Part shown: positions 1 through 64,000 of the stretch, piece after piece | Layout: every line of letters begins with the position of its first letter | Numbering within the stretch: the first letter of the stretch is position 1 | Origin: Chiloscyllium plagiosum | Taxonomy: Eukaryota | Direction of reading: 5' to 3' | NCBI RefSeq assembly: GCF_004010195.1 | Contig: NC_057752.1 | Coordinates: 11,317,160 to 11,381,159 of the forward strand | Length of the DNA: 64,000 nt | Notes under the pieces: generated by a model | Seen by the model: only the letters and a program-made list of their open reading frames with translations | What the model was told of the DNA's origin: nothing | Databases searched by the model: none | Translations under genes and position numbers: made by a program

Positions 1-404
1 AAAGTGGACAACTGTTAATGTTATGTGCTTTGCAATTTGCGTAACCTGATGGATATAGGTGGGATTTCTATTAAAATCCTGAGGGGATTTGACCAGGTGA
101 ATGCTGAAAGATGTTTCTCCTTCTGGGAGAGACTAGAACAGAAGGATATGGTTCAAAATCTGAATTCAATTTTAATACCCAGATCAGGGATTGTATCGTC
201 ATACATTTGGAATTCTCTCCCCAGTGTCTGATGGAGGCAGGCTCATTGAATATTTTTAAGGCAGAGGTAGACTGGCTCTCCGGTCAGCCAATTTTGGGGG
301 TAGGCCAGGATATAGAATTGAGGTAAAGGTCAAATCAACCATGATCTTATTGAACAGTGGAGCAGGTTTGAGCATCTAAATGACCTATTCCTGCTGCTTA
401 TTTG

Positions 405-754
405 GACGATGTGGAGGTGCAGGTGTTGGACTGGTGTGGACAAGTTTAAAAATTTCACAACACCAGGTTATAGTCCAACGGGTATATTTGGAAACACTAG
501 CTTTGAGCGCTGCTTCTTCATCAGGTAACTGTGGAGCCGGATCATAAGACACAGAATTTATAGCGAAAGATCACTGTGTCATGCAACTGATATGATATAT
601 CGAACAAACCATTTCTGTTGCATGACACAGATTTTTTGCTATAAATTGTCTTGTGATCTGGCTCCACAGCTACCTGACAGTGGAGTAGCACTCCGAAAGC
701 TAGTGCTTCCAAATAAACCAGTTGGACTATAACCTGGTGTTGTGTGATTGTTAA
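405..754. mobile_element. Non-autonomous Penelope-like (pLTR-derived) element with inverted arms and two decayed hammerhead motifs
   Basis: About 445-538 is the reverse complement of about 661-754; tacCTGACAGtggagtagcactccGAAAgctagtg at about 671-705; flanked by cttatttg direct repeats (397-404, 755-762). Confidence 0.7.
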
Positions 755-834
755 CTTATTTGTATTCAAAGCTTGTGAGATTTGTAGCTCGGGTGCTCGT
801 TGTGGTTCTGTTCGCCAAGCTGGGAATTTGTGTT

Positions 835-874
835 GCAAACGTTTCGTCCCCTGTCAAGGTGACATCCTCAGTGC
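835..874 (-). ncRNA. Minimal type I hammerhead ribozyme motif (PLE pLTR), antisense to TFCP2
   Basis: Reverse complement: GCA-CUGAGGA-U-GUCACCU-UGAC-AGGGGAC-GAAA-CGUU-UGC. Confidence 0.75.
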
Positions 875-1062
875 TTGGGAGCCTCCTGTGAAGCGCTTCT
901 GTGATGTTTCCTCCAGCATTTATAGTTGTTTGTACCTGCCGCTTCCGGTTGTCAATTCCAGCTGTCCGCCTCAGTGGCCGGTATATTGGGTCCAGGTCGA
1001 TGTGCTTATTGATTGAATCTGTGGATGAGTGCCATGCCTCTAGGAATTCCCTGGCTGTTCTC

Positions 1063-1112
1063 NNNNNNNNNNNNNNNNNNNNNNNNNNNNNNNNNNNNNN
1101 NNNNNNNNNNNN
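1063..1112. other. Assembly gap (50 N)
   Basis: Run of n inside the Penelope inverted repeat. Confidence 0.99.
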
Positions 1113-1818
1113 GTTCTGGTGAGTTGTTGTCTGGGAGTGGCTGTTGGTTTGTGTGCTGTTATGAGTCCTAGTGGTCATAGTAGTCTGGCTGTCAGTTCAG
1201 AAATGTTTTTGATGTATGGTAGTGTGGCTAGTCCTTTGGGTTGCGGCATGTCCTCGTTCTGTTGTCTTTCCCTTCGGCATCTGTTGATGAAATTTGGGGG
1301 GTGTCCGTTTTTGGCGAATACATTGTATAGGTGTTCTTCTTCCTCTTTTTGCAGTTCTGGTGTACTGCAGTGTGTTGTGGCCCTTTTGAACAGTGTCTTG
1401 ATGCAACTTTTGTGTGTGTTGGGGTGGTTACTTTCGTAGTTTAGGACTTGGTCTTTGTGTGTGGCTTTCCTGTATACCTTTGTGACGAAATCTCCGTTCG
1501 GTGTTTTCTCTCTACCATCATGCCTAGGAATGGGAGTTGGTTGTCCTTTTCTTCCTCAGTAGCCACACACTCATGACAAGCAACATGAGTTTGACTGGGA
1601 CAACACTACTATTATAGGACAAGCCAAACAGAGAACAGCCAGGGAATTCCTAGAGGCATGGCACTCATCCACAGATTCAATCAATAAGCACATCGACCTG
1701 GACCCAATATACCGACCACTGCAACGGACAGCTGGAACTGACAACCAGAAGCGGCAGGTACAAATCACTATAAATGCTGGAGGAAACATCACAGAAGCGC
1801 TTCACAGGAGGCTCCCAA

Positions 1819-1858
1819 GCACTGAGGATGTCACCTAGACAGGGGACGAAACGTCTGC
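1819..1858 (+). ncRNA. Minimal type I hammerhead ribozyme motif (PLE pLTR), sense to TFCP2
   Basis: GCA-CUGAGGA-U-GUCACCU-AGAC-AGGGGAC-GAAA-CGUC-UGC: stem I GCA/UGC, intact core, palindromic ACGU in place of stem III, GUC cleavage triplet. Confidence 0.8.
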
Positions 1859-2471
1859 AACACAAATTCCCAGCTCGGCGAACAGAACCACAACAACACT
1901 TATTTATATGTTCTCCTTCTCCTCCCGCCCCAATAAAAAGACTTCTTTTTACAGCACACATTCTAATGATCTTTAAATGAAGCAATTGTTTAATTGGACA
2001 TTTTGGAAACACTTCAAAAGATTTTAATTTTCTTTAATAACTAGAACTTATCCTGTATTTTAAAAAAACCCGAAAGAACTGCGGGTGCTGTAAATTATAA
2101 ACTAACAAATTGCTGGACGAGCTCAGCAGGTCTTGCAGCATCTGTGGAGAGAAATCAGTTAACGTTTTGGATTGAGTGACCCTTCCCCAGAAGGGTTCTG
2201 TATGCTTTGTGAAAGCCATTTAAGGTGATTTAAACTGGGTTACTGCTGGATTAGGAACCCTGTCTTTTTTTTAAAATGATAAACCCATTTCAAATATGCT
2301 CCACATAGTTGCCAATATCAAGGACATAGAGATGTGTACAGCATGGGAACAGACACTTCAGTCCAACTTGTCCATGCCGACCAGACATTCTACATTAACC
2401 TAATCTAGTCTCCACAGTAAACACTGGTGCTATCAAAATATTTAAAAATACATTTTTAAGATGTTGGTTTT

Positions 2472-2773
2472 TTAGATTAGATTACATTAGTGTGGAAACA
2501 GGCCCTTCGGCCCAACAAGTCCACACCGACCTGCCGAAGCGCAACCCACCCATACCCCTACATTTACCCCTTACCTAACACTACGGGCAATTTAGCATGG
2601 CCAATTCACCTGGCCTGCACATCTTTGGACTGTGGGAGGAAACCGGAGCACCTGGAGGAAACCCACGCAGGCACGGGGAGAACGTGCAAACTCCACACAG
2701 TCAGTCGCCTGAGGCGGGAATTGAACCTGGATCTCTGGCGCTGAGGCAGCAGTGCTAACCACCGTGCCGCCCA
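2472..2773 (-). mobile_element. Full-length HE1-like shark tRNA-derived SINE
   Basis: Reverse complement of the 16959-17261 copy; tRNA-like head, CR1-type tail with aatct repeats. Confidence 0.85.
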
Positions 2774-3003
2774 CTATTGGTTGTGCTAGCTTTCAGAAGA
2801 TTTGTGTTTAGCAACATGACAATAAACAAGCAGCAACTTCAATCAAATCACTTAAACCGAATGTTTTTCACCCTGAATTTCAAAATCTTGGCTCCATCCA
2901 TTGTATATGTCCTGCTTATTGATCAAATATTGTGGCAAGATTCTGTTGAGGGAAGTAATCAAAATTTGTATATTTAATTTCCTAAATTCTGTTCTAAATT
3001 TAG

Positions 3004-3155
3004 TGATGTCCTTGCGCTGCCAATCTTCAAACAGGAAGAGTCCAACTTGCCACCAGAGAATGAGAATAAACTGCTACCCTTTCAGTATGTCCTGTGTGCT
3101 GCTACCTCTCCAGCTGTGAAGCTCCATGATGAAACACTAACATATCTTAACCAAG
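3004..3155 (+). CDS. TFCP2: TFCP2 coding exon (exon 2 equivalent), 152 nt
   Basis: tttag| acceptor, CAAG|gtaag donor; encodes (S)[50 protein letters not shown](G), recognisably TFCP2/LSF. Confidence 0.96.
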
Positions 3156-3407
3156 GTAAGGACGAGGGCTGCACTCTGGCTAAACTTTTATAAGTAATTC
3201 CAGTGTTGTTACTTAAACAGCTTGTAAATTAGCTGGTCTGATGCATTCTGGTGAGGGTGTCTGATGGCCTGCAATATATAAATGCAGTTCATTTCAGATT
3301 CTTGATTTGGATTCTTGCCCTCTTCTTAAAATTCCATTTTAAACAATTTTTTTGATGTATTGTAAAGATAATTTGGGTTAAGTATTCTGGTTTGTTCTGT
3401 TTTTCAG

Positions 3408-3484
3408 GGCAGTCGTATGAAATTCGGATGCTTGACAATCGGAAAATTGGGGAGTTGCCTGAAATCAATGGCAAATATGTGAAG
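3408..3484 (+). CDS. TFCP2: TFCP2 exon 3 equivalent, 77 nt
   Basis: ttttcag| ... AAG|gtggga; (G)[25 protein letters not shown]; phase compatible with previous exon. Confidence 0.95.
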
Positions 3485-4049
3485 GTGGGAAAAGTAGAAC
3501 ATTTGTTGCCTGTTTTGCTTGACTGTGCCATTTTTATCATATTAGAATAAGTTAGCAATTTGTAATGCATTGTGTTGCCATGTTTCCTAATGGGAGGTGG
3601 ACTGATTAATGTAGATTTGAAAGCCAATCTGTTAATAAATGTGTAACTGGACATATATAACTTGTTAGGTGCGAGGAAAGGAAATTAAATCAGTATTAAT
3701 GAGCAATGGGTATTAATGGTTTTTTAAATATAAGTACAAGCTCATTAATTGTAATCCTTTGAATCTTTGAATGTCAGTCGGTTGAATGAGAGGATCAGGT
3801 TGCCTGTTGAATTAAAAATTGTACTTGTTAAAAGTGTATTTGTTACGTTAAAGTCCAAGCATCCGCCCACTGAACCAAGTCAAGAGCTTCTGTAAATCCA
3901 GCATTGATCAAGTTTTTTATTGTATGACCATGTTTGAATTGCTTCTGATTTTCCATGCCCTTGAACACAGTTTCATTAGGAGGTATAACAACTGAACAAC
4001 ACACAATACATTGCGGGTGATGGGAATTATTAATTGTCAGTGAAATGTG

Positions 4050-4830
4050 TTTGATTGTTATGTGGGTGTTAGGTTTTAACTGGGACTTCACACTTGCCCT
4101 TGAAAACAGACATGGTGCGAGGTTGAGGTCTGGGTTGAAATTTGTATTTCCAGGTCAGGATGGTGAGTGGCTTGAAGGGGAACTTTATGGGGTGGTGTTC
4201 CCAAGTTTGTGTTGTCCTCGCCCTTGATGGAGATGGTCATAGATTTGGAAGGATTTTTCCAATTTCTGCAGTGCATCTAGTCAATGAGGCACGCTACTAC
4301 TGAATGTCAGTAGTGGAAGGAATAGATGTTTTATGGATGTGGTGTCAGTGAAGTGGGCTACTTTGTCCTGGGTGCTGTTGGAGCTGCACTCATTCAGGCA
4401 AATTGGGAGCATATTCCATCACATTCCTGACTTGGTGGGCAGGCTTTTCGAAGTCAGGAGGTGAGTTACACACTAGCCTCTGACCAGCTTTTGTCATCAC
4501 TTTTTATGTGGCGATTCCTGGTGAATAATAGACCCCCAAAATGTTAATAGTGGGGGATTCAGTGGTAATGCTATTGTCATGGGATATTGGTTAGATTGTG
4601 TTTCTTATTGGAAATGGTCAATGCCTGGAATTTGTGTGGTGCGAGTGTCACTTGCCACTTTTCAGCTCAAGCCTGGCTATCGTTCAGGTCATCTTGCATT
4701 TGAGCATGGACTGCTTCAGCATCTGAAGAATTGCGAATGGCGCTGAACATTGCGCAGACATCAGTGAACATCCTTACTTCTGACCTTGCAGAGGTCATTG
4801 ATGCAGCTGAAGATGGTTGGGCCTAGGACC
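4050..4830 (-). mobile_element. Degenerate LINE (CR1/L2 group, second family) 3' region
   Basis: Reverse-complement similarity to 18080-18540 and 34080-34220; no intact ORF. Confidence 0.5.
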
Positions 4831-4944
4831 AAGTAACTACCTTCTCCTGTAACAGAGCCAATTCCTGGAGACTGAAAAAGTTAGGGAAACCAAATGCAAC
4901 AGAGTACTCCTTTCTCTTTAACTCCAACAAAGCTGTCAGGATCG

Positions 4945-5385
4945 GAGGGATTGTGCTATAGGGAGAGGCTGACTAGACTGGGAGTTATTTTCCCTGGAGC
5001 TTCGGAGGTTGAAGGGTGACCTTATAGAGGTTTATGAAATCATGAGGATTGTGGCTAGAGTAAATAGATAAGGTCTTTTCCCTGGGCTAGGGGAGCTCCA
5101 GACTCGAGGGCACAGGTTTAAGGTGAAAGGGCAAGGATTTTAAAGGGACAATGTTTTCATGCAGAGGGTGTGCGTGTAAGGAATGAGCTGCCAGAGGTGG
5201 TGGCGTAGGTTGGTACAAATACAACATTTAAAAGGCATCTGCATGGATATATGAATAGCAAGGGTTTATAGGGATATGGGCTTAGTGCTGGCAAATGGGA
5301 CTAGGTCAGTTTAAGATATGGTTGGTATGGATGAGTTGGACCAAAGGGTCTCTTTCCATGCTGTATATTTCAGTGACTGTATAGT
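4945..5385 (+). mobile_element. CR1 (HER1-like) LINE 3' fragment
   Basis: Encodes LFSLE.RRL.GDLIEVY.IM motif; 3' UTR shared with the SINE tail. Confidence 0.8.
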
Positions 5386-5735
5386 GTCTGAATCCCTTTC
5401 TCTGTCAGGGTCCCATTGTCTAGGTGATAGTTAATGGTTTGTCTCCACCCAATTAAACACCCAAGTGAAAGCCTAGATCCTGCTAATCAGATAAGGGATG
5501 CTGTTGAAGTCACTGTCTTTGGTGGGTTTTACATACTAGAGGATTCTGTCTTATTGTTATTGGAATGTAGGAGTTAGTGATGCAAATTGTTTAGCCATCT
5601 TTGACTGAGAATTCAAGTCACTGAATTTAATATTGATTCCTTGCAGCTATTGATGTGTCCTCGAGTATGACGACATTGCTGTGAAGTAAACCTTGCACAA
5701 ATGAAACTTGACACAAAGAATGATAAAGCTTATTT

Positions 5736-6225
5736 TTGGGAAGAGTACAGAAAAGGTTTACCAGGACATTGCCTGGTATGGGCACGATTGTTAGTTGGCG
5801 GTTGGCTAGACTGGGTTTGCGTTCACTGGAATGCAGGAGGTTGAGGGGTGACCTGCTAGAAGTTTATAAGATTGTGAATGGCATGGATAGAGTGGAAAGT
5901 ATGAGGCTTTTTTCCAGGGTGGAGGGGTCAGTTACTCGGGGACACAGGTGCAAGGTGGGGCGGGGTGGGAGAGTTTAAAAGAGCCGTGTGAGGCAAACTT
6001 TTCACACAAGGTGGTGAGTGCCTGGAACATGTTGCCAGAGGAGGTGGTTGAAACAGACACAATAGCAGCATTCAAGAAGCATCTGGACCAATACATGAAT
6101 AGGAAGGGAATAGAGGGATATAATATGGATCCTGTAACTGAAGACAGTTTTAGTATGGAAGAACAAAATGTAGTAGTGGAGACTTGGAGGGCCTGTTCCT
6201 GTGCTGTATTGTTCTTTGTTCTTGC
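5736..6225 (+). mobile_element. CR1 LINE 3' fragment
   Basis: RVQKRFTRTLPG...SLECRRLRGDLLEVYKIVNGMDRV. Confidence 0.85.
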
Positions 6226-7179
6226 ACTTTACCCAGTCAGCACATTATTGTAACTTTTTAACAAAGCCTCATGTTTCTCATTGGAATGTTAGGGTGATGA
6301 GGGTAATAGGTAATTGACTTAAAATTGCGTGCACAATACTCTCGCCCTACTTATTGAAGGTTAAAACGCTGCTGAGTGATGCAGGCTTGGTTATACAAAG
6401 CTAATGGAGATTAGTGGGTAAAGATGTCACCGTATTCTATTTAACCAAAAAACTATAAGCAATAGGAGCAGGAGTAGGCCAATCAGCCCCTTGAGCTTGT
6501 TCCACCATTCAATAGGATCATGGCTAATTTGACATGTCCTCTTGCCTATCATTTTCCCATACCCCTTGATATCCTGACTGATTGCGAACCTTATCTATCT
6601 CAGCCTTAAATATGCACAAAGACTCTGTCCCTACAGCTCTCTGTGTGGCAAGGAGTTCTAAAGATACTCACCCCTCTGAGAGAAGAAATTCCTCCTCATC
6701 TTAGTCTTTAATTACCGCTTTATTCTGAGACTGTACGCCCTCTGGTCCTAGACCCTCCCATGAGGGGAAGCATCCTCTCAGCACTTACCCTGTCAGAGAT
6801 TATTTCACGTTCTTATAAACTTTCCCAGTGTGGGTATTTATCAGTGAGACTTGCTGAAATAGATTGCGTTCACCCAAAAATAGATTGCACAATGTTGCTT
6901 GTCCTCATCCAAGGAAAGTTTTCAGCCACCTTGTTGCAGGTTAATGATTTATTGCAGCAATGTGAAGTTACAGAAATGTTATTAATAAGATTAGAGTTTA
7001 AAATTGGGAGTCAAGCTACTGGGGTCTTTGGTTTAGATATTAAGCAAAGAAGGCCTGGAATAGCACTAAATCAACAACCCTATTGCGACTTCCATTCCAG
7101 TTAGTTATGTTAGATCATCCCAAAATCTCTATACCTATTGATGGGAGAGCAGTTGTGCAGCTTGATATCAACGGACAAT

Positions 7180-7730
7180 AATAAGGTGGTTATGCTGGAA
7201 CTGTGCAAAATGCTAGTTCGGCCACAGTTGGAGCACTGCATGCAGTTCTGGCCACTACACTGTAGGAGCGATGTGATTTGCACCAGAGAGGTGATTTGCC
7301 AACCAGAATGCAGCCTGGGCTGGAAGGTCTGAGCTGTGGGGAAAGATCAGTTAGGCTGGGAAAGGTTTTCTTGGAGCAGCAAAGGCCGAGAACTGACCTG
7401 ATAAAAGGTTGAGGGGCATAGATGAGGAAGGCATCTTTTTCTATCAGTAGAGGGATCAATAATTATACAGCGTAGATTTAAGATAATAGGTAGAAGCAAA
7501 GAAGAACATTAAGAATTCTTTTCACTCTGAGGATGGTGGGAGTCTGGAACTCTCTGCCTGAAAAGGTAGTTAAATTAGAAGCAGTTTTTAGATGTATGCT
7601 TGTGTTGCATTTAGTCCCTCCAGGCTTTGGACCAAGAGCTGGAAAATGGGATTAGTGTAGCCAGATCTTTGACTGACATGGACAAAATAGTCTGAATGGT
7701 TGCCTCCTGTGCTGTGAACATCTGTATCTA
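7180..7730 (+). mobile_element. Degenerate CR1 LINE 3' fragment
   Basis: VMLELCKMLVRPQLEHCMQFW. Confidence 0.75.
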
Positions 7731-8863
7731 TAGTTGATTCAGCTGGTTGGCTATTCTGCTTCGACCTAATGCTAGTTTTGATGTGTTGGAGTTAATACTA
7801 CTATAAAACAGCCTAAAATCATGAGGCAAATAAAACATTCATTTGAAAAATCTGGAAAAATGTACATTAAATTTCCATGTTTAGATGATCTGAAGAACAT
7901 AGTGATATATTTTTAGTGATGCTTCACATGCTAATCTTACTGATGTTCAAGTGCAGTGGTTTTGTAATATGTCTCATGGGGAAAAATGGGGCCCCTGCCT
8001 TTAGCTTAAGAAGCTAAAGAAATAACAGGTGTTAAAAGTATTTTAGCTGCTGAAACAACGGCTCCTGTCAAAGCAATTTCTTACATACTTTGACAAACAG
8101 AATCTAAGAATTTTTACAAGATATCCAATGAAGGATGTTTTACCTAATGAAGGTTATGTAGCTAGTCTTTCATTTTGGGATGATGCATACTCAAAAGTGC
8201 AAGTGAAAAAGTGATTAACCCTTCTCACTTAAAACAATGCTGGAGACAAAAGGAAGGAGAATTGGTGACTGTAAGTATTCAACTGAATTTTTGCTTTACA
8301 AAAGCTCTTTGGGGGGGGGAAGAGAATAAGTATGTTAAAGGTCTGGTAAAATTGGCATGGTCTTGCAGTGTGGTTCTTTGTACAGAATATGAAGGTTTCT
8401 GCTAACTTTTTTTGAAATTTGAGTGCTTGTGTGTTTTTTCCTAGAAGTGTTGAGATCTCCGCAGATCCTGTAAGATTAGTGAGGACTGCTGGGATAGTGT
8501 TCTACAGAATATGCTGAAGTGCAATAAGCATTTGTGTGTTTTAAGTGTAGGATGAGCGTGGGAAAGGTTTTACTATGTCTTAAAATGTTCTGTTTTAAAA
8601 CCAGGGTAGTTATTAAAGCAAGTGGATGTGAGGAGTGACTAACCCTGTGAATAGTACCATGGCTGGCAATTTTGGGGAAAAAATTTATCCCCTCATTATT
8701 CTCATCTATCTTATCACTTGTGATTCATTGTAATCTTGCTGTTGACTCAACCTACTTATTCATTTTAATTTTGATATGCAATTATATTGGCATAAGTGTA
8801 AGGTAAGCATGAGCAATTGGGGTAATTCATGAAAACATTGCTTTCCTTTTGTCTCCCCACTAG

Positions 8864-8969
8864 AGTATTATCCGAGTGGTGTTTCACGACCGGCGTCTAC
8901 AGTACACTGAGCACCAGCAGTTGGAAGGATGGAGGTGGAACCGGCCAGGAGACAGGATCCTAGATTTAG
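8864..8969 (+). CDS. TFCP2: TFCP2 exon 4 equivalent, 106 nt
   Basis: ccccactag| ... TTAG|gtaaat; [35 protein letters not shown](D). Confidence 0.96.
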
Positions 8970-9027
8970 GTAAATTGGTGCAGTGCAGACTTTCAGGCAT
9001 GCATGTAAACATTGTTTTTACTGCACT

Positions 9028-9154
9028 CAAAACAATGACTGCAGATGCTGGAAACCAGATTCTGGATTAGTGGTGCTGGAAGAGCACAGCAGTTCAGGTA
9101 GTATCCAAGGAGCTTCGAAATCGACGTTTCGGGCAAAAGCCCTTCATCAGGAAT
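9028..9154 (-). mobile_element. Short PLE-derived element with intact-core hammerhead motif (about 9119-9154)
   Basis: Reverse complement attcCTGATGAaGGGCttttGCCCGAAAcgtcgatt; nearly identical to 28121-28232. Confidence 0.75.
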
Positions 9155-10450
9155 CTTTTTGCCTGAAACATTGTTTTGAGTGCTTCAGGCCAAGGGCATG
9201 TTTAATCTAACATTTGACTTGATGTGCAAAAGTTGTTGTATTATGCAAAATCCTGAATGAGCGGATTCCCATCTTGACAAACTGCAGCATGCTCTTGATG
9301 CTGAATTAATTTTCTCTTAACCTACGTCAGTGCAGCATTACAAGCTGTCCATATCTGTAGTCTTTCCACATTAGTGGAATATATGTTGAGCAGGTGCTTG
9401 CCCCTCCTTGGCAGGGAATGATTTGAAGTTTTATCATCCCAGGCCATGCTCACATGAAGATATGTGAGAAATATTGGAGACGAGGTAATTGCGTACCTCT
9501 AGGTTTCTAAATGGCACTTGGCAAGGAATGATAATTCCCTCAGAAGCCAGATGGTGACCTAAGAAGCCAGATACCAGCCTTTCCTTAATAATGGATTTAT
9601 TCACCAGAATGCAGCATTATGCTACTACCATGTTACAAAAGCCCAATTAATGCATTTTAGCTGTGTATCCATAACCTTGATAACAGTTAACAAAACAATA
9701 TTTCAAAATACAGAAAATAATAAATTTTCCTATCCTGTATAATGCATCATATGCAAGACCCTGTTCTAGAATCTCCACTAAGCATTTTGAGAGAGCATTT
9801 GCTTTTGTAAAAGAATCTTAACAATTACCTTGTGTTGACCAAGTTTACATTGGAGATGTATTTTCTATCCAATATTTCTTTGACATTAACAAGATCAATC
9901 CTTAACCTTTCTGGAGTTGTACTTTTTTGTCGAATGTACTTTCTCCCTCAGGGAGCAATAAGCTATATGATATTCAATGGGTAAACTCAAATTTTCAGAC
10001 TCCCCTACCCCAGATACACCCAGTATAAATTTTTCCTAAAATATGCTACAAGGAAAACGCCATATCTATTGCTTTTGAGGGCCAGTGTTCTTGCAGCTGC
10101 ACTTTTTGCTTCTATTCTCTTAGCTTCCCAGGCCAAAGGAAAATATGTTTTGTTTTCATCCACCAAGGATGCTATAATGCTCACTTGTACTCTAGCACTG
10201 ATGTTTGGCATGACAATCATCACTGAGAAGGACTAATTTCATAGCTTACCTTTTGGGTTCCTCAAGGCTTGAGTATGCATTGTCCTGTATTTAATTTTTT
10301 AAAATGTTTTATGTGACTGTCGATCATCCACAACTGTAGGATGTTTTATCATGCCACTATAACGGTTCAGTTCCTGCAATAACCAAGTGCTGTTTATCTG
10401 CACACAAGTAGTATTTTTTCCAGATTGAAGCAAAGTTAAGTCGACCTCTA

Positions 10451-10607
10451 CAGAGGAACCTCAATTATTCGAATTTCGGATTATTTTCCAAGATCGTAAG
10501 GTCCAGATGCTTGGCTAAACTGTTATCTGGCATTCGATTATCCAGAATTCGATTAATTGAACGAAATACTTCCCACGTGTGTCCTTCAGATAATCGAGGG
10601 TCCTCTG
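10451..10607. mobile_element. Tc1/mariner-type (Tigger/pogo-like) MITE
   Basis: TIRs cagaggaacctcaattat / ataatcgagggtcctctg, TA on both sides; second copy at 28462-28620. Confidence 0.85.
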
Positions 10608-11194
10608 TATATTTAAATGTACCTAAATCCTGACACCCAATTTTAAACTCACTACTATTATTGCTTACAAACAAATTGCTCAAATTACATAGAACCTATC
10701 CACAGAGAATCATCATGCATCATAAAAATGTCTGAGACTTTTAGATTGTGGTATGATTAGAACATTGTTAGATCTGGTTTCAGTTGAATATAACCTTTTA
10801 GCAAGATAGGCTTAACTAAGGAATATCCATATCCCTAATGATACCATAATCATTCAGTTCATAAATGCATTTGTTTATTCTCAAGTCTTTCATCACTAGC
10901 CTCTTTAGAAGGTTTCAAGTACAATCAGTTAGAAATAAGACCATAAGACATAGGAGCAGAAACTAGACTGTTAAGCTTATTGAGTCTGCTCTGCCATTCA
11001 ATCAGGGCTGATATGTTTCTCAACCCCATTCTCCCGCTTTTCTCCCCGTAACCCTTTTCCTGGTGATTATCCTGCGTTCATTTGAATATGTTGCCAATGA
11101 GGAAAATTTCAGGATTACTTTTCGTGCTATGGGGGAGTCCACTCCTAATATCTTGATTTCCGATTTAAAGAAAACACAGAAAATACTGGACAAA

Positions 11195-11428
11195 CTCAGT
11201 CGGTCTGGCAGCATCTGTTGAGAGAAACCGTTAACATTTCAAATCCGACATGATTCTTCAGTTGAGTTGCAAGAAAGATTCATAATAGACTCAAAACATC
11301 AACACTGAGAGAAAGAGTGTTGATGTTTTGAGTCTATTATGAATCTTTCTTGCAACTCACAACTGAAGAATCATCATGTCGGATTTGAACTGTTAACTGG
11401 TTCTCTCACAGATGCTGCCAGACTGGCT
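11195..11428. repeat. Long inverted repeat of PLE-derived sequence with a perfect 43-bp inner stem
   Basis: 11264-11306 is the exact reverse complement of 11316-11358, 9-nt loop; imperfect arms extend outward. Confidence 0.9.
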
Positions 11429-11494
11429 AAGGTTCTTGTGCATTTTGAGTTATTTCAGGTTTCCGACGTCTGCCGTACTTTGCTTTTATTTTAA

Positions 11495-12590
11495 TTTCCA
11501 AGACTCTTCAAAATGCCAAGCCACTTGTTTCGCTTTCACTTTATATGACCCATCTGGGAGGACGTTTTTCCACAAATATCCATCTAAATGATAAGACTTG
11601 CTGGTTCCTACCTGGCACCTCGGTGTAGACACCAAATTCTTTCCAACTATCCAATTTTCTTTTGTCTCCTCTTCATTTATCTTCAGTTTTGTTGGCAACC
11701 AGCAGAACCTCTTGGTTATAAGGGCTTTTACTTCAAATGGTGTGCGAGGTTATTCTGTCGTCCTGATTGTTTTGCATATTCTAGTCAAGGTACAGCTTCT
11801 ACTTGGATTTCTGTGTCTTACTAGACTGCTGCAGGATCTCTCCTTACTATGATCAGAAGTTCTGACACAAGTATGTGATTATTTCCTAGCTCAAGCCACT
11901 ATCAAATCATGTATGAGAACTAACGCTGCATTTCCTTGTTTTTGCATTTAGAATCATTTTGTCAATCCATTAACCTTGCCTCTTGTCCATCATCTTGAAC
12001 TTTGAGCTCGTGTTTGAATTTGCCAGTGGCTTTCCCTGCTCTCTCTCAATATTCATATACCTTCTTTGGACTTTTCTGCTTTGTACACTATTTGAGTACT
12101 CACTCTAGGCATATAGGTATCATTCTGCCTGTCACCAATGTCTTATCTACTGTGTTCTGTTCCTCATAACTGTCAAAACATAAGTGAGAGAGGTATAGGG
12201 TGTCTCATCATCTTCAGTTAACTGCTCAGAAGTAATCATCAACTCACCAATTAGCCAAGATAAGTGTACCCTTATTGTTTGACTACCCAATTGGAGAACC
12301 ACTTTCTATCACGCCCTATCATCTTTGGATTTTTCTTTCACTTTTTCTGACTCTCTCTCTTCTCATCTTCAATGCTTTAGAGTTTTCTCTGAGACTTCTG
12401 TCTTGATTGTTTTTCTTGGGTGTAAAACATTCAATTGTGCACAAAAAAAACTAATTACAGCCCCATCTAAGGTTAGAGAATTATCATACAGCACAGAAGG
12501 TGTTTTGGGATTTCTTCCATTGACCAATTGATCAGAAGTATAGCCCTCTGTCATCTGAAGCAAATTCTTTGGAAACACTCTTGACAGAGC
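11495..12590 (-). mobile_element. Degenerate Ty1/copia (GalEa-like) pol fragment: integrase C-terminus followed by RT N-terminus
   Basis: KNLLQMTEGYTSDQLVNGRNPKTPSVLYD (integrase-like), then LDSWKEFGVYTEVPGRNQQVLSFRWIFVEK / frameshift / DGSYKVKAKQVAWHFEE (cf. KARLVARGFEE). Confidence 0.72.
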
Positions 12591-13929
12591 TAACAAAGTG
12601 ACCTCTCCCACCACTTTGGGAGTAGACTGAGGGTTTTACAGCTGTACTGGAAATGCTTGGCTTGAAGGTGGCTGTCTGGAGCATAGGTCTTCAGTTCTGG
12701 TGGTGGAAAGTTGTCGTGGCCCATACCCTTGTTAGTATCCAGTTTTTTTTTAAGCTATTTCTTGACTCCACATGGCTGCAGACTGGCATCTGTGATGCTG
12801 GGAATCTCGTGCATAGGCTGAGATAGGTCATCCAGTTGGCACTTCTGGCAGAGGTTGCTGCAAATGCCTTTTAAACGGATGTGCTGTGCTTTCCATCATT
12901 AAGGAATATTTTGGAGCTGCCTCCTCCAGGGAGTTTAATTATTCAATGCCATTCATGAGTGACTGGCAGGACTTCAATTGATTTATTGTTTGTGGCACTG
13001 CTTGGCTCTGTCTGTCACTTGCTAATTGTGCTGTTTGGCGTGCAAGCTTCACTAGGAAAGCACCTCATTTTTATATCGGCCTAGTGCTGCTCCTGATGTG
13101 ACCACCCGCACTCTTCATTGAACTAGGGTTGATCCCTTGATTTAATGGTCACGGTGGAGTTGGGGGATATGCCAGGCTATGAGGTTACAGATTGTTGTTG
13201 ACTACAATTTTGCTGGTGGCTCACCACCATATGAACCATGCCTTTTTATTTTTTGTCTTTAAAAAAGCAGGGCTACAATGAGAGAGAACTATTTTTAAAC
13301 TGGGGAATTATTAGGATGGCTCCATAATTTCACAACAAGGAATCTGATACCTATTGTGATTTTTTTTGTGTGACTGTGGGTTCCTGTAATGTGCAGGTGA
13401 TCAAATATGAGAGTTGTTGTTTATAGGTGAAGCTGGTTGATTCTTGGCTAACTGAGCTGGTTGGAATTGAAAGCAAGTTAAAGATACAGACGCAAAAGCA
13501 TGTGTTGTTTTCCCCAGACGACACTACCTGTTTTCTGCAGTAAAATAACTTCAGTTTTAAACCTCAAGAAAACCAGTCACAATTCCTACAGTTGCTGTGA
13601 GCTGTGACTTTTGAATTAATAAATCAGAGACATTTTATCAAGTGTATCAGTCACTCTGCACTTCCTACAAGCCAGTGGAACTTCTCAAGAAAGTCAACTG
13701 AATACCAAGGATCTGGCTGGATTATCTCAACATCCAAATCCGGAAGCAAAAACCACCAAACTGACTTTCCAGTTTTTCTCTTCCTCTGCCAATCGTCTTT
13801 CTCCTTCAGGAGAAGGATATAGACCATCTGTTCAGTTGATCTAATCAGTGGCAAATGAAACTCCGTCCGGATAAATGTTAGGTGATGCTGTTGTGTGGGA
13901 CAAACAAGACAAGGGAATACATGATTGGT

Positions 13930-14420
13930 CACAGCTGGAGTATTGTGTGCAATTCTGAACCTGCATTATAGAAAGAATGTGACATCACTGGAGAGGGGAC
14001 AGAGGAGTCTGGATGCTGCCTGGGCTGGAAGATTTCAGTTACGGAGAGAGATTGGGCAGACTGGGGTTGTTTTCCTTTAGAGCAAAGGAGATTGAGAGGG
14101 GACACGATTAAGGTATAAAATTGAGGAGCATAGAGTAGACAGGAAAAAAGGTTTCCCCTTGATGAAATAGGTCAATGACATGATTGATGGAAAAAATATT
14201 TTCACCCAGAGGAAAGTGAGAATTTGGAATACTGTACCAAAAGGACGATAAAGGCAGGCATTCTCAACGTTGAAGAAGTATTGAGATGTGCACTTTCATT
14301 CAGGGCATACAAGGCTATGGACCAAATGCTGGAAATGGAACTAAAATGGTTGGGAGATTTTTGACTGTTGTGGACCCAATCGGCTGAGAGGCCTTTTTCT
14401 GTGCTGTAGATCTTTGACTC
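13930..14420 (+). mobile_element. Degenerate CR1 3' fragment
   Basis: cagctggagtattgtgtgcaattctg (QLEYCVQF) through a CR1-type 3' UTR. Confidence 0.7.
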
Positions 14421-15083
14421 TGCTTGTCTGTGTGCAATTATAGGGGAATTAGTTTTAGTTAATGTTGTATGTCAATGATTTGTATTTGTTTACTTGTAGC
14501 TCTAGTCTAGTTACTTATTAGTAATTTTTGTAATTTGTTAATTTGTATTTTTAAAAATTTTTATTATAAAAATTTTTGTTGTGTACAGAAACTTGGGCTG
14601 TGCTTTCCATCAATCGTGGCCTGAATGTCAGGTAAATTGGGGTACTGTTTAGTTTTTCAAAAAAACTTTTATGTTGGTATATGCCATGATTAACTGGGCT
14701 TAATATACAGTGCACTATCCCAATGATCCTAATGCTGCATCTCCTGCTTGTCCAGTTTTTAGTTGTTAGATTTATTAAAAATCTGTCCTATTCAGCAAGG
14801 TGGCAGTACCGTATGACACAATGTAGGATATCCACGTGGACAGATGCATCAGCAAGTAGATTGGTGAGGATACTGTCGAGTAGAATTCTCCCTCTTGGTA
14901 CACTCGTCATCTGCTGCACAGAGTCCAGCAACAATGTCCTTTGTGATGCAACATTTGCTTGTTTTTTGACTACATAATATGACCAAATGCAATATTAAAA
15001 TACTTGGAAGAATAACTCATTGACTAGTTGTTCAATTTGAATTTGTGTTTCTGCAATAATTCCTACCCCTCTCTCTCTTTCAG

Positions 15084-15190
15084 ATATCCCTCTATCAGTA
15101 GGAATTGTCGACCCCAGAGCAAATCCAACACAACTAAACACAGTGGAGTTTCTTTGGGACCCTTCAAAGAGAACCTCTGTATTTATCCAG
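15084..15190 (+). CDS. TFCP2: TFCP2 exon 5 equivalent, 107 nt
   Basis: ctctttcag| ... CAG|gtataa; (D)[35 protein letters not shown]. Confidence 0.96.
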
Positions 15191-15346
15191 GTATAATGTC
15201 TCTTCAGTATTCAGGGTTTTTGCTCATCCTGGTTATTTAGTGGTGAGCATATATTTTTCTCATCCATTTCTATGTACATAGCAATTTTGAGTAGAAATTA
15301 AAACATTTTGGGGTGTGATTAAATTTATTTTTATTCCTCTACTTAA

Positions 15347-15990
15347 AGTCATAGGGATGTACAGCACAGAAACGGACCCTTCGGTCCAACCCATCCATGC
15401 TGATCAGGTATCCCAACCCAATCTAGTCCCACCTGCCAGCACCCGCCCCATATCCCTCCAAACCCTTCCTATTCATATACCCATCCAAATGCCTCTTAAA
15501 TGTTGCAATTGTACCAGCCTCCGCCACTTCCTCTGACAGCTCATTCCATACACGTACCACCCTCTGTGTGAAAAAGCTGCCCTTCGGTCTCTTTTATATC
15601 TTTCCCCTCTCACCCTAAACCTATGCCTTCTAGTTCTGAGCTCCCCCACTCCAGGGAAAAGACTTTTTGTCTATTCATTCTATCCATGCCCCTCTTGATT
15701 TTGTAAACTTCTATAAGGTCACCCCTCAGCCCCCGACGCTCCAGGGAAAGCAGCCCCAGCCTTAACAGCCTCTCACTATAGCTGAAATCCTCCAACCTTG
15801 GCAACATCCTTGTAAATCTTTTCTGAACCATTTTTCAAGTTTCACAACATCTTTCCAATAGGAAGGAGACCAGAATTGCGTGCAGTATTGCAGCCTAGTG
15901 GCCTAACCAGTGTCCTGTACAGCCGCAACATGACCTCCCAACTCCTGTACTCCGTACTCTGACCGATAAAGGAAAGCATACCAAATGCCT
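15347..15990 (-). mobile_element. CR1 LINE 3' fragment
   Basis: VQKRFTRMLPRLEDFSYSERLLRLGLLSLERRGLRGDLIEVYKI. Confidence 0.88.
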
Positions 15991-16958
15991 TTTGTTTTTG
16001 TCTTAACATTATGAAATTTTAACCAGTTAATGTCATGTTTCCCATTTTAACCATGCCTTAATCCTCAATTGTTGGGTTATGAGAAACCCAGTTCACACTA
16101 GGCATATGAAAAATCAGCCAGGGTTTCTGCTCTTGCATGGATGTGATTGCTCCTGGGAAATGCCGATCTGGAAATCGGGTGAGGACTGAATTTGACTTAG
16201 CTGTGGTGTCCTGAAGTCAATTGGCCTGTTGCCAAACGCTATCACTTGTTTGAAGGGTGCCAACTTACAGAAGATTAATGAACTGGATTCCAGCATGAAC
16301 TTGTGCATAAAGATATGAGTGAAAAATTAACATTTGTAAGATACTTCTGCAAACATTGATGCTTGAAATTTGAGTTTGCAATTCTAGAGTTCAGTACGTG
16401 TGTGGCCCAAACAATTGTCTTTTTTTTTGGAGATAATTCTAATCCTCTCCAATTTCCAGCAAAACAGTACACTGTTTCCTTTCTTGCTGCATTTCAACCT
16501 CAAATTAATTGAAGATCACTTCCCAAAATAAGACCAAATCAAAATAGAAGCAATTTATTTTTATCCTTACAAAATGGGGAGGATAAAGAAAATGAGTGCA
16601 AATTTAAGTCTAAGTTCTGTTGTCTGAATTTGAATTTTACGAATGGGTTCTCCAGATTTCACATTCATTTCCAAATGTGCATCTATTCATGTAATGGATG
16701 GGGGAAGGATTAGCTGATTCGTACTACAACAGAGCCACCTTCCACAGCAACAATGAGTTACTGCATTATTACTGATTTACAATGTTATGCTTATGTGAAA
16801 CAAAGTAGTACCAATAAAAGTACTCCTTGAGAGTTTGAAAATCCAATCACATTTCTGTGTCACTTTCACAGAAATGAGGCCTCCCTGATTTTTCTCAAAT
16901 ATATCTGAATATGGTTTTAGTTCATGGAATGAGAGTGTTGGTGTCAAGGCCAACATTT

Positions 16959-17261
16959 GTGGGCGGCACGGTGGCACAGTGGTTAGCACTGCTGCCTCAC
17001 AGCACCAGAGACCCGGGTTCAATCCCCGCCTCAGGCGACTGACTGTGTGGAGTTTGTACGTCGTGCCTGCGTGGGTTTCCTCCGGGTGCTTCGGTTTCCT
17101 CCCACAGTCCAAAGATGTGCACGTCAGGTGAATTGGCCATGCTAAATTGCCTGTAGTGTTAGGTAAGGGGTAAATATAGGGGTATGGGTGGGTTGCGCTT
17201 CGGCGGGGCGGTGTGGACTTGTTGGGCCGAAGGGCCTGTTTCCACACTGTAAGTAATCTAA
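16959..17261 (+). mobile_element. Full-length HE1-like tRNA-derived SINE
   Basis: A box tggcacagtgg, B box ggttcaatccc, tail aagtaatcta; short atttgt repeat at both ends. Confidence 0.88.
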
Positions 17262-18961
17262 TTTGTTGACAGCTCTATTACCCTTTAAGGTAATGGTGAC
17301 CTGCCATCTCAAATTACTGTAGTCCATGTGATGTCATGATGTGGAGCTGTGTTTGGAAGAGTGTTCCAGAATTTTGACTCTGCCTAAGTGATGACTATAT
17401 AGTTCCAAGTCATGATGGTATTTGATAGGAGGGGAGCTTATAGATGATGCTGTTTCTATGCATCTGCTTTAATTCACAAAGGGGTCCCTTTGTGGATACA
17501 TTTCTCCCAAACCAAATTAATTTGTTTTGAGAGGAGCCAATTTAACCATGCTTTCTTAAGCTAACAAAATAGTTTCTTAATTACTGAACACAAGAAGGAA
17601 TAATGCCGTACACACACATTAGAGATAAGTGAGTCCAAACGAGGATAAAAGTTTTTTTAAAAAATCTACAAATGAGTCTTGATGGGTCACTTAGGAAGAA
17701 TGAAGTCTAACGTCACAGCCACGACATTGCATCTTACTGGTAACACTGGCGTTGGTATTTAATTTTGAGATTCTTGACATTGCAGGTCAATTGAAATTCC
17801 TTTGACCTAATTTCATTTGATGTGGAGGTGCTGGTGCTGGACTGGGTCAAAAATCACATGACAGTAGGTTATAGTTGAACAGGTTTATTTGAGAAAAAAA
17901 AACAAGCTTTCGGAATCTCACTCCTCCTCCAGATGCTAGTGTGAAGAGACATCTGGCACAGAATTTTATAAGTGAAAGATCAGCGTGTCATATAGTTGAG
18001 ATGAATGTATTGGACAAATCTAAGATGGATGTTAAATCTTTAATTGGTTAGAATGAAGATACAGGTTTCGATTTGATTAATATGCTCCAGCAACTCTGGA
18101 AGCTTGACATTCAGGACAAAGCAGCCCTTTTGACTGGCACCACATGCACAAACATCCACTCCCTCCATCGCTAACGCACAGTAGTAGCAGTATGTCCCAT
18201 CTACAAGATGCTTTGGAGAAGTTTACCAAGACTACTTAGGACCTTCCAAACACCAACTGCTTCCATTTAGAAGGGCAAGGGCAGCCGATACAGAGGAATA
18301 CTTCCACATCCCCAGCCTCCCAACCCCACCACCGAGTCACTCATCCTGGCTTGGAAATGTATCATCAACCCTTCAGTTGTCCTGGGTCAAAATTCTGGTT
18401 CTCACTCCCTAACGAAATTGAGAGTCAACTCAAAACACATAGTCTGCAGCGGTTCAAGACAGCAGCTCACCAGCACCTTTTCTAGGGCAGGTAGAGATGG
18501 GCAATAAATGCTGGCCAGTCAGTGACAGCCATATCAAAATACTCATTGTACTGATTAATTTACTTGCATGAATCATAAAAAGAAACTCACTTGCACAGAA
18601 TTTAAATGAGGTGCTCAGACTTCATTAAAAGCTAATTATTACGTTTGAATTTAAGGATAGGTAGCATTGATATATTATTGCCGAACTGGCTAACTTGAGG
18701 CCCTATGAATAGGGTTCAACTCTCCCAGAGGATGGGGAATTTAAACTAAACTAATAAATGTGGACTAGATACCTAGTTTTAGTGATAGTGACCATGGGGT
18801 GAGGTGTTTGTTTGTGTGTGTTTGTTGAATCCTCCTTCATGAACGTGGTTCAGAGGAGGATGTCTGTTCTTTCTTGGTTTGCCTGATATGAGACACCAGT
18901 CCCACAGCAATGTGGCTGGCTCTGTTTTAATTATCCTTTGCGTCAATACGTTTATACTAGA

Positions 18962-19080
18962 GAGATTCCTAATGAAGGGCTTTTGCCTGAAACTTTGACT
19001 CTCCTCCTCTGCTGTCTGACCTGCTGTGCTTTTCCAGCACCACACTCTCAACTCTAATCTCCAGTCCTCACTTTCACCTA
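18962..19080 (+). mobile_element. Short PLE-derived element, hammerhead core mutated (CUAAUGA)
   Basis: ttcctaatgaagggcttttgcctgaaac ... cagtcctcactttcacc; same family as 24509-24703. Confidence 0.65.
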
Positions 19081-19404
19081 ATCAATCCGTTATAGACAAT
19101 TATTAGGTCCATTAATAAAACCGGATAGAAAACTGGCATTGATCTGGGCACAGAAATGACAAAAACCACCCCTGCCTCGTCACCTCTGCAAGGTTGTCCT
19201 CCTCCTAACCCCTCTGAGTAACTTTGAAATGATAAGAGTGTATGCTAAATATAAGTCGCTTGAAAATTACCCAAAAGTATGAAACCTGTAGTTAGAGACA
19301 ACTGAGCAACCCAAATGTTCCTCAACTGCAAAGTGAATTCATCTCTGCATTAGAGGGTACCTCAAACAATGAAATGTTTATCCCGTGTCATGTGGGAATT
19401 TGAG

Positions 19405-21010
19405 TCATAGAGTAATGGAAGCCTACAGTTTGAAAATAGGCCCTTTAGCCCAACTTGGCGATGCTGCCTAGTTTTTGCAATTTAAACTAGTCCCATTTGC
19501 CTGCATTTGGTCCATATCCCAGCATAACAGTTCTATCTGTACCTATCTTAAATGTTTTTTAAATAGTCGTACAGTACAGAAATTGACCCTTCAGTCCAAA
19601 TCGTCCATGCCAACCAAATATCCTAAATTAACCTAGTCCCATTTGCCAGCAACCTGCCCCATATTCCTCCAAACCCTTCCTATTCATATACCCATCCAGA
19701 TGCCTCTTAAATGTTGCAATTGTACCAGCCGTCTCCACTTCCACTGGCAGCTCATTCCATATGTGCACCACCCTCTGCGTGTTAAAGTTGCCTCATAAAT
19801 CCCTTTTAAATCTCCCCTTGCCCCCCCCCCCCACCCCTCCTCACCTTAAGCCAATGCCCTCTAGTTTTAGACTCTCTCCCACCCCAGGAGAAAAAACCTT
19901 GTCTGTTTACCCTATCCATTTCCCTTATGATTTTCTAAACCTCTATAAGGTCACCCCTCAGCCTCCAACACTCCAGGGAAAATAGCCATAGTCTATTCAG
20001 CCTCTGCCTGTAGCACCAGCCGTGGCAACATCCTTGTAAATCTTTTCTGAACCCTTTCAAGTTTCACAACATTGTTCCTATTGCAGGGTGACCAGAATTG
20101 CGCACAATATTCCAACAGTGGCCTAACCAATGTCCTGTACAGCCACAACATCACCTCCCAACGCAATGCACTGAAAAATAGCAGCAAGCATATCAAATGC
20201 CACCTTTACTATCCTATCTACCTGTGACTCCACTTTCAAGGAGCTATGAACCTGCACTCCAAGGTCTTTGTTTAGCAACACTCCCCAGGACCTTACCATT
20301 TAGTGTGTAAGTACTGCCCTGATTTGCTTTTCCAAAGTACAGCACCTGACATTTATCTAAATTAAACTCCATCTGCCACTCAGCTCATCTGATCAAGATC
20401 CTGTTGTAATCTGAGGTAACCTTCTTTGCTGTCCACTACACTTCAGATTTTGGTGTCATCTGCAAACTTAATATCTGCCTCCTTTGTTCACATCCAAATC
20501 ATTTATATAAATGGCAAAATGTAGTGGACCCAGCACAGATCCTTGTGGTCCTCCGCCACCACCCTCTCTCTTCTACCATTGAGCCAGTTCTGTATCCAAA
20601 TGGTTAGTTCTCCCTGTATGTCACGTGATCTAACGTTGCTAAGCAGTGTACCATGGGGAACCTTGTCAAACGCTTTACTAAAGTCCATACAGACCACGTC
20701 CACTGCTCTACCATGATCAATCCTCTTTGTTTCTTCAAAAAAAAAACTCTTATCAAATTCATGAGACATGACAAAATTGTACTCCCTGTTGCGACCCCCC
20801 CCCCCCCCCCCCAAGTCTGTTTCAGAAACTCACCACTGTGTGGTAAAAATTGCCCCTCTGGACCCTTTTGTAATATCTCCCCTCTCACTTTAAATCTATG
20901 CCCCCTAGTTTTACATTCCCCTACCATGGGGAAAAGCTGTCAACCATCTACCTTATCCATGCCTTTCGTGATTTTATTGGCTTCTATAAGGTCACCACTC
21001 AGTTTCCTCT
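19405..21010 (-). mobile_element. Composite CR1 LINE fragments (RT domain to 3' UTR)
   Basis: AVDVVCMDFSKAFDKVPHG; LYRTLVRPLLEYCAQFWSP; multiple frameshifts. Confidence 0.88.
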
Positions 21011-21889
21011 GCTCTGGTTCACTTATCTGTAGTTCTCAGACGCTTCCCTGCAGCCTTTCTTAACTAAGAAAGCCTTCCTGTGTCCGGACAACAAATGCAG
21101 AAAGTGTCCTCAGCTAGGTTAACTGGAGATCTGTGGTTTGGAGTTTGATCCATCAGCCGTTGTCATAATGAAGGGTGATGTTTTGAATGGTGCATTTAAG
21201 GAGCTGGTCACCCCATGGTTGTGTATGCAGACATAAGATAGGTGACTGTCAGGCAGATAAAGAACAACCAGTAGGTAGTTCAGACTAGCCCTGAGACGAT
21301 CTTGCATTCTAACCAGTGTTTAGTTCTGAATATGAATGAGGCTGGGGAACTTCTGGAAAGGGCAGCCAGATCCAAAACTGTAGCTCTCAGGGTGTCTCAG
21401 CTGAAAAGGGAGGGAGGAGAAAGTTGAAGAGCACGATGGTTATAGGGGATTCCATAGTTGGGGGGAAGATGTAATAGTAGGATTTTTTATCCCACACTGG
21501 GATATCACTGACTACACAACACTCTGAAGAGCCTCTGGTCATGGACAAGGTCTGTACCAAGGGCTTGCATATAAGACCGATTATAATCCTTCAGGTGGGT
21601 TTAAAAGATTTAGCAACATAGTTAAGAAGCGCAACCTTGAAGGAAATAAAGGATTACTCCTGGTGCCACCTGGACATCAGTACAAAAACAGGATCGTGCC
21701 CATTACTAGAAAGTCGGTACATGAGGGAGAACTTTAGATTTTTGGGGAATCTGCTACCCTGGGGAAGGATGGGAGTGGTTGCTAAACAGGCCTGGTGGTT
21801 TGCATCTCAGTAGGACTTGTTGGAGCTTTGCGAGTGCTGTTGGCATTGCATACATCAGCTGTCCCTGGATTCAAAGATGCCATGTGCTT

Positions 21890-24320
21890 CGTGTTGAGAG
21901 TATTTGCCGTGACTCTTTATTTGACTAAACAGACCAATTTTCAACCCTCTTCTTCAGACATGGGGGCATGATGTAGTGGAATTGTAAGTTTTGCTTCCTT
22001 TGATTTCCCTGTACTCTGTTATCACTAAAATATGACTTTAAACATGATGCAGCTTGGTTAAACAAGTCGGCGTCATTCTGAAAAATTTATAGCAGTCTTT
22101 CTTCTAGTCATTCATGTTGATGCTCCTGCATTTCAAGGTGAGTTTGACTGTCTCTGAAGCATTTTCTTTGTTTTTCCCTGGAACATTAGTCATTTGATGC
22201 CCAAGAAAACAGCATCTGTCCAGGGAGACACCCTTTGGCCATCAGAAAAGTGTCCAGTCCATCTTGGTTGGTTTTGCAGGAGGTTTCCCTGAATGCTTGT
22301 GCAACTGGCTTCAGGAAGGTCACCTAGCATTTGTTTGATGGACCTCTGACATTGCTGGTAGAATTTTTCAAATGCTTTTGTGTTGATGGTACAAAATCCA
22401 AGTCTAAGTTCAATACACAAGTGGGGTGATAACATCTGTTCTGAACTGCAGAGGTCTCTTTCCTCCAATTTTTGCTGCCATGGTTTGTAAAAGGCTGAGT
22501 TGCCACAGCTGATCTCGTGTTAGATCTCCTAATTAATAGTGGCTGCCCAGGTATGGGAAGTCCTCAGCATATACCAGCTGTTTTCCTTCAGACGTATTTA
22601 GCAGGTGGAATATTTAGCTGACCATGTGTGGGTTGATATGAGTTTTGTTTTGGCAGCATTCAAGGACAGGCCGAATTTCTTGTATGCAGAATTGAAGAGA
22701 TTGAGAGTGGCTTGCCAATATGCAGAGTGGGCAACGACACTGCAGTCATCCTCCAACTGTAGACCAGGTGTATCTATGGTGGTCAGGTTAGTTTTGGAAG
22801 GTTGTTGTACACTAGAAGATAAATGTTTTTGAACTGAGTTCAAATCTGCACTAATAGAGCTTTATTTTAGTTAACTACATTACATGAACCTCTTTTGCCA
22901 CTTATTACTAGTTTTATACATTTATACAAACCATTCTCACTCAATTAACTCTCAGTAAATATATTAATTAAGAGGGTGTAGGTATTATTGGCTGGGCCAG
23001 CATTTATTGCCTATCCCTAATTACCCAGAGATCAGTTGAAGGAGTCAACCACATTGGCTATGGGTCTGGAGTCACATGTAGGCCAGACCAGGAAAGGATG
23101 GCAGTTTCTTTCCTTAACAGATATTAGTGAACCAGATGGAGTTTTCTGACCATTTATAAACTGGAATTAAATGTCTAGTGGTATCATTGAATTCAAATTC
23201 AAATTCAACCATCTGTCATGGCGAGATTCAAACTCTGGTCTACAGATTAATAGTCTATGGTTATACACCTAGGACATCACCATCTATCACCTGTTCCTTT
23301 AATCCATTGGGTCTCTGGCATCCCTTCAGGATTGATAAACGTGACTGATGTTCAAACGTTTTCCATCCAGCCAGTGGTTAATACTGACATTGGAAGGCAA
23401 TTCATCTTTGAGCTGAATAGCTACTGTCAGGTAGATTGTAATTCTTATAGGGGCTTTCACCTAGCATTTCTTGACCCTCGTTTGGATTTGAAGTCTGTTT
23501 TGGGCCTTACTCAAGGCGTTATAGTCATGTCAAATCATGAAGCAGCTGTAGGATTGTAATAGCTTTTTTAGATATCCAAATCTTTTCAAGCATGATCTAC
23601 TGAGTCAAGTATTTTGATCAGGTTGATGAATGCAGTGAAGAGCTCCGCATGTTGTTTTCAATATTTTCTGTCAACAAAGACCACGTTGAAGGTTGCTCTG
23701 GAAAGTGTAAAACAGCACATTCTCTAGGAGATTTATCTGAGCCAAAGGAAGTAGGTGATTTCAGGAGAATGTGTCAGGGGTTTTCCTGCTGTGGACAAGA
23801 AAAAAATAATTTCACTGTTTGTTGAAGATAGATTTGAATATCATATTGCTGCATTTGGCATTGGACTGGTGGTGGGTGGAGATCTTTTTGTCTCCTAATC
23901 CATGGAATGAGTGCATGGAGGCTTCTGTGATAGAAGCTCATCCCATGGGAACATCATTGGGGCCAAGGTTTTGTCAAGTTTCATGATTACGTGTCACAGC
24001 TGTCCCATTTAATGATGCTTTGCCCATAGATTCTACCACAAAATACTGGGGCAGAGCCTGAAGCACATTAGCTGTCACAGTGGCTTCATGGTTGAGGGGT
24101 CAATGAAAATGTTCTTTCCAGCATTGACAGATGGCACAGTTATCTTAAGAAAAAAAGCATCATCCTATGAGTGAATGGGCATGTGACCATTTGACCTTGG
24201 TCGAAAGATGGCCCTTTAGCTTCAAGGAGATCTCGTGTTTCAGGCGTATTTTGATCAAACCAGTACTGATCACGACGATGCTCAAATCCAGTGATCCGAA
24301 CACAGCTGTCTTCTGTGTTC
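21890..24320 (-). mobile_element. Degenerate RTE-clade LINE, interrupted at about 22850-23290 by other repeats
   Basis: DDCSVVAHSA..QATLNLFNSAYKKFGLSLNAAKTK; KAFEKFYQQCQRSI; QNQPRWTGH (cf. RTE RFHQRCLR, QLRWAGH). Confidence 0.7.
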
Positions 24321-24508
24321 TGGAATGGAGTTGAAATGTAGAATCATATAATCCCTACAGTGCAGAATTCAGCCCATTGAGTCTTCACCAACCCTCTGAA
24401 AACCATCCCACCCAGATCTAGCCCTGACCCGTTCCCTGTAGTTCTGCATTTCCTATGGCTCACCTATCTAGCCTGCACATCCCTGAAAGCTGGGGCAGTT
24501 TAACATGG

Positions 24509-24703
24509 GGAGAAAGTGAGGGCTGCAGATGCTGGAGATCAGAGCTGAAAATGTGTTGCTGGAAAAGCGCAGCAGGTCAGGCAGCATCCAAGGAACAGGA
24601 GAATCGACGTTTCGGGCATAAGCCCTTCTTCAGGAACGTCGATTCTCCTCTTCCTTGGATGCTGCCTGACCTGCTGCACTTTTTCAGCAACACATTTTCA
24701 GCA
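24509..24703 (-). mobile_element. Short PLE-derived hairpin element with intact-core hammerhead (about 24602-24636), inserted in an HE1-like SINE (about 24338-24805)
   Basis: Reverse complement ttcCTGAAGAaGGGCttatGCCCGAAAcgtcgattc; inverted arm 24635-24702; TSD gcagtttaacatgg/gcaatttaacatgg. Confidence 0.82.
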
Positions 24704-24807
24704 GCAATTTAACATGGCCAATCCACCCTTACCTGTGCATCTTTAGACCATAGGAGGAAATCCGAGCCCCCAGAGGAAGCCCACATGGTCATGGAAAATG
24801 TGCAGAG

Positions 24808-26910
24808 TGTCATAGAGATGTACAGCACGGAAACAGACCCTTCAGTTCAACTAGTCCATGCTGACCAGATATCCCAAACCCAATCTAGTCCCACCTGCCA
24901 GCACCTGGCCCATATCCCTCCAAACTCTGCTTATTCATATACCCATCCTGACGCCTTTTTTACATGTTACAATTGTACTAGCTTCCACCACTTCCTCTGG
25001 CAGCTCATTCCATACACATACCACCCTTTGCGTGAAAACGTTGCCCATTAGGCCTCTTTTATATCTTTCTCCTCTCACCCTAAACCTATGCCTTCTAGTT
25101 CTGGACTTCATGACCCCAGGGAAAAGGCTTTGTCTAACCTATCCATGCCCCTCGTGATTTTATAAACCTCTGTAAGGTCACCCCTCAGCCTCCGATTCTC
25201 CAGAGAAAACAACCCTAGCCTATTCAACCTCTCCCTATAGCTCAAATCCTCCAACCCTCGCAACATCCTTGTAAATCTCTTCCGAAGCCTTTCAAGTTTC
25301 ACAACATCTTTCTGATAGGAAGGAGATTGCAGAATTGCACGCAATGTTCCAAAAGTGGGCTAACCAATGTCCTGTACAGCTGCAACATGACCTCCCAACT
25401 CCAATACTCAATACTCGGACCAATAAAGGAAAACATACCAAATGCCTCCTTCACTATCCTATTTATCTGCGACTCCACTTTCAAGGAGCTATAAACCTGC
25501 ACTCCAAGGTCTCTTTGTTCAGCAACACTCCCTAGGACCTTACCATTAAGTATATAAGTCTTGCTAAGATTTGCTTTCCCAAAATGCAACACCTCACGTT
25601 TATTTTTCTCAGCCCATTGACCCATCTGATCAAGATTCTGTTATAATCTGAGGTAACCTTGTTCACTGTCCACTACACCTTCAGTTTTGGTGTCATCTGT
25701 AAACGTACTAACTATACCTCTTATGCTCACATCCGAGTCATTTATACAAATGATAAAAAGTAGTGGACTCTGTATCGATCCTTGTGGCACTTCATATGGT
25801 CACAGACCTCCAGTCTGAAAAACAACCCTCCACTCTCTGTATTCCGTGAGATCAAACCAGTCTCCCATGGGGAAACTTATCGAACACCTTACTGGGGTCC
25901 ATATAGATCACATCTACTGCCCTGCCCTCATCAATCCTCTTTGTTACTACTTCAAAAAACTCAAGTTTGTGAGACATGATTTCCCACGCACAAAGCCATG
26001 TTGACTATCCCTAATCAGTCCTTGCCTTTCCAAATACATGTACATCCTGTCCCTCAGGATTTGTTCCAACAACTTGCCCACCACCAATGTCAGGCTCACT
26101 GGTCTGTAGTTCCCTGGCTTGTCCTTACCATCTTTCTTAAATACTGGCACCACGTTAGCCAACCTCCAGTCTTCCAGTACCTCACCTGTGACTATCGATG
26201 ATACAAATATCTCAGCACAAGGCCCAGCAATCACTTCCCTAGCTTCCCACAGAGGTCTAGGGTACACCTGATCAGGTCCTGGGGATTTATCCACCTTTAA
26301 CCATTACAGAGCACTTCCTCCTCTGTAATAAGGACATTTTTCAAGATGTCACCATCTATTTCCCTACATTCTATATCTTCCATGTCCTTTTCCATAGTAA
26401 ATACTGATACAAAATATTCATTTAGTATCCCCCCCCCCCCCATCTCCTGCGGCTCCATACAAAGGCCACCTTGCTGATCTTTGAGGCGTCCTACTCTCTC
26501 TCTCCCTAGCTACCCTTTTGTCCTTAATGTATTTGTAAAAGCCCTTTGGATTCTCCTTAACTCTATTTGCCAAAGCTATTTCATGTCCCCTTTTTGCCCT
26601 CCTGATTTCCCTCTTAAGTATTCCCTACTGCCTTTATACTCTTCTAAGGATTCACTCGATCTATCCTGTCTATACTTGACATATGCTGCCACCTTTTTCT
26701 TAACCAAAACCTCAATTTCTTTAGTCATCCAGCATTCCCTATACCTACCAGCCTTTCCTTTCACCCGAGCAGGCATATATTTTCTCTGGACTCTCGTTAT
26801 CTCATTTCTGAAAGCTTCCCATTTTCCAGCCGTTCCCTTTACCTGCGAACATCTGCGCCCAATCAGCTTTTGAAAGTTGTTGCCTAATACTGTCAAAATT
26901 GGCCTTTCTC
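24808..26910 (-). mobile_element. Long CR1 LINE ORF2 fragment (frameshifted)
   Basis: DKSPGPDQVYPR..EDWRLANVVPVFKK..PGNYRPVSLT..SQHGFVRGKSCLTNL through the 3' UTR. Confidence 0.92.
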
Positions 26911-26951
26911 ACTAGCAATGTTTAAAAGTGGCTGGGCTTTAGAGGGTTAAG

Positions 26952-27066
26952 CAATCCTAATGCCTGAAACGTCGATTCTCCTCCTTGGATGCTGCCTGAC
27001 CAGCTGCGCTTTTCCAGCAACACATTTTCAGCTCTGATTTCCAGCATCTGCAGTCCTCACTTCCCC
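26952..27066 (+). mobile_element. 5'-truncated short PLE-derived element
   Basis: gcctgaaacgtcgattctcc...cagtcctcactt; TSD ctttagagggttaag/ctttagggggttaag. Confidence 0.75.
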
Positions 27067-27825
27067 CTTTAGGGGGTTAAGATAAACTAGAGAAAATCTC
27101 CACTTTTACTGAACCAGAAATGGTATGAAAGTATACATGCTGTATCCTTTACCAGCATTTCTTATTTTTGAGATGGTGAAAACTGAGTACACCAACCTGC
27201 TATCTGTTTGGAGTCATCTATAATCAACAAACAATAAGCAAAGTGAACCGAAAGGTGAGAGATCAGAATGTTAAAACAACAGCAAATGATGCCTCCAAAT
27301 TAAATATGGAGTGATAATTAAGGTCACAGCCCCAACCCGGCAGGAATACAAACCTATACAATCAACCTTTTCAAAGTAGTTCACGAACCAGGTGACTCAA
27401 TAACGTTCATGACAAAGTTTGTGCCCACCCTTCCAGAACAAGCTCACATTGGAAGGTAGAGGCCCTGGGGTAATTTACAATTTTGTTTTTAACTATTATT
27501 CACACGTGGTACTTGGGCATCACCCACTGGGCCCAGCATTTATTGATCAACTCGTCCATAGTTAAGGCTGGAATCGAACCTGGGTCTCTGATACTGTGAG
27601 GCAGCAGTGCTAATTAGAGAGCCACTGTGCTGCCCAAATGTGTGAAGATTTTCTAGTTTAGTCTTGAACTACACTTGGAATTCCTGTCTTCACTTGGGCT
27701 GCTTTAAGGCTGAGACATTGATCATCATCCTCTTGGCTGTTTGAGTTTCAGAAATCTTAGTGCTATGAATCATCTATTGAATAGTCAAAGATCTATCGAG
27801 GCACTCCACATGAACCAAGGGGTGA

Positions 27826-28056
27826 CACACTCTGTGGAGTTTGCATGTTCTCCCTGTGTCTGTGTGGGTTTCCTCTAGATGCTTTGGTTCCCTTCAACAG
27901 TCCAAAGATGTGCAGGTTAGGTGGTTTGGCCATGGGAAACGCAAGGTTACAAGGATAGGGTAGGGGGAATGGGTCTGGGTGGGATGTGCTTTGGAGGGTC
28001 AGTGGGACTTGATGGGCTGAAAGGCCTGCTTCCACACTAGGGATTTTATGATTCTA
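27826..28056 (+). mobile_element. HE1-like SINE, partial
   Basis: tgtggagtttgcatgttctccctg...aaggcctgcttccacact. Confidence 0.75.
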
Positions 28057-28112
28057 AGGTAATATAAACATAATTTAATCTTTGATTTGAAGAATGACCT
28101 AATCCAAAGAGT

Positions 28113-28235
28113 TAAAAAGGTAAAAACAATGACTGCAGATGCTGGAAACCAGATTCTGGATTAGTGGTGCTGGAAGAGCACAGCAGTTCAGGCAGCATCC
28201 GAGGAGCAGCGAAATCGACGTTTCGGGCAAAGTCT
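28113..28235 (-). mobile_element. Short PLE-derived element truncated within hammerhead stem II
   Basis: Nearly identical to 9028-9140; perfect 14-bp TSD ctaatccaaagagt (28099-28112, 28236-28249). Confidence 0.8.
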
Positions 28236-28461
28236 CTAATCCAAAGAGTGCCAGTATTTTGAACTAGGGTGCCTCCATGTGGTTTTGTTTGCTGTTCTGT
28301 CAGAAGAGGCTTTTATTACAATGATGCCATGGTACACACTTAGTTCCCCAGAGTGGTGATCTTTGCCTCTTTTGGGGAAGATAATAAGGGCTATATTAAG
28401 GTCAGAATAAAACCTTCTATAATATCTTTATCGGAAAAAAGGATCGAGCATAAGTGATTTA

Positions 28462-28620
28462 CAGAGGAACCTCAATTATCCGAAGGACACGAGCGGGCAG
28501 TATTTCATTCGATTAATCAAATTCCGGATGATCGAATGCCGGATAACATGGTTTAGTCGAGTATCGGGACCTTGCGATCTTGCTGGATAATCCGATATTT
28601 GGATAATTGAGGTTCTTCTG
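28462..28620. mobile_element. Tc1/mariner-type MITE, second copy in opposite orientation
   Basis: TIRs cagaggaacctcaattatcc / ggataattgaggttcttctg. Confidence 0.85.
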
Positions 28621-30319
28621 TGTACTCTATTCGAGCCTCTTCCCATCATTGTCATCCAAAGTTTCCTTCTCCCCACTGTGGTTATGATGTGGCGGTGCTG
28701 GGGTGGACAGTCAGAAGTCACACAACACAAGCTTATAGTCCAACAGGTTTACTTGAAATCAGAAGCTTTCAGACCTCTGCTGCTTCATTAGGTGAAGGGA
28801 AGGGAAGCACACACGCACAGAATTTATAGGCAGAGAGATCAAAAGATCATACAAATGGTGTGAGTGGAGTGTCGATGACAGGTTGAATAACAAGTCTGTG
28901 TGGGTGCTAAGTGTCAGACGGTGTGAACAAAATGGCGACAGCTGAATAGCGAATGAATAGATGACCTGTGATCCGATTAATTGAGGCAGACATAATTACA
29001 AAAAAAAAATTAGAGGTAAGATGGTGCTGGATGCAAACCAAATGGTTGGAATAGCATGATAGGTAATTTTTTCCATTCTCCATCTTGGATTACCCAGAAT
29101 TGACCACATGTGGCTTTATAAAGAAAGGTTTGAATTTGCTAGGTCGTGTGATAAGAAGCTGAGCATAGATTCAGAAGGGAGAAAAGCAGGAAGGTGAAAA
29201 CTAGTGAGTGTGTTGGAAAAGCAGAGCAAACTAGCATAGGAAAATAGGCAATAGAGGAGTCTTGTGCTAGATGATAGGTACCTTAAATTTTAAGGTTCTT
29301 GAGGCGCAGTGATAGTGCCCCTTCCTGTGGGCTAGAAGGCCTAGCTTCAAGTCTCATCTGATCTAGAGGTGTGTCATAACCCATCTGAACAGATTGATCA
29401 GGAAATTACCATCCCCGAATGCAGAGTTCAGTGAATAAAGCAGATGAGCTGGAAAGAGGAGGAATGGCAGTCTAATAATCCCGATTACAGGTTTTTCCAG
29501 ACAGGATAGGGGAGTGAGGGTTATTGTCAGCAACAGTTTAAGGAAAATCTTTATAACCACTGAATCTGAGGGGAAGTCAGTGATTTTGCAGTAAATTTCT
29601 AGAAAATGCAAAAGCAAGGTGAGAGAGTAGGGTTTTCATGACCTTAACTGGAATACGTTTGATGCAAAATGTACAGAAGGCACAGAAGAACTAAATTGTC
29701 TTCAGAAGAACTTTGTAGCAAGCCATGCAAAGAGATGGTGGAGGGGAAAGAGGAAGTGTAATTGTTCTGGCTCCATTTTTCAGGCAATCATATTGAGCCA
29801 TTGAAAGAACTATATCGGCGAGGGCACAAGTGGTGATTATAATTCAGTTTGATCTATCATAGTTCTTTCTAATCAAGGATAAAAAAAGTGGAGGTAGCAC
29901 AGAATAAAGAGATACTGAGAAATAAAGCTACTGAAGGAGCTTTTGGAGTATGGCCACTGATTCCTAATGCAACATGAAAAGTTGATGAGCGCATACGAAG
30001 TACGCCATTCAGCCCATTGAGTCTCCTCCATCATTTAGTGAGATTGTGGCTGATCAGATAATCAACTCCACCTTGCCTTTTCCCCATAACCCTTAATTCT
30101 CTTTACTAATTTTAAAAGTCTGCCTATCTCAGCCTGAAATATACCCGACAGTCCTCTGCGGTTTAAAAAAAATCGGCAGATTCGTAACTTCTCGCAGAGA
30201 AAAAAATTCCTCCTCGTCTGTTTTAAATGTGCAAACCCTTAAACTTAGATCATGCCCTCTGGTCCTAGACTCTCCCACAAGATCTCTGCATCTACCCTGT
30301 CAAGTTCCTTTAGAGTCTT

Positions 30320-30377
30320 AAAATGTGTTGCTGGACATTTTCAGCTCTGATCTCCAGCACCTGCAGTCCTCACTTTC
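30320..30377 (+). mobile_element. Very short PLE-derived insertion inside an old CR1 fragment
   Basis: Perfect 14-bp TSD tcctttagagtctt (30306-30319, 30378-30391); short inverted stub at its 5' end. Confidence 0.7.
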
Positions 30378-31229
30378 TCCTTTAGAGTCTTGTAAGTTTT
30401 ATTAAGGTTGCCTCTCATTCTTCTAAACTCCAGTGAGTACAGCCTAATATATTCAACCTCTCCTCATTTGGGAAAAAAAAATCCCCCCTCCCCCTCCCAA
30501 TCCCTGGTATCAGCCTTCTCGAGACAATACCAGATTATTTATCCTTCAATAAGGGGCCTAAACTGATAAGGTGGTTAAGAGGACATATGGCATGTTTTCC
30601 TTTAACCAAAGTATAGAATCTGAAAGCAGGAAGGTAATGCTGAAACTAAATACAAAACTAGATCACGCCTACAGTATTGTTTATACTGGTCTAGGCATTC
30701 CATGAAACGTGATTGCACTGGAGACAGGCTAGGATTATTTTCCTTGGAATAGAAGAAGCTGAGGATGATCTTGATCATGCTCATAATAATTTAATACTCT
30801 ATTTAATAAATAGTTATGACTAGTTTATCTAATGTGAGCAAATATTTTGTAGAAGGGAAATGAGGAAATGTTTTTTCACCTGCAGGAAATCATTGCCAGA
30901 AAGAGTGGTAGAGGTAGGAAAGTAGCACCACATTTGAACTTTTACTTGGATTTCTACTGAAAGAATTGTGACCTGCAGATCTTTTGACTTGGCACAGGAG
31001 GAGAAGATTAATAGCCATGCCTTCATGTTAACGATATCCTCCATAGTGTTGTGGGGCACCATCACTATGCTAAATGGGATGGATTCAGAACTGAATTACC
31101 AAATCCAAATCTGGGCATCCATGATGCTGTAGACCATCAGCACCAGAGTTGTGTTCAACCCCAATCTGTAACTTTTTTGGCATATCCCTCACCCTACCAC
31201 TGCTATCAAGCCAGGGGATCAACTGCCAG

Positions 31230-31905
31230 AAGCAATGCTAGGCACTTAAACAACGAGTTGTTGGTTGGTTTGCTGAGCCAGTTGACTTTTTTGCAAATGA
31301 TTTGTACCCCTACTGGGTGACATCTTCAGTGCTGTGTAGCCTCCGGATGAAGCATCATTTGCTAATAATGGGTACCTTAACAGCTTCATCTGCCAATGCC
31401 TAGCATACAAACAACAAGACGACACTGTGTGCCCCAACACACTGACCATCCTACCTGATATTAGTAATTTCTCAGAACTGACAACAAGACTGCTTTGTCC
31501 TCTGAGAATAATGACAGCACACAAATGAACAGCCACAGTTCACTCTCTGCTATCCAAAACAAAAAACTCTAAACCTACAACATGCAAAACATATACAAAA
31601 TACAGCAACTGCAAGAAACATCACATGGCAAACAGGCAGGACACTCACCACTAGAATACATGAGCATCAGCTTGCAATAAAATGACATGACCAGCTCTCC
31701 CTCATGTCAATACGCACTGATAAAGAAGGAGACCAATTCAACTGGGACAATTATTACTGGGACAGGCAAAACAAAGACAAGCTTGGGAATTCCTGGAGGC
31801 CTAGTATTCATTCAACGGTGCCACAAACAACCATGTTTGAAATAGAGCCCATCGACGGACCACTATAGTACGAAACTGAAAATAGAACTGCCCACCATGA
31901 CTGAC
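31230..31905 (+). mobile_element. Degenerate Penelope-like fragment (GIY-YIG region) with inverted pLTR stub
   Basis: atacatgagcatcagcttgca (IHEHQLA), gggaattcctggaggcc (EFLEA); reverse complement cactgaagatgtcacccagtag at about 31310-31331. Confidence 0.65.
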
Positions 31906-31914
31906 TGACAGAAC

Positions 31915-33130
31915 CAGCCTATTCAGCCCCTCCCTATAGCTTCCACCCATCAAACCTGGCAATATCTTTGTAAATATTTTCTGACCTCTTTCTGTTTTCA
32001 CAATATCCTTCCTATAGCAGAAAGACCAAAATTGCACGCAGTGTTCCACAAGTGGCCTAACCAATGTCCTGTGCAGCTGCAACATGACTTCCCAACTTAA
32101 TGCACTGGCCAATAAAGGAAATCATACCAAACACCACCTTCACTATCCTATCTACCTGCGATTCCACTTTCAAGGAACTATGAACCTGCACTCCAAGGTC
32201 TCTTTGTTCAGCAACACTCCCCAGGACTTTACCATTCAGTGTATTAGTCCTGCCCTGATTTGCCTTTCTAAAATGCAGGACCTCACATTTATCTAAATTA
32301 AACTCCATCTGTCACTTGGCCCATTGACCCATGTGATCAAGATCCTGTTGTACTCTGAGGCAACCTTCTTTGCTGTCCACAACACCTCCAATTTTGGTGT
32401 CATCTGCAAACTTACTGACTTATACCTCGTATGTTCCCATCCAAATTATTTCTTTAAATGACAAAAATTAGTGAATCCAGCACCGATCCTTGTGGCACAC
32501 TGCTGGTCACAGGCCTCCAGCCTGAAAAGCAACCCTCCACCACCACTACCCTCTGTCTTCTCCCTTTGAGCCAGTTCTGTTGTATCCAAATGGCTAGTTC
32601 TCCCTAAATTCAGTGTGATTTAACCTTGCTAACCGGTACAGTGAGGAGCCTTGTCGAGCACCTAAACTGAAGTCCACATAGACCACATCCACTGCTCTGC
32701 CCTCACCAAATCTCGTGGTTACTACTTCAAAAAAATGCAATTAAGTTAGTGAGACACTATTGCCCACGCACAAAACTATTTTGACTATCCTTGATCAGTC
32801 CTTGCTTTTCCATGTACGTGCAAATCCCGTCTCAGGGTTCCCTCCAACTTGCGCACCACCGATGTCAGTTCCCTGGCTTTTCCTCACCACCTTTTTATAA
32901 TAGTGTCACTGCATTAGCCAGCCTCAAGTCTTCTGGCACCTCACCTGCAGCTATCGATGATACAAATATCTCAGCAAGGGGTCCAGCAATCACTTCCCTA
33001 ACTTTCCACAGGGTTCTCGGGTACACCTGATCAGGTCCTGGGGATTTATCCACCTTTATGCATTTTCACACTTTCAGCACCTCCTCTGTAATTTGGACGT
33101 TTTTCAAGATGTTGCTATTTATTTCCCCAT
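31915..33130 (-). mobile_element. CR1 LINE ORF2 fragment
   Basis: MEFNLDKCEVLHF..AEQRDLGVQVHSSLKV; LVRPLVEHCVQFWS. Confidence 0.88.
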
Positions 33131-33659
33131 GTTCCATATTGTTTGGGTACTTTATTTAAGGGTGGAAGTTCAAGCCTGGAGAGAGTGCAATGGAGATTTA
33201 CTAAAATGATAATGGAATGAGGGACTTTAGATCCAAGGAAAAATAAGAGAGCTAGGTCTTGTTCTCCTTGGAGCAGTGAAGATTAAGAAGTGACCTTATT
33301 GAGGTGTTCAGAATTATGTATAATTTTGACTGGATAAAGAAAGATATTCTGTTTCTACTTATTGGTATGTCAGTAAGTAGGGGTCACAATTTCAAAACTC
33401 AGAGCTAGGAGCGAGATGAGAAACCTTTTTACTCTGTTAGGACTTGGAATGTGCTCCCTGGGACAGTGATGGAGACAGATTCTGTATGAGATTTCAAAAG
33501 ACAGCTGGATATATATTTGGAAGGGATAAAGTTAGAGGGCTGTGGAGATAGAATGGTGCTAACTGGGTAGTTCTTTTAGGAGTTGGTATATGTGTGAATG
33601 GCTACTTTCTGAACTGGAAAATTCTATAATTTTATGATTACTCACAGGACAAATTCAAT

Positions 33660-34220
33660 TTGGCTAATTGCCACTCCATCAAAGTGATAGACTGGGTCTT
33701 CAACACTAGTATCAAAATAAAACACGACTTAAATAACCTGTTCAGTGCTCAGTTTGGGTTCCACCAGGGTCACTCAGCTCCTCACCTCATTAGAGCTTTG
33801 ATCCAAACATGGGCAGAACAGCTAAACTCTCCAGGTGAGAGTGACTGCCCTTGACATCAGGGTTGCATTTGACCAAATGTGGCATCAAGGAGATTTAACA
33901 AAATGAAAGCTAATGGGAATCATGGGGGAAAATGCTCCACTAGTTATATCTAGCAGAAAAGTTAATGGTTGTGGTAGTTGGAGGGAATCGCCTCAGCCCC
34001 AGGATGGCACTGCAGGAGCTCTAGGGTAGGGTCCTAGGCCCAACCAAATTTAGTTGCTGCTTCAATGATCTGAACCACTAACCATCCTGACTGGGAAATA
34101 TATTACCATTCCCTCACTCTCACTGGGTCAAAATCCTGGAATTCCCTCCCTAATAGCATTTTGGGTCACCGTACAGCACATGGACTACAGTGGTCCAAGG
34201 GGCAGCTCACCAAACACCTT
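33660..34220 (+). mobile_element. Degenerate LINE RT fragment (CR1/L2 group, second family)
   Basis: AQFGFHQGHSAPHLIRALIQTW; ALDIRVAFDQMWH; homolog at 47280-48280 on -. Confidence 0.7.
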
Positions 34221-34437
34221 TTGTAGGGTGAAAACATAAAACCGATTTTAGATTTATTGTAACTGACTACATCCGTTTTTTTTGCAATAGATATTTGGTA
34301 ATAATTTGATTGTTCCAATATCTCAGTCAGGCAATAAGTTGATTTGGTTTTCAGAGGAAGTTCCTTTGAAAAAGCTGCGATTGTTTACTGCCTGTTGTCT
34401 TTATTTTACTTGTTTATACGCCTGTTTCTTTCCTTAG

Positions 34438-34590
34438 GTGCACTGCATCAGTACTGAATTCACAACACGGAAACATGGGGGAGAAAAGGGTGTGCCTTTC
34501 CGAATTCAAATAGATACATTCAAGGAGAATGAAAATGGTGAATATACAGAGCATCTTCATTCAGCTAGCTGCCAAATCAAAGTGTTCAAG
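34438..34590 (+). CDS. TFCP2: TFCP2 exon 6 equivalent, 153 nt (phase 0-0; core of CP2 DNA-binding domain)
   Basis: tccttag| ... AAG|gtatgg; [51 protein letters not shown]. Confidence 0.97.
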
Positions 34591-34681
34591 GTATGGAGAA
34601 AAAAGGCGGGTTTGCTCTGGTGAATGACCATGACTTCAAATCTTGCTGTTAGAAATGTGATTCTGTTGGTTCCTAGATATT

Positions 34682-34870
34682 GTCAAAAAGTGTGGTGCTG
34701 GAAAAGCACAGCCGGTCAGGCAGCATCCGAGGAGCAGGAGAGTCGATGTTTCAAGCATAAGCTCTTCGTCTGGAATGAGCTCGTATGCTGCCTGACCGTC
34801 TGTGCTTTTCCAGCACATTACTTTTTGACTCTGATCTCCAGCATCTGCAGTCCTCACTTCCTCCTCCTCC
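34682..34870. mobile_element. PLE-derived hairpin element 92 nt downstream of exon 6
   Basis: Inverted arms, decayed hammerhead in the loop, TSD ttcctagatatt (34670-34681, 34874-34885). Confidence 0.78.
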
Positions 34871-35964
34871 TGATTCCTAGATATTCTAACGCTAACTCCT
34901 GCAAGATTTATACCTCAGTCTTTAATGATTATATTTTGTTCATTTATTATGTAATATAAATTAGCAGCTTAAACACTCATCTGAATGATGCAGGAGTGTA
35001 ATTGTTTTGAAGTCTCGCCACGCACTTAATTAACAGATGGGTCCTCCAGTTGATCCTGAAGACAATCTCTGGAATTGTGACTGGATTGTAACCATCCATC
35101 TTTCCTCTAAGTAAGATTTGCTTGCAAATGGAATCCAGAAAAACTGACCTATTGCTGGAGAACAGATTTCTGTCCTCTTGGCTTCAAATTACTGTGCAGA
35201 TCAATACCCTAATGACCAGCGGCTGCAGCAGTTTGGCAACTGGCACCTAATACCAAAAACAACAACCCACAGTAACATGTGCTAACCACTTCATATGCAG
35301 AATCATGACAGAAACTGCCTCACTCAGATTGGTCTCTTCAGCCATCAGAGAAATTGGAAAGCTACTCCCTTCGCTACAAATTTGAATTGCTGTGTCCATT
35401 ATTTTCCACATGTGGTCAGAGTATGACATGAATGCTAATAGATGAAGCCTATTTAAAGCAAATTAACCCCCTTTCTGTGCAATATTTCTACTGCTTTTAC
35501 TCTCACTTCTTTTCAGCTATTTTCAATAAAACTAAAACTAGTGTCGAAAGTCCACGATAGTGAACTTGCTGCAGAAGTATATGGTATCTTTGTATAAAAC
35601 CAATTTCTTATGTGCCATTCCAAAATGGCAATTCCTGACTCAAAATCTGTATGTTTTAATTGTTGTGTCATGTAACGAGTATGGTGCTAATTGTAGAAGT
35701 GCACCCTTTTAAATGATTGCGTCTGTGAAGACAAATCAGAGTTAATTCTTTGGGTCCAAAACATTAGAAATGTGATCCTGTTGGTTGATTCCTAGATATT
35801 GTCAAGAACTGATGATAGCTAGGAAAATGTCAGTTTATATGCAGAAGATAGGGTGGGGGGAAGGGGGTAAGGAGTAAATGATGGGTGGGGATAGACCCCA
35901 AAGAGAGAGAAGAACAGTTGCACAGACAAAAGAATAGATAGCGATTTGGCTAGAAGGATTGATT

Positions 35965-37092
35965 AGTAAGTTTACAGATGACACTAAACTAGACTGTATC
36001 GTGGATGGTGAGGTAAGTTATTAGAAATTGCAGTAGGATCTTGACCAGCTGGGGAAGTGGGCTGAGAAATGGCAAATGGCGTTTAATATATGTAAGTGTG
36101 AGGTCTTGCATTTTGGAAAATCAAATCAAGGGAGGAGTTTCATGATGAATGGTAAGGCCTTAGAGTGTAGTGGAACAGAGGGACCTTGTAGTTCAGGTGC
36201 ACACTTCTCTGAAAGTGGAGTCACAGGTAGACAGAACAGTGAAGAAGGCTTTCGGCACACTGGCCTCCAGTCAGGGTATTGGGTATAGAAATTGGAAACT
36301 TGCGTTGCAGTTGTACAGGATGTTGTTGAGGCCGCACTTGGGAGTATTATGTTCACTTTTGGTCACCTTGCGTTAGGAAGGATATTATTAAACTGGAAAG
36401 TGTGCAGAAGAAATTTACAAGGATGTTGCTGAGACTCAATGGCCTGAGTTATAGGGAGAGGTTTGACAAGCTAGAACATTTATCTTTAGAGCGTAGGAGA
36501 CTGAGGGTGGACCTTATAGAAGTGTATAAGATCATGAGAGGCATGGATAGGGTGGAAGCACTCAGTCTTTTTCCCAGGGGTGGGGAATCGAGGACTAGAG
36601 GGCATCGGTTTAAGGTAAGAGGAGAAAGAATAAAAGGGAACCTGAGGAGTAACTTTTTTTTAAACACAGAAGAGGGTGATATGCATATGGATTGAGCTGC
36701 CAGAGGAAGTGGTTGAGGCAGGTATATTAACAACATTTAAAAGGCATTTGGGCAAATACATAGGAAAAGTTTAGAAGGATATGGTTGAGAGTGTATTACT
36801 GGAAGAGCACAGCAGGTCAGGCAGCAGCCGAGGAGCAGGAAAATTGACATTTCGGGCCAGAGCACTACATCCGGAATGGCCCGAAATGTCGACTTTTCTG
36901 CTCCACGGACGCTGACTGACCTGCTGTGCTTTTCCAGCAACACATTCTTCAACTCTGATCTCCAGCAAATGCAGACCTTACTGTCTCCTTAGAAAGGTAT
37001 GGGCCAAACACAGGGAAATAGGTTTGGACATTTTGATCGACTTGAACCAGTTTGGGCTGAAGGGCTTGTCTGCGTGCTGTCGGACTCTGACT
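35965..37092 (+). mobile_element. CR1 LINE 3' part, interrupted by a PLE-derived hairpin (36785-36988)
   Basis: MAFNICKCEVLHFG; QKKFTRMLLRL; insertion flanked by ttagaaggatatgg/ttagaaaggtatgg. Confidence 0.88.
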
Positions 37093-39039
37093 CTTAAGTG
37101 GTTTCTCTTCATGAAACATACACAATGCAGACTTATTTTTAGCAATAAATATCTTTCTTTAGCAGAAGTAACAAGGATAAATAGGAAAAATCAAACTATC
37201 CACTTACAACACCAGTTCAATGATTTTTTTCTTTTAAAAATGCGCACAGCAAAAGTATGATCCCATTAATCCCAAAACATTCATTTATAAAAAGTAAGAA
37301 AATTTAACTTTATGGTCCACAAAACACGTTCCTGCAAAAGTACTCACACTAGAGTCCCTGTCTCAAGCATCTCAACCGGCTTCAGTCACTTGTGACTTAA
37401 TTAATTATCTGCAGGTGGCTTCTTCCTAGGCCTACTATGCACCTGACCTTAAATGTACTTAGCTTTAAGTAACTTTCAGGATTTCATGTAAACACTTCTG
37501 GTTTGGGGCCATTGCTAACTCTTTAAGGCAATCCAGTTTCACCATTATCATTTCTTCTCAGGAGCACTGCTCTATACAAGCATCTTCATCAAAGGATTTC
37601 AGAGGACTACTCAAAAATCAGTCAAACTTTTTAAAACAAAAGTTCTCCAGGTTGTGTGTGTGTTCCTTAACCTTGTAAAAAGATGAATGTTCTAAAGTAC
37701 ATCTTGTTTAACTTGCTTAGCTGTAAAGCCCCACCATATACACAAAACACGTTAATTCTAAAGCCAGATCCCAAAAGCTGTTTTAAAGGATATCCCCATG
37801 GGCTACAGAAATACTTAGTTAATAAATTAATTTCACACATGCAATCCACATGTTACTAACTTAGCCAAATTTACAATAAATGTTTTAAATATATATATAT
37901 GTATCAATCTGCATCACATCTTCCCTCAAAGAAGGATGAGAATGTATTTTAGAGGGGTGGCCCTATTCTGTCATACTAGTGGTAATGTCATATTAACATT
38001 AAATATACAGTGAGCTACACAACAATCTTTGGTCAATACTGTTCTCCCTTTCACCTCACACTTTTTATTCTTTTCATGGGATGTGGGGTCACTGGTATTT
38101 GTTGCTAATTCTCTTTGAACTGAGTGACTTCGTTAATCATTTCAGAGGACAATTGGAGTTGATACCTCACTGTGGTTCAGGAGTCATATGTAGGCCAGAC
38201 CAATTAAGGACAGCGAGGTTCCTTCCCAAAACACATTAGTGTACCAGGTGGCTTTCTACAACCATCAATAACAATTTCATGGTCACACTAATGACACTAG
38301 CTTTATTTTAACTGAATTCAAAATCCACCAACTGAAGTGCTGGGCTTTGAACCGGTGTTCAGAGCATTGGCCTGGACCATTAGATTACTAATGCAATGAA
38401 GCTGTCATGATGTTGTCATCTTCCCCCTTTGAACCTGATTCAGCACCATCTCTTGTTTGACTTCTCCTGTCTCCTGGACTATGCCAGCTAGATCGATGCA
38501 CCTGGTTTCTTGCTGCATGCTGATGACAGCTCTGAACACTTTGCAGTCCTCAGGACTGATGGAATAAAATTGAAGTGAGAGATGTGCAACCAAAGAGAGG
38601 GAAAATGTAGCTGTCCTGGTCTTCAGTGTTTCTTATTGTACTTCAACCTTGTTGAACTAACAATTGTTATGCATTGGATTTATGTCAGGTATTGAATGCA
38701 GAGATAACCACTGAATTATTAATAATTCTTTACAGCACTCTTGTATTTAAGGTTTAAGGCAGGCTGTTGGTAGATTGGTTTTACAGCTTGCAGCCTTATT
38801 TGCACTCTATTGAGGTTTAAAATTAGATTAAATGTTTCCCTGATGGAGTAACTGTTTAATCTTGTCAAGACTTTGAAGCTGGTGCTCTGCTCCAAGTGTT
38901 CAAAGTATTTTGAGATGTATCCTGTGATATTGCTCACAGCGTAGGAAATGGCATACCACTTGCACCTCATTATTTGCAGATTTGCTACTCATGAGGTTGG
39001 GGGTGGTAGATGGGGTCTAACTCTGTGTTTGTTGGTTGG

Positions 39040-39535
39040 AACCCCAGTTCCGGTTGGAATGCCATGCTTCTAGGAATTCTCGCACGTGTCTCTGTTTGGC
39101 TTGTCCGAGGATGGATGTGTTGTCCACGTCAAAGTGGTGTCCTTCCTCGTCTGTATGTGAGGATACAAGTGAGAGAGGGTCATGTCGTTTTGTGGCGAGT
39201 TGATGTTCATGTATCCTGGTAGTGAGTTTTCTGCCTGTTTGTCCAATGTAGTGTTTGTTACAGTCCTTGCATGGTATTTTGTAAATGACGTTAGTTTTGC
39301 TCATTGTATACAATAATAAACACATTGAGTTTGACCCCATCTACCACCCCCTGAGAAAAGGAGCAGGAAGTGACTTCACCACAGGAAATGACATCACCAA
39401 CCCAAAGAAACCCAAACATAGAAAGCAGGAGTTTTCAGCATTGCTTCGCATGAGGCCCATGAAGATGTTACCTAGTAAGGTAACGCAACGTTTGGAAATG
39501 AACCTTTCAACTCAGCGAGCAAATCTACATCTTTT
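39040..39535 (-). mobile_element. Penelope-like GIY-YIG endonuclease fragment plus inverted pLTR with decayed hammerhead
   Basis: TNVIYKIPCKDCNKHYIGQTGRKLTTRIHEHQLA...REFLEAWHS; + strand catgaagatgttacctagtaaggtaacgcaacgtt. Confidence 0.88.
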
Positions 39536-41168
39536 CTATAACTATTTTAAAATTAATAGAATTATGATTACCTGGCCCCAAAGTGCTCCCCCACTGACAT
39601 CTCAGTCACCTGCCCTGCCTTACTTCACAAGAGTAGGTCAAGTTTTGCACCTTCTCTAGTAGTACATCCACATCCTGAATCAGAACATTTGTTTGTACAC
39701 ACTTAACAAATTCCTCCCCATCCAAGCTCTTAACACTATGGCAGCCTCAGTCTATGTTTGGAAAGTTAAAATCCCCTACCATTGCAACTGTTATTCCTAC
39801 ATATTGGAGATCTCTTTACAAATTTGCTTCTCATTTTCCCACTGACTATTCGGGGCCTTTAGTATAATCCCAACAAGGTGATCGTCCTTTCCTCTTTCAG
39901 TTCCACCCAAATAACATCACTGGGCATACTCCTAGGAGTATCCTCCTAAAGTACAGCCATAATGTTATCCCTAACAAAAAAAAGCCACTCCGCCTCCTCT
40001 CTTGTCCCCCTTTCTATCTTTCCTATAGCATCTATACCCAGGAGCATTCATTTCTTTAACGGCCAACATGTCAAATCTAAACAAGGACAATTTATAAGTG
40101 GGTATGGGTTCTAAATTAAAGTGAGCATTAAGAATTTAAACTCTGGATATTAAACATCTATATCTTTTCTAAAATAAAGAAAAATGGTAAGCATGAAGCT
40201 GTCAGATTGTCGTAAAACCCCAGGATCTGGCGTAATGTCCTTTCAGGGTAGGAGACCTGGCCTTTACTGGAGTTCCACACATTTCAGTGTCCTCTGAAGT
40301 AACCTGACATTAAATTCAGGACCCCAAATGATGAGCAATAAATGCTGATCCTATCCGGTACACCCACGTCCTCTGAGAATTAATAGCTTTTAATTACTTT
40401 ACACAGATTCTGTATACCAGCAAATAATTGTTGTCTGCCTCCCATTTGAGAGAGGCTGAAGATAATAGGACACAAGACATCTTTATTATGTGTCACCATT
40501 TTAAATCTGTTATGCTACAAACCTCTCTAACAACAAGCTTTAGTTAGGTTGAATAAGTACAATATTTTTTTCAAAGCAATTTGTGCTGCTTCACTTAAGT
40601 TTTTAATTTGGTTTTCATAAAGTAATTGTGTCCTGTTGAGTCATTTGATTTCTTTAACCCAATAGCAAGATAGAAATGCATGGATTTATGAATTTCCTTT
40701 ATTTCTTACTGTCTGTAATTGAAGCACTGATTTCATGAATGAAGTGTTTGTACCAGATCTTTGCTTACAATATTGACAGAGGGTGAGAGCTGATCCTTAT
40801 TCAAGAAATTTGGGTCACTCATTAATGATTCCAATTTGTGAAGTAGTTTTTCTTGGTCTGTCTTGAACATTTCTTAACTTTTGAATCTATTTGGTTGGCC
40901 TTGTATTCCCAGTGTGGCTGTAATTTATTTTGCACTGCTCTCCATTAGAGAACTGGACATAACAAATGTGTGGTGGTGATGATGGGTTAACTATTGTTTT
41001 GTTGGGCAATAAGGGCTGCAGTACTTCCTAGCTCCTAATTTTAAAATAGGAGAATGTATTTTTCTTGATCCCTCAATGTATGATTGATTCATCATACTCT
41101 TGGCTGACAGCATTGGGTATGCTATAGTGTGAGGCATTTTCATTTTGTCGCATGTGATTTGTTTGCAG

Positions 41169-41279
41169 CCAAAGGGTGCTGATAGAAAACAGAAAACAGA
41201 TAGGGAAAAGATGGAAAAACGAACTCCTCAGGAGAAGGAAAAATATCAGCCTTCTTATGACACAACTATTCTCACAGAG
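41169..41279 (+). CDS. TFCP2: TFCP2 exon 7 equivalent, 111 nt
   Basis: tttgcag| ... GAG|gtaaga; [37 protein letters not shown]. Confidence 0.96.
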
Positions 41280-41717
41280 GTAAGACTGCACTAGTTTGTT
41301 TGAGATCTGGCACTTGTTTTCTGAAGTCAACTAGATGTGTTTTTTGGTGTGTCATATTTTGATTTAAAACTGTAAAATTGAAGTGTTGAGGAAGAGGGAA
41401 GAAGCCCAATTGGCTTATTGTCAATGTTATTTTGATTTCTGTTTTGGTTCATTCTTGGGACAGGGCTCATTTTTTAAAAAAAATTAAATTACTTGAAGTA
41501 ATTCAGTGTTCATTAACAGTTATGAATCTGCTAAAAGACTAATTAAAAATGTCTAAACATCAATGTACAGTAGACTGTAGGAAAGTTGTGTAGTAACTAT
41601 AAGGAACCTACCTGTTATTGAAATGAATCTAACAATAGTTGTGCATAATTTTGGGGTAGTTGTCCATCACATTTTGATTTATAAGTGCCTAACTGACATT
41701 TTTCCCCCCTCATCCAG

Positions 41718-41806
41718 TGTTCTCCCTGGCCAGACATTTCCTACGTTAACAATACGGCATCTCCTGGCTTTAGCAGTTCGCAGGGCAGTTATACCATTGC
41801 TGAAGG
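41718..41806 (+). CDS. TFCP2: TFCP2 exon 8 equivalent, 89 nt
   Basis: catccag| ... GAAGG|gtgggt; CSPWPDISYVNNTASPGFSSSQGSYTIAE(G). Confidence 0.93.
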
Positions 41807-41893
41807 GTGGGTCTCATCATTGCTATTTTATCATTCTCATAATTTGCAGCATTTGAAAAATTTTTTTCATAGAAGCAATTGATCTAATTTCAG

Positions 41894-41942
41894 AAATGGA
41901 TCCCCTCATCATCAGCCTGACCCGGTTCCTGCAAGCACTGAT
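41894..41942 (+). CDS. TFCP2: TFCP2 exon 9 equivalent, 49 nt
   Basis: atttcag| ... GAT|gtaagt; (G)NGSPHHQPDPVPASTD; follows an 87-nt intron. Confidence 0.92.
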
Positions 41943-43159
41943 GTAAGTGTTCTTGTTTTCCAGCATTATTCATAAATCTATCCTGCTCAATGCAATAACA
42001 TGAGAATATTGTGTCTGAAAGAATCATAGAAACTTGCATCAAAGGAGGAAGCTCGCTGTGGATTTTCAGCAGATCAGTTATGCTTGTTGACTTATGTTTG
42101 TTTTTATCTGAAACCCTCTTAGTTCCTCAGTTCAACTACCTGGGCCATCTCCGTTCTAAAGTAATTTCTGAAATCAGCTTTAAATATCTTTTTCACACAA
42201 AGTGCTCCAGATCCTGATGACTCTGGTGGGAGGAATGTAATTCTCATTTCCCTCCAGCTCTTTTTTCCAGTGATTTTGAATCTGTGATCTCCAGTTATTG
42301 ACTCATTTGCCAGAGCGAATGTAATTTCCTTACTTACTCGATCAAAACAGTTTTTCATCTTAACCTCTCTTAGGTCGCTTCTTGTCCTCCTCTATTCCAA
42401 GAAAAAGACTCCTTCCCTTTCTTCCCCCAGCCAGCGTCCTTTGTGCCTGTGGACATCCTGCCAAACCAACTCTGTATTCTTTATGAATGCCTTTACAAAG
42501 AAAGGCAGGACTGGTACTAAATATTCCTGGATGGAAGTTGTTCAGGAAGAAAAAGAAACCTAGCAATAATAATTTAAGGAGAATGTTACAGTGATAGAGA
42601 GAGGATGCCCTGAAGGGCCATGGCTGAAATCTATTTGGTTAGAGTGAAGAAACAATAGAGGTGCCATTACATTACTCAGTGTATTCTTATAAGTCAACAA
42701 GTTATAAAGAGAAATTGCTGGAGAAACTCACCATCTCTGGCAGCATCTGTGGAGAAAAGCAACATTAACATTTCTGGTCTGGTGACATTCCTTCAGAAGT
42801 AAATTTTGTAATCCCTATAAATCTCTCTCTGGCAGTGAAGTGTAAATTTCTTGTGCTTTGCCCATGCAGAGTAAGTTGAGAGGTAATGTTCAGTTTTCCT
42901 TTGGCTGACTTAGTTATCTGGCTATTTTCTCCAAATGACATAAAAGAATGCCTTCCTATATTATACCGTCCAAAGGATGTGGTCCTCCTTGTATTTCTAC
43001 TAAATCTAAATGTTCCTGCTGGTATTTCAGCTCTCTCTGCCTTCCTAGATTTAGCAAAGGGTTTCACCACCAGCTTAGTTGTCAATTCAATTAAATTTTG
43101 GGAATGTTGACTTGTGGAAATTCATTAAGACGGACCAGGACAATTCTGCTTCCTCATTG

Positions 43160-43700
43160 TACAGTACAGAAGAGGCTCTTTGGCCCATGGAGTCTGTGCT
43201 GATAGAAATTACTCCAAATCTACACTATTTCCACTTCCCAGCATTTGCCCACAGCATTGAACATTGTGACATTTCAAGTGCTCATTTAAGTACTGCTAAA
43301 ATGAAGCCTCAACTACCCTCCCAGGCAGTACATTGCAGATTTCTACCATTTTCTGGTTGAAAAAGATTTCCTCAAATCCCCTTAAAAACTTCCTGCCTTT
43401 CATGTGAAGATTATGCTCCTTTGTTATTAACCCTTCAACAAAGTGGAACTGCTGCTTTCTATCTCTCTACATGTCTTGCATAATTGAATACATCTCAATC
43501 AGGCCCCCCTCAGCCTTTTCTGCTCTTTTTTTAAAAAAAAAACAACCTGCGCCTATCCAGTCCCTCTTCATAGCTGAAGTGCTCCATCCCAGGTGACATC
43601 CTGGTGAATCCCCTCTGCACCCGCTCCAGTGCTAGCACATCCCTTTTACAGAGCAATGACCAAAAAATACATACAGTACTCCAGATGTGGCCTCACCACA
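43160..43700 (-). mobile_element. Degenerate CR1 3' fragment
   Basis: Reverse-complement similarity to the other CR1 3' ends in the window. Confidence 0.65.
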
Positions 43701-44210
43701 GTTTTGTGCTGCTTTGTACTCCTGTAAGGAAATTGTAAAAGATTCCTGTCACTTCTTATTTGTAGTACAGATTTGGGGTTTTCTTTTACCTTTATCTCCA
43801 AGTATTGCCAAACCCAAATTCATGTTGTCACTGTTCCACATTAATGTTAGCCAAGAGCCCCCGGTCTCTTGTTAAGTCTGACTTCTGAAAGTGCGCTGAT
43901 GTTTCAATCTCCGTTATTCCTGGTGTCTTCACAAAAGTTGAAAATGTAATTAAAGCACGTAAAGTCCCCAATTTATTTATCTGATAGACTAACAAAGCTA
44001 ATGGGAAACACTGACCAGGTTTTCGTTTATAACGAGAATCGCTATTTATTACAATTCTGTAAATTTTCAATACAGATAAACAAACTCAAGCTATCAACAT
44101 ATGACTTTAGTAGTTGAAACTGTAACTCTTTTTAAAATCTTTTGTGCGTGTGTACACCAACAAAAAGTATTGGCATTATGAGTAGAGGAAAATTACTGGG
44201 GAGAAATAAA

Positions 44211-44555
44211 ATCACAGAATCCCTACAGTGTGGGAACAGGCCATTCGGCCCAACAAGTCCACATCGACCCTCTGAAGAATAACCCACCCAGACCCATTCC
44301 CCTACCTTATTACTCTACATTTACTCCTGACGAATGCACCTAGCCTACACAATCCTGAACACTGTGGGCAATTTAGCATGGATGATTCACCTAACCTATA
44401 TATCTTTCGGATTGTGGGCAGAAACCGGAGCACCCAGAGGAAACCCACACAGACTCAGGGAGAATGTGCAAATTCCACACAGATGGGCACCTGAGGCTGC
44501 AATCGAACCTGGGTCCCTGGTGCTGTGAGGCAGCAGTGCTAACCACTGAGCTACC
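44211..44555 (-). mobile_element. HE1-like SINE
   Basis: Matches 2472-2773 over most of its length. Confidence 0.82.
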
Positions 44556-45089
44556 TCCAAGCCATGTGCCATCCTGGCTTGGAAATATGTTGCTAGGTCA
44601 AAATCCTAGAACTCCTCCCTTACAGCATTGTACATTGGATTGCAGCAGCTAAATAAGAGAGCTCAACACCACCTTCTCTAGGGAAATTAGGGATGTGCAA
44701 GAAATGCTGGCTTAGCCAGCAGGTCCCTCAAAAGAACGCTAAGAAAGTGACAATGCTGAATCAGAAAGTCCTGGATACTGGTCTCCTGCACAATGACAGA
44801 TCAGGGTTGTCAGCTTCGGTTCAAAATCAGAAGCCTTTCCTCTGGTGCAGAGGAGTCCAAGATGAGGAGTAGCGGTGTTAAAGTGAATGTCGCACCATGT
44901 AGGGGGGTAATGTCAACAAACACCTTTGCAGACAAAGGTTAGTAGAAATTGAGAATTCTTTTTCCCCCCGATTGGAGGTTTTGAAGACTGACATTTCGGC
45001 GTTGTTCTTCAGGGATACAGGACAAAGGTGGGCAAATTTGTGAGGCCCAGATCAGCCACGATTTGATAGAATGCCAGAGAACAGAACAG

Positions 45090-45675
45090 CCTTGAAGGTT
45101 TGAGTTATATAAAGAGGCTGGGGCCTTTTACACTGGAGCATAGGAAATTGAGGGGTGACTTTACAGAAGTTTATAAAATCATGAGGGGCATGGATAAGGT
45201 GAAATGTTAAAAAGGGCATGATGGGCAATTTTTACAAATTCTTTAGAGTGGTGTGTATGTGTAGAATGAACTTCCAGAGGAAGTGGTGGATATGGGTACA
45301 ACATTTAAAATATTTTTGGATAAGTTTGATTAGACTAGATTAGATTCCACACTGTGGAAACAGGCCCTTCGACCCAACAAGTCCACACCAACGCTCCGAA
45401 GAGCACCCCACCCAAGACCATTCCCCTACATTTACCCCTGACTAATGCACCGAACACTACGGGCAATTTAGCACAGCCAATTCACCTAACCTGCACTGGA
45501 CTGTGGGAGGAAACCGGAGCACCCAGAGGAAACCCACACGGACACGAGTTCATGAGCAAGAAATGTTTGGAGGAATATGAGCCAAGCAAAACAAGTGGGA
45601 TTAGTTTAGTTTGGGGTTGTGATCAGCATGGATTGGTTGGACCGAAGGGCCTGTTTCCGTGCTGTACGACTGTAT
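45090..45675 (+). mobile_element. CR1 3' fragment with nested partial HE1-like SINE (45330-45546, -)
   Basis: LRGDFTEVYKIMRGMDKV motif; SINE tail ttagactagattagatt. Confidence 0.75.
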
Positions 45676-47279
45676 GAATGGCTGTTGCCTGGTTTTAACA
45701 TTTTGATTGTATTAATACAATATTTTGATGGGCAGGACAGCATTCTAACCTGCAACATTATCTAGTCATCTGTGCGTCATTGTGCTCAGATCCTCTTGGC
45801 TCCCCATCTCCATCCAGTTGAAGCTGGTGTGGGCGCAGTACATACCATGGCCATGGGGGCTTCTGGTGTGGGTGCAGTACGTACCATGGCCATGGGCGCC
45901 TGTGTGCAGTGAAAGGTCCAGTAGAAAGGCATGCAGGATAACACGCTCCTCAAACTGATGCTGAGCAGGTTCCAAGCTCGCTCACAGCTGAAGCCAGGAA
46001 GGGGATCCCTGCCTCCACCTCGCAACACAGGGCCCACGTCCTCAAGGAGGTACCAGCAGAACGCTGTTACTGGCGCCTCCAGCCTAGCACCAGTCTAAAG
46101 GCTTCAATGAGATGTGTTCCTTTCTCTTCCTAAGACCACCTATTCTCTGCTTTTGTTCATTCCAGACTCTCAGCTCTTTGACAAGGATCCAGGGGATTTA
46201 TGGACTAATTGTCCAATTTCACATTCACTGTTTAGAGGCAACACCTTCCCACGGGTGGGAGTCATTAACTGACCGCTTTCAAGCTCAAGTTACTTTGCTG
46301 CAGACAGAATAAAGACAGACCCTGCTTCTTCCAAACTAACCATTTCTTGCTACCCCCAACATTTATACACACAGCTGTTCAGTTGCCTGCAATCCAATCA
46401 GAGAGCTGCTATGAAGGTGATACCTCTGGTGTCCACAAGTGGTCACAGTTGCACCCACCAAACAGTAATCTGTTGCTGGCTGAATCTTTGTTTGTGCATA
46501 TATCCTGGTGCCATGCCATCTCATCTCATCTCATCTCATCTCTCCTCCCCTTTTGCTTGTGGAACAGCAGTGTAAATATAATTCACAATGAGTCCAGTGA
46601 CTTGTTTTTAAAGTGCAGCATTTTGTTTCCCAATCCTTGGTTTTGATAGTCCTTTTCCCATTTTAGTCTACAATTAAAAATGTAGAAAAGTAAATAGATG
46701 CAATCTTTATGCTGGATAAGGACAGCAGATTTTCTTCACTTTTTTGCTCACTTTTTTAATTTCAAGTTTATTTATTTAATTAGACTTAAATGCTCCTGTG
46801 ACATACTAGGATTTTAACTTTTTCCTTTTCCTTTCTCATGGGATGAGTATGCCTTGGCAAGCCCAGCATTTGTCCATCTTTAACTGGCCTGGGGAGGTGA
46901 TAAAGTCCTCTCTTGAGCTGTTGCAGTCCATTTGGTCTTGGTGCACTCACAGTGGTGTTAGGGAGGGAGTTGCAGGATTTTTTTAAAAAAGTGTGCAGTG
47001 TAGGTTCTGCTGGCTAGGCCAATGTTTATTTTTAAAGTGCTGTTAAGAGCCAGCGACGTTGCTGTGGGTCTGAAATCACATGTAGGCTAGACAAGGTAAG
47101 GATGGCAGTTTCCTTCTTGAAAGGACATGAGTGAACCAGATGGGTTTTTCCAACAATTGACCATGGTTTCATGGTCATCATTGGGCTATTAATTCCAGGT
47201 ATTCCACCATCTGCCATTGTGGAATTTGAACCCGCGTCCCCAGAACATTAGCTGTATTTTATTTTGATAGCTAGGCCAT

Positions 47280-48280
47280 CAGTAACAATGAGGGTGGTGT
47301 GTGGCTTGGAGGAGAACATGGTAGTCTTCCAATGCATCTGTTGCCCAACCCCAATATCCTGTGACTGAGATGACTGACCTCCAAGGACCCACAATTATCT
47401 TCAGTTGTACTCTAACCATTTCCCCCAATTCCAGTTCTCTCCAGTTTAGCTAACGCTCCTTGATGCCACGATCAAATTTGACCTTGATGTCAAGAGCAGT
47501 AACTCTCACTTCAGTTCTGGAGTTAACTACTTTTGTCCATGTTTTGACTAATGCTGTAATGACATGAGGAGCTGCATGGGCCTGGCAGAACCTAAAATAA
47601 GTGGCAGTGAGCAAGTGATTGCCTTGTCGGTTTTGCTTGATTGTACTACCAACAAAACATTCGATTAATTTGCTCATGATTTAGTGTAGACTAACGCAGT
47701 AATTTGTCTGAATTGGATTTGACCTACTTTCCCCTAGTAGATGCAAGGGGACAGGCAACTGCATTGCAACTTGGCTAAAGGTGTAGCTAGTTTTGGAGTG
47801 CAGGTCTGTTACTGGGATATCGTCAGGGCCTATAGCCTTTGCAGTGTCAAGTGCCTGTAGTGTTTTCTTGATATGTGATGAGTCAAATTGACAGAACCCA
47901 TCTGTGATGCTGGAGAGCTTAATAGTAGACTAGTACGGGTCATTTACCCGTGATCTTATAGCTGAAGATGGCTTTACAAGCTTTGACCTAGCTTTTCAAG
48001 TTTCTCCATAATTTCGATGGACATGTTTGTGGAGCTGCCTCCTCCAGTTTGTTCTGAGGGCTGAACTAGACATATTTTTAATCAATAAGAAAATCAAGGA
48101 TTACAGGGCTAAGGCAGGACAGTGGAGTTGAGAATTATCAGAGAAGACATGATCCAAATTACCTGCTTCTGCTCCAAATCTTATTGTTTTATTATCCACC
48201 TCCATTCATGACTGGGAATGACAGGGTTCTGAGCCATTGTTCCTGATCTCCCTTTGTTCCATCTGTTGTGTGCTGCTTCA
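47280..48280 (-). mobile_element. Degenerate LINE RT fragment (second family)
   Basis: APHVITALVKTWTKVVNSRTEVRVTALDIKVKFDR. Confidence 0.65.
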
Positions 48281-49414
48281 CTGTTTAACATGTATGCCTC
48301 TAGATCATTAAATCTGTAATGTAACCACATCTGTGTCTGTTCATTAAACTTCCAGGGCACCTTTTACTTTAAAAGGAATATACCTAGATTGTGTCTAAAT
48401 TATTACCATCCTCAATGGGTTGATGGCTCTTTACGCTTTTCCCTAAATCACCTTTCCAACCTCCTTTAAATCATTTCATGGAATTAATTCTAACCCTGTT
48501 GACTTTGTTTTGCATGTTGTTTTTTCTGATCTCATTGCCATAATTATTATAAACAAAATTCTGTTCTTGTCCCTGCTATCCAGCTGATCTCCTTTTGGTC
48601 TCCGGACCAGATCTAGATCCAATGTTCTTGCTTTTTGGATGGGAGGCATAGTAGTCAAGAAAGTCTTCCGTGTGAATCAAAATTTCTCCCCCTCAATACA
48701 CTTTACACTATTTTCTTCCACTCCTACTGTTGCTATTTTTGTTTTTTGCTGCATATCATTGACATTTATTCCTCTCTCTCCATGATCTTTGGAACTCCAA
48801 TTTTTTTTCAAAAATCTACCAATAAAACTGCTCAGCCCCTCTTCTTGTAGTCAAGTCAAACAGGTTCAGTCACGGATCCAACTGTAAATCATTTCTATTC
48901 TTCCAGCGGTGTTTGAAAATGTGGAGTAAACAGATTAGCTATGATCTTATTGAATAGGCTTCAAGCAGCTGTAATAGTAGCATCGCCTTTAATCAATAAT
49001 GCCTTGTCCCCTCCTTATTTTGCTTCTCTATATTGTTGCTGCTCATTGGTGACCAGGCATATTAAATTTCTGCCCGCAGCTAACCAAACTTCTTACTTAA
49101 ATTACAAGCAAGAATAGCAAAGGAGGTATTAAATTCTATTTCTTCAATCTGGTTCCTGTATATTTTCTGAATATTTTTAACTTTGCTACATTTTTTAACC
49201 CTCTGTCCTTTGACCTAATTTCTGCTTTCTGGTTCTCCTTCCCCTGTGAAATTATTTAAACTATTAGTTAACCTCTCAGCGAAAATATTTCAATTGAACA
49301 ATGCCTGGATCGATCTGCTCATCTTAGACAGTTGCCCTTCTGCCGGACTGGTCTGAAATCCTCCCTCCTGCAGTGCTTGTCCAGCCCCACATTTGCTTGC
49401 GTAATCATCTTGTT

Positions 49415-49642
49415 GGAACAAATTACTGCAGATGCTGGAATCTGCACTAAAAACAAAAAGTGCTGGGGATCATGATTGGTCAGGCAGCATCCATGGAGAG
49501 AAAGCAAGCTAATGTTTTGAGTCTAGATCATTCATCAGAGTTGAAGTGAATTGAGCTCTAACGAAGAGTCCTCTACATTCAACATTAGCTTGCTTTCTCT
49601 CCATGGGTGCTGCCTGACCCGCTGAGATCTCCAGAATTTTTT
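49415..49642. mobile_element. PLE-derived hairpin element with decayed hammerhead motifs
   Basis: ggcagcatccatggagagaaagcaagctaatgtt vs aacattagcttgctttctctccatgggtgctgcc; gtaatcatc direct repeats flank. Confidence 0.72.
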
Positions 49643-50034
49643 GTAATCATCCTGGTTAATGTCCTAGAGCAATTTGAATTTATATGTACTGGATATTTAA
49701 CCCCTGCCATCTCCCCTCCCTCTCCCCCCCCACCCACCTTGCTTGCGCTCTCTTCTCTCTCTCTTTTCCCCCACCCCAATAGTGCGTTGACAACTCACTT
49801 TTGTTTGTAAGATTGTGGTCACGCTTAATTGTTAGAAGATGATTATACTTTAAGTTCTTTACATATGAGCCTAGGTTTGCCCATATCCAATAAGTTTATT
49901 CGTGATTAGCCCTAATATGATTCAGATTTTGGGGCCACAGTTGGATCAAAATCTTTAGTTGAGCTTTGATACAGGTGCCCATGCTATTTGGCAGTGATTT
50001 TTGGTTTACAGTGGAGATTTCTGTGAAATCAAAT

Positions 50035-51690
50035 CTATTTGCCTGTGTTTGGTTCATATCCCTCCATACTTATATCCCATCCATGTATCTGTCCAAATGT
50101 TTCTTAAATGACAAAATTCTACTCCTCTCCACCACCTACCTCTGACAGCCTGTTTCAGACAGACGCCACCCTCAGTGGAAAAGAATGCCCACTGGATCCT
50201 TTTGTATCTCTCCCCTCTCAACTTAAACCTATGCCCTCTAGTTTTAGACTCCCCTGCCATGAGGAAAAACTGTTAGCTTATCTATGCCTCTCATGATTTT
50301 ATAGATGAGTATAAGGTCACCCGTCAGTCCCCGACACTCCAGGGAAAACCGCCCCAGCCTATCTAGCCTCTCCTTATAACTCAAACCTTCTAGTTCAGCA
50401 AGTGTCCTAATAAATCTTTTCTGCACTTTTTCTCGTTGAATAATATTCTTTCTGTCGAAAAGCGACCAGAATTACATGTAGAACTCCCTTATCAATGTCT
50501 TGTGCAGCTGCAATAAGATGTCCCAACTCAGTGCTCTGACAAATGAAAGCAAGCATGCTGAAAGCTGCTTTCACCACCCTGTTTACCCATCACTCTATTT
50601 GCAAGGAGCTATGACCCTGAAACCCCAGATGTCTTCATTCTATAACATTCCATAGGGCCCTACCATTAACTGTGTGAGTCCTGCCCTGGTTTGACCTACC
50701 AAAATGCAACACCCTACATTTATCTAAATTAAACTCCATTAACCATTCCTCAGCCCACTGGCCCACTTGACCAATATCTTGTTGCTTTCCAAGATAACCA
50801 CCTTCACTGTACACTATACCATCAATCGTGGTGTCATCCACAAACTTACTTACCATACCTCCTGAATTCTCATCCAAACTAGTCATATAAATGACAAATA
50901 ACAGTAGACCCAGCACTAATTTCTGTGGCATACTACAGGTCACAGGTTTCCTGTCTGAAAAAATACCCTCTATGACCACCCTCTGTCTTCTACATTAAAG
51001 ACAATTTTATATCCAATTGACTAGCTGTCTCTGGATTCCATGACATTTAACCTTACTCGACAATCTACCATGTTGTACCTTGTCAAAAGCCTTGCTGAAG
51101 TCCATGAAGAGAATGTCTACTGCACTGCCCTCATCTATTTTCTTGATCACCCCTTGAAAAAAACTCAGATTCGTGAGACACTATTTTCCACGCACAAAAC
51201 CATGCTGACTATCCCAAGTGCATCCTTGCTTCTCCAAATACCTGTCGATCCTGTCTCTGAGAATCTCCTCTAAGACGACCACGCAGACATTGGGCTCACC
51301 AGTCTGTAGTTCACAGGCCTTTCCCTGCAGCCTTTCCTAAATAATGATACAACATTGGCCACCGTCCAATCTTCAGACACTTCACCTGATCATGGCTGAT
51401 ATTTTCTCAATCCCATTTTCCTGTCTTTACCCCATTACCTTTGATCCTCTTACTCATCACAAACCTGTCTGTCTCTGTCTTAAATATGCTCAATAACTTG
51501 ACCTCCACAGCCTTCCTCGACAATTACTTCCACAGATTAACCACCTCTGGCTGAAGCAATTTCTCCTCATCTCTAATGGAAACAGCTTCTCCACCTCTGC
51601 TCTATCCAAGCCTCTTAGTATTCTGTAAGTTTCAATCAGATCACCAAGTACAAGTGCAGAGTCCTCAACTGCTCCTCATATGACAATTAT
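50035..51690 (-). mobile_element. CR1 LINE ORF2 fragments
   Basis: LGLLLFVIY..SKFVDDTTIDG..WLMEFNLDKCRVLHFG; QKRFIRTLAELEGLSYKERL. Confidence 0.88.
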
Positions 51691-54218
51691 AAATCAAAGA
51701 GCACTTGATGTAATCCCAGTGTGTTATGTAGAAGTTGGTATTGAAATGTTTGCATCTTCCATATTCTATTTTTTTCCAGCTCTGTCCTCTTGGTCCAATT
51801 TAACTTGTACGTATGTGCATATGATATATTTCAGTGTTTAATAGGTCTTCAGATGCTGATGGGGTCCTTTTGAGATGGAAAAGTGTGGAAGGAATGTGCA
51901 TCACACTTGGTCAGTTCCTCAAAGCTAGCAGGTGCAAACATGCAACTGCAGAGTGACCTTTTCCCTCAACTGGAGTTTGCTTCTGTTGGAAAAAAAATGA
52001 GAGGCTGAAAGTGAATGTTTTTGAAGAGAGTGAGAGCTGTTACCATCATCTCAAACTTTTCAATTATTTCAGGCAGGAATTTCTCCCCCCTCAGTAAAAT
52101 AGGGAACAAGAATCCAGAACAAGTTTGAAAATCAAACACCACCACTTAGGTATGAGTCCTGAAGGAGATAGTCTCCATCAGTTTGAGAATGTGGTGCGCT
52201 GCTGCAGAAAGCCATAGAAACAAATTAATGGTATTTAAAATAGACTGAGGTACTCATCCATTCATAACAGGTTTAAAGTGATATGCTTCCTACCTCTGCA
52301 AATGATTGAGATGTCACACTTGACTCTTAACTAAGCCAGTATTACAAAATGACTTGTCTGACAGTGGAAATTAGCGTTAAGTCACCTTGCTGCAGTCCAC
52401 TTAATAAATTGATAGCTAAGCAACAGGTCTGTAATACTGCATAGAGTTTATTTTAAATTGACTAATCTGCTTGCTTTCAACACTTTGGATCAGTCTGTTC
52501 AGAGATGTTATGACACACCTCTGGAGCAGGTGGGACTTCTTATGCAGCAGTAGAGACACCACCACTTCCACAGAGCACTCCAGCCTAATTTATTATTGGA
52601 AATTGGAATGGGAACCTTACCATGGAGTCCAGATAAACCTGAAAACTGCTGTAACCAGGAAAATCCTGGTTAGACAAAAAAATTAGGAAGCAGATTTGGG
52701 AAAAGATTTGTTAATCCACGAAAGGCCCACAAAAGCAATATTGGCCAAACTGTACCAGAACACCCAGAATTCCTGAGCAGCTCTCAAACTGAATCAGACA
52801 GCACGCAGACAAGGGAATACACCTTCAGCTCCCTTAAGCACCACAGATATCTCCAAAGTCCTAAGGGCAGTTTCACAACCCAGCAATACCAAAACACCAC
52901 AAAGAGCAGGACAGACAGGCACCAGCAAGGACATGCTCCAGGAACAGGACAATGGAAGCACCTCACCACTTCAGAGGAGACATTAACACCTACCTGTGAA
53001 GCTGAATGGAACCATGATACTGTCAGGATGTTGCATTGTGTGAAGGAACAGGACATTCATCTGATAAACTGTTTTACAATTAACATCCTTGCAACTAAAT
53101 TATTCAATTTCCAGAAACATTGTAGTTTCCCATTTCTTAATCAGTGTCATTGTGCAGCATTACTATAAAACTGGTCTCATCCTTGGCTCTGGGATGAGAA
53201 ATTCTGATCTACCTGTACAGACTGTCAGTTCTGTGTTAGCCTAGTCAATTTCTCTTCCAGTGATATAGCTTGCAATAAACTGTTTGTCAATTTCACTTCC
53301 AGCTGTGTTTTGTGATCTCTAACCTATTGGGCAAATTTCTCCGACAGCAGACTAGTGCTATTTGCTCCTAAGCTTAAGGTTTTATTAGCAGTCAACCAAT
53401 AGCAGTGCAAGTGTTCATTCTTTGGGATTCTTAAGCCTAGGTTTTTGTCCACCCAAGCTTTCTCTCTTAGACCGATATCCCACTTACACAAGTCCAGTGT
53501 AGAAAGAAACTACCTATGGCAATTTTTTTAGTGCTTTTGCTTGAAAACTTTAGTCATGTTGATAGTTTGCATGTGCTGAGCATTTGCACTAGCCAAGGAA
53601 AACCATCTAATCTGCTTTGTGTTTAGATGATTCCAGTAGCCATGAAATGTTCTGCCAGCACTGTGTGGCAGGATGTTTTTCAGATTTATACTCGAGTCGT
53701 GGCCTTGTGTTTTCCTCATTGTGATGAGAAAAGTCTGTCACCTTAAAATAAAGAGTTTGAGGCATAATCGCATTTTAACTCTTAAATCTATTGCAGGTGT
53801 TGACCTTGGATTAGGATGTAAGTTTTTAATCTCGCTTGATCTGGGGCAGTACTCAGAGTGCAGTGCAGCACTATTATAAGCTGTTAAAAAGTTAGCCCGT
53901 GTCTGCCTTGTTCAGGTGGGTTTGAAACATCTAGGGTACTGCGTGCAGGAGAACATTAGGTTAACCTAGTTATTCTTGCATTTGCGTTTGTGGTCTCCGC
54001 GCAAAAACAGCTGTAACTTTCACCTGGAGAATGACCAGTGTGCCTCAAAGTAATTAATTGTATGTAGAGAACTGAGATATAATAAATCTTGAGTATAAAG
54101 TGTGCATGTCCGATTGCTTTAATGACTAGTGTAATTCTTTTTTGAAAATGTGCTTGGGAGCAACTGATATAGAACTGCATTCTAGGTATCTGCTCTGTCA
54201 TAGATGTCTGATTCTTTC

Positions 54219-54575
54219 AGTGGCAGCGTTCTTGTCTTTGAGCCTGTAGGTTGTGGGTTGAAGCCTCATTCCAGGAGTCAGGAGCACATAACATAGGACG
54301 GCACTTCAATTAGTACTGGTGGAGTGAAGCCTTTCAGTCGAACGATTAAACTGAATCCCTGTTTCCCTGTGCAAGTGGGTGCAAATGCTTCCTTGCATAT
54401 TTGAAGAGCAAAGAGTTCTCCTGGTGTCCTGGTCATCACTTTTCCTCAAACAATACCAGCAAAATAGTTTGAATACTTATTGCATGTGCTGCTTGTGGTT
54501 GGTACCTTGCTGAGCGCAAATTGCTGCATTTGCTGATGTACATTTCAGAAGTAATTCAGTGTCTAAGTGCTTTCA
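54219..54575 (+). mobile_element. Old DeuSINE-like (SacSINE1/AmnSINE1-related) relic
   Basis: gaagagcaaagagttctcctggtgtcctgg...ttgctgagcgcaaattgctgcatttgc resembles the Deu domain as I recall it; related copies at about 57965-58330 and 58530-58920. Confidence 0.5.
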
Positions 54576-54875
54576 AATTTAAAAAGTTGCAAGTTGCCAT
54601 AAAATGCTATTTTTCTCTCTGCCTCTGACCTAATTGAATACAGTCCTAATCCAAAAATTTATTTTTTGTAAAGATGCCCCCAAGAATTTGTGCTGAGTCA
54701 GTAATTACTATTGTCCTGCTAATGGGAGAATTATTGAACTGATTATCCTATTTATTTGTCCACTCTCATTTCATTTCTCACACCAACGATAATTGGGATC
54801 TAAATTTGCATCAACTTCTCGATGGCTATTGGACGCTTTCAAAAAAATACCACTTCATGCTCTGTACAATTTCAG

Positions 54876-54908
54876 CTCAATAATTCTATTGAATTTTCAC
54901 TAGATTTG
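54876..54908 (+). CDS. TFCP2: Candidate alternative micro-exon of TFCP2, 33 nt (LNNSIEFSLDL)
   Basis: aatttcag| acceptor, consensus TTG|gtaagt donor, length divisible by 3, no stop in phase 0 (matches intron 9 phase); no transcript evidence. Confidence 0.5.
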
Positions 54909-55053
54909 GTAAGTGATTTTTTTTTTCTCATAAGATTTTTTGATTTCTTTCAATTTGTATACAAAGAAACTGTACATGCATGTGTACATGCATCCAAAGT
55001 GAAAATCACTTTTAGGTTTTTGCAGAAGTTCACAAGTAACTTTTTCTTGTCAG

Positions 55054-55119
55054 ACACTGGGAACCTTTCGCAAGTGGGCTTGTCGGGAACTGTCCGTGTC
55101 TCCCGTCTCCGAAAATCAG
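55054..55119 (+). CDS. TFCP2: Candidate alternative cassette exon of TFCP2, 66 nt (TLGTFRKWACRELSVSPVSENQ)
   Basis: taactttttcttgtcag| acceptor, CAG|gtaggg donor, 22 open codons in phase 0, GC/CpG-richer than flanks; no transcript evidence. Confidence 0.5.
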
Positions 55120-55635
55120 GTAGGGGCTTTTGTTGCCAAAGTGCAAACAGACTCAATTTTGAGAGTTACGTTTAATGTTGCCCACAAGCACTGCTCTGAA
55201 GTTGGAGAGAGACCTTTGACCCCTCAATTTTGAGCAATTTAGCAAATGGTCATGTGACCAGAAAAAAAACTGATTCAAGCTATTGCTATTTAAGTGGGAT
55301 TCCAATATATTTAATTATGACTTTTTTGATTTATCATTGTGGCAAAGGATTCCAGTTCTTTCACTCGCCAAATGTTGGGGTGAAGTAGCTAGTGTGGTGA
55401 TATGTTAAATTTTGTATGGAACAATATGGACTGTAGTTTTCCCCTAGTTCGATAGTGCACCAAATGGCTCAGCTTAGCATCAAGGAAAGTCACTGACACC
55501 CATTGGTATGTGTGACTGAGTGACTCCAGTGGAGTTTGCACTCATCTTAGCCAGCTCCTAATGTACTCTTGGGTCATTGTATCTGTGTGTACATTTCAGG
55601 GCTCATGTCTAAGACTTGCAACTTTATTTTTGCAG

Positions 55636-55729
55636 AATCTGTTGCCAACAGCCACACCTCAGGACGCTCAGCAGTGGTTGCACAGAAATCGATTTTCTCC
55701 ATACTGCAGGCTCTTCGCAAACTTCTCTG
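55636..55729 (+). CDS. TFCP2: TFCP2 exon 10 equivalent, 94 nt (start of SAM-like domain)
   Basis: tttttgcag| ... TCTG|gtacct; [31 protein letters not shown](G). Confidence 0.95.
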
Positions 55730-57964
55730 GTACCTTTTGCTTATTAACTTTTATTTGGGTGAAAATATTTAGCACAACTACCTGGGATGCAGGAATTGGT
55801 TGCAACACGTTCCTTTCATCTGGAGGATCTAGGTTTAGATTCAGTTGGGCAAGAAGAAGAAAGTCTTAGATCAAGGATCACCATGCTGCACTATGTTTGC
55901 AGCTTCTGCTAAGTTTCAGTAGTAAAATGCCCACAGCACCAACTTACCTTTTCCAATTTAATGTCAAGTTGCAGTGTTCAGTGGGATTTCAAGAGTGGCT
56001 TGTGTGGAAAATGGGCATGTTGCATTTCATTGCAGGTAAGCACCCCAATGAAGTCCAGATTATGAGGAGAAAGGACACTTGTTAAAGTGCCTGAGTGCCG
56101 CCTAGTAAGATTTTTGTTTAGAAAGGTGTCTAGCCATGGACTGCATAATATTGTCCAAATTGAAAAGAGTAGTGGAGACAAGTAGCTAATACCAAACTCT
56201 GCCTCTTCAAACTATAGGTTTTATTTGGAAGAAACAGTGGCTGAAGGGAAGAAAGGAATTTCAGCTTTAAAGTGAACCTCTGAAAGAATGAGTTTAGAGT
56301 AGATGTATTAGGTTCTAATTTAAACCTCATGAGTCTGAGAGGGGACAGTATAAGTAGTGCTTGGAGCTGAGAAGAGACTAAACCAATGTTGAGTGAACGG
56401 TGACATTAAGTGAGCGACCTGAAAGGTTAAGGTGGGATAGGGAATTAAAAGGCTTGATGTATGCGAAAAGATTTGTTTTCTGCACATTACCAGAAAAGGG
56501 GGAATTACATAGCTCTGGTAGCAGACAAGATGAGCTTAATTCGGACTGCAATTATTTCTTTCTAGACAGTGCGGAGACAAATATAGAAATACAAAATATT
56601 TTTAAGTGAACAGTTATAAGACGTCATCGACTGGAGAAATGTGATGACAATATTCAAAAAGGGTCAACAAGTCAGCAAAAATATTGAACTTTGGTTAGAT
56701 CATGTTTGTATTGTTATGCACAGTACATTTTTTTTAATATTGTAAATAAGGTACGGGCATAGTTTGAAAAAGCACAGAGCTTATGAAATTGATATCCAAA
56801 GTGCGGGTATACTGGTCATCAAGAAAACATAAAATGCAGAATAAAGGGGTGACTTAATAAAGATTTTTAAATGAGTGTTTGATAGTAAAGGCATAGAGAT
56901 GTTTCCATTTAATGGAGTAATCCAAAGCTCGGAGTCTCCAATATATAAAGACAAGATGGTCATTTTGAAACCAAAAGGGAATTTGGGAGAATGAGACTCC
57001 ATGTTCTTGCAAAGTATGAGATAAAATGATAACTTCTGTCCTACATCCCTCTATGATGCGAGGCGAAACTTCCTTGCCCAGAGAGTGGGCAAAATGTGGA
57101 ATTTAGTACCAAATGGAGCGGTTGAAGCAAATAGTGCAGACACATTAAAGATGTAGCTGTGGAACACATGAGGGAGACAAGAATAGGTTATGCTGGTAGG
57201 GTTGGATTGAAAGGAATGTTGGAGATTTGTATAAAATGTTAACATTACCATTGACTAGTTGGAATGAATGGCTGACATGTGCTGTACATTCTATGTAAAA
57301 CTATTCTACCTTCAATGGTTCACACAAGATTGTTGCTACAGGTTCTCTGAGCTCATCTAACTGCTAAACCGTCCTATCTACCAGTTTAGTTGAGTTTGTC
57401 TTGCTCTTGCCCATGATCCAGAGTGCCTCACATATTTGAGCATAATACTTGATGGTTTTGTAGAGAAAATGTTGTAATCTTTGGAGACACTTTGTCAGAA
57501 GAGATGTCAGTCAGGTCTTCTCTGCCTGTTCAGGTGGGTGATACTTGACACTCCAATGGTGTTGGAAGCAGACTACAAAGTAGCCACTATCCTAGCCAAA
57601 GTAGTTTCTCCAGCTAACACTACCAAAACATATTTTGTTTATTCATTTTGTCACGTGACACCTTCTGAAGTGAATGTGCGCAATTGCCTACATAACCAAC
57701 ATATTTCGAAAGTACGGAGTTGAATCAGTTGAATGTAATTTAGGTGCTGTATAAACTCAAGTTTTTATCCCATCTGATACAGAGACTCCAAGGTTTCCAA
57801 TGCTTTGGAAGAGCTCCCTGGTGTTGCCAGAGTTTTGTTGTGGCAGGGGTGGGTAGTTCAGGAAACTGCTTTTGCGTATTCTGCCAAAGAGAACTTTATT
57901 TTAAAAAGGTCTCTGTAGAGCTTGTTCGTGCATTTTGTGTCAACTTTGCACTACTATAAGCATC

Positions 57965-58920
57965 CTTTCCTAAATCAGGAAGTTGTGGGTTGAAGCCCCA
58001 TTCAAAGTACTCTCGCGCCATATAAAAGCGGTGTGTAATGTGTTGTGCCACCTTTCAGATGTGAGGCTAAGTGGTCCCTTGACTGTCAGCTCACATGGCA
58101 TATAAGGTTCCATGGCACTATTAAGAAAGTGGAATTCTCCCCTGGTTAATGTTTGACAACTTGCACTACACAAACACTATTTGTTTTACTTCATTTAGTT
58201 GCTGTTTTTAAGACTTTACTATGCGCAAATTGGCGGCTGCATTTGCTTGCATAATGATTGCACTTCAAAAATTACCCTTGGTTGCAAAGCACTTTGGGCT
58301 ATTTTGAGGGTGTTATGAAGCAGTATATTGAATAACATTCACTGTTCTTTCCATCTTATTGGTTAAGGAGCATCTATAGGTTCGCTGCCGTTGACTGAGC
58401 ACTTGTCTGAACTGATGGAGACTTTGGTTGGTTTGAGAAAGCTGCCATTGACAGTCATCCTTTGTATTCATGTAATGCACCTGATTTCAAAATAAGTTGC
58501 TTGTGAAATAAACTGAGCAATCTGGCTCCACTTTTTCCCATTTACGAGCACTGCCCTACTTTGGAGCATAAGCACATAATCTAGGACTTTTTGTCTGGTT
58601 ATGGGTGATGATTGGATTTTTGGAGTTGCAGCATTACAGCAGCGATGATAGATTCTTGGTCTATCTGTCTAGTTCTATGTGAAATAGACTGCAACACTGT
58701 TGGGAGAACAGGGAGATTTCCCTTTGTCCTGACTAGCATTCTTGCTTCAAACCAACACCACTAAAAAGATTCTTTAATTCGCAGTATGACTATGCGCAAA
58801 TTGACTGCTGCATTTGCTTGCATAGCAACATTGACGGCACTTCAACATTACCTCCTATACAATGAAGCGCAGTGTTTTGCAACATCGTGAGAATGTGATG
58901 AGGTGCGATGTAAATGTGTT
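57965..58920 (+). mobile_element. Two further DeuSINE-like relics
   Basis: Shared actatgcgcaaattg.c.gctgcatttgcttgcata block at about 58218 and 58789. Confidence 0.5.
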
Positions 58921-59830
58921 TTTGCCATCTGGACATACTTTGAAAACTTGAAGTCTTGGATTTTCATCTTTTGCTTTCTCTTTTTTTATTTCCCCTCTTC
59001 TCAATCAGACGAGATTAATGTGAACAATTCTTGAGTTTTTGCTGACTGTCTTCTGAGCTGCTCAGTGAGCCTTCATGTAGAATATATCTTTAGAATTTTA
59101 TTCAAATTGGAAAGGTGGTGGTCACAAAACATGGAGACTTGAGCTTGTTCTTTGAACCTAAAAGTTTTTGGATACAGTTCAAGTGGGATTCATTTTCCAT
59201 TCCAGCATTAAACTGATTTTTTTTTTAAAAATGTAGCTTTTATTTTCCTGGAGGTTGTTTTTGACCATCTCCAGGGGTTAGAAAGGAATATTTCAGGTTT
59301 GGCTACATATTTTTAAATAGCTTCTCAGAGGTTACGTGGTTACAAGGCAAAGTGAAGGTCATTACTATTGGGTTGGCGATCGGTAGACCAACCAGTCTTC
59401 TCTATCCACTTTTTTGGATTTTGTGGAAGAGAGTTAATAATGTGTTCAGGGCAGGTATAGCCCCAAACTGGTATTAATGTAACATGGATTTATATAGATC
59501 TATTGAGGAACATAATTTGTATAATTAGGTGATATTTTTTAAGATAAAATGTTTAAAGTGCTATTTTTACTTGAGTATTTTTTTTGAAGGAAGATACAGT
59601 GGCCTGAACTGGATGAGCAGGAAGTTAACTCTTAAGTATGCTGATCCATGAAGTAACTAACTATGCATACTAATTATGCAACCTGACCAATAATTCTTCC
59701 ATATTTTCCAGTTAGACAAAATCATGGCAGTGTCTCACTGGAGCTTCATGGGATCAGTAGTACTGTGCAAATTTCTTCCGTTTTGCAACACCACCAGAAT
59801 GTTTTGAATTTATATTGCCTCCATCCACAG

Positions 59831-59921
59831 GTGGCGATCTGCTAAAGCTGACGAGAGATGACGTTATCCAAATATGTGGCCCTGCAGATGGAATCCGACT
59901 CTTCAATGCCCTCAAAGGAAG
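59831..59921 (+). CDS. TFCP2: TFCP2 exon 11 equivalent, 91 nt
   Basis: ccacag| ... GGAAG|gtaagt; (G)[29 protein letters not shown](R); this sequence fits TFCP2 better than UBP1 or TFCP2L1 as I recall them. Confidence 0.96.
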
Positions 59922-59979
59922 GTAAGTGTGCCTTGTGTTTCAGCTTCAAATGTATTGTACTAAACATTTTAATGTATAA

Positions 59980-60960
59980 TATAGAACAGTGCAGCACAGG
60001 AACAGGCCCTTCGGCCCATCATATCTGCACCAACCAAGACGCCACCCCTCGCCTCCAACTCTTGTGAAAATAATCCAAGTTTGTTCAACCTCTCCTTATA
60101 GCCAATGCACTTCAAGCCAGGCAACATCTTGGCAAATCTCTTTTGCATCCTCTTCAAAGCTCCCACATACTTTCTGTAATGTGGTGGTCAGAACTGCGCA
60201 CACAGCTCCAAGTGTGACCTCACTAAAACTTTATACAGCTACAATATGACTTGCCAACTTCTATACTCAGTGTCCTGCCCAATAAAGGCAAGCATGTCAC
60301 ATGTCTTCTTTACCACAAGCGGGTTATCCACTTTTGTTGCCACTTCCAGGGAGCTATGGACTTACACCCCAAGATCCCTCTGTTTATCAATACTCCTAAG
60401 GGTCCTGACATTTACTTTCCTCTTGCATTTGACCTCCCAAAATGCATCACCTCACAGTTGTCTGGATTTAAGCCTATCTGCCATTTCTCTGCCCAACTTT
60501 CCAACTAATCTATATCATGCTGTCTTTTGCCAACTTTCATCACTATGCACAGCTCCACCAATTTTCATGTCATCTGCAAACTTACTCATCACATCACCTA
60601 TATTTTCATCCAAATTGAGAGATCTCACCCCCTGATTCTTGCAGGACACCACTGGTCACAGACCCCAGTCAGAAAACCAGCCCTCCACTTCTTCCCTCTG
60701 TTCTCTACGACCAACTCAATTTTGTATCCAACTTACTAGCTCACTGTGAATCCTGTGCAACTTAATCGTCAGGACCTTATCAAATGTTTTAGTAAAGTCC
60801 ATATAGACAACATCCACTGTCCTACCCATGTCGCCATCTTCCAAAAAAAAACACTCGAGCATGTGAGATGAGACCTCCCCTGCATAAAGCTATGCTGATT
60901 ATCCCTACTAAGTCCATTCTCTTCTTTTCCAATGCAAGTAAATCCTGTCCTTAATCTTTT
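59980..60960 (-). mobile_element. CR1 LINE fragment
   Basis: ALKRMQKRFAKMLPGLKCIGYKERLNKLGLFS; SKFADDMKIGG on -. Confidence 0.82.
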
Positions 60961-62049
60961 TCAATAGATATAACCTTATATCTATTACCCTCTTTAAATT
61001 AGGAATCTTAATCTTTATACCTGCACCATTTGAAGTTAATACCACTTATATTCTTGAAACAACTTTCAGCTTCATATAAAAATGCAGGCTGGGAGAGCAG
61101 CTAGCTTGCCTTCAGCTGCCAGTTGAGGATGTTCACATATTCAAAGCATGTATGTTGTTTGAGGTAGCTGTTGCAATACTGCAAGAATACAATTGGATTT
61201 CCAAAAAGTATTCAATAAAGTGCCACATAAGAAAAGTTTTTGCAGAAGGTCAGAGCTCATGGTGTTGGAAATAATAGCGCAGAAAAAGGATTCGCTAACT
61301 ACCGGGCAACGAAATTAGGATGATTGAGTCATTTTCATGTTAACAAATGCACTATAGTAGAGTGACTCAGGGATCAGTGTTAGGGCTTCAGATACTTAGA
61401 ATCGACTAATGACTTGCATGTAGTGACCAACTCTTTTGTAGCCAGGTTTGTTGCTGATACAGAGATAAGTAGGAAAGCAAGTTGCGAAAAGGTAGATTGT
61501 TAGAGGTCTGTGTGCCATGGTGATGGTGAGATATGTGGCAGAATTGGACAAGATATCCAGTGATGCTTATCTCAATGTCGGAAGCATCCCACTTCATGTT
61601 TTATCTTTTTTGCTGAATGAGGCATTCACCAGGCAGTGGAGGATTATAACTTAATAATCAACTTGTTGACAGCTGAATATGCCTCTCAATATTCAGCTTC
61701 CTATCTTACCAAGCGTACCAAACAAGCTAGCCATTGTGAAATCTCTCCATGGATGTCAGAGCAGAAATCGGCCATGGAGTGTGTGACCAGCCTCCATGTT
61801 GCTCTTGGGACACAATCCATGGGTACCAGTTAAGTGTACTTCTTGTCCACAGGCACTGCCATCTGATGGGTGCCAAGAGGGCAATTCTCTGATCTACTTG
61901 CTGGATACTCTGGGAGCACAGACCTGCATCAGAGTGCTCCACCAACAAACATTGAAAGGCTGTTGCAAGTACACTTTGCACACAGACACAGGCACCCAGC
62001 TCACAGATTAGACCAAGCTGCATCTGAAGGCTGCTCATTTACGGTGGCA

Positions 62050-62363
62050 GTGGGCAGCACGGTGGCACAGTGGTTAGCACTGCTGCCTCACAGCGCCAGA
62101 GACCCGGGTTCAATTCCCACCTCAGGCGACTCTCTGTGTGGAGTTTGCACATTCTCCCTGTGTCTGCGTGAGTTTCCTCCAGGTGCTCCGGTTTCCTCCC
62201 ACAGTCCAAAGATGTGCAGGTTAGGTGAATTGGCCATGCTAAATTGCCCGTAGTGTTAGGTGTAGGGGAATGGGTCTGGGCGGGTTGCTCTTCGGAGGGT
62301 CGGTGTGGACTTGTTGGGCTGAAGGGCCTGTTTCCACACTAAGTAATCTAAAAGGTAATCTAA
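62050..62363 (+). mobile_element. Full-length HE1-like SINE
   Basis: A and B boxes tggcacagtgg / ggttcaattcc; tail aagtaatcta. Confidence 0.88.
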
Positions 62364-63530
62364 TATTAATGCTTGTTCACGTTGCCCCTCCTGGCTTACT
62401 GTTAGCATCCCTGCTTTGCCTCAATTAGCACAGTCACCCATCCAGACAGCTTACTTTGCTGGTTCAGTCAAGGGTGCAGACATCTTACACAGCAGAGTGC
62501 TGAATCAATCTCCTAGTTACACTATATGCCAGAGCTTAAATGGCAAGCACGTTGCAAGCAAATTGCCATAGCTCAAATTCTTAGCAAAATCCATCCAGGC
62601 ACCCGTCAGTCACTGCTTCTGGCGAAGCAAATCGAAGGTCACCTCCAATCCCACTACAGGCTGCAGTGATCTCAGTCATTGTCTGTGTTTCTACAGCCCA
62701 GGGAGTAGGTCACAGTCAGTCCAACGGCTCCATAGCAATATCTGGGGGCAGGACTAATGTGATCAGGGGTCTGGACACTTCTCATCTGGTCAGGTCACTC
62801 AAGGGGATGCAACGCAGTCAGTCCATCGGGTTCATCCACAGGTGTTGAGGGAAAGGGGAGGGTGATGACCAGGGGAATGGCTGCAATGGGAGGAGAACTC
62901 ACAAACCCATTCTTTGAGATGGGACTGTCGGAAGAGGGTAATCTGGAGGCTGTAAGGCATGGAAGATGACAACTGTGGATTTACAGAATCTGCAAGGGTT
63001 GAGCGGTTGACAATATGGTAAAGCATAGATGGGAAGGGGGTAATGTGGGAAGCAGTTGATCCACAGGAGCACCCTGGCTTCGAGGTGGGGAATGGAGAGT
63101 TGTGATGTGTGACCATCACTTTGTGGGGGTTGAGGGAGAACGGGCAGGTGAAGGCTCAAGTCAGTGGGTTGGGTGAGAACCTGGGGAGGCCCATGGTGTT
63201 CGTGGAAAGGGCGATCAGGAAAGAGATATTGATGTTCAATGCCCCTCAGCATTGTAGAGGTTAGAGGCTGGAAACCACTGGCCAGAGTGCACCCACTGTC
63301 GCCTTCCGTTGTACTGGATATCGAACGTGCGTGATGAGGAAAATAATAGCTGTGACCACACTGAGTGAATGGGATAGGTTTCTCAACCTTTTGAGGGATG
63401 GGCTGTAGGACCCACTGATTTGAGCTCCTTTAAAGGGAAACAATATTCTATATAGACCCAAACACTAAGTCTGACCCCAACAGGGTACAGACCTGGGACC
63501 CCTAATATCTGGTCGTTATAATACATTCCT

Positions 63531-64000
63531 GAGTTTTGAGAAGATTTGTAGCTCCGGTTGAGGTTCTGCTTTTTTTCCCACCCCCTGAGAAAAAGAACAG
63601 GAAATGACATCACCACAGGAAATGGTGTCACCAACCCAAGGAAACCTAAACACAAAAAGCAGACCATATCATCAGTGCTGCTTCCAGAGGCTCACTGATG
63701 TTACGTCTGAAACCGAACCTTCCGGCTCAGCAAGCAAACCTACGTCCTCATGAAGCTAAGAGGTCTGAGTAGTGTGGCAGTCATTTTCGAGATGTCTTTG
63801 ATGTAGGGGAGAGTGGCTAGGGTTTCTGGACATGTTTTGTCTGCTTGTTGGGGTTTGTTGCTGAGAAATCGGCAGACTGTGTTCGTTGGGTACCCATTCT
63901 TTTTGAATACACTGTATAGGTGATTTTCCTCTGCTTTTCATAGTTTCTCTGTGCTGCAGTGTTGGTGGCTCGTTGAAATACTGTTTGTTCTGCATCTCCC
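63531..64000. mobile_element. Penelope-like pieces: inverted pLTR end, + strand pLTR with deleted hammerhead stem, and - strand ORF fragment running off the window
   Basis: Similar to 39343-39530 and 1180-1380; cactgatgttacgtctga is a collapsed hammerhead motif. Confidence 0.75.

Follow-up and report, generated by a model that had tools for sequence, protein, structure and literature searches.

The window, a stretch of 64,000 nt of the Chiloscyllium plagiosum genome, carries part of the transcription factor gene TFCP2. Identification of the gene was based on the 153-nt exon at 34438-34590, which matched 1,639 CP2-family proteins; the closest among the 120 matches listed was a shark TFCP2 with 98% identity. 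Twelve exons in the window, including the 33-nt micro-exon studied here and a 66-nt exon downstream of it, reproduced the RefSeq protein P0006 at 375 of 375 residues, and all 12 had AG/GT ends. Exon 1 and the last exons of TFCP2 lie outside the window, and the terms "intron 9" and "phase 0" assume a single upstream exon with 122 coding nt outside it. A run of 50 N is present in intron 1 (1063-1112). The features surrounding the micro-exon are listed in Table 1.

Table 1. Exons and sequence elements at the exon 9/10 junction of C. plagiosum TFCP2. Positions are those of the window; negative distances are counted from the first nucleotide of the micro-exon.
Feature	Position	Strand	Description
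TFCP2 exon 9	41894..41942	+	49 nt; upstream partner of the micro-exon; encodes invariant S309-P310; donor GAT|GTAAGT; phase 0 out
Predicted distant branch point TGCTAAT	54717..54723	+	Branch A 54722, -154; pattern scan
AG-free zone	54729..54873	+	145 nt; ends at micro-exon acceptor; third longest AG gap on strand
Second distant branch candidate CTGAT	A 54742	+	-134; pattern scan
Distal pyrimidine-rich tract	54744..54781	+	Four YCAY in 22 nt (54760-54781)
UGC, also a YGCY motif	54858..54860	+	-18; just after proximal branch candidate TTCAT (A 54857, -19)
Optional in-frame micro-exon	54876..54908	+	33 nt; LNNSIEFSLDL; donor TTG|GTAAGT; distinguishes RefSeq X1 from X2
U-rich stretch behind donor	54915..54954	+	25 T in 40 nt, highest of 12 donors
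12-nt tandem duplication holding TGCATG (54977-54982)	54971..54994	+	Two short palindromes; predicted 7-bp hairpin pairing the motif
66-nt exon (22 aa)	55054..55119	+	Downstream partner of the micro-exon; in chondrichthyan isoforms, 17/17, chimaera included
TFCP2 exon 10	55636..55729	+	SAM domain begins

A preliminary description of this DNA had proposed a hidden 33-nt exon in intron 9. The proposed ends and frame were found: tttcag and gtaagt flank a segment that encodes LNNSIEFSLDL and is stop-free in phase 0 of the junction. By sequence, the segment has the properties of a cassette micro-exon, with canonical AG/GT ends, a length that is a multiple of 3 and at most 51 nt, and an open frame in the junction phase. 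It lies in low-copy DNA, in keeping with the lack of recognizable repeats noted before, with a depth of 3-7 in three sequencing runs compared to tens of thousands over the repeats of intron 9. High-copy interspersed repeats in this intron occupy 44010-45897, 46842-47313, and 50146-51089, where depth reached ~125,000, and they include two related copies ~1.1 kb apart. Intron 10 has two 36-nt copies (58218-58253 and 58789-58824; 94% identity, 571 nt apart), likely pieces of a small repeat family.

We determined how often such splice motifs arise by chance. On the plus strand there were nine YAG..GTAAGT pairs spaced 9-51 nt apart in multiples of 3, two of them open in phase 0; one of these is the micro-exon, and the second ends at the true exon 9 donor and is a piece of exon 9. 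Loosening the donor to GTRAG gave 53 candidates, so the splice motifs alone are only moderate evidence for a micro-exon. Both proposed cues, the UGC in the acceptor region and the downstream TGCATG, are present at the positions given for them. UGC occurs by chance in 26% of -20 to -4 windows and precedes three of the 11 other exons, and 2.7% of positions have a TGCATG no more than 100 nt away; these rates make the two cues suggestive, not decisive. Intron 9 holds a second candidate micro-exon at 49783-49806 (24 nt, open in phase 0, CVDNSLLF), with a TAG acceptor behind a strong CU-rich tract, a 111-nt AG-free zone, and a weaker donor, TTT|GTAAGA. CVDNSLLF was not among the inserts of any parsed TFCP2 protein, and this candidate may be a pseudo-exon.

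The micro-exon proved not to be hidden, being already present in the RefSeq models of five shark species. LNNSIEFSLDL occurs unchanged in P0006, which is RefSeq isoform X1 of 530 aa (XP_043537978.1, XP_060676925.1, and XP_072423401.1), for Chiloscyllium plagiosum, C. punctatum, and Hemiscyllium ocellatum, the last assigned by a neighboring accession in protein P0123. These X1 records have the same peptide at the same junction with no sequence difference, and they contain no tissue or regulatory information. P0123, a model with an alternative first exon, carries the identical peptide. Isoform X2 (P0121, 519 aa) differs by the loss of exactly these 11 residues. Two further X1 proteins carry variants of the peptide, LNNSIGFSLDL in Scyliorhinus canicula (P0126; 10 of 11 residues the same) and LNNSTEFSLNL in Stegostoma tigrinum (P0130; 9 of 11). 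At the protein level, then, the 33-nt length and the frame are kept in five species of two orders. The two orders have been separate for well over 100 million years. The micro-exon was present in four of the 17 chondrichthyan isoforms retrieved, galeomorph sharks only. All four join it to the 66-nt exon at 55054, which was one of two downstream partners proposed; direct joining to exon 10 at 55636, the other, occurred in none.

The micro-exon was absent from the X1 proteins of Leucoraja, Amblyraja, Carcharodon, and Callorhinchus and from the single Pristis model; for rays, absence was read from annotation rather than from genomes. The protein cluster has 41 members, 15 of which are covered here; the X1 proteins of Heterodontus, Mobula hypostoma, and S. 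torazame fall outside these 15. Among 268 stored proteins, we parsed the 162 that had both anchor motifs and dropped 106 (fragments, paralogs, and mis-modeled proteins). No peptide resembling LNNSIEFSLDL was found in the ray, chimaera, or bony-vertebrate proteins among the 162, and none of the mammalian proteins retrieved had it, as had been suspected. Deep vertebrate conservation, which is typical but not obligatory for SRRM3/4 micro-exons, was not seen among the 162 proteins either. We found no description of the TFCP2 micro-exon in the literature outside subscription papers and supplements. The micro-exon is already annotated and, in the proteins seen, limited to sharks, and its regulation is undescribed in the literature searched.

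The peptide changes faster than the remainder of TFCP2. Two of 11 residues differ in Stegostoma against two of 519 in the rest of the protein (p 0.002), and one of 11 differs in the catshark against 10 of 519 (p 0.21), in comparisons where the rest of the protein is partly the highly conserved DNA-binding domain. All three peptide differences between sharks are single transitions. A contig of a related organism (X3) spans 54599-54910 with 10 mismatches and three gaps in 315 nt, and its conservation there is no better than in its other pieces. Three contig sets and one single-cell run were mapped to 41650-55800: the 15 joints listed out of 579 were all in repeats, and the 24 loose ends listed out of 3,086 included none at exons, the intron 9 repeats filling the list. 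Depth in the micro-exon bin was zero in the single-cell run, 2% of which was read. Inclusion and skipping, together with conservation in two orders, are taken from database models, and on this evidence the 33-nt stretch is very probably a real exon.

The AG-free zone upstream of the micro-exon is the best regulatory cue at this exon and was missed in the preliminary description. There were ~4,134 AG gaps on the plus strand, among which this one ranked third, and the gaps at the other 11 exons measure 17-63 nt. A dinucleotide model gave an expectation of 0.13 zones of 145 nt per window, versus three observed. The two longest AG-free runs (48388-48581, 194 nt, and 48664-48833, 170 nt) are also in low-copy DNA of intron 9. 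Neither had a GTRAG donor within 300 nt or a long minus-strand open frame, and both are probably decayed repeat or plain composition. The existence of two longer runs lacking a donor indicates that long runs also arise by composition.

The layout of the acceptor corresponds to that of exons with a distant branch point, in that an AG-free zone of at least 100 nt has a branch match and a pyrimidine tract near its 5' end. Matches to the branch consensus, YNYTRAY, occur at 5.7 per kb. In humans, AG-free zones of at least 100 nt are reported for 838 of 67,334 introns (PMC1431707). According to the same source, exons with long zones are enriched for cassettes (68 of 235 versus 47 expected), and the share of the long-zone introns believed to branch at a distance is only one half to one fifth (PMC1431707). 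It further states that an AG can be skipped when it lies no more than 12-15 nt from the branch point, which fits the -154 site, and that regulatory elements sit between branch point and exon in the distant-branch exons tested (PMC1431707). The micro-exon resembles such exons, for example PTB exon 11 and GABBR1 exon 23, in having more than 100 nt free of AG and a branch match with a pyrimidine tract at the 5' end (PMC1431707). It differs from them in that its branch point is predicted only, a proximal candidate exists at -19, and its 145-147 nt falls just below the 150-nt inspection cut used in that study (PMC1431707).

The explanation that we tentatively prefer is a real optional shark exon whose inclusion is regulated through the 145-nt AG-free acceptor, most likely in favor of neurons, and which would lengthen the linker of TFCP2 by 11 residues. 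The splice sites, the open frame, and the AG-free zone are read directly from the DNA. We lean slightly toward a branch point at -154 or -134 from which scanning proceeds to the first AG that can be used, which would leave ~130 nt for regulators to bind. Aided by the strong donor, SRRM3/4 may raise inclusion in neurons through the UGC. The resulting change in the protein would be a modest tuning of the spacing between S309-P and the oligomerization domain, not a new domain.

Insertions at the exon 9/10 junction are not confined to the micro-exon. The 22 residues of the 66-nt exon hardly vary among chimaera, rays, and sharks and are better conserved than the micro-exon, and the 66-nt exon was absent from the bony-vertebrate proteins seen. 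It contributes another Ser-Pro site immediately ahead of the SAM domain. With the micro-exon included, the linker gains 33 residues over that of mammals, 22 of which were always present in the chondrichthyan isoforms seen. Other lineages have inserts at the same TFCP2 junction and in the same phase, none of them significantly similar to either of the shark inserts. Sturgeon, gar, bowfin, and teleosts have 14-15 aa, to which salmonids and Dallia add another 9 aa; amphibians have 9 aa, turtles and birds 10 aa, and carnivores 6 aa. Extensions at the junction that begin with VS, found in amphibians, sauropsids, carnivores, and chimaera, probably reflect read-through of the donor, as GTRAGT codes for VS. 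Thirteen inserts of other vertebrates were tested for homology with the shark inserts, and none was significant (best p 0.07 versus shuffles); a 9-aa salmonid piece that by eye has four of nine residues in common with the shark was likewise not significant versus shuffles. Judged from these sequences, junction inserts apparently arose independently in several vertebrate lineages.

Such recurrence also bears on a different explanation, somewhat improbable in our view, by which the micro-exon is weakly used: exonized in the galeomorph lineage, it would enter a small share of transcripts across many tissues, where an in-frame addition to a disordered linker is tolerated. The narrow taxonomic range would be expected in that case, as would a peptide that changes faster through single transitions only, and the unrelated inserts at the same junction in ray-finned fish, amphibians, sauropsids, and carnivores fit as well. 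The X1 name carries no information on abundance, RefSeq labeling the longest model X1 regardless of it. Weighing on the other side, two shark orders share the length, the frame, and 9-10 of the 11 residues, and the 145-nt AG-free zone suggests an acceptor architecture that has been maintained.

We examined the tissue cues on which the neuronal part of the preferred explanation depends. Typical targets of SRRM3/4 are described as combining a weak acceptor with a long AG-free zone and a UGC close by (10.1101/2021.02.24.432780), and TAF1 exon 34' as driven by UGCs at -18 and -29 (PMC6948980). The response to SRRM4 is reported to depend on donor strength and to be conserved from shark to mammals (10.1101/2024.09.17.613571). 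The TFCP2 micro-exon has the UGC at -18, at the chance rate given above, and the AG exclusion zone of 145 nt; its strong donor also fits SRRM3/4 targets. Like micro-exons of the SRRM3/4 (eMIC) type, such as TAF1 exon 34', it is short and in frame, and it agrees with them in the long AG zone, the position of the UGC, and the strength of the donor. Unlike them, it exceeds at 33 nt the strict definition of 3-27 nt (10.64898/2026.05.02.722430), it has no extended UC-rich tract beside the UGC, and its range among the proteins seen is that of galeomorph sharks. The UC-rich tract is distal only, and about -35 to -29 is occupied by an A run. Conservation across vertebrates is the rule for neural micro-exons, whereas this one was seen in galeomorph sharks only. 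Neural micro-exons are also reported to have a longer branch-to-acceptor distance, with a median of ~45 nt (10.64898/2026.01.16.699960), which matches neither the -19 nor the -154 candidate here. On these sequence cues, a neural bias in the inclusion of the micro-exon is predicted with some hesitation.

The proposed RBFOX enhancer fared less well. The sole TGCATG near the micro-exon lies at +69 from it, a position 72 nt ahead of the 66-nt exon. In three folding windows its GCAUG had a predicted unpaired probability of 0.01-0.13 (87-99% paired), and structure prediction did not indicate an accessible RBFOX motif; taken in full, the 145-nt intron is no more prone to fold than shuffled sequences (z -0.24). 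RBFOX enrichment on UGCAUGU is reported to vary a hundredfold with accessibility (10.1101/2022.11.08.515616), and structure around UGCAUG can matter (10.1101/2024.01.08.574689). An RBFOX motif upstream of an exon would repress it (PMC2018636; PMC11701043). The position of the TGCATG upstream of the 66-nt exon predicts repression of that exon, yet it is included in 17 of 17 isoforms.

It is unlikely, though within what the acceptor would allow, that inclusion is biased to other tissues, by NOVA- or PTB-type repression in neurons through the distal pyrimidine/YCAY tract or by an RBFOX/MBNL switch in muscle or elsewhere. Clusters of four YCAY within 22 nt number five on the plus strand of the 64 kb and occur in 1.0% of 150-nt windows, and the one on the distal tract was found post hoc among seven motif types scanned. 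Upstream NOVA binding generally leads to skipping (PMC11701043), and the placement of the cluster agrees with that of the regulatory elements in distant-branch exons, between branch point and exon. YGCY motifs are present at -42 and -18, and one TGCATG lies downstream. This bias is made less probable by the post hoc nature of the YCAY cluster, by the enrichment of YCAY expected in pyrimidine-rich AG-free DNA, and by the predicted pairing of the RBFOX site.

The insertion point within TFCP2 was as had been described, in the linker just before the SAM domain. In P0006 the CP2 domain spans residues 56-258 and SAM_3 residues 354-415, and the micro-exon encodes residues 323-333 between them. The insert lies 14 residues after S309; S309 and P310 are invariant in 60 aligned proteins. 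Human Ser-309 is reported as an inhibitory cyclin C/CDK2 site (PMC5655617), and its equivalence in the shark is assumed from the numbering. For the tetrameric LSF subfamily, the SAM domain is described as the presumed second domain of interaction (PMC2873413). No solved structure in the PDB spans the linker, the DNA-binding domain being the only part covered, and the AlphaFold model of P0006 (mean pLDDT 38.8; linker below 30) was too poor to use. The linker is likely disordered. A modest tuning of linker length is the most likely effect of the micro-exon. A search with the linker against 1.84 billion representatives gave seven matches with 28-34% identity, one of them without an aligned stretch; these were rejected as chance because the six inspected look repeat-rich and unrelated to TFCP2. 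CtBP and Groucho motifs at the junction of the micro-exon with the 66-nt exon were also rejected, as judged by their general consensus they lack key first or central residues.

Two forms of the peptide, LNNSIEFSLDL and that of the catshark, fit the class 1c pattern of nuclear export signals (NES) exactly. In TFCP2 proteins the micro-exon might accordingly be imagined to act as an export signal that moves the factor out of the nucleus, an addition to any real-exon reading that we consider improbable. The Stegostoma variant fails the strict pattern (two of three variants match), and no class 1c match was found at the skipped junction. Class 1c matches were found in 1.3% of 12,007 random open 11-codon stretches, and some NES class in 20%. 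There is a precedent in the paralog UBP1, whose CP2a/CP2b (LBP-1a/1b) forms likewise differ by one optional exon that alters a CP2-family protein between conserved domains. The UBP1 CP2b exon is reportedly longer than the shark micro-exon and located at an earlier junction. In contrast to the TFCP2 micro-exon, the CP2b-specific linker exon belongs to a paralog and is reported to control nuclear localization (PMC9223585). A wider picture would be that of a galeomorph neuron-switched micro-exon with an NES beside the S309 site, a mirror of the UBP1/CP2b import exon, at a junction with independent inserts in cartilaginous fish, ray-finned fish, amphibians, and amniotes; as a whole it is highly speculative and quite improbable. 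Least probable of all is a pseudo-exon from one automatic gene model copied to others through cross-species protein alignment: the splicing support does consist of automatic models, and the GenBank models GCC21653.1 and GCB60437.1 are without the exon, but five species have it and show substitutions particular to species, models that include it occur next to models that skip it (also with the alternative first exon of P0123), it has a consensus donor and an exceptional AG-free zone, and NCBI alternative isoforms are normally supported by aligned transcripts.

Since the exon was already in the automatic annotation, its detection adds little by itself. Were its inclusion neural, the SRRM3/4 program would have gained a lineage-limited member in a ubiquitous cell-cycle transcription factor. 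Specialists in the CP2 family and in exon evolution may find the independent inserts at one TFCP2 junction and the near-invariant 22-residue exon of more interest than the micro-exon. If the inserts did arise independently, intron 9 of TFCP2 would be a natural model of repeated exon birth.

Follow-up and report, generated by a model that had tools for sequence, protein, structure and literature searches.

The 66-nt segment at positions 55054..55119 of the window (the whole 64,000-nt stretch of Chiloscyllium plagiosum DNA analysed here) is a real spliced coding exon of shark TFCP2. On the reading that we consider fairly probable, it also belongs to a low-copy repeat, known from eight intact copies, in which acceptor and donor come built in at a distance of 66 nt; the repeat is likely what remains of an extinct mobile element, dispersed before the lineages of sharks and chimaeras parted. 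An earlier sequence-only reading had proposed a spliced, frame-preserving coding exon at this place, which is borne out both by the junctions and by its retention in relatives; that the exon belongs to a dispersed family common to seven further unrelated genes goes beyond that proposal.

The window covers most of the TFCP2 (LSF) gene on the plus strand, and a shark TFCP2 protein could be aligned to it exon by exon, with 92-100% identity for those exons that are cleanly bounded. The 66-nt exon (plus strand) encodes residues 323-344 of the 519-aa protein. It lies between an upstream constitutive exon (41894..41942, plus strand), which contains S309-Pro and ends in ...PVPASTD with a phase-0 donor, and a downstream constitutive exon (55636..55729, plus strand), where the SAM domain starts (NLLPTATPQ...). 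Recomputation reproduced the proposed length, the cag acceptor, the CAG/gtaggg donor (55120..55125, plus strand) and the 22 open codons, TLGTFRKWACRELSVSPVSENQ. The pyrimidine tract and CAG acceptor fall within 55029..55053 of the plus strand and, like the donor, are borne by the repeat, whose main unit, the region matching the eight-copy profile, spans 54998..55165 on the same strand. The taac motif proposed as branch-like is indeed present, but its adenine at 55039 is only 15 nt before the acceptor, and a yTnAy motif with A55032 (position -22) would be the likelier branch point. Likewise, the five CpGs noted in a CpG-poor intron were counted correctly, since the 13,693-nt host intron has a mean of 0.65 CpG per 66 nt and reaches 5 solely at this exon; they are, however, a feature of the TFCP2 copy alone, with 0-3 in each of the remaining seven. 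By a rough splice-site score of our own, no other AG..GT pair of the intron that is open and keeps the frame scores as well as the exon, while a slightly lower score admits two pairs (the 66-nt exon and a 33-nt neighbour) and a loose score five.

Both junctions predicted for the exon, 41942 to 55054 and 55119 to 55636, were found joined in one contig of run X1, which carries the same species label. This contig (1286 nt, depth 20.6) contains the last 30 nt of the upstream exon up to 41942, then 55054-55119, and then a GT..AG joint to 55636. The RNA status of runs X1-X4 is a guess of the tool, with which the GT..AG joint in X1 agrees, and all four consist of assembled contigs, from which rare forms drop out. 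For the TFCP2 exons, X2 and X3 gave intronic contigs only, and about 2% of run X19 gave 0 reads, so that none of these three provided exon cover. At the protein level, a 43-residue query led to a single cluster, annotated as shark TFCP2 isoform X1. The peptide was present in all 17 chondrichthyan TFCP2 proteins examined from sharks, rays and chimaera (15 listed of the 41 cluster members, plus two chimaera proteins), with 19-21 of 22 residues identical to the window peptide in the seven orthologues compared, 19 of 22 in the chimaera Callorhinchus, and 22 of 22 in protein P0003. Among the best 120 of 378 homologues, it was absent from the 118 others. The RefSeq and UniRef isoforms of sharks, rays and chimaera that contain this exact exon are automatic predictions. 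A TFCP2 form lacking the 66-nt exon appeared in none of the 17 proteins, nor as a skip contig in run X1; its status as a cassette in TFCP2 is thus unproven, and here the exon looks constitutive or nearly so. A separate X1 contig, of depth 8.4, spans the SAM-start exon into the following intron (window 55702-55900), where the donor is a weak gtacct, and retention or slow splicing at that point is possible.

A second exon candidate of 33 nt (54876..54908, plus strand; peptide LNNSIEFSLDL) precedes the first by the 145-nt gap originally described. It occurs in four of the 17 chondrichthyan TFCP2 proteins, in every case accompanied by the 66-nt peptide, and is absent from contig X1. As for the suggested alternative module of 33, 66 or 99 nt, the 66- and 99-nt forms do exist in database models, but none of the 17 proteins has the 33-nt exon alone. 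This small exon lies inside what local alignment scores indicate to be a further tandem unit of this repeat, decayed and situated on the upstream side (approximately 54824..54963, plus strand). The stretch 230-90 nt upstream reached a mean local score of 40.0 against the eight repeat cores, a value attained by 0 of 1474 random stretches of the window and 0 of 1000 shuffles, albeit by a narrow margin (best random 38.9, best shuffle 38.8), and profile searches matched the unit weakly (E 0.18 and E 0.84). The 33-nt exon therefore probably arose from a second tandem unit, its gtaagt donor lying one unit upstream of the matching motif; both exons have one origin, and the argument that two adjacent candidates support each other independently does not hold.

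Searching the same genome with the TFCP2 exon DNA retrieved two more copies, and a repeated search from those yielded 11 matches at 10 loci on nine contigs, a lower bound that did not rise with three additional DNA queries and a pattern search. Eight copies are intact, each with AG, 66 nt and GT and an exon free of indels. Apart from TFCP2, they are in sense orientation within introns of CNOT2 (C19, phase 1), PRKCE (C9, intron 2, phase 1), PTPN12-like (C23, phase 1), PUF60 (C3:99249467-99249532, phase 0), PPP2R5C (C10, phase 0), NUP98 (C6, phase 1) and TBC1D13 (C30, phase 0, with a weak gttggg donor). The CNOT2, PTPN12-like and NUP98 hosts were named by database match; PRKCE, PUF60, PPP2R5C and TBC1D13 are presumed identifications, made from human sequence motifs in the flanking exons. 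The C10 copy was at first assigned to intron 1 of DYNC1H1, until contig ends and a motif search placed it in the neighbouring PPP2R5C-like gene. In all eight intact copies acceptor and donor lie within the aligned homology, indicating that the splice sites are supplied by the repeat; the donor gtaggg is identical in five of the eight and its GT in all. Homology among the copies covers a short stretch of about 130-200 nt with the exon at its centre, the CNOT2 copy being nearest to the majority sequence (2 of 66 sites differ). An exon shared among TFCP2 paralogues was considered and discarded, as seven genome searches gave no family match on contigs C7, C4 and C33, nor was one present in the 3-kb loci there. 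These contigs carry paralogues of the SAM-start exon (C7:89768870, C4:108125906 and C33:8445258), which together with TFCP2 make four LSF-type genes; mammals have three. Beyond the genome, exact motif scans of viral and of metagenome contigs gave 0 and 0 matches, and a profile search of 1.84 billion representative proteins gave three, all of them unrelated repetitive proteins. Some contigs of run X4 (organism D) that align to the element in the PUF60 locus have flanks which differ from those of every known copy, and may represent orthologous or additional copies.

Six of the eight copies are spliced (TFCP2, CNOT2, PTPN12-like, NUP98, PUF60 and PPP2R5C), while splicing of the PRKCE and TBC1D13 copies has not been seen so far. 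Four of the six behave as in-or-out cassettes: among database isoforms, which are predictions, the exon is present in 13 and absent from 5 of 18 CNOT2 proteins, present in 13 and absent from 4 of 17 PTPN12-like proteins, and present in 8 and absent from 4 of 13 NUP98 proteins, the remaining one being a fragment. For PUF60, inclusion joints were found in three of the four runs (X1, X3 and X4) and skip ends in two (X1 and X3). Loose contig ends joined the CNOT2 copy to both of its neighbour exons and the C10 copy between two PPP2R5C exons. RBFOX-type GCATG motifs did not track with the inclusion pattern among the copies. Depending on the host, this DNA is translated in one or the other of two frames, and the resulting peptides are unrelated: the phase-0 hosts TFCP2, PUF60 and PPP2R5C read TLGxFRKW..., and the phase-1 hosts CNOT2, PTPN12-like and NUP98 read xTGFLSKMG.... 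All eight copies are open in the frame of their host, the copy with the fewest changes has no stop in any of the three frames, and the only two frame-0 stops in the family both belong to PTPN12-like, a host that reads the other frame. A profile of the phase-1 peptide selected 14 proteins out of 4370 candidates, all of them chondrichthyan PTPN12-like, CNOT2 or NUP98 and all with the 22 residues flanked precisely by the neighbour sequences expected; the CNOT2 peptide is identical in the chimaera (22 of 22). PTPN12-like proteins (P0167-P0177) show, independently, a second 22-residue in-or-out difference upstream (66 nt, L060:8984-9049), so that pairs of 811 and 833 aa arise by two routes; this second stretch does not match the family profile. 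The base changes of the PUF60 copy favour the frame that is not used. This copy presumably sits in the same intron as human PUF60 alternative exon 5, no motif of which was found in the 20-kb shark intron, and may reflect replacement, convergence or distant homology. PMC7408900, in the part available, concerns exon 5 of UBE2F and not PUF60's own exon.

These observations suggest the following sequence of events. The intact copies, which a mobile source with internal tandem units would have left, are all intronic and in sense orientation, one to each host gene, with AG, 66 nt and GT unchanged. In six of the eight the spliceosome uses the repeat-borne sites, and the exon fits introns of any phase, since 66 is divisible by three and the copy nearest to the original state can be read through in all frames. 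Insertions into flexible linkers were presumably tolerated because they fall outside the Pfam domains, as is the case in the four proteins scanned; purifying selection would have followed on splice sites and peptide, and other copies would have decayed past recognition. In TFCP2 the exon may finally have become the usual form, adding 22 residues to the linker that leads from the S291/S309 phosphorylation region to the SAM domain.

What selection has acted upon is the point at which this account can be weighed against the view that the element was kept for RNA-level reasons, either splice signals or structure, its peptide being a neutral spacer in every host. Column identity among the eight copies is 0.92 over positions -20 to -1, 0.86 over the exon and 0.86 over the following 10 nt, falling to 0.56-0.57 in the outer flanks, a fall to which indels contribute since the alignment was ungapped. 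Constraint on the splice sites is clear, and conservation of the splice flanks on a level with the exon is what the RNA-level view would expect. The TFCP2, CNOT2 and PRKCE copies, on the contrary, show a silent bias in their own frame: nine changes separate the TFCP2 copy from the majority sequence, of which five are silent in its own frame as against 1.5 in the second frame employed by the family. The signal pooled from all copies is modest: of 73 changes, 32 lie at host-frame third positions (binomial p = 0.04), yet when the frames were permuted among copies 11 of 70 arrangements did equally well, so that the permutation test is not significant, and the PUF60 copy runs against the trend (1 of 6 changes at third positions). 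The PUF60 exon piece in run X4 has moreover 0 differences, and the next exon 2 in 33 nt. Against an RNA-level role speak also the confinement of both frame-0 stops to a copy read in the other frame, and a weak consensus RNA fold with an unfavourable covariation term (+0.98). We hold constraint on the peptides to be probable and selection at the RNA level alone to be rather unlikely.

In TFCP2 the consequence is a longer linker, as had been proposed: sequence mapping and Pfam place the insert between S309, which lies 13 residues back, and the SAM domain, which follows directly. S291-Pro and S309-Pro, which the accessible part of PMC3471441 describes as ERK and cyclin C/CDK2 sites of LSF, are kept in the shark protein with the same numbering, and Pin1 is linked to regulation of the LSF phospho-region in what was seen of PMC9200292. 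The exon adds a Ser338-Pro in 16 of the 17 chondrichthyan TFCP2 proteins (Tyr-Pro in Heterodontus), and the serine, already present in the chimaera, is peculiar to TFCP2 among the eight copies; Ser338 is a plausible candidate kinase site. CDK sites carry a basic residue at +3 and ERK sites a proline at -2. It has been suggested that the exon is a regulated TFCP2 cassette (0, 33, 66 or 99 nt) which serves to add a Ser-Pro for proline-directed kinases. Its position close to S309 (for the regulation there, see the parts seen of PMC3471441 and PMC9200292), the gene-specific serine and the true cassette behaviour of sister copies would all suit this proposal, which we nevertheless find unlikely: the exon-less form is absent from the 17 proteins and from contig X1, Heterodontus has Tyr-Pro, and the motif is a minimal SP that has neither the CDK +3 basic residue nor the ERK -2 proline. 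Under the mobile-element reading, our best guess is that the linker extension tunes TFCP2 oligomerisation or partner binding, with Ser338-Pro perhaps acting as a kinase site. An AlphaFold2 model of shark TFCP2 (P0003; mean pLDDT 36) is uninformative on the insert, since only the SAM domain is confident. Ray-finned fish TFCP2 (P0019, P0029, P0033, P0034, P0063 and others) carries at this linker junction an insert of its own, about 14 residues long, whose likeness to the shark peptide is not above that of shuffles (260-2000 of 2000), and many tetrapod TFCP2 models have a 6-10 residue donor extension there; sequence is thus gained here time and again.

Concerning the source of the repeat, two of the 10 loci are donor-less and have tandem units about 130-140 nt apart. 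The best lead is the locus C9:98925473-98925973, with three tandem units; an MKKS-like coding end of that strand lies about 7-8 kb upstream of it. The second, at C2:140505902-140505992, is decayed and gives a hint of 143-nt periodicity. A Pfam scan of 66 of the 108 ORFs around these two loci gave four weak matches, one of them an MKKS-like end. Neither Rfam nor ARAGORN matched an RNA-derived head, as tRNA-, 5S- or 7SL-derived SINEs have it, in the 10 loci (0 and 0), although an old head could have decayed; of the marks of a DNA transposon or MITE, convincing terminal repeats, target-site duplications or shared flanking repeats were not found in five regions, a loss to be expected at such age, and genome DNA and pattern searches found no high-copy relative. 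A structured non-coding RNA such as a snoRNA or miRNA was rejected, given the lack of an Rfam match and the fold described above. That exon shuffling or retro-transduction instead spread an exon, flanks included, from some founder gene such as CNOT2 is improbable: short, exon-centred homology, the closeness of CNOT2 to the majority sequence, the very few copies and the missing transposon marks would agree with it, but two host frames mean that what moved was not a protein module, no bony-vertebrate protein was found with the peptide, donor-less tandem copies lie away from the host genes, one of them downstream of the MKKS-like coding end, and the tandem units at C9 suggest that the source was a repeat and not a gene. 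The repeat is therefore best taken as the likely remnant of an extinct mobile element that dispersed before the shark/chimaera split.

It is conceivable, if rather doubtful, that this one element seeded a splicing network of cartilaginous fish, a portable 66-nt any-frame exon under shared splice control in TFCP2, CNOT2, PUF60, NUP98, PP2A B56-gamma, PTPN12 and PKC-epsilon, switched in concert by tissue or stage; if true, this would be the counterpart of transposon-seeded enhancer networks. In any event the family amounts to a natural experiment on coding-exon birth, with the same 66 bases in eight unrelated genes, in two frames, kept since before the chimaera-shark split. It allows us to ask whether the host frame shapes later evolution, why the exon is the usual form in TFCP2 and optional elsewhere, and whether shared origin entails shared regulation, and it marks protein insertions in very conserved housekeeping regulators, found in cartilaginous fish only.

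Single exons of the family are already in database gene models, and the TFCP2 exon alone is ordinary: the predicted TFCP2 isoforms P0002-P0017 and P0178 contain the same exon, the automatic models being silent on its origin and on the sister exons. The multi-gene, two-frame chondrichthyan family itself appears to be undescribed, as titles and the starts of abstracts gave no description of a shared origin, nor did a look-up of terms in PMC12129022 and PMC9004415, although a repeat library or shark genome supplement could already list the element. Its nearest parallel is the set of LF-SINE-derived exons of tetrapods, reportedly described by Bejerano et al. in 2006. In both, one ancient repeat became exons of many unrelated genes, with few, conserved survivors. 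LF-SINE, as far as the text seen of PMC9148063 goes (see also PMC3698499), provided 19 coding exons, of which 16 are alternatively spliced and 11 contain an early stop, whereas all eight shark copies are open in the host frame at one length of 66 nt and in two frames; the shark family, compared here by description, belongs to cartilaginous fish, and neither SINE features nor a living parent were found for it. As in the exonisation of Alu, MIR and LINE sequences in mammals, the repeat brings ready or nearly ready splice sites that give rise to alternative exons, but those elements exist in huge copy numbers of which few exonise, in contrast to about 10 loci here, eight of them with intact splice sites (PMC7786948, in part). 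Like the L1 ORF1-derived exons, such as Lyosin in MYL4, the shark exons would be Palaeozoic, lineage-specific coding exons of mobile-element origin under purifying selection; unlike Lyosin, for which the portion seen of PMC12129022 indicates that a transposon protein was kept, the shark DNA is read in two frames, so that no transposon protein was co-opted.
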